Below, one piece after another: positions 1 to 28,541 of a stretch of DNA of 28,541 nucleotides (its first letter is position 1; each line of letters opens with the position of its first letter). Origin of the DNA: an uncultured Desulfurococcaceae archaeon (lineage in GTDB: Archaea; Thermoproteota; Thermoprotei_A; Sulfolobales; NBVN01). The notes beneath the pieces were generated by a model that saw nothing but the letters and a program-made list of their open reading frames with translations, was not told where the DNA came from and did no database searches. The DNA is taken from NCBI GenBank assembly GCA_964479035.1, contig CAYZJX010000001.1, positions 3,878-32,418 on the forward strand, in the 5' to 3' direction. The position numbers and the translations under genes were made by a program.

Positions 1-381
1 AACCTAGCTCCAGACTACATCAGATTTGCTATGGTTGGTGCAGCAGGTACTATAGTAAATCTAGGTGTACTAGCACTACTAAGGTACTTGCTCAATATTT
101 CGCATGCTTACGCATCAGCTATAGCTATTGAGGCGTCAGTAGTAAATAACTTCATATTGAATGATATATGGACTTTCAAAAAATACGGAAAACCTGGTGC
201 ACTACGAAGGTTTCTTAAATTTCATGTATCCTCCGCATTAGGGTTACTTACACAGTGGGTGATTTCATATACGGTATACTATGCAGTGTTAAGCCAGTCA
301 ATCATTGCCCAACTAGTAGGTATCGTAGCAGGTTTCGTAGTTAATTATTTACTTAGCAAGAAATTTGTATGGAGGCTCTGA
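1..381 (+). CDS. GtrA-family membrane domain, 5'-truncated by the window edge (possibly the C-terminus of a GT2/dolichol-phosphate mannosyltransferase-GtrA fusion)
   Basis: The frame is open from position 1 (NLAPDYIRFAMVGAAGTIVNLG). It has four hydrophobic helices with the repeated GtrA patterns RF..VG..G..VN, NF.LND.WTF, RFLKF and NY.LSKKFVW. Confidence 0.8.
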   Translation, partial: NLAPDYIRFAMVGAAGTIVNLGVLALLRYLLNISHAYASAIAIEASVVNNFILNDIWTFKKYGKPGALRRFLKFHVSSALGLLTQWVISYTVYYAVLSQSIIAQLVGIVAGFVVNYLLSKKFVWRL

Positions 382-443
382 CTTTAAATGTCATTTTAAT
401 AAGTAGTACTTGAGGCCAGCTGAAGCTAGCTGGGTGGTCATTA

Positions 444-3400
444 TTGGTGGCAGTGAGTACATCTGTTATACTTGAAGAACTTGGTATAGATGCTGATGTT
501 AAGTGCTATGAGGCCGTAGAGCCAGAAGTCACTAACATTAAGTTTACTGATATACTACCTCAGTTAGGTGTTGGCGGGCAGAGAGCTAAGGAGGTTTCTT
601 CTGCTAAACTCTATAAGCATCAGCTAGAAGCAATTAATGCTCTTCGGAAAGGCCATAACATAATATTAATTTCAGGTACAGGCTCAGGTAAAACCGAGGC
701 GTGGCTGCTTCACGCATTAAGTAATAGGAAAAAAGTACTTGTGATTTATCCGACATTAGCTCTCTCAGCTGATCAGATAAAGAGAATTGAAGATTTCAGT
801 AAAGCTATTAATTCAAGTAATTATGTAGTTAAGATAGATAGGCCATCTATTAGCTCCCTTAATAGCGCCAACATAAGTGCTAGGATCCAGAGTGCAGGAA
901 TAGTTATTACTAATCCAGCATTCCTAATGAGTGACTTAAAAAGAGCAGCTAGTAAGCCATCTAGCTCATACTTACTGCCGTTCCTAAGACTTCTAGATCT
1001 CATAGTTATAGATGAGCTTGACTTCTATGGCTCTAAGGGTGCAGCACTACTTATTTCTATGGTTGAGTTAATTAACAGCTACATAAGGCAGGAAAGTATA
1101 CAGATTGCTGTGCTAACTGCTACGTTAGGTAATGCTGAAGAGCTAGCAACAATATTAGAGGAGGTAACAGGTAGAAGAACAGTAGTAATTAGGGGCAAAC
1201 CTTTCAGAATAAAAAACTGTACTTATGTAGTACTCGGTAAGAATATTGAAACCATAAGAAGGTTAGTATTAGACTACTGTAGGACATATAGTGTTGATGA
1301 CTGGGTAAAGGAGATCGCTAGGGACCCTCAGCTATTTAAGAATTATGTATTAGATATAGTCGAGTACTTGAGGTCTAAGGGGATTAAAGTACCATCTCCA
1401 TATGTAGACCCTGTAGAATTACTTAAGTACTATTTAAGAGATGACCTTGTGACTGTGGTATTTACACCTAGTATTAAGACTGCTGAGAGGCTGATGAGGA
1501 GGCTCAGAGACAGCGTAAGTGACGACCTTAAGAACTTAATTGCTGTACATCATCACCTTGTACCTAAGAATATTAGAGAGAGGATAGAAGAATATGCAAG
1601 GGCTTCACCACCTAAAATAAAAATGATATTTACTGTAAGGACCCTCCTTCAAGGCATAGATATAGGTAATATAATTAGGGTGGTTCACTACGGCCTCCCC
1701 GTAGAAGTGAGGGAATTCTGGCAGAGAGAGGGTAGGAAGGGTAGGAGGAAGGAGTTAGGGGTGGCTGAAACAGTTATAATACCTGTGTCCTCATGGGATA
1801 GGGCAATAATTTCTAATGGGCTAAGAGGTGTGGAGGACTACTCAAGAATTCCCTTGGAGAAGGTCTATGTATTAAGAAGGAATAAGTATTCATTGCTGTT
1901 TAAGGCTCTTTTTAAAGTTATTGCTGGCATATCCTTGAATCATGAAGAACTTAAACTTCTTGAAGACCTTAAGTTAGTAGAAGTAGCAAGAACACTGAGT
2001 GGTGAGAGGCTAGAGCTAAGTGAGCGGGGCCTCGATGTTTGGAGGAGCTTAAACTTCTACGAATTCGGCCCACCTTATGGTGTAAGGAGAGTCATAATTG
2101 GTGATGGTGCTTCAGAAGCAGAGCCTGTCTCACGTAGGGACTTAATTGAGAAGTACCAGTCAGGTGCCATAGATTATTCTTCAGAAGCCGTAGTAGTTAA
2201 AATAGAGCGGGGAGTAATTTATGAAGTACCATCGAGTAGAATTGAAGCTGTAAGACGTAATTACTCCTTCATTAATGAGGCACTGGGTCATTACATGGTG
2301 ATTAAGAGTCGGTGGGGTGAGAAGACAGACTTAATTAGTGATATAATTAAAGGAAAACTGAACTCCGCAGTTGAGGTTAGTATTAGAGTACCTAAGTCAG
2401 GGTTCGGGGAATATTCTGAGAGGCCGTACTGCGTGAGGTGGATAATTGAGTCAAGCAAGCGTGTTAGGTTGGCCCGACTAGGCACTACAATTATTCCCTA
2501 CTATGATGAGGAGGTTATTATGCTTGATGTCAATACTTACGGTACGTACAGGGACTTTACTTACGGGTACTACTATAGGGTGGATCCTGCAGTAGATCCT
2601 ATGGAATTGAGGATTGGTGCTGCAGTAGTCAGGTTATTACTCAGGTTATTACCTAAGTATGCGATATCATTCAGAGAGCTGGACATCTCAGTGGAACACA
2701 CCGTGACCCCAGCATGTACAGTGGCTGTCTGGGAGCCGGAGGCTTCAGGTATTCTTGAAGTTTTGAAATGGGAGGATGTTCTGGAAGAACTAGAAAAGTT
2801 TAAGAAAGCACCTACATTGTGGTTCCCATTAATTAAGCTAATAGATAGAGATGCTGCCGCAGCAATTATTAGTAAGGGAATGAATTGGGGTGAAGTATTA
2901 TCATGTGCGTATAAATTCATTAACGGTATAGCAAATCTAGAGAAAATTGATTTTCCAAATATGAGAATTTACTTGCCTAAGCCATCACCTTCCCTAGGTG
3001 TTATCTCGCTTGAGGCGGTCAGCTCGTCAGACCCCAGCAACAAGTACTTAGTGGCTATGTCATTCTTTGATGGCGAGAAAAAGGAGACCTACATTATTTC
3101 AAATGGGAGGCATCAATTAAGAAAAATTGACGAGTTTGTAGGATCTATACTATCCAAGGCTCTAGACGAAGGATTTACATTAGTTTCATCAACTAATATA
3201 GGTAATTTAATATACAGGAGATCAACACGACTGTTTTACGAACAACTACTAAGTGAGGGTAAATTGATTAATCCCTACCTAGAACTTAAGAAATACTTGA
3301 ATGTTGAACTGCTAAATATTGAGGAGTTAAGTAAAATTCTTAATGTTAAAGTACCAAAAATTTATGCTGGAAGAATTAGTGAGGAGAGGCTTAAGGATTA

Positions 3401-3500
3401 TGTTGAAAACTACGTTATACTTACCTACAGAATCTACTTACTTATTAATGAATTACATAGGAAAGGTGGCAGGTATAAACTTGAGGCAGGTGTTATATAA
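444..3500 (+). CDS. SF2 DEAD/DEAH-box helicase, Hrq/YprA(MrfA)/SftH-like, with C-terminal extension
   Basis: Q motif LYKHQ, Walker A SGTGSGKT, motif Ia YPTLAL, motif II variant DELD, motif III TAT, motif V TLLQGIDIG, motif VI QREGRKGR. 1018 aa, TTG/GTG start. Confidence 0.85.
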   Translation: MVAVSTSVILEELGIDADVKCYEAVEPEVTNIKFTDILPQLGVGGQRAKEVSSAKLYKHQLEAINALRKGHNIILISGTGSGKTEAWLLHALSNRKKVLVIYPTLALSADQIKRIEDFSKAINSSNYVVKIDRPSISSLNSANISARIQSAGIVITNPAFLMSDLKRAASKPSSSYLLPFLRLLDLIVIDELDFYGSKGAALLISMVELINSYIRQESIQIAVLTATLGNAEELATILEEVTGRRTVVIRGKPFRIKNCTYVVLGKNIETIRRLVLDYCRTYSVDDWVKEIARDPQLFKNYVLDIVEYLRSKGIKVPSPYVDPVELLKYYLRDDLVTVVFTPSIKTAERLMRRLRDSVSDDLKNLIAVHHHLVPKNIRERIEEYARASPPKIKMIFTVRTLLQGIDIGNIIRVVHYGLPVEVREFWQREGRKGRRKELGVAETVIIPVSSWDRAIISNGLRGVEDYSRIPLEKVYVLRRNKYSLLFKALFKVIAGISLNHEELKLLEDLKLVEVARTLSGERLELSERGLDVWRSLNFYEFGPPYGVRRVIIGDGASEAEPVSRRDLIEKYQSGAIDYSSEAVVVKIERGVIYEVPSSRIEAVRRNYSFINEALGHYMVIKSRWGEKTDLISDIIKGKLNSAVEVSIRVPKSGFGEYSERPYCVRWIIESSKRVRLARLGTTIIPYYDEEVIMLDVNTYGTYRDFTYGYYYRVDPAVDPMELRIGAAVVRLLLRLLPKYAISFRELDISVEHTVTPACTVAVWEPEASGILEVLKWEDVLEELEKFKKAPTLWFPLIKLIDRDAAAAIISKGMNWGEVLSCAYKFINGIANLEKIDFPNMRIYLPKPSPSLGVISLEAVSSSDPSNKYLVAMSFFDGEKKETYIISNGRHQLRKIDEFVGSILSKALDEGFTLVSSTNIGNLIYRRSTRLFYEQLLSEGKLINPYLELKKYLNVELLNIEELSKILNVKVPKIYAGRISEERLKDYVENYVILTYRIYLLINELHRKGGRYKLEAGVI

Positions 3501-3539
3501 TTGGTAGTTTGATCGTTTTTAATTAAAATAAAGTTTTTC

Positions 3540-4337
3540 TTATATGTTTAGTACCTCAACTATTGGGTTATATTGAGATAATGACGTACTTATCTGCCTC
3601 ATCAGTCTATAGAGGTCTGATGCTCTGACAGGTGTGGATAAAGGTATTAGCCTAAGAACTAAAGAGACTGACGCAGTACTCATTGACTTAATGGGCATGT
3701 AGCTTTCATCCAGCCTGAAAGGAGAGCCTGAAACTACTTCCTTAATAGTCTGTAATATTTCAGTAATATTCAAGTACTCATGAGATGTGACAGTTAGTTC
3801 TAGAAATATACTCGGGTTAAACTCCTTAATGAGTGAATTTACGAGTACTGAATTAGCTATGTATATTTTATTGCCATAGACATCCTCAATGACTGAATTA
3901 AATGGCTGTATTTCAGTTAATCTACCCCTGATTGGGCTACTATAATTGGGTAAATATATTTCAATCCAAATTCCCTTAGCGTATCTTTGTAGTTGTATGG
4001 TAATGAATGCAGTAAATTCTTTAATTTCATAGTAAAACATGATGATAATGAGAAGCCCGATAACAGTGACTATGATGTATGGAGTTAGTGATGCAGTTAT
4101 TGTATGAACAACGACTACAGCGATAATTATAACTACTAATATATCAATTATACGCGTGAGTATCATTCTAGTACCTGTCGATATGAGCCCCCTTCTAACA
4201 AGGGTTGTTACGAACCATGCAACTAGATACCTAACTAAGACAACTATAATGATGAATATTGCTATGTTAATTAGGGTTGTTAGTGGTATATTCTCAAATA
4301 ACTCACTTAAGACTTCAACGACTGTTGAGTTACTCAT
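3540..4337 (-). CDS. Small-conductance mechanosensitive channel (MscS)-like membrane protein
   Basis: Three N-terminal TM segments, then a beta domain (IRGRLTEIQPFNSVIEDVYGNKIYIANSVLVN, matching the MscS G.V.eI....t.i...dg..v.iPNs.l pattern) and an alpha/beta C-terminal domain. It lies 5 nt downstream of the trkA stop. Confidence 0.7.
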   Translation of the reverse strand: MSNSTVVEVLSELFENIPLTTLINIAIFIIIVVLVRYLVAWFVTTLVRRGLISTGTRMILTRIIDILVVIIIAVVVVHTITASLTPYIIVTVIGLLIIIMFYYEIKEFTAFITIQLQRYAKGIWIEIYLPNYSSPIRGRLTEIQPFNSVIEDVYGNKIYIANSVLVNSLIKEFNPSIFLELTVTSHEYLNITEILQTIKEVVSGSPFRLDESYMPIKSMSTASVSLVLRLIPLSTPVRASDLYRLMRQISTSLSQYNPIVEVLNI

Positions 4338-4342
4338 TTACC

Positions 4343-4987
4343 CTACCCCTTAAATAACTTTAGGACATCTGTTGACTTTGTTAGTACTATGAGCTGGTAG
4401 CCGTTCAGTAATCTAAGGTTCTTTTCTGGGGGTTTTAAGGAACTTCCATCAAATACCAGTATTATTCTTATGTCTTCAGGTAAGTTTAATTCCTCGATTT
4501 TCTTATTAACTACCTTATCAGTTTCACTAATTGTTACTCTGTACATTTTATACTCGTTAAACTCAGCTAGTAATGTGGGTGCTCCTACAGATTCAAGGAA
4601 GTTTCTGACTAAATCAGCAATTATTGATGGTGAAGTTACCGGGACTCCAAGTCCCAGTTCCCTAATCAATTCTGCAACCCTCGGGTTCCTGACCCTAGCT
4701 AATCTAAAAGGTATTCTATAGAGCTTTGCTATGGTTAAAGTAAAAATATTTACTTCATCTCGATCAGTTAGTGCTAGAATAACATCGAGTTCAGACATAG
4801 AGATGTCTGCAGTATAGACCGAAGCGTCTGTCGCGTCCTTATTAATTACTAAAACATCGTATTTACTGCTTATATCAGTACATCTTGAAGTGTTCTTCTC
4901 TACAATAACAACTTGATTGCGTTTTAAGTCAATTACCCTAAGTAACTCTTCGGTTACGCTACCACCACCAACTATAAGTATCTTCAT
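4343..4987 (-). CDS. trkA: Trk K+ uptake NAD-binding regulatory subunit (RCK_N + RCK_C)
   Basis: MKILIVGGG Rossmann start, DATD, ALTDRDEVN motif, C-terminal TrkA-C domain. 214 aa. Confidence 0.9.
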   Translation of the reverse strand: MKILIVGGGSVTEELLRVIDLKRNQVVIVEKNTSRCTDISSKYDVLVINKDATDASVYTADISMSELDVILALTDRDEVNIFTLTIAKLYRIPFRLARVRNPRVAELIRELGLGVPVTSPSIIADLVRNFLESVGAPTLLAEFNEYKMYRVTISETDKVVNKKIEELNLPEDIRIILVFDGSSLKPPEKNLRLLNGYQLIVLTKSTDVLKLFKG

Positions 4988-5010
4988 GCCCTAAAACACC
5001 CATGTCATTC

Positions 5011-5033
5011 TAATGCTTTAACCGGAAGCATTA
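5011..5033. repeat. 8-bp perfect inverted repeat (TAATGCTT-n7-AAGCATTA) between trkH and trkA
   Basis: Read directly: 5011-5018 and 5026-5033 are reverse complements. Function unknown. Confidence 0.4.
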
Positions 5034-5074
5034 ATACTTTACCCTAATTAAATTCCTTAGTTATTTAGGTTGTA

Positions 5075-6556
5075 TTACGTCATAGCCTGAGACCTTGATA
5101 GGATTAAAATTTTCTTACCGAATACCAATGAGGCTAGAAAAATTAGATGAAGGTACTCAAGTCTTCCAAGAATCATTAAAGTAATTATAGTGAGCTTAAC
5201 CCCCATGGGGGCTGTGGGTGCAACAATACCTACACTTAGTCCAACACAGCTAGCTGCTGAGGCAGCCTCAAATAGTGAATCTGTTATTGTGTACCCTTGC
5301 GAGGAGATTAAAATAGCTCCTGTTACTACGGCCGCTACATGTAGTATTATAAAGAGCATTGCATGAGAAATATCGCTTTCACTAACGACTCGTCCACCAA
5401 CAGCTATTGGCCTAACAATAGCTGGTGGCGCAATGAGGGATTCAACCATATTCTTAAATTTCTTAAGCACTAAGAGTAGTCTAAATGATTTTATTCCTCC
5501 AGCTGTTGAGAATGACATGCCACCTATAATCATTCCCACTGTTATTATAGTCTTTGTTGTATCTGATAATTTAGCTAGAGACCCTATGCTGAAACCTGTT
5601 GTAGTCATGCCTGAGACATTATTAAAGAATGAAGCAATAAATGCGTACCACACATTATATACTTTATCAACGAATACATAAGATAAGAAAACTAATGATG
5701 AAATAACCAATAAAGATGCAATATAGCACTTAAGTTCTTCGGACCTGAGTAGGGCTCTAAATCTGCCTGTCGTAAAATTATACAGGTCATAAAGATTCAT
5801 TCCTCCCAATACCATAAAGATAAATACTGGTATGTAAGTTAGTGGAACTTTAAGAAATATGTGGAAATACCCGTCATCATAAGTTGACATTCCTCCAGTA
5901 GCTATAGTTGTCATCATATGACATATTGCATCGAAAAAATTCATTCCAGCTGCAACATATGATATTGTGCCAATAAATGTTAATATGACATATATTACTA
6001 GTAGTTGAGCTGCTGTACGGTAGAATGAAGCTTCTATTTTAACAGGTCTTTCAACACCATACAAGTTTTTGGCTACACCGTAAAAGTAGGGTATTAGTAC
6101 CATAGCAAAAACAACGAAGCCCAACTCACCAGCCCACTGCATAAGGCATCTCCAGAAAATTATGGAGTGCTTCATACCTGTTAAAACAAAGACAGTAAAG
6201 CCGGTTCCAGTAAACCCGCTGACCGACTCAAATAGGGTATCAATAAATGGTAGCCCTGTTTGAAGCTTGAGTACAGCAGCACCAATAAATGATACCGAGA
6301 TCCAACCTAGCGCAGCAACTAGTAGTGCCTCTATTGTTGCTAGTGGTGGTGCCTTAATCTTGCTGGCCAAGAGTCCTATAAAGACAAGTGCTTCACCAGT
6401 AAGCAAAAACCATATACTTACTGGCTCTCCGTAGATTACATCAATGAGTGGAACAAGAATCATCAGCAGCCCCAGAATCGTGAGAACCCCTAGGTATGCT
6501 TTGGCTATCCCCTTAAGGTTCACAGCGGCTTCACCACATACTATCCTTAACCTCAA
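5075..6556 (-). CDS. trkH: Trk K+ uptake membrane subunit
   Basis: Four pore-loop signatures (FESVSGFTGTG, TTIATGG, SGMTTTG, SAASCVG), QWAGELG, STAGGIK and MILGRLE. Confidence 0.93.
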   Translation of the reverse strand: MRLRIVCGEAAVNLKGIAKAYLGVLTILGLLMILVPLIDVIYGEPVSIWFLLTGEALVFIGLLASKIKAPPLATIEALLVAALGWISVSFIGAAVLKLQTGLPFIDTLFESVSGFTGTGFTVFVLTGMKHSIIFWRCLMQWAGELGFVVFAMVLIPYFYGVAKNLYGVERPVKIEASFYRTAAQLLVIYVILTFIGTISYVAAGMNFFDAICHMMTTIATGGMSTYDDGYFHIFLKVPLTYIPVFIFMVLGGMNLYDLYNFTTGRFRALLRSEELKCYIASLLVISSLVFLSYVFVDKVYNVWYAFIASFFNNVSGMTTTGFSIGSLAKLSDTTKTIITVGMIIGGMSFSTAGGIKSFRLLLVLKKFKNMVESLIAPPAIVRPIAVGGRVVSESDISHAMLFIILHVAAVVTGAILISSQGYTITDSLFEAASAASCVGLSVGIVAPTAPMGVKLTIITLMILGRLEYLHLIFLASLVFGKKILILSRSQAMT

Positions 6557-6572
6557 AATACTAGAACCCCAG

Positions 6573-6581
6573 AATATAAAA
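6573..6581. promoter_or_regulatory. TATA-like element (AATATAAAA / TTTTATATT) in the 63-bp trkH-hypF divergent gap
   Basis: It is the clearest TATA-like element in the gap, lying about 20 nt from the trkH start and about 40 nt from the hypF start. Confidence 0.4.
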
Positions 6582-6619
6582 GGTTAGAGTAGTTTCTGCT
6601 AAGGGACAGGCAGGGAGCT

Positions 6620-8968
6620 GTGAAGTCAGCTAAAGTAATAGTTACGGGGATCGTGCAGGGTGTAGGCTTTAGGCCAGCTATTTATAGATTAGCAACTAAG
6701 CTAAATCTCAAAGGTTATGTAAGAAATGTAGGTGGCTCGGAAGTTGAAATATGGATTGAGGGCAGTGAGGAAAATATTAGAGAGTTTATAAGTCATCTGC
6801 TAAGTAACATGCCTCCACCAGCAAAAATAGAGTCTGTTCATATTGAGTTCTCTAATCCTCGGGGCTTTAGGACGTTTAAGATAATACCCTCAGCAAAAGG
6901 AAGAATATATAGGTCTATGATACCTCCAGACATAGCTTTATGTGATGAATGCTTAGCGGAGGTCCTGAATCCGCATGACAGGAGGTATAGGTATCCCTTT
7001 AATTCGTGTGCTTGGTGCGGCCCCAGATTCTCTATGATGTACTCAACACCCTATGACAGAGAGAACACAGCTATGAAGGCATTTCCACTATGTAATTATT
7101 GTGCAGGTGAGTACAGGGACCCAAATAATGTGAGGAGATTTCATGCACAGGGAATTAGCTGTCCGCAGTGCGGGCCAAAATTAGAGCTTAGAGATGGTTC
7201 GTGGAAGCTAGTAGAGGTAAAGGATCCTTTAAAAGAGGCTGCAAAGTTAATTAATGAAGGCTACATAGTTGCTGTCAAGGGACTAGGGGGGTATCACATA
7301 GCAGCACTAGCAACCGATGATGACGTAGTAATTAAATTAAGAAGGAGAAAGAGCAGGCCTACTAAGCCATTTGCGGTTATGGTGCTTGACATTAATTCAG
7401 CAGCTAGGATTGTTGAACTTAACAATAATGCTATTAGTATACTTACATCTATGGAGAGGCCTATAGTGCTGCTTCCTAAGAAAAAGGACTCGCCGGTATC
7501 TAAATATGTGTCACCTGGACTAAGTATGGAGGGAATTTTCCTGCCATATACGCCACTACATTATTTGCTGGTAGCAGATATTAGGGATAGAATGGCCATT
7601 ATGACTAGCGGCAATGCTAAGGATTTGCCTATGTGCGTTAATGAGGAGTGTGCTAAAAAAGTACTTCTTAAATTTGTTGATTACGTTTTGCTGCATAATA
7701 GGGAAATAGTTAATAGAGTAGATGATAGTGTAGTTAGATTTACTTCAGGAGAACCTGTTTTATTAAGGAGGGGTAGGGGGTACGCGCCTAAGTGGATTAG
7801 GCTACCCTCAAAGCTTAGTAGGCCTGCTATAGCTTTTGGTGCAGACATACACAATGCCGGTGCCATTGCATTTAATGATAAGGTGGTGCTGACTCAGTAC
7901 ATAGGAGAACTAAGTAATAAGGAAGTTGCCGAGGACTTACTCAAGTACATTAACTTTTTTGTGAGGGTTTATGGAATATCATTGAGGAATTCTATTATTA
8001 TTGTTGATAAGCATCCGAAATACTTGTCTAGGGCGCTAGGTATAGAATTAGCAGAAAAATATGGAGTAGATATAGTAGAAGTACAGCACCATTATGCTCA
8101 TGTTTTAACTACGCTTGTGGACAGGAGATTATGGAGTGGAAAGTTTATTGGATTAGCGCTTGACGGTGTTGGTTATGGTGACGACGGAAATATATGGGGA
8201 TGCGAAGTTCTCTTAATAGAAAATTATTCACCGAAGTACAAGCGACTAGCGCATATGAGGTACACTAGGTCGACTGGCAGTGATAGAGATGTAGTATATC
8301 CTGCAAGAATGCTCATATCTTTCTTAAGCGAGTTCATGGACTCAAGTGATATAAGAGAACTGTTTACTAGACTAGGTATTATGAAAGCGTTGCCCTTAGG
8401 TGAAACAGAGTTTAATGCAGTAATAACTCAATTAAAAGAAACCACACCAGTTAAGATTTCAAGTATCGGTAGGTTGCTAGACTCTATAGCGGTTCTATTG
8501 AATATATGTCATGTCAGAACTTACGAAGGTGAGCCAGCAATACGACTTGAGGCAGAAGCGAAAGATGGCAGATATGTGCTCGATGAGAGGCTGCATAACA
8601 GAATGATAATGTGTGGTGAAGGTACGTATGAGTTAGACGCTTCACCTCTCCTTAAGGAGTTAATTAATATATTAATGAATGGCAGTGGTAGAGAGCGGGA
8701 TATTAAGGACTTGGCATACTCATCGCTAGTGACTATAGGAAGAGCCTTGGCCGCCATAGTAAGAAAAGTTGCTAGAGGAAGGAGGGTAGAGCCTTACATT
8801 TTAATGGGTGGTGGTGCAGTAGTTAATGATGTAATAACGTCTACGATTAAGAAGGAGCTACGTGATGAGGACATGTATGTACTATTACCGAGAAAAGTTC
8901 CACCTAATGATGGAGGAATAGCATTGGGACAAGTAGCCAGCTTACTCGTAGGTGAGTTGATTGAATAG
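6620..8968 (+). CDS. hypF: [NiFe]-hydrogenase maturation carbamoyltransferase
   Basis: Acylphosphatase domain (VQGVGFRP), two Zn fingers (CDEC..CAWCGPR; CNYC..RFHAQGISCPQCGP), KGLGGYH, RRGRGYAP, QHHYAH, DGVGYGDDG and PPNDGGIALGQ. Confidence 0.97.
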   Translation: MKSAKVIVTGIVQGVGFRPAIYRLATKLNLKGYVRNVGGSEVEIWIEGSEENIREFISHLLSNMPPPAKIESVHIEFSNPRGFRTFKIIPSAKGRIYRSMIPPDIALCDECLAEVLNPHDRRYRYPFNSCAWCGPRFSMMYSTPYDRENTAMKAFPLCNYCAGEYRDPNNVRRFHAQGISCPQCGPKLELRDGSWKLVEVKDPLKEAAKLINEGYIVAVKGLGGYHIAALATDDDVVIKLRRRKSRPTKPFAVMVLDINSAARIVELNNNAISILTSMERPIVLLPKKKDSPVSKYVSPGLSMEGIFLPYTPLHYLLVADIRDRMAIMTSGNAKDLPMCVNEECAKKVLLKFVDYVLLHNREIVNRVDDSVVRFTSGEPVLLRRGRGYAPKWIRLPSKLSRPAIAFGADIHNAGAIAFNDKVVLTQYIGELSNKEVAEDLLKYINFFVRVYGISLRNSIIIVDKHPKYLSRALGIELAEKYGVDIVEVQHHYAHVLTTLVDRRLWSGKFIGLALDGVGYGDDGNIWGCEVLLIENYSPKYKRLAHMRYTRSTGSDRDVVYPARMLISFLSEFMDSSDIRELFTRLGIMKALPLGETEFNAVITQLKETTPVKISSIGRLLDSIAVLLNICHVRTYEGEPAIRLEAEAKDGRYVLDERLHNRMIMCGEGTYELDASPLLKELINILMNGSGRERDIKDLAYSSLVTIGRALAAIVRKVARGRRVEPYILMGGGAVVNDVITSTIKKELRDEDMYVLLPRKVPPNDGGIALGQVASLLVGELIE

Positions 8969-9518
8969 GTATTTGGCAAGTTCTGATGAGGTATTTGAAC
9001 TGCTGGTGAAGTACTTACACAAAGTACCTATAGCTGTCCTAGGTATTGGTAATGAATTAAGACGTGATGATGGTTTTGGATCGTATTTAGCTAGGTCACT
9101 AGCTAAATACGTTAGTAAGTACATGGGAATAAGAGACATATACATAATTGATGCAGGAAATGCACCTGAACTTTATACTGACGTACTTCGTAAGGCAAGC
9201 AATGGATCAATAGTACTTATTGATGCTGTATGGTTAGAGGGAGGAGATCCGGGAGATGTAATTGCCTTTATTGTTAGTCAAGAAAAGAGCAGTGGCATGT
9301 CTTCATCAATTATTCAGGGGGTTCAGTTTGTGACAACACATACATTAGATATCAAAATAGTATTAAGAGCTGCAGGTATTGAAGAAGCACTAACTCTGGG
9401 TGTCGTACCTTACTCCATAGAATTTGGAGTAGGATTAACGAAGCCAGTAGCTAGGGCGTTTAGACTTCTATTTAAGGCATTTATTAGGTTCTTTATGGAA
9501 CTAACACAAAATCACTAA
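8961..9518 (+). CDS. hycI: Hydrogenase maturation endopeptidase (HycI family)
   Basis: GIGNELRRDDGFG, IDAG..PE, IDA and the TTHT (STH-like) motif. Overlaps the hypF stop. Confidence 0.88.
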   Translation: MNRYLASSDEVFELLVKYLHKVPIAVLGIGNELRRDDGFGSYLARSLAKYVSKYMGIRDIYIIDAGNAPELYTDVLRKASNGSIVLIDAVWLEGGDPGDVIAFIVSQEKSSGMSSSIIQGVQFVTTHTLDIKIVLRAAGIEEALTLGVVPYSIEFGVGLTKPVARAFRLLFKAFIRFFMELTQNH

Positions 9519-9631
9519 GTTAATAATCAAGTGTGCATTTGAATAAGTAAGTATAATGTGTAACCTATATGTTTAAATAGTTTTCAGTAAGCAAGTCTTT
9601 TTATGCTTCCGTATATGGATATTGGGAATAA

Positions 9632-10054
9632 GTGGTGAGCGAGAAGCTAATAAGGTACTCTCCCTGGTTAATTCACTTTAATACTGGTGCATGTAATGGC
9701 TGCGACATAGAGGTGCTTGCCGCCTTAACGCCATTTTTTGACCCTGAGCGAATGGGTGTTAAGCTAGCTCCTAACCCCAGGCATGCCGATATCATGGTAG
9801 TTACTGGTGCGGTAACTAAGAAAGCTGCCTCCAGGCTTAAGAGACTTTATGAACAGATGCCCAGCCCGAAGTATGTTATTGCTGTTGGTGCGTGCGCGAT
9901 AAGTGGGGGAGTATTTGCAGGGTCTTACTCGACGGTTTCAGGGGCAGATAAAGTGGTACCCGTCGACATGTATATTCCAGGGTGTCCGCCTAAACCTGAA
10001 GCAATACTTGATGGAATTGTTAAGCTGCTCCTGAAGGTGGGTAAAAGTGGGTGA
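9632..10054 (+). CDS. mbhJ: Group 4 [NiFe]-hydrogenase small subunit (NuoB-like)
   Basis: CNGCDIE, PRHAD, GAVT, AVGACA..GG and YIPGCPPKPE. Confidence 0.92.
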   Translation: MVSEKLIRYSPWLIHFNTGACNGCDIEVLAALTPFFDPERMGVKLAPNPRHADIMVVTGAVTKKAASRLKRLYEQMPSPKYVIAVGACAISGGVFAGSYSTVSGADKVVPVDMYIPGCPPKPEAILDGIVKLLLKVGKSG

Positions 10055-10490
10055 GTTGCTTAACTACCTTAAGAGCATTGCTAAGGAATTTAAGGAGCAA
10101 GTGGATCAAGGCAGGAGATACATAGTTGTTATTGATGCAGATAAAATAAGGGAGGTAGCAGCTAAAATTAAGGAACTAGGCAAAGAGACATACATTTCAA
10201 CAATCTCAACTGTTGATTTGATTCAGGAGGGCATCATACAATTAAACTACTGCTTCTGGTCTCTAGAGGAGAAAGCCATGATAGTACTTAGAATTAACTT
10301 ACCCAGAGATAATCCCCACATACAAACAATATCAGATATCATACCGGGTGCTTGTAATGGCGAGCAGGAGGCATATGATCTAATGGGTATTTACTTTGAA
10401 GGGAATCCAAGCCTTAGGAGATCTTTCCTAGCACCTGAGGAAGTAGCTAAAGAGGGAGTTTACCCGCTGAGAAAAGACTTTAAGGGGTGA
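10047..10490 (+). CDS. mbhK: NuoC-like hydrogenase subunit
   Basis: ISTISTVD, EQEAYDLMGIYFEGNP and YPLRKD motifs; position between the small and large subunit genes. Confidence 0.88.
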   Translation: MGELLNYLKSIAKEFKEQVDQGRRYIVVIDADKIREVAAKIKELGKETYISTISTVDLIQEGIIQLNYCFWSLEEKAMIVLRINLPRDNPHIQTISDIIPGACNGEQEAYDLMGIYFEGNPSLRRSFLAPEEVAKEGVYPLRKDFKG

Positions 10491-11653
10491 TGCTGATGTC
10501 AATAGTTGAAATTCCTGTAGGCCCCCAACACCCAGCTCTTCATGAGCCAATAATGCTTAGGGTTAGGTTAGATGGAGAAGAAGTAGTTGGTGTTGACGTA
10601 GTTACAGGGTATAATCACCGAGGTGTTGAGAAACTTAGTGAGAGTCGTACCTGGGTAAGAAATATATACTTATTTAGCAGGATTTGCGGAATATGCAATA
10701 CTGTACATCAGCAAGCTTATGTTCAGGGTGTGGAAAAGCTAATGGATATTGAACCGCCACCTAGAGCTAACTATATTAGAACAATAATGATGGAGCTTGA
10801 AAGGATACACTCACACATGATTATATGCGCCATTATGGCTGAGGTAATAGGATTTGACAGCTTATTTATGTTAATAATGAGGGATAGAGAGGTAGTTATG
10901 GGCTTAAAAGAGTTAATTGCTGGCAATAGGGTTCATGCTGATATACATATTTTTGGTGGTGTTAAGAGAGATATTGACGACAAAATAAGAGGTACTGTAC
11001 TACGCAAACTAGTGGGAATTGAGGAGAGAATTAAGTACTATAGGAAGGTTTTCGAAGAAGACTTCACTATACGAAAGAGATTAGTTGATGCCGGAATAAT
11101 AAAGTATCATGAAGCAATAGAGCACTCTTTAGTTGGTCCAACCCTCAGGGGGTCGGGTGTTAAGTCCGATGTTAGAGCAGATGATCCATATGCAGCTTAC
11201 GGTGAAATACCATTTAATGTAATCACAAGGGATGAGGGTGATTCATGGGCAAGAATGTTAGTTAGGTGGGATGAGGCTCTTGAGTCTGTCAATATAGTCA
11301 GGTATGCACTAGAGCATTTACCTAGTGGACCTGCAATACCTAAAACTATTAAGAGAGCTGCACCACCAGGTGAGGTATTTTCTAGGGCTGAGGCACCTAG
11401 GGGTGAGCTGTTCTATCATATAATTAGTAAGGGCGGGCAGAACCCATACAGAGTGAAGGTCAGAACACCCTCATTCAATAACATCGTAAATGGCGTATTT
11501 GCATATAGAGGTGCTAAGCTCGCAGATGTTCCAGTCATACTAACTTCCTTCGATCCATGTATTTCGTGTACTGAAAGAGTTCTAGTTATTGATGAGAGAA
11601 GAGGAGTCAAAAAATTCATAAGATTAAAGGAGCTTGCCTTACTCCAGAGGTGA
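10487..11653 (+). CDS. mbhL: Group 4 [NiFe]-hydrogenase large (catalytic) subunit
   Basis: GPQHP, HRGVEK, both Ni-binding motifs intact (RICGIC; DPCISCTER) and a cleavable C-terminal tail after the Arg. The likely start is ATG 10496, after the GGGGTGA SD. Confidence 0.95.
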   Translation: MMLMSIVEIPVGPQHPALHEPIMLRVRLDGEEVVGVDVVTGYNHRGVEKLSESRTWVRNIYLFSRICGICNTVHQQAYVQGVEKLMDIEPPPRANYIRTIMMELERIHSHMIICAIMAEVIGFDSLFMLIMRDREVVMGLKELIAGNRVHADIHIFGGVKRDIDDKIRGTVLRKLVGIEERIKYYRKVFEEDFTIRKRLVDAGIIKYHEAIEHSLVGPTLRGSGVKSDVRADDPYAAYGEIPFNVITRDEGDSWARMLVRWDEALESVNIVRYALEHLPSGPAIPKTIKRAAPPGEVFSRAEAPRGELFYHIISKGGQNPYRVKVRTPSFNNIVNGVFAYRGAKLADVPVILTSFDPCISCTERVLVIDERRGVKKFIRLKELALLQR

Positions 11654-11657
11654 TGGT

Positions 11658-12056
11658 ATGCTCAAGCTACTTAAGGAAATAGTTTCAAACGTATTCAAAA
11701 AGCCAGTAACTATAGAGTACCCTAAAATCAGGCCTCTCCCTACAGATAGGCTCAGAGGTAGACAGTATCCTGACTTGAGAAAATGTATTGGATGCTCGCT
11801 ATGCTTCATAGACTGCCCCTCAAACGCAATTAAAATGGAAAAGCTGCCTAAACAGCTACCACATAACAAGAGAGGAATTTTCCCTGTTATTGACTATGGT
11901 AAGTGTCTATTTTGCTATCAGTGCGTCTTTGTATGTCCTGTAAAAGCTTATGTAGTAACAACAGAGTATGAGCTAGCTGGAGCTGAACTCGAGAATTCAG
12001 AGCAATTAAGCCTTAAAACACTATCTCGAACTAGTCAGCAAGAGCAGAGTAGCTAA
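11658..12056 (+). CDS. mbhN: 2x[4Fe-4S] NuoI-like subunit
   Basis: PVTIEYP..RG, CIGCSLCFIDCP and CLFCYQCVFVCP. Start placed at ATG 11658, after the GAGGTGA SD. Confidence 0.92.
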   Translation: MLKLLKEIVSNVFKKPVTIEYPKIRPLPTDRLRGRQYPDLRKCIGCSLCFIDCPSNAIKMEKLPKQLPHNKRGIFPVIDYGKCLFCYQCVFVCPVKAYVVTTEYELAGAELENSEQLSLKTLSRTSQQEQSS

Positions 12057-12059
12057 AGG

Positions 12060-12093
12060 TGAGGTAGTTGGTTAAACTTAATTTACTACCTCA
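12060..12093 (+). repeat. 9-bp perfect hairpin (TGAGGTAGT-n16-ACTACCTCA) in the mbhN-mbhB spacer
   Basis: Read directly from the sequence: 12060-12068 pairs with 12085-12093. Confidence 0.45.
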
Positions 12094-12113
12094 ATTATTT
12101 TAGGGGGAGTGGG

Positions 12114-12407
12114 ATGACCCTAGAGCCGGGAGAGTCAACGGTAATTACGATGCTCATAGCGATCCTGCCTATATTTATAACAGCATACATACTCTACTTA
12201 GTAAGAGCTATTAGAGGGCCGACAATAACCGACACCGTATTAGCTATTGATGCATTCTTCTTTGATGTTACCGTATTTGTGGCTGTCTTAGGCTTAATAT
12301 TCAAGCAGCCTATAATGATGGTCGTAGCTATGCTTTTTGCTTTATGGGCTTATGCGCTTGATGTATATGTAGCTAAATATCTCGAAAGAGGTGAAATGGG
12401 TGATTAA
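12114..12407 (+). CDS. mbhB: Mrp antiporter subunit F-like
   Basis: 97 aa with three TM helices and the RAIRGPT..D.VLAID motif of MrpF/MnhF. Confidence 0.85.
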   Translation: MTLEPGESTVITMLIAILPIFITAYILYLVRAIRGPTITDTVLAIDAFFFDVTVFVAVLGLIFKQPIMMVVAMLFALWAYALDVYVAKYLERGEMGD

Positions 12408-12768
12408 CACCATCTTAATCTATTTGGGGTGGGTTCTGCTATTAATAGGTGCTGTAGCAGACCTAATAGCAGCTATAGGACTTAATAGATTTCCGAATTT
12501 CTTCGTAAGGTTACATGCAGCAACAATAGGTACTATAGGAGGAGCATTTTATCCATTACTTGGTGTAGCCCTAATAGCGTTTGGTGCTGAGTTCGTCGGA
12601 CCCTATAGGTTCTTTATGGGTGGAGCAGCATTAGTTACAGCATTTCTAATACTACTCCTAGCACCAGCTGGCTCACATGCCTTAGCCAGGGCAGCTCACA
12701 GAAGTAAGTTAGTGAAGCCAGAACCAGTAGTAGTTGATCACCTCGAGGAAGATGGAGGTGGTGAATAA
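12400..12768 (+). CDS. mbhC: Mrp antiporter subunit G-like
   Basis: G..RFPNFFVRLHAAT and P.GSHALARAA motifs. GTG 12400 follows the GAGGTGA SD (the ORF track uses 12391). Confidence 0.87.
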   Translation: MINTILIYLGWVLLLIGAVADLIAAIGLNRFPNFFVRLHAATIGTIGGAFYPLLGVALIAFGAEFVGPYRFFMGGAALVTAFLILLLAPAGSHALARAAHRSKLVKPEPVVVDHLEEDGGGE

Positions 12769-12770
12769 AG

Positions 12771-13022
12771 GTGGATTTAACAATGGTCTTATTAGCGGTT
12801 TTCGCTGGTATCGCCTTGTTCTTTGCCTACTTAGCTATATCAGAGCGCAATTTAGTCAGAGCCTTAATATATTCAGCTGTCCAAAGCAGTGCATTTGCAT
12901 TCATTTTCTACCTGCTCAGGGCTCCCGATATCGTCCTTGTATATGTACCCATATCAGTCGGTATATATCCAGCCGCAATACTCTTCCTAATAAGGAAGAC
13001 AAAGGAGGTAGAAGAGCCGTGA
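12771..13022 (+). CDS. mbhD: MbhD / DUF4040 (MrpA C-terminal-like) membrane subunit
   Basis: 83 aa with three TM helices and the L.APDI motif. GTG start 2 nt after the mbhC stop; its stop overlaps the next GTG. Confidence 0.8.
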   Translation: MDLTMVLLAVFAGIALFFAYLAISERNLVRALIYSAVQSSAFAFIFYLLRAPDIVLVYVPISVGIYPAAILFLIRKTKEVEEP

Positions 13023-13825
13023 GGAAGATTTTGATAGCTGCTTCAATAGTCATCATAGCTGTGGTGTCCTCCATAGCAGTTACTCTAGGAGGTGCACTAG
13101 GGCCCTTATTTGGTGGCGTTAGATCACTAGCTGAGTTCTACCTTCTTAACGTATTCAACGCTCGTAATGAGACATTAACAGCTATGTCACCTGAGGCGGT
13201 AACATCCATTGTATGGGACTATAGAGGCCTAGATACACTATTTGAGACCGTGGTATTTTATATGGCGATAATAGGGTGTGTAGCACTTCATAGAGGGATA
13301 GAATTAATTAGGAAAGGAGCTGAGATAGGATTATCTAGAATAGTGAAGACTGTCACAAAAATCCTAATCCCGCTGAACATAGTTATAGCAGCTTCAATAG
13401 CACTGCACGGCCACCTCACACCTGGAGGAGGATTCCAGGCAGGGGCAGCAATGGCTGTTGCACCAATAATAGTTATAGTCGTCTTCTCTAGGTTCTTCTT
13501 AATAAGGAAGGGCATTACTAAGGAGGTGGCGCTGTCTCTTAGGTCTATGGGGCTACTGGGTATAGCGCTAGTTGCGTTAATTCCACTAGTAGCTTGGGCA
13601 ACAACAGGCTGTACTGCTTACGTGATGCAGAACCAAATGAAGGCTGACTCGAGCTTTAGCTTCCCCGCATATATCGGCGACTCACTGGTTTCAGGGTCAC
13701 TCATATGGTACAATATCTTCGAATTCCTGGCTGTAACATTCGGGTTTGCCATAGTTTTCCTGCTGCTCTCAGTGGATGAAAAGACAGTGAAGAAGGTACT
13801 GGAGGGTGAAAAGCATGGGTACTAG
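13019..13825 (+). CDS. MrpB-like subunit (fused MbhE + MbhF)
   Basis: VTSIVWDYRGLDTLFE (MbhE-type) and HGHLTPGGGFQAG (MbhF/MrpB-type) occur in one ORF. The start is GTG 13019; the 12734 start in the ORF track overlaps mbhD in another frame. Confidence 0.85.
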   Translation: MRKILIAASIVIIAVVSSIAVTLGGALGPLFGGVRSLAEFYLLNVFNARNETLTAMSPEAVTSIVWDYRGLDTLFETVVFYMAIIGCVALHRGIELIRKGAEIGLSRIVKTVTKILIPLNIVIAASIALHGHLTPGGGFQAGAAMAVAPIIVIVVFSRFFLIRKGITKEVALSLRSMGLLGIALVALIPLVAWATTGCTAYVMQNQMKADSSFSFPAYIGDSLVSGSLIWYNIFEFLAVTFGFAIVFLLLSVDEKTVKKVLEGEKHGY

Positions 13826-14222
13826 TTCAATAGATCTATTCTTAGGTAACTTCATATTAATAGCAATTATCGGAACTATAGCTGTGTCGCTCTACGGTAT
13901 AGTAGCTAAGCCTAATTTAATCAAGAAGATAATAGCACTGACAATATTCACAGATACAGCAAATGTAATAGCAATACTCATAGGTTTTAGGAAGCCGCCG
14001 TCAGTACCACCAGTATTTACAGGTGACTTAACTAGACCTCCCACACTTGAGGAATTAAGAATTTTTGCAAGTTCTGCAGTAGACCCACTGCCACAGGCAC
14101 TGGTCTTAACAGCCATAGTCATAGGTATGGCTGTCAACCTATTAATTATCTTCATCACACTCCAGGTATTCAGGCTCTACGGAACTGTTGATATGAGAAG
14201 GGTGAGGGAGCTGAGGGGGTGA
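13815..14222 (+). CDS. mbhG: Mrp antiporter subunit C-like
   Basis: NLIKKIIAL and DPLPQALVLTAIVIG motifs. ATG 13815 follows GGAGGGTGA. Confidence 0.9.
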   Translation: MGTSSIDLFLGNFILIAIIGTIAVSLYGIVAKPNLIKKIIALTIFTDTANVIAILIGFRKPPSVPPVFTGDLTRPPTLEELRIFASSAVDPLPQALVLTAIVIGMAVNLLIIFITLQVFRLYGTVDMRRVRELRG

Positions 14223-14228
14223 GAAGCT

Positions 14229-14738
14229 GTGGTTAAGAGATTAGTAAAGGCTATAACACCAGCTATAGTTGCATTCCTTACTTACATAGTCTTCACAGGG
14301 AGCGTGAGATCGTACGACATTATAACAGGTATTGTAGTATCTATTGTAGCTGGTGTTATCACAGCAGAGTTGCTAGTGATGTCACCGCTGAAGGCCTTAA
14401 ATCCGGTAAGGCTCTTCTGGCTTATTGTTTACGGACTATACTACTTAATAATAGCTGAACCTAAGGCGCACTTTGATGTTGCTAAGAGGATAGTTAATCC
14501 TAAAATGCCTATTAAGCCAGGCATAGTGAGGGTACCATTTAGTGTTAAGACAGATTACGCAATAACCTCAATAGCAAACTCAATAACAAATACACCAGGT
14601 ACTGTTGTAGTAGACCTAAATACTAAGAAGCAAATATATTACGTGCACTGGATCGATGTTAGAGCACCGGACCCCAAGACAACCTTCGAGCATATATCAA
14701 AGATGTTTGAGCACTTCATTAAGAAGGTGTTCGAGTAG
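14229..14738 (+). CDS. mbhA: Mrp antiporter subunit E-like
   Basis: PGIVRVP, ANSITNTPGT..VD and YVHWID motifs of MrpE/MnhE. Confidence 0.9.
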   Translation: MVKRLVKAITPAIVAFLTYIVFTGSVRSYDIITGIVVSIVAGVITAELLVMSPLKALNPVRLFWLIVYGLYYLIIAEPKAHFDVAKRIVNPKMPIKPGIVRVPFSVKTDYAITSIANSITNTPGTVVVDLNTKKQIYYVHWIDVRAPDPKTTFEHISKMFEHFIKKVFE

Positions 14739-14749
14739 GGGGTGAGGTC

Positions 14750-16354
14750 ATGTACGCATCAATAGGATTCATAACACCGTTCCTCGTGGCCGTTGCGTTC
14801 TTCATTCCACTACTTACACTATTAACTAAAAAGAAGGCTATATTTGACTCTCTGATGATTACAGCAGCATTCATAGCTATGGTATTAACTTGGTATAATT
14901 ACTTTCTCGTAAAGTCCATTGGAGAGCCTATTGTATATACCTTTGGCGGCTGGCCGCCACCAATAGGTATTGTTTATGAGGTTGATGAGCTTTCAGCCGT
15001 TCTTGCAGTAGTAACCTCAACAATTATGTTTCTCGTAGGGCTCTACAGCATCTGGTACCTTAAGGGTACTAAAGGCTTTGAGTGGTTCTATACTCTTTAC
15101 TTGGGTCTTGAAGCAGGTATGGTAGGATGCATATACACTGGTGATGCATTCAACTTATTCGTTATGCTTGAAGTAATGTCTGTGTCAGCTTACGCCTTAG
15201 TTGCGTTCTATAGATCGTCTAAGGAAGCTGTAGAAGCCAGCATTAAGTACGCGATAATAGGTGCTGTTTCAACAACAATATACTTCATAGCGCTAATGTT
15301 TATTTACGGCGCATTCGGCACGCTTAACATGGCTGAATTAGCAGCAAGAGTCAGGTCGCTAACATCATATCCATTATTTACTGGTGGATTTTTGACACCA
15401 CCACCAGCAAATATTAGTCTCGCAGCAAGTATAGCACTAGCCCTCTCACTCTGGGCTTTCACATTTAAAGCAGCAGTTTTCCCGAATCACTTCTGGCTGC
15501 CGGACGCGCATCCAGCAGCTCCAACACCCGTCTCAGCAATTCTTTCGGGCTTAGTGGTTAATGTAGGTGCTTACGCCATCATAAGATTTTTCTACACTAT
15601 ACTTGGATGGGACTCGATGAAGTCCATATCATCAGCTGTTTCTTCAGCGGCAGCTATTCTAGTGGTTCTAGGTGGCGCTTCAGCATTAATTGCTTCAGCA
15701 TTAATGCTTGTTCAAAAAGATATTAAAAGGCTAATAGCATACAGTACAATACTGCACCTAGGGCTTATAGTATCAGCTGCAAGTCTGGGAACTAATACAG
15801 GACTTGCTGGGAGCATGTATCACATAGTAACACACGCAGTAGGTAAGGCACTGCTCTTCCTTACAGCAGGTGTTGTAATAAAGATGGTGGGTTCTAGGAG
15901 CATTGATGATATAGCTGGAGTTGCTAGGAGAGCACCGCTTACAATATTTGCTATGGTGGTTGCAGTATTTTCACTAGTTGGTATACCTCCATTCGGAGGC
16001 TTCTTCAGTAAATTAGTTCTTTACCAAGCATTCATTACCTCACCCCATGTATACATGGTTGCAGTACTCCTGATATCATCAGCTCTGGCACTACTGGCTT
16101 ACACTAAGATACTATATGTCGCATGGTTTAGGCATCCGATAAGGGAATTTAGAGTAGAGCGTGAGAGTCCATTATCTACTGCTACTTTAATTACTATGGC
16201 TTTAATTCTCGTACTTTTAGGAATACTATCACCTATAATTTATGATAGTGTATTCATGTCTGCAGCATACTCAGTCACTAACTATTTAAGCTACATTAAT
16301 TCAGCTCATAATGCACTTGCATCATATTTAACCTCACTGGTGGGAGGTGGGTGA
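14750..16354 (+). CDS. mbhH: MrpD/NuoN-like proton-conducting membrane subunit
   Basis: GGWPPP.GI, DAFNLFVMLEV, KAAVFP.HFWLPDAH, KRLIAYST, HAVGKALLF and G.PPFGGFFSK. Confidence 0.92.
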   Translation: MYASIGFITPFLVAVAFFIPLLTLLTKKKAIFDSLMITAAFIAMVLTWYNYFLVKSIGEPIVYTFGGWPPPIGIVYEVDELSAVLAVVTSTIMFLVGLYSIWYLKGTKGFEWFYTLYLGLEAGMVGCIYTGDAFNLFVMLEVMSVSAYALVAFYRSSKEAVEASIKYAIIGAVSTTIYFIALMFIYGAFGTLNMAELAARVRSLTSYPLFTGGFLTPPPANISLAASIALALSLWAFTFKAAVFPNHFWLPDAHPAAPTPVSAILSGLVVNVGAYAIIRFFYTILGWDSMKSISSAVSSAAAILVVLGGASALIASALMLVQKDIKRLIAYSTILHLGLIVSAASLGTNTGLAGSMYHIVTHAVGKALLFLTAGVVIKMVGSRSIDDIAGVARRAPLTIFAMVVAVFSLVGIPPFGGFFSKLVLYQAFITSPHVYMVAVLLISSALALLAYTKILYVAWFRHPIREFRVERESPLSTATLITMALILVLLGILSPIIYDSVFMSAAYSVTNYLSYINSAHNALASYLTSLVGGG

Positions 16355-16358
16355 AGGA

Positions 16359-16706
16359 ATGCAGGTGACATTAGACCCATTCACTCTCATGTTGGTCATA
16401 TCGTCAGGCCTTCTAATACTCGCATGCATACTTGTTATTGCGATGTACCTCGTTGTATCTAGAAAGGTTAGGGTAACGAGTGCTTACTTATGTGGTGAGG
16501 ACGAGAAAGACTTCAGTAAGTCATTATCTCCTGGTGGTTCACCAATGTACTGGGGGGCTACAGAGGTACTTAAAAAGTGCCTTAAGGTGTTGAGAGAAAG
16601 TATACACACAGGTTTTATAGATGATTGGTTTAGTCTTATGATACCCTTCATGATGGTACTTGTTATGGTAGCTGTTGCCGCATCTGTAATAATGAAGGGG
16701 GTGTAA
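16359..16706 (+). CDS. mbhI: MbhI-like small membrane subunit
   Basis: Two TM helices flank YLCGE...HTG..DDW. It sits between the MrpD-like and NuoH-like genes. The GTG at 16347 is an alternative start. Confidence 0.7.
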   Translation: MQVTLDPFTLMLVISSGLLILACILVIAMYLVVSRKVRVTSAYLCGEDEKDFSKSLSPGGSPMYWGATEVLKKCLKVLRESIHTGFIDDWFSLMIPFMMVLVMVAVAASVIMKGV

Positions 16707-16708
16707 AC

Positions 16709-17686
16709 ATGATGTCCAATCCGTTGCTAATAATATTTGAGGTGTTTGTGTTCCCTGGCTTCCTATTTCTATGTCTACTCGCACTAGTTAGTCAGTGGTT
16801 TAAGCGTAAGATAATAGCTAGGATGCAGAATAGAATGGGTCCTACTTACGTGGGTCCTATAGGTTTAGCGCAGCCATTTGCAGATGCATTAAAATTGTTT
16901 TTTGTTAAAGAGCTAGTCGTAAATAGAGGAATTTTATGGGCGGTAGCACTATTCGTAGCTACGCTTGGCATTTGTGCTATTTCAGCATCAACACTGCTCT
17001 TACCGATAGCTCCGGTACAGTTAGTCTCACCTTACGATGTCTTTGTATTGATTTACGTACTACTTTATGCTACCTTCGCGTTCATCCTAATAGGGCTAAT
17101 GTCATCAAATCCATTTAGTGCTATGGGATCATCGAGGTACATGGCAATGATAGCTATTGCGGAGCCTGCACTAGCGCTCTCACTGGTAGCTAGTGCTTTA
17201 GTCTATTATAATATACTTCCGCTATCAATAGGAGTTACATTAGCTGTTAGTCCGCCATCGCTGTATGATGCTATAGTAACCATATTTGTAGGTATCTCAC
17301 TTTTCATAATATTGCTAGCGAAGGGTATGTTAAAACCCTACGATATTCCTGAAGCTGAAACAGAAATAGCAGGAGGGTTTGCAGCTGAATTAAGCGGTCC
17401 ATTACTTGGTATGGTTATGTTACTGCATGATGCAGAAATATCATTCTTAACTCTCCTTTATACATTCCTAGTACTTAAGGGGCCATACCCCTTCACACTT
17501 GCAGATCCTGCTGGCTGGGTGGTGGTATTTGCTAAATACTTCTTCATACTGTTCATGGCATCAGCTATTGTTGCATCAGTTGGTAGATTAAGAATAGAGC
17601 AGGCACTAAGGCATCTGCTAAGATATAGCTTAGCACTATCAATAATCGCTTTCGTAATCGCACTTACTTTTAGATATTTAGCTTAA
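16709..17686 (+). CDS. mbhM: NuoH-like membrane anchor subunit
   Basis: RKIIARMQNRMGP, QPFADALKL and PYDIPEAETEI.GG...E.SG motifs. Confidence 0.93.
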   Translation: MMSNPLLIIFEVFVFPGFLFLCLLALVSQWFKRKIIARMQNRMGPTYVGPIGLAQPFADALKLFFVKELVVNRGILWAVALFVATLGICAISASTLLLPIAPVQLVSPYDVFVLIYVLLYATFAFILIGLMSSNPFSAMGSSRYMAMIAIAEPALALSLVASALVYYNILPLSIGVTLAVSPPSLYDAIVTIFVGISLFIILLAKGMLKPYDIPEAETEIAGGFAAELSGPLLGMVMLLHDAEISFLTLLYTFLVLKGPYPFTLADPAGWVVVFAKYFFILFMASAIVASVGRLRIEQALRHLLRYSLALSIIAFVIALTFRYLA

Positions 17687-17697
17687 ATAATTACTAC

Positions 17698-17853
17698 TTA
17701 GTATAAACCCCTACTTTTTCTTAAATATGAGTCAACGCATTCCTTAACACAATCTAAAAAAGCTGTACCCGAATAACCGCTTTCAGCACATAACTCACGG
17801 CATCTGCGGACAATGTGTTGTCTATCTAGTTCCTCATTTAATGAATTAGGCAA
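17698..17853 (-). CDS. Unannotated 51-aa twin-CX3C miniprotein
   Basis: Hand translation gives MPNSLNEELDRQHIVRRCRELCAESGYSGTAFLDCVKECVDSYLRKSRGLY. The TTG start is 5 nt after the upstream gene's stop, with a GTGAGGGAG SD-like sequence before it. The ORF fills the gap almost exactly. Confidence 0.65.
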   Translation of the reverse strand: MPNSLNEELDRQHIVRRCRELCAESGYSGTAFLDCVKECVDSYLRKSRGLY

Positions 17854-17858
17854 GGAAT

Positions 17859-18185
17859 TTACTCCCTCACTAACTTATATGTAATGCCGTGGTCCTTAAT
17901 AGCTTTAATAGTTTCATTTCTCCACTTATTCCTGCCATACAGCACGATTACAGGTATCCTACTTAATTTCTTTGAAGCTTCAGTAATTTCAGTTATTAAT
18001 TTCTCTGCATTCTTATCATTAATCGCAACACCTATGATTAAGTTACTGCCCTCCTTAGAAGCTAATATGAAGTTACTCTGAATCCTTATAGAATAACCAG
18101 CTAATAGATAGCGTGCTGCTACTTTACCCAGCACACCGTATTTTTCCACTAACCTATTTGACTGATATATTCTTCTCCACGTCAA
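17859..18185 (-). CDS. Hypothetical protein, probable degenerate PD-(D/E)XK/YraN-like nuclease fold
   Basis: TTG start with a GGTGAG SD. The pattern G...vAa.Yl.aGYsi....ilAsK.g..liigV resembles the restriction-endonuclease-like core, but the catalytic acidic and Lys residues are absent. Confidence 0.6.
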   Translation of the reverse strand: MTWRRIYQSNRLVEKYGVLGKVAARYLLAGYSIRIQSNFILASKEGSNLIIGVAINDKNAEKLITEITEASKKLSRIPVIVLYGRNKWRNETIKAIKDHGITYKLVRE

Positions 18186-18355
18186 TTCTTCTCACCGTAA
18201 TATCTAAGTATATAATATGAAGGTAAAAATCTTACTTGAAATATCAAGAACGTTAATAATTCAGCATATTTATTTGATCTTACTAATAACTTATTTGCTC
18301 CTTTACCTACCTGGTAAGTGAATGCTTACATCAAATAACACGTGAGGTGATACTC

Positions 18356-19567
18356 ATGAAGTATCTCATAAGAGCTAAAGCAGAAATCGATGGAATAGTA
18401 GATAAGTCAGATATAGTTGGGGCTATATTCGGTCAAACAGAAGGATTATTCAGCCCTGACTTTGACTTAAGGGAGCTTCAGGATAAGGGAAGAATAGGGA
18501 GGATTGTTGTTGACATTAAGCAGCAGGGAACTAGAACTATAGCTGAAGTACTAGTACCGTCAAACCTAGATAAAGCAGAGACAGCGCTTGTAGCTGCTAT
18601 GATAGAGTTTGTGGATAAGGTGGGTCCATACAGCGCTAAAATTAAGGTTATTGATATAATTGACGTTAGGTATGAAAAAATTAAAAAGATAACGGAGAGA
18701 GCTAAGGATATTCTGAAGAAGTGGTTTAGAGAGAAGACAATAGATGTCAGGGAGATAATTAATGAGATCGAGACTTCCATAAAAGCAGGAGAACTGGTAT
18801 ACTATGGACCTGACAGGCTACCTGCAGGTCCGGAAGTCGATACTTCTGACACGGTAGTAATTGTTGAAGGGAGAGCCGACGTCATTAACATGCTTAGGTA
18901 CGGATATAGAAATGTAGTTGCATTAGAAGGTGCTAGAGGCAGGATACCGGAAACTATAATTAATCTCTCTAAGCGGAAAAGAACAATAGTATTCTTAGAT
19001 GGTGACCATGCTGGTGACTTAATACTTAAGGAGTTACTTAGAGTAGCTAAAGTAGATTATATAACTAGGGCACCGCCAGGCAGGGAGGTCGAGGAATTAA
19101 CAGGAAGGGAAATAGCTAAGGCACTAAAGAATGCTATTCCAACAAAAACATACTTGCAGCAGCTAGCTAAGGAGGTACCTGAAGTCAAGGTAGAAGAACG
19201 CAGAATTTATGCTGAAGTCAAAAAAGAGACTAAGCCTATTACTGAGGTTACTGTAGCTGAAACAATTCAAGTGCCTGCTAACATCGTAGAGAGCATAAGG
19301 AATATGAGGGGTACGCTAGAAGCACTTATATACAATAGTAAGTGGGAACTACTAGATAAAGTTCCTGTCAGAGACTTAGTAGATTATTTGCTATCAACTG
19401 AGAAGAACGGCATTTATGCTATAATTATGGATGGCATAATAACGCAAAGAGTAGTTGATGCGGCTTCTGTTAAGGGAGTAAAGTTGATTATTGGAGCTAG
19501 AGTCGGTGTAATATCTAAGAGACCTGCAGATCTCACAATGCTAACGATGGACGACGTACTGCACTAA
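18356..19567 (+). CDS. dnaG: Archaeal DnaG-type primase (exosome-associated)
   Basis: DIVGAIFGQTEGL, LRELQDKGRIGRI, TOPRIM motifs VEGRADV and DGDHAG. ATG 18356 follows the GAGGTGA SD. Confidence 0.96.
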   Translation: MKYLIRAKAEIDGIVDKSDIVGAIFGQTEGLFSPDFDLRELQDKGRIGRIVVDIKQQGTRTIAEVLVPSNLDKAETALVAAMIEFVDKVGPYSAKIKVIDIIDVRYEKIKKITERAKDILKKWFREKTIDVREIINEIETSIKAGELVYYGPDRLPAGPEVDTSDTVVIVEGRADVINMLRYGYRNVVALEGARGRIPETIINLSKRKRTIVFLDGDHAGDLILKELLRVAKVDYITRAPPGREVEELTGREIAKALKNAIPTKTYLQQLAKEVPEVKVEERRIYAEVKKETKPITEVTVAETIQVPANIVESIRNMRGTLEALIYNSKWELLDKVPVRDLVDYLLSTEKNGIYAIIMDGIITQRVVDAASVKGVKLIIGARVGVISKRPADLTMLTMDDVLH

Positions 19568-19576
19568 CATAAAAAC

Positions 19577-21964
19577 CTACTTTTTACCTCCAAAGAAGTC
19601 AAGTAATGTTTTAGATGCTTTTCCAATTCCCTCTAACTGCTTTTCAGTTACACCAAAGTAACTGAGTATTCTAAGAGCTGCTGGAATTATCTGGTGCTTA
19701 ACGTAGTACTCAACATCGATATCCTTTGGTCTAACCATCATGTAGGGGTAGGCGCGTGCTGAGATCTTGCCCTGACCCTTGATGATTACATAGCCTATTT
19801 TGTCACCAACCTCAACCCTACCTCCTGCCTCAATAAGTCTTTTAGCTGCCATAACGTGAGGAGCATCTACCTCGTACTCACTTAATCTCCTAGTTATTGT
19901 TTTCCATATTATTAGCTTCTCTATAGATATTGCACCCTTCCTTAGTTCCCCAATTATCTTTCTTACATAATCTATCGCTTTTTCAACCTTGCCCTCCTTG
20001 AGAACTATCTTAGCAACATTCTCCTGCACCTCCTTGGCTAACTCGGTCCAGTCCCCCCTAACTGCTTCAAATCCAACTATATCTATTGATCCATCTATAG
20101 TAAGTCCAACATATCTCTTCTTAGCTTCAGTAAAGAACACCCTAACGTAAATCTTATCTACCTTAATCTCAAGTCCTAGCTCATCCATAACCTTCTTAAT
20201 GAATTCATTAATCTTCTTTTCATCGTAACTAACAAAGAGTGAGTCTGTATCGCCATAAATAACCTTAAGCCCGAGCGACTTAGCTATTCCTATCGCCTTC
20301 TTTATGGTCTCCCTGCCTAATGCTGTAACAGCTTCAGCACCTTCTCTAAAGTACCACCTAGCACCAACCCAACCCATATACCCATAGGAGGCATTGGCTA
20401 GTATCTTCAGTGCTTTCTGCCTTTCATCTAGTAGCCTGTATTCCGGTGAGTCCTTAGGAATCTTTTTCATTTCTTCTCTAATCTTCTTCCTGAGTCTCAG
20501 CAACATCTCTAAAACACTCTTATAGAAACCAGGTGGGTGTCTCCTAAATTTATAACCTAAGCCAGGTATAATGTGGCATTCTTTCTCACTGCACTTACTT
20601 TCAATGTACGTATCAGGACCTACATTGTATTTAATCATTAAGTTCGGGTACATTGAAGAGAAGTCGAGTACTGCAATATTTTCGTGCACACCTTTAATAG
20701 GTTCAAGGACTATAGCCCCTCTGTAGGGCTCGTAGGGCCTTTCAACTCTGTTAGGCACTAATTCGCCATATTTAAAGGCCTCTCTCATTAAGTACCACTC
20801 AAGTCTGAAACCTACTGAAGCAGCACCCACCTGATCAAGCGGCAGGCCTGTTAAGCTAGATAATTGAATGGCAAATGGCAGGAATTTTTCCGCTAAACCC
20901 ATGGTTGATACAACATCATCTTTAGCGTACTTCAGTAACTTATCCCTTCTCTTCTTATCGTCCCAGTAGAGATATATTTCATACCAAGGAATATTAGTTC
21001 TTTCGTTTTTCTTCATAACTCCTAAGTAGTCGGCCACTTCATCTAATGACTTAATCTTAACTTCAGGTATTTCTTCAGCGAAGTTATATAAATCAACATT
21101 TAGCCTTCCTGGCACAGATATGTGGCCATATACGGATGTCCTCGGTATACCCCCTTTAACCCTGCTGACATCTAGCTTTATTCCTAAGTAATTACTTCTC
21201 TGTAGTAGGTAGGGCCAGTCGAAACCATTGGAGTTATATCCTACTATTATATCTGGGTCGTACTCGATAACGTAATTAATGAATTCCTCAAGCATACGCT
21301 TGTCAGGTTTATTGAGGGAGTCCTCAGCAATAAATTGCTTAATTTCTCCTTCGGAATTCATTGTAGACACAATGATTACGGGATCTTTTTCAGGTCTTGG
21401 TGCACCTTTTGGATTATACACTTCTATGTCAAAAGCTAGTACCTTGAGTTTTGGTGGAAGTGCCCTATCTAAACGTCTGAAGCCACCAGCTACTCTGTAG
21501 ATTTTAGTAACTCTGTATTTAGGATTCGGGTATTCTTCCTCAGCTTCGACTTCATACCAGGTACAAGGACTTAAATCCTTATCAATAAGGTAACGCATTG
21601 CGAATCTAATGTCGGCCTCAAGGACTTCCTTAACTCCCCTCAAATGCTTAACCTCCTCTCTATACGTTCTTACATATTCTGGTATAACAGTCGTAACCTT
21701 AATTACCTTAACAGGCTTACCAAAATACTTTCTATCAACAACTTCTACATTAATAATAGGTGAAGCTGCTTTACTCAAACGCTTTATTTTACTTATTAAA
21801 TCATTAATATCAGCTTCATCAGGCATTACGTAGAAGTAAGGCCTGAAAGAATAGTCCTTTATTAGTATAGGCTCCCCCCTAGAGTTAACAGACCATAAGA
21901 GGATAATAGGATTCTTCGATGCCACTTCATAGCTGGCATCTAATAAGTAAAATTCAACCTTCAA
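19577..21964 (-). CDS. polB: Family B DNA polymerase (PolB3-like), intein-free
   Basis: Exonuclease motifs FDIE, YNSNGFD and YAKDD; polymerase motifs DFSSMYP, KILANASYGY and YGDTDS; KKRY. 795 aa. Confidence 0.96.
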   Translation of the reverse strand: MKVEFYLLDASYEVASKNPIILLWSVNSRGEPILIKDYSFRPYFYVMPDEADINDLISKIKRLSKAASPIINVEVVDRKYFGKPVKVIKVTTVIPEYVRTYREEVKHLRGVKEVLEADIRFAMRYLIDKDLSPCTWYEVEAEEEYPNPKYRVTKIYRVAGGFRRLDRALPPKLKVLAFDIEVYNPKGAPRPEKDPVIIVSTMNSEGEIKQFIAEDSLNKPDKRMLEEFINYVIEYDPDIIVGYNSNGFDWPYLLQRSNYLGIKLDVSRVKGGIPRTSVYGHISVPGRLNVDLYNFAEEIPEVKIKSLDEVADYLGVMKKNERTNIPWYEIYLYWDDKKRRDKLLKYAKDDVVSTMGLAEKFLPFAIQLSSLTGLPLDQVGAASVGFRLEWYLMREAFKYGELVPNRVERPYEPYRGAIVLEPIKGVHENIAVLDFSSMYPNLMIKYNVGPDTYIESKCSEKECHIIPGLGYKFRRHPPGFYKSVLEMLLRLRKKIREEMKKIPKDSPEYRLLDERQKALKILANASYGYMGWVGARWYFREGAEAVTALGRETIKKAIGIAKSLGLKVIYGDTDSLFVSYDEKKINEFIKKVMDELGLEIKVDKIYVRVFFTEAKKRYVGLTIDGSIDIVGFEAVRGDWTELAKEVQENVAKIVLKEGKVEKAIDYVRKIIGELRKGAISIEKLIIWKTITRRLSEYEVDAPHVMAAKRLIEAGGRVEVGDKIGYVIIKGQGKISARAYPYMMVRPKDIDVEYYVKHQIIPAALRILSYFGVTEKQLEGIGKASKTLLDFFGGKK

Positions 21965-22027
21965 TATTGCACCAACAAAATACCCGTAATAAAACCTATA
22001 TACTTTTAATAACAGAACTATAGGTGA

Positions 22028-23398
22028 TTATCTGCTATGAAGCTGCGCCAGCAGATACTTTTTAATCTGTATAGCTAATTCCTTAGACTTCATGAAAACG
22101 GCATCCATATTAAGGTACTCCCAGCTGCCGAATCTGCCATGCAAGAAAATACCTGCTTTCATTAACTCAGCCTTTACCCTAGGCAGTAAAGCCTTCCTCA
22201 GTCTATCATAAAGTACGTACGCATGGTCCCACTTCCAAACATGCGCAACTTCAACATCTGCAGCAGATTTCACCAAGCCTATGCTTTCAAACCCATCAAT
22301 AACTCTCCTAATTAGATCATTATTATTGACAGACCGCATAGATTCCACATTATGAAAGGATACCTCAGCAATTAAAGTTGATGATCCAGCGGGTGCGGTT
22401 AGTGGCGAGTAATTACTGAGGACTGCAGCACGGTGGAATATCAGGTCTTTATCGGGAAAGTAAATCCAATGGATTGGCGGGACAGGTCTTCTTAGCCCTA
22501 ATCCTATAACTGAGACGGGGATACTTCTAAGCCTGCCTACTGCCTGAGCTACCTCAGGGCTAGCTACGTATTTAAAAAACTTAGTGTTGTTTAATGGAGC
22601 TGTATATACTACACACGAACATACGATCTCATCCTCGGGAAGCTCAATAATTTTTAATGTATTACCTCTCTTCTCATGAATTCTAGTAGTGAGTGCTGGA
22701 GAGAAGTACTTCACCTCAGCACCTAATTTAATTATAGTACTGACTAATGATTTAGCTAGTGACTCAATACCGCTTACCGGGTAATAAAAAAAGAGTTGGT
22801 GTTGATAACCCTCTACTTCAATACCAACAGCAGCTTTAATTACATCATCAATTGGTGGATTAGGTACCCTACCACCAACCCATTCAAGAGTTATTTCCCG
22901 CAAATCTACTTTCCATAACTTCTCATTATATGGTATAAGATACTTCTCAGCTATTGATTTCCCAAATACATACAGAATCCATTCAAGAAAGTTTTCTGGC
23001 TCTTGCAACTCGCCTTTGATTCTTTTTATGTATGTATCAACTAAATTCTTGAGGCACTCATACCTTTCAGTTGCTGGGAGTTGCCCTAAACCATTTTCAA
23101 ATGGATACTTTACGAAGAGGCCTTTGTAGTGTACCTTAGTATTTCTTCTATGGGCAATAAGGTCCTCACTAAGTATATTAATTATTTCATTGAGTACTCT
23201 GATACTTCTTGAAAATATTATATGTGAACCACCAGCATCGAATATGTAATTACCTACCTTCTCACTCTTCAATAGCCCTCCAGCACGGTTACTAGCTTCA
23301 ACAATTACTATTTTGCGAATACCTTCCTTAAGTAAGTAGTAAGCAGCAGTTAGGCCAGCTAATCCAGCACCGACTATGCATACCTGGTAATATTTCAT
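22028..23398 (-). CDS. FAD-dependent oxidoreductase, eukaryote-type UDP-galactopyranose mutase-like (would likely be auto-annotated as HemY/amine oxidase family)
   Basis: GAGLAG and E..RAGG dinucleotide fold, DAGGSHIIFS, YPFENG, PYNEKLW, WVGGRV, WIYFP..IFHRA..SNYSP, DHAY and GRFGSWEYLNMD. Confidence 0.75.
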   Translation of the reverse strand: MKYYQVCIVGAGLAGLTAAYYLLKEGIRKIVIVEASNRAGGLLKSEKVGNYIFDAGGSHIIFSRSIRVLNEIINILSEDLIAHRRNTKVHYKGLFVKYPFENGLGQLPATERYECLKNLVDTYIKRIKGELQEPENFLEWILYVFGKSIAEKYLIPYNEKLWKVDLREITLEWVGGRVPNPPIDDVIKAAVGIEVEGYQHQLFFYYPVSGIESLAKSLVSTIIKLGAEVKYFSPALTTRIHEKRGNTLKIIELPEDEIVCSCVVYTAPLNNTKFFKYVASPEVAQAVGRLRSIPVSVIGLGLRRPVPPIHWIYFPDKDLIFHRAAVLSNYSPLTAPAGSSTLIAEVSFHNVESMRSVNNNDLIRRVIDGFESIGLVKSAADVEVAHVWKWDHAYVLYDRLRKALLPRVKAELMKAGIFLHGRFGSWEYLNMDAVFMKSKELAIQIKKYLLAQLHSR

Positions 23399-23400
23399 GA

Positions 23401-23787
23401 TTATTTCACTCTATGGGTGAATACCTTACTGAGATCACCAACTTCTATTAATGCAACCTCCAGTAGTGCACCGACCTCAGCTTCTACTAGGTGACCACCA
23501 TATGCTTCATTATGAGATCTTGTTAAGTTAACGTGTAGATGAATACTTATGTTATTACCTACCTTCATATAGTTACCTAAGAGTGAAGTTACTTCAAGCA
23601 TATAGTCGTCTTTTCCACTTACTTCTAGTACGTCGTAGGTGCCGTCTTTATATATTCCTATTTTAGCTTTCTTAAATGCCCCTATGCCGAGTATGAAGCC
23701 TCCAACTAAACCTTCACTTCTTATTTTATCGGTTAGATAATCCAACGGATTAGCGCCTTCAGGTACCTTAACAGGAATAATCCTCAT
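23401..23787 (-). CDS. PPC/DUF296 domain protein
   Basis: GIGAF, EVTSLLGN, H.H and GGHL motifs. 128 aa. Confidence 0.88.
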   Translation of the reverse strand: MRIIPVKVPEGANPLDYLTDKIRSEGLVGGFILGIGAFKKAKIGIYKDGTYDVLEVSGKDDYMLEVTSLLGNYMKVGNNISIHLHVNLTRSHNEAYGGHLVEAEVGALLEVALIEVGDLSKVFTHRVK

Positions 23788-23903
23788 TATTACTCACAAT
23801 ATCAACAACTAACTAAACAATAAAACAGTTTTTCTTAATTTGCTGTGTGATGGGTATTGACAATTTATATTAGATAATTCTAATTTATCCTAGGTGATTC
23901 ATC

Positions 23904-24707
23904 ATAAGGGTAAGTTTAGGCATACCCCCACTTGATATGGCCTTGCCCGAGGGTATAATGCGTTCGTCAACAATCATAATTTCAGGGCCAGCAGGCACGG
24001 GGAAGTCAGTTATTCTAACTCACATAGCTCACAGTTTCCTCTCACGTAATGAGGAGGTGATTTATGTAACATTTGATGATTCTCCCGAAGCGCTGCTTGA
24101 GCTCTTTAGAAGTTTTAAGTGGGATCCAGTCAAGTTTATTGATCAAGGACTTCTGAAGATTGTGGACGGCTTCTCATTTAGGTTAGGGTCTTTAAAGAAA
24201 TCAATAAAAGGTGTCGTTAAGGAGGTTAAGCCAGAGGAACCTAGCAGAGCGCTTTATACCATTAATGAGCTACTTGAAGAGCATAAAATTGAAAAAAGGG
24301 GCTGTGTAATTATTGACTCGTTGAATGAATTAATGTTCAAGCTTGATGTTACTCAAGTCCTTGAATTCGTTAAATCCATTAGAGCAGTAATTTCTAAAGG
24401 TAGGGGCGTAGTCACATTCTTCACACTACATACCACGACCGACATGCTCGTAGAGCTCAGGGCACATCTTGAGTACCTTGTGGATGGCTTAATCGAGACT
24501 AGGATTGAACCTAATCTACAGGAAATGGGCATACCGCTTAAGCAATTAATGGTAAAGAAAATGCGTGGTGTCCCAACTAATCCGTTGTGGATACCCTATG
24601 TTATTGTCTCAGAGGGCATTAGGCTAGTTGATCAAAGCAAGCTAGCAGCACTAGTAAAGGCAAGGCTTAAAGAGGCCATAAGCGGACTGCAGCAAGGTGC
24701 AACTTGA
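23904..24707 (+). CDS. Single-domain KaiC/RAD55 (RecA-fold) ATPase
   Basis: Walker A GPAGTGKS, Walker B IIDSL, VDGLI and KKMRG. The conserved N-terminal motif (RVSLGIPPLD) lies upstream of ATG 23937, which points to a start at ATA 23904. Confidence 0.85.
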   Translation: MRVSLGIPPLDMALPEGIMRSSTIIISGPAGTGKSVILTHIAHSFLSRNEEVIYVTFDDSPEALLELFRSFKWDPVKFIDQGLLKIVDGFSFRLGSLKKSIKGVVKEVKPEEPSRALYTINELLEEHKIEKRGCVIIDSLNELMFKLDVTQVLEFVKSIRAVISKGRGVVTFFTLHTTTDMLVELRAHLEYLVDGLIETRIEPNLQEMGIPLKQLMVKKMRGVPTNPLWIPYVIVSEGIRLVDQSKLAALVKARLKEAISGLQQGAT

Positions 24708-24931
24708 AGTTGCGTATAAAAATTTACTTAAGTAAGGAGCTCTGTACTAAATGCGGTCTTTGTATACGCTATTGTCCTACTGAAACGTTCATACTAGAAG
24801 AAGGCGAAATCAAGATACGTGAGGAGAGATGTATTTACTGCAGATCATGTGAGGTACTCTGTCCTGAGAAAGCTATAAAGACGGTATTACTCGATGATGA
24901 CCTAACCATAGAGATTCATAAAGTACTATAA
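24704..24931 (+). CDS. 2x[4Fe-4S] ferredoxin-like protein
   Basis: CTKCGLCIRYCP and CIYCRSCEVLCP. The TTG start overlaps the upstream TGA (TTGA). Confidence 0.88.
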   Translation: MKLRIKIYLSKELCTKCGLCIRYCPTETFILEEGEIKIREERCIYCRSCEVLCPEKAIKTVLLDDDLTIEIHKVL

Positions 24932-24949
24932 AGAGATAGGGATTAACAC

Positions 24950-24955
24950 TTATAA
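24950..24955 (+). promoter_or_regulatory. TATA box of the tRNA-Ser gene
   Basis: TTATAA ends 25 nt upstream of the mature tRNA 5' end. Confidence 0.5.
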
Positions 24956-24980
24956 CCTAACATAAAAATCTATGAGAGGA

Positions 24981-25092
24981 GCCGGGGTCGCCTAGCCTGG
25001 TAGGGCGCCGGCCTGCTAAGCGTAAAACCCTACCGGCGCAGAAAGCCGGTGGGGGAATCCCCGCGCGGGTTCAAATCCCGCCCCCGGCGCCA
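24981..25092 (+). tRNA. tRNA-Ser(GCT) with 25-nt intron (25019-25043) at canonical position 37/38; CCA encoded
   Basis: Acceptor stem GCCGGGG/CCCCGGC, discriminator G, CCA. Anticodon stem CCGGC/GCCGG, anticodon GCT at 25015-25017, long variable arm, T-loop TTCAAAT. BHB motif with central helix CTGC/GCAG and 3-nt bulges. Confidence 0.95.
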
Positions 25093-25234
25093 CATACTTT
25101 ACTCTTTTAATTATTATTCTTGTAGATGTAGCATTGACGTAGGTAAACGAGGTATTTTTGTGGATATCTGTAGATAGTTCTTTCTGAATCCTTAGGATCT
25201 AAGAGTAGTAGCTGTAAATGCTTTCTTCAGGACT

Positions 25235-25286
25235 TCAGTAATGGGACTTGTCATCACGTATCAGCGAAGAGCGCTCACATCACATC
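25235..25286 (-). ncRNA. C/D-box 2'-O-methylation guide sRNA
   Basis: The minus strand reads GTGATGT (C) - GAGCGCTCTTCG - CTGA (D') - TAC - GTGATGA (C') - CAAGTCCCATTA - CTGA (D), with two 12-nt guides. TTTATAAT lies about 24 nt upstream of box C. Confidence 0.85.
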
Positions 25287-25306
25287 ATAATTTAGTGTCT
25301 GCTAGT

Positions 25307-25314
25307 ATTATAAA
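25307..25314 (-). promoter_or_regulatory. TATA box (TTTATAAT) for the C/D sRNA, possibly also serving the divergent GTPase gene
   Basis: Its spacing to box C is right for an archaeal TATA box. It also reads as TATA-like on the plus strand, 35 nt before the GTPase start. Confidence 0.5.
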
Positions 25315-25349
25315 GTCTGGTATTGTTGTGTTATGGGAAGTGAGGGTAA

Positions 25350-26165
25350 TTGAGATTAGCTAGCTGGCGCTTAATACAGGAACTACTTGATATGTGTGAT
25401 GTAGCACTTGAGGTAGTTGATATTAGGGACCCGCTATCTACGAGGAGTAGAAGACTAGAGGCATTAGCTAGTAGGAAAGGTGTACCTATAGTCATAGTAT
25501 TAAATAAGGCTGACTTAGTACCAATTAGGGTTAGTGAAGCATGGAGGAGGTATTTTGAGGCTCGTGAAGGTGTTAGGACGGTCTATATTTCCGCTAGGAA
25601 GCGCTTAGGCACACGTGTACTTAGGAGAACAATAAAGGAAGTTATTAAGGGTAAGTTACCAATTACTGCAGGTGTCTTCGGAATTCCAAAAGTAGGTAAG
25701 TCAACTCTAATAAATACACTTAAGGGCAGGCGCTCAGCGGGCACATCCCCATACCCTGGAACGCCCGGATATACTAAGAAGTCACAACTATTTAAGATAG
25801 AGAGCAACATATATATGATTGATACACCTGGGCTGGTTCCACCAGATAGCAGGGACATAGAGTCCGTTATCAGGTCAAGACCTATTGATAAATTAGAAAA
25901 TCCTGTTGCAGTTGCACTAGAGTTAATTAAGAAAATACTTAAGTATAATCCGTACGCTTTCCTACAAGCTTACGATATTAAGTCCAGAAATCCTGGTGAT
26001 ATAATAGCAATGCTAGCTAGGAAGAGGGGCTGGGTGTATAGAAAAGATGGTGAACCAATACTTCATGAAGCAGCTAAGGCAATAATTAGGGACTACTTAG
26101 ATGGTAAGATTGTATTTTACGTTATGCCTCAACAACTTGAAGAATTTCATTTTGGCTCAACTTAA
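25350..26165 (+). CDS. Circularly permuted ribosome-biogenesis GTPase (RbgA/YlqF family)
   Basis: DIRDP, G4 NKAD placed before G1 GIPKVGKS, G2 PGYT, G3 DTPG, and a C-terminal AA..IIRDY..GK. Confidence 0.9.
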   Translation: MRLASWRLIQELLDMCDVALEVVDIRDPLSTRSRRLEALASRKGVPIVIVLNKADLVPIRVSEAWRRYFEAREGVRTVYISARKRLGTRVLRRTIKEVIKGKLPITAGVFGIPKVGKSTLINTLKGRRSAGTSPYPGTPGYTKKSQLFKIESNIYMIDTPGLVPPDSRDIESVIRSRPIDKLENPVAVALELIKKILKYNPYAFLQAYDIKSRNPGDIIAMLARKRGWVYRKDGEPILHEAAKAIIRDYLDGKIVFYVMPQQLEEFHFGST

Positions 26166-27399
26166 TAGCTCTAAAGTACTTGTAGCTGAGCCTTCTGAGG
26201 TCACTGTTCTCACCTATTATCATGACTGTTATCAATCTAGCTTCAACTGACTTAAGTTTCTTAGCAATAACTCTATCAGATACTCTATCCTCACCATCAG
26301 TAATGATTATTATGTCCGTAGGCCCCTTAACCACACCTTCAGATAAGTCATCGCATGCCGTTACTATGGCTCTAGTTATGTCGGTACCGCCGCCACCACG
26401 TACTCTAGCCAAGTACTTAATTAGGGTAATAATCATGTCGGGCTTCATCCTCTTAGGTACCTTAACTAAAGGATGTGGAAGCCCGTCAAAGAATCTCAAG
26501 TAGAAGTCTCTTCTTTCTCTTCTAGCCCTAAGAAACATTGCTATTGCTGTTGCTTTAGCCCACTTCATTTTCTCTCCTTCCATGCTACCTGACTTATCAA
26601 CAAGTACGTAGAACGGGCCGAACGACTTAGGCAGTACCTTATCATAAAGGAGTATCTTACCCTCTACTAACTTAACTCTAAAGTAGATTTTCGGTAGAAG
26701 AAGCTCGGTAGGGACTACACGCTCTACGTCAGAGCCCACTTCATAGCCTACGAATTCTCCCTTGCTTGACTTACTCACTTTTCTCTTAAACTTACGTGTT
26801 AAGTCTGGTATGAGGGAAATTATGTTCATTAGCTTTCTAACATCAGTATTCCTGGCTAATCTAATTACTTCGTCTCCACTTTCCTCTAAATCAAGTACTG
26901 TACCAGTTCCAGGCTGGGTGCCTTCGGAAATTAATCTTCTCATACTTTTTATTACACCTATATCTTCCTTAACATTCTTGACAGCCCTATCAACAATTTT
27001 ATTAATAATTTCTTCTTCAGTTAATTCGCCACCGCCCTCTCCTCCTCCAGCATACCTCATTTCATTCTGTAGTTCCTCACCAATATAATGAATAAGTGAA
27101 GCTGATATTACAGTGGCAGTAAAGCTATCCGCTATTGTATGTACTTTAACTTTCCTAACTTCAGGATTATCAATTAAGCTCTTAATAATTGCATAATTCA
27201 TCTCCTGACCCACAGGTGTTTGCTCTCTCGGGACAAGTATAGGTACGGGTAGGTAGAGAGTGTAGAAGACATCTATTGATAAATTAATATCTGCGTACTT
27301 AGCTTCGCTACCTATTTTCTTAGCTAATCTTATGATTCTCTCGGCTCTATACCTAACGACAGGATCTTCATATTTAACACCCTTAAGAACTCCGGGCAT
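26122..27399 (-). CDS. VWA-domain protein (ViaA-like partner of the MoxR ATPase)
   Basis: MIDAS motifs DKSGSM, GGGTD and ITDGED. ATG 27399 follows a GGGTGAG SD; the upstream GTG at 27405 overlaps the ATPase stop. Confidence 0.85.
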   Translation of the reverse strand: MPGVLKGVKYEDPVVRYRAERIIRLAKKIGSEAKYADINLSIDVFYTLYLPVPILVPREQTPVGQEMNYAIIKSLIDNPEVRKVKVHTIADSFTATVISASLIHYIGEELQNEMRYAGGGEGGGELTEEEIINKIVDRAVKNVKEDIGVIKSMRRLISEGTQPGTGTVLDLEESGDEVIRLARNTDVRKLMNIISLIPDLTRKFKRKVSKSSKGEFVGYEVGSDVERVVPTELLLPKIYFRVKLVEGKILLYDKVLPKSFGPFYVLVDKSGSMEGEKMKWAKATAIAMFLRARRERRDFYLRFFDGLPHPLVKVPKRMKPDMIITLIKYLARVRGGGGTDITRAIVTACDDLSEGVVKGPTDIIIITDGEDRVSDRVIAKKLKSVEARLITVMIIGENSDLRRLSYKYFRAIKLSQNEILQVVEA

Positions 27400-27401
27400 G
27401 C

Positions 27402-28541
27402 TCACCCTAGCCTCTTCTTTATGCTTTCTATAGCTGTGTTGATTAAATCTAGTACATCATTAGCTACTCGCTCAACTTTAGAGTCATTAGCCTCTAAGAT
27501 TATTCCGAGAACCCTCTCTTTCGTAACATCTAAGTCTCTAAGCATTTGTCTGAACCTCATTTCAATAAACTTAGACTCGATGCCCTGGAGTGAGTTAATG
27601 TAGTTTATTACTTCCTTGATATTAGTCTTAATCTCCTCCAGCTCTCTAATGTAGCGGTATGGGGTCTTCAACTCCTCTGAAAGTATTGTTATAACTTTAT
27701 CAAGTTCATCCCAATCTCTTGGCACAACGTACTTCAGCACGGTTAAATCAGTCTCTTCTGCATGGTTCCTACCATCAATTACCGCATTAGCTGCTATGAG
27801 TTTTAGTGCCTTACTTTTCCTTCTGTCAGTTACGTGTATTCCTCTACCTTCAAAAATCGCAAATAACTTAACCAGTTTAGTCTTAATGGGCTCTAAGTTA
27901 ACGGATAGTACAGCTTCATGAAACTTTCTCAGATCACTCATATCAAGCAGTTTTCTGCCACCTAAGTTACCCTTAAAGTACAGCATACGCTCGATTTCCC
28001 AAGCCTTGCTGAGAAGATCCCTCCAGAGATCCTCCGGAATAGGCTTAACAAAGTGTCTGACGACAAATCTATCGTAGAAAGCTTCTATCTCGGGCTCGTC
28101 AGGAATCTCATTACTTGCGCCAAACAGAGACCACAACGGAACACATAATTCTGTATAGCCGTCATACAGTATTCTTTCCTGAAGCAGGGTATTTAACGCA
28201 TTAAGTATGGCTGAATTAGCCTTAAATATTTCATCTAAGAAGGCTATTTCAGCCTCCGGCAACTTACCGCCAGTTAGTCTGACATATCTACCTTCCTCAA
28301 GAGCCTTAATATCAAGTGGTCCGAAGAGCTCAGCAGGTTCAGTAAACCTCGTTAATAAGTACTTAAAGAACTTAGCATTAAGTAACTCAGCAGCCCTCCT
28401 AACAATAGCAGACTTAGCCGTATTATGGGAAAGAAGACCATTAGAGAAGAATGAGTGGGTTTCAGGTACGTGAAAATCGTATACCCTAACCCACTCATGA
28501 ATGTATTTTATGTTGCTAACTGCATCATATAGTATATTACT
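27402..28541 (-). CDS. MoxR/RavA-family AAA+ ATPase, 5'-truncated, interrupted by an intein in Walker A
   Basis: The frame is open to the window end: ...SHN|TAKSAIVRR..., then LLTRFTEPAELFGP, Walker B FLDEIFKANSAIL, ASNE.P, DRF..R and TDRR. Confidence 0.9.
   Translation of the reverse strand, partial: SNILYDAVSNIKYIHEWVRVYDFHVPETHSFFSNGLLSHNTAKSAIVRRAAELLNAKFFKYLLTRFTEPAELFGPLDIKALEEGRYVRLTGGKLPEAEIAFLDEIFKANSAILNALNTLLQERILYDGYTELCVPLWSLFGASNEIPDEPEIEAFYDRFVVRHFVKPIPEDLWRDLLSKAWEIERMLYFKGNLGGRKLLDMSDLRKFHEAVLSVNLEPIKTKLVKLFAIFEGRGIHVTDRRKSKALKLIAANAVIDGRNHAEETDLTVLKYVVPRDWDELDKVITILSEELKTPYRYIRELEEIKTNIKEVINYINSLQGIESKFIEMRFRQMLRDLDVTKERVLGIILEANDSKVERVANDVLDLINTAIESIKKRLG
28422..28541 (-). 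mobile_element. Intein, C-terminal 40 aa (blocks F/G)
   Basis: SNILYDAVSNIKYIHEWVRVYDFHVPETHSFFSNGLLSHN is followed by Thr as the +1 nucleophile of the TAKS Walker A remainder. It shows the block F pattern VYD..V...H.F..NG and the terminal His-Asn. Confidence 0.93.

Follow-up and report, generated by a model that had tools for sequence, protein, structure and literature searches.

A LAGLIDADG intein in the P-loop of a MoxR-family ATPase from a Desulfurococcaceae archaeon: a very probable case of splicing and lateral movement

The P-loop is a documented hot spot of intein insertion, the known cases including MCM (site a), DnaB (site b), RFC-S (site a), LonB, RadA and "many other examples" (PMC4760082). 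In the window, by which we mean the whole 28,541-nucleotide stretch of archaeal DNA analysed here, a minus-strand reading frame enters from the very end of the contig with what looks like the end of an intein, and continues into an ATPase. This raises the question of what kind of gene the contig end has cut. If the gene is complete in the organism, the intein should be spliced out of its product and a continuous ATPase should result; if it is not, the intein would be a remnant and the ATPase would be broken. In the former case, one has further to ask whether the intein still moves between genomes, has settled as a fixed passenger, or has been taken over by its host as a switch. We consider it very probable that the gene carries a full-size class-1 LAGLIDADG intein which splits the MoxR P-loop as GEPG/TAKS, is removed from the protein by splicing, and is a laterally moved homing element.

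The interrupted gene and its missing upstream half

The ATPase gene and its VWA partner, described below, lie on the minus strand. The frame of the interrupted ATPase (27402..28541) is open to the end of the window. Window and contig end at one and the same base, and the frame runs off there. Position 28262, assigned as the start of the open reading frame, is an internal TTG codon corresponding to Leu94 of the visible protein; this start is an artefact of the start-codon rule, and the earlier note was right to read the frame as open from there to the window end.

Residues 1-40 of the frame (SNILYDAVSNIKYIHEWVRVYDFHVPETHSFFSNGLLSHN; 28422..28541) are the C-terminal 40 residues of the intein with blocks F and G, VYDFHVPETHSFF ... 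NGLLSHN. The intein ends in ...VYDFHVPETHSFFSNGLLSHN, followed by Thr, that is, with a penultimate His, a terminal Asn and Thr as the +1 residue, so that both C-terminal blocks of a class-1 intein are present. This stretch scores 29.9 bits with TIGR01443, the NCBIfam model of the intein C-terminus (cutoff 15.6), the match stopping at the junction, while positions 117-155 of the 155 in the Pfam profile Intein_splicing (PF14890) align to residues 2-40. Directly after the 40 intein residues comes TAKSAIVRRAAELL..., which starts with TAKSAIVRR; TAKS itself (28410..28421, by direct reading, with the Thr codon at 28419-28421) is the second half of the Walker A motif. The C-extein (27405..28421; 339 residues) consists of a MoxR-family AAA+ core with the Walker B motif FLDE at 28230-28241, an AAA lid and a helical C-terminal region, and is closed by a stop codon at 27402-27404.

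The C-extein matches bpMoxR (PF20030; 1.1e-51, 175 bits, cutoff 27), AAA_5 (7.6e-22, 78 bits, cutoff 22) and AAA_lid_8 (3.9e-9). Thus, the earlier proposal, a MoxR/RavA-like AAA+ ATPase with an intein interrupting its Walker A loop, is borne out by the TIGR01443, PF14890 and PF20030 matches, and the junction falls where it had been placed, before the Thr of TAKS and not after the Lys, cutting GEPG/TAKS between Gly and Thr. As a candidate RavA orthologue the protein was rejected, since its score with the RavA equivalog model NF010054, 145.8 bits, is far under the cutoff of 681 and the match is limited to positions 50-297 of the 498-position profile; the resemblance to RavA is confined to the ATPase module.

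The adjacent gene (26122..27405), whose longest open reading frame shares 4 nt with the ATPase stop codon, encodes a ViaA-like protein with a VWA domain (VWA_2, VWA and VWA_CoxE at 1e-7 to 2e-6; a weak ViaA match at 8e-8). In 78 of the 80 named loci, occupied by the intein or empty alike, MoxR is followed immediately by a homologue of this gene, and a MoxR orthologue is present in 296 of the 325 genomes of the GTDB order. The host is, judging from these matches, a MoxR-family AAA+ ATPase with an adjoining VWA partner. On the 3' side of the VWA gene there is a convergent GTPase gene and no gene for a beta-propeller protein of the kind found in the bpMoxR ternary system; the upstream side is not covered by the contig.

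Of the intein, the contig includes just 120 nt; the other 357 residues and a 45-residue N-extein are beyond its end. The MoxR models begin to match only at profile position 41 (PF20030) or 50 (RavA); hence the visible protein lacks its N-terminus along with the first half of the P-loop. Neither an N-extein nor an intein N-terminus was found in the other 214 contigs of the assembly, which is 84 % complete, and a tblastn search of the genome with the N-terminal 451 residues of a congener's protein retrieved only the window's own 40 residues and distant inteins. Two candidates for the missing part were rejected: C122:18-161 is an ABC-transporter ATPase, and C91:119-193 belongs to a different intein, residing in an Lhr helicase.

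A contig ending this close to the junction, and the lack of the N-terminal part anywhere in the incomplete assembly, are what one would see if the sequence were a remnant, a free Hint fragment or a chimera formed at the contig end, with the ATPase gene broken. Against this reading stand several intact counterparts. The last 379 residues of P0001, a 781-residue protein encoded on a 13-kb contig of a JGI metagenome, are 100 % identical to the window protein, P0001 residues 403-442 coinciding with the window's 40 intein residues; the P0001 cluster has 7 further members. Two congeners (G004 and G002) contain uninterrupted stop-to-stop frames of 790 aa, 94-95 % identical to the window protein. Given that a 781-residue protein ends in exactly the visible 40 + 339 residues, and that the congeners match them at this level, the intein call is far beyond chance. 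In two more genomes, G019 and G013, the same gene is split inside the intein over two contigs with both halves present, which shows that the break at the intein is a recurrent assembly problem and not a biological truncation. We therefore regard the broken-gene explanation as hardly credible.

In P0001 and the congeners, the architecture is complete: a 45-residue N-extein ending in ...EHTVFIGEPG, a 397-residue intein (CLTGDAIV...NGLLSHN) with Cys1 in the CLTGDA motif of block A and TPNH in block B, and the 339-residue C-extein starting from TAKS. Pfam profiles detect LAGLIDADG_3 (PF14528; 1.6e-19) and Intein_splicing (4e-16) in the full-length protein, and bpMoxR, AAA_5 and AAA_lid_8 in the extein part. 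The upstream elements that the earlier note had advised looking for, namely the N-extein (...FIGEPG), block A, block B and two LAGLIDADG motifs, are thus all present in P0001 and the congeners. For the source organism we infer the N-terminal 402 residues from P0001, given the identity of the shared part, and from the congeners with their 94-95 % identity.

Splicing competence and its possible control

Fourteen alleles with overall identities of only 52-75 % show no variation at Cys1, the T..NH of block B, the block F Asp (VYDF), the terminal SHN and Thr+1, and the 59 aligned inteins of the tree described below all have these splicing residues as well. At the same time, the exteins of occupied alleles are conserved as well as those of empty ones. 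This conservation, together with the retention of the MoxR-VWA pair regardless of occupancy, indicates that the host gene is under selection; hence the intein would have to splice, and it is very probably splicing-competent.

The AlphaFold model of a congener's intein (95 % identical to that of the window; built on a 13-sequence alignment) has pLDDT 86.5 and pTM 0.88. Its best Foldseek match in the PDB is TliVMA (E 1.5e-26, TM 0.68-0.73), other matches being PhoVMA, PI-PfuI (6e-18), PI-PkoII, PI-SceI (9e-13) and, for the endonuclease, or middle, domain, I-DmoI (1e-6). A sequence search of the PDB agrees with these structural matches to endonuclease-bearing inteins. The predicted fold is accordingly that of a LAGLIDADG endonuclease nested in a Hint domain. 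The same arrangement, a Hint domain with a nested two-motif LAGLIDADG endonuclease, is found in PI-PfuI (1dq3) and in TliVMA and PhoVMA (PDB 7qss, 7qsu, 7qst; PMC8966425), although these proteins share only 17-24 % sequence identity with the MoxR intein and reside in other hosts, the V-ATPase A subunit and ribonucleotide reductase.

From the invariant residues and established intein chemistry, the following course of events can be proposed. The gene would be translated as a precursor of approximately 781 residues, in which the intein splits the P-loop. The Lys and Ser of the Walker A motif serve as ligands of phosphate and Mg. Given this established role of Walker A, the precursor would be expected to lack normal nucleotide binding. 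Class-1 splicing would start with an N-S acyl shift at Cys1 and proceed by transesterification to Thr+1; cyclisation of the terminal Asn, aided by the penultimate His, and an O-N shift would then restore GEPGTAKS. The spliced product would be a 384-residue ATPase with the same architecture as its intein-free orthologues. At the DNA level the intein would behave as a selfish element: alleles lacking the intein would be cleaved by the endonuclease at the GEPG/TAKS codons, and the intein would be copied into them in the course of repair.

If the precursor is inactive, splicing could in principle be used by the cell. The earlier note had suggested a conditional switch, and one can imagine the intein co-opted in such a way that it holds the MoxR chaperone off until temperature, redox state or metal allows splicing. 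The P-loop position would guarantee an inactive precursor, and conditional splicing is documented for other archaeal P-loop inteins such as that of Pyrococcus horikoshii RadA (PMC4513877, PMC5790916). However, 271 of the 296 genomes, including close relatives in the same genera, use the same MoxR-VWA module with no intein in it. A redox switch would in addition call for a second Cys. Cys1 is the sole invariant Cys of the intein, there is no conserved disulfide partner, and a search of the intein alleles for a second conserved Cys that could serve a redox switch found none. A Cys at position -9 of the N-extein occurs only in some other clades and is absent here. As the distribution of the intein and the pattern of endonuclease decay (see below) fit a selfish element as well, we consider it improbable that the intein acts as a switch, and in the following proceed from a homing element that is spliced out.

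Distribution, endonuclease state and movement of the intein

A census, made by searching with the intein alone, covered the 325 genomes of the GTDB order (by source names, MAGs of Desulfurococcales or "Sulfolobales", with Zestosphaera in the family of the window). Where the intein is present it stands between GEPG and TAKS, and alleles without it read straight through as GEPGTAKS. The intein was found in 25 of the 296 orthologue-bearing genomes, patchily, in 9 genera. Occupancy is complete in g1 (3/3), g5 (2/2), g7 (5/5) and g11 (10/10), while g10 (1/3) and g9 (1/6) are polymorphic; there are also single occupied genomes in two other families (G086 in f8; G136 and G141 in f10). All three gene-bearing genomes of the window's own genus are occupied, and no empty target was seen there.

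The 80 named loci include 15 with the intein and 59 without it, the latter comprising 55 GEPGTAKS and four GEPGVAKS sites. The GEPGVAKS alleles have no +1 nucleophile, so by their sequence they could not host a functional intein. The empty allele closest to the reconstituted site of a congener (L048) differs from it at 3 of 42 nt. All 25 occupied genomes are multi-contig assemblies; hence every closed single-contig genome with an orthologue has an empty allele. The catalogued alleles in Aeropyrum and Staphylothermus AAA proteins that the earlier note had named as possibly allelic find no support here: all closed single-contig orthologue-bearing genomes of the order are empty, and no paper on such alleles was found. 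The Aeropyrum and Staphylothermus entries of InBase, we assume, may belong to ATPases of the VirB11/KlbA type.

Also at odds with that note, which had called inteins scarce in crenarchaea, the source genome itself harbours at least five more: in RFC-S, in a VirB11/FlaI-type ATPase (two, side by side), in a KaiC-like ATPase and in Lhr. Ectopic copies of the MoxR intein were sought in the uninterrupted P-loops of this genome (G-x-x-G-[TSC]-[GA]-K-[ST], ORFs of at least 150 aa), and all 37 of 37 were empty. These include five GPPGCGKT sites in AAA+ (CDC48-like) ATPases and a near-cognate site of a KaiC-like protein, GEPGTGKS (20 of 24 nt).

The LAGLIDADG motifs of P0001, which we equate with the gene of the window, are LAELLGAFVAEG and FLRGLFEGDA, with both catalytic acidic residues present. 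The catalytic Glu (..AEG) and Asp (..EGD.) are both kept in only five of the 32 MoxR inteins (P0001, P0002, P0003, P0005, P0006). P0004 has lost one of them, and the other 26 have lost both, typically with Glu replaced by Arg; most other MoxR inteins thus look immobilised. Such decay is what one would expect if the window's intein, too, were a splicing-competent passenger late in the homing cycle, fixed, inherited vertically and with its endonuclease already inactive. In line with this, the final Gly of the second motif is replaced by Ala in P0001 and P0002 (EGDA instead of EGDG), which might weaken the endonuclease, and the complete occupancy of the window's genus is as expected after fixation. 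However, both catalytic residues are intact in the window's own lineage.

The nearest intein relatives of the window reside in hosts whose exteins are either far more diverged or group with empty alleles. For P0003-P0006 the intein/extein identities to the window are 81/71, 79/70, 66/56 and 64/49 %, respectively, and in genomes of other families the values are 66 and 57 % (G136) and 60 and 52 % (G086). In decayed alleles it is the extein that is closer, e.g. 49/76 %. The C-extein of P0003 is 96.5 % identical to the empty alleles of G012 and G022. In the extein tree, P0003 and P0004 group with empty alleles from which they have hardly diverged, and the occupancy pattern needs at least nine changes. 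The intein tree supports a clade of P0001-P0004 (100/99), while the extein data reject it in the AU test (delta lnL 85, p = 7e-6), which points to transfers within this sublineage after the genera had split. From this intein-extein incongruence and the AU rejection, the window's intein sublineage has, in terms of the trees, demonstrably moved laterally between genera and families, and fairly recently, a movement that is seen on the evolutionary time scale and does not speak of present activity. The survey of occupied and empty alleles and the incongruence thus support the earlier suggestion of a mobile homing element. We consider an already inactive endonuclease in a vertically inherited intein unlikely, although worth keeping in mind; the endonuclease of the window's lineage still looks competent to move.

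In the maximum-likelihood tree, all 32 MoxR inteins form one clade (100/100). Outside the MoxR alleles, the nearest inteins (40-45 % identity over the full length) belong to CDC48-type AAA+ ATPases and one Lon-like ATPase of other archaeal phyla, and these form the sister clade (98/93), the join with the MoxR clade having moderate support (80/63). More distant relatives are found in RadA and MCM. All these inteins occupy the same P-loop position, G-x-x-G/[T/S]-[G/A]-K-[S/T]. The single MoxR clade and its sister position to the CDC48 and Lon-like inteins suggest that the intein may have entered MoxR once. Origin from the similar site of MCM (GDPG/TAKS) was also considered and rejected: the MCM intein P0065 is approximately 28 % identical and falls outside the MoxR and CDC48 clade.

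Known P-loop inteins and meaning of the MoxR allele

The CDC48/VCP-type P-loop inteins (P0017-P0054) resemble those of MoxR in size (356-380 aa), in having blocks A, B, F and G and a LAGLIDADG domain, and in the homologous insertion point, GPPG/TGKT as compared with GEPG/TAKS. InBase lists an "Mka CDC48" allele. They differ from the MoxR inteins in their hosts, which are classical CDC48 proteins and one Lon-like ATPase, by source names from Aenigmarchaeota and Thaumarchaeota. They also differ in the state of the endonuclease: the Lon-like intein and the 21 CDC48-borne ones all retain both catalytic residues, which are gone from most MoxR inteins.

The inteins of MCM (CDC21) site a and RadA interrupt the same Walker A position (GDPG/TAKS in MCM, P0065; GEFG/SGKS in RadA, P0058-61), are of class 1, end in SHN and are 28-32 % identical to the MoxR intein, but they branch outside the MoxR and CDC48 clade, and they reside in proteins of replication and recombination, where inteins are usually found. 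Archaeal P-loop inteins of MCM and RadA are described by Novikova et al. 2016 (PMC4760082), with a structure of PhoCDC21-1 (PMC6801210) and the P. horikoshii RadA work (PMC4513877). The Tli and Pho VMA inteins, whose structures are compared in PMC8966425, are an archaeal example of a single allele with an active endonuclease in one version and an inactive one in the other. In Anaeramoeba, related inteins interrupt the Walker A loop in different proteins, including ones with no homology to each other, which has been read as homing to similar P-loops; the same paper also notes CDC48 inteins whose sites are orthologous to those of prokaryotes (Gallot-Lavallee et al. 2023, PMC10710043). The series of MoxR, CDC48, Lon-like, RadA and MCM inteins shows a similar pattern, although Anaeramoeba is a eukaryote with intragenomic spread, while here the related inteins occur in different archaeal phyla.

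Our literature search found no paper naming an archaeal MoxR as an intein host, and APE0745 and Smar 1471 gave no match there. The MoxR intein is thus a new host for a well-known kind of element, and no new mechanism. With it, a chaperone-type MoxR ATPase joins the P-loop hosts from outside the usual replication and repair set, and the allele is connected with the P-loop inteins that CDC48 and Lon carry in other phyla. There is also a practical side: public records label such genes only as "AAA family ATPase" or "LAGLIDADG family homing endonuclease", and ORF callers begin them at an internal Leu codon, while recognition of the intein leads to the correct 384-residue product.

A modest additional point is that this lineage still looks mobile, in a family where the endonuclease has otherwise decayed. 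We tentatively propose, as an idea that could well prove wrong, that P0001, P0002, P0003, P0005 and P0006 represent the still-active "founder" form, which entered MoxR once from the pool of CDC48/Lon P-loop inteins and is now sweeping through genera and families of hyperthermophilic Desulfurococcales, while older copies decay by a recurrent Glu-to-Arg replacement. If this is true, all stages of the homing cycle, i.e. empty, freshly invaded, fixed and dead, and "immune" sites with Val+1, would be observed side by side, and the family would be a natural system for homing dynamics and target-site hopping at high temperature. The occurrence of occupied, empty, polymorphic, endonuclease-intact and endonuclease-dead alleles in one family offers material for studies of the homing cycle in hyperthermophiles.

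Assembly breaks at the MoxR intein

In four independent MAGs a contig break lies within or adjoining the intein that occupies the Walker A loop of the MoxR-family ATPase (GEPG/TAKS; here and below the slash marks an extein/intein junction). The break points are the contig end at window position 28541 in the genome studied, G000, and the contig pairs C24/C54 in G019, C59/C77 in G013 and C171/C112 in G234; in both G019 and G013 the two halves of the intein-bearing gene were found, on different contigs. It is plausible that these breaks result from intein variants, or occupied and empty alleles, co-occurring in the samples.

Other inteins of the genome and neighboring genes

At least six inteins were counted in G000, and the following lie outside the window. 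The RFC small subunit (C2:~15792-17309, minus strand, a frame of 791 aa) hosts a LAGLIDADG intein of full size with the junctions ELNA/S...LLHN/SDERG, in which both catalytic acidic residues are kept; the intact GPPGTGKT P-loop of this subunit is located upstream of the intein. A VirB11/FlaI-type secretion ATPase (C156:1-~1700, plus strand) contains two adjoining inteins (...LLLHN/TGHGGL/CLPGDQ...LTHN/TTMHAE), the first truncated by the contig start, and the Lhr helicase intein (LRAVV/CVSPDT..., C91:1-193, minus strand) is likewise truncated by a contig end. A mini-intein, ...LVHN/STFGFG, resides in a KaiC/RadA-like ATPase (C10:~15700-16900, minus strand).

PolB is a frequent intein host among archaea; the family B DNA polymerase of the window (19577-21964, minus strand, 795 aa) has no intein. 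It adjoins a gene with a Toprim domain (primase-like; 18347-19567, plus strand). An MMR_HSR1/RsgA-type GTPase gene (25350-26165) is convergent to the minus-strand VWA gene, their 3' ends overlapping by 44 nt (26122-26165).

Unoccupied P-loops and possibly immune sites

The P-loop GPPGCGKT of the CDC48-like AAA+ ATPases of G000 includes a Cys, as an intein would require at +1, the first C-extein position; all five such sites (C10:246, C36:2893, C65:5100, C96:2704 and C2:9671) were unoccupied. Empty MoxR alleles of named Desulfurococcales MAGs from genera g3 and g4 (loci L049, L054, L055 and L057) have the motif GEPGVAKS. As Val at +1 cannot be a splicing nucleophile, an allele with this motif could not accommodate the intein. 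The four may represent "immune" sites.
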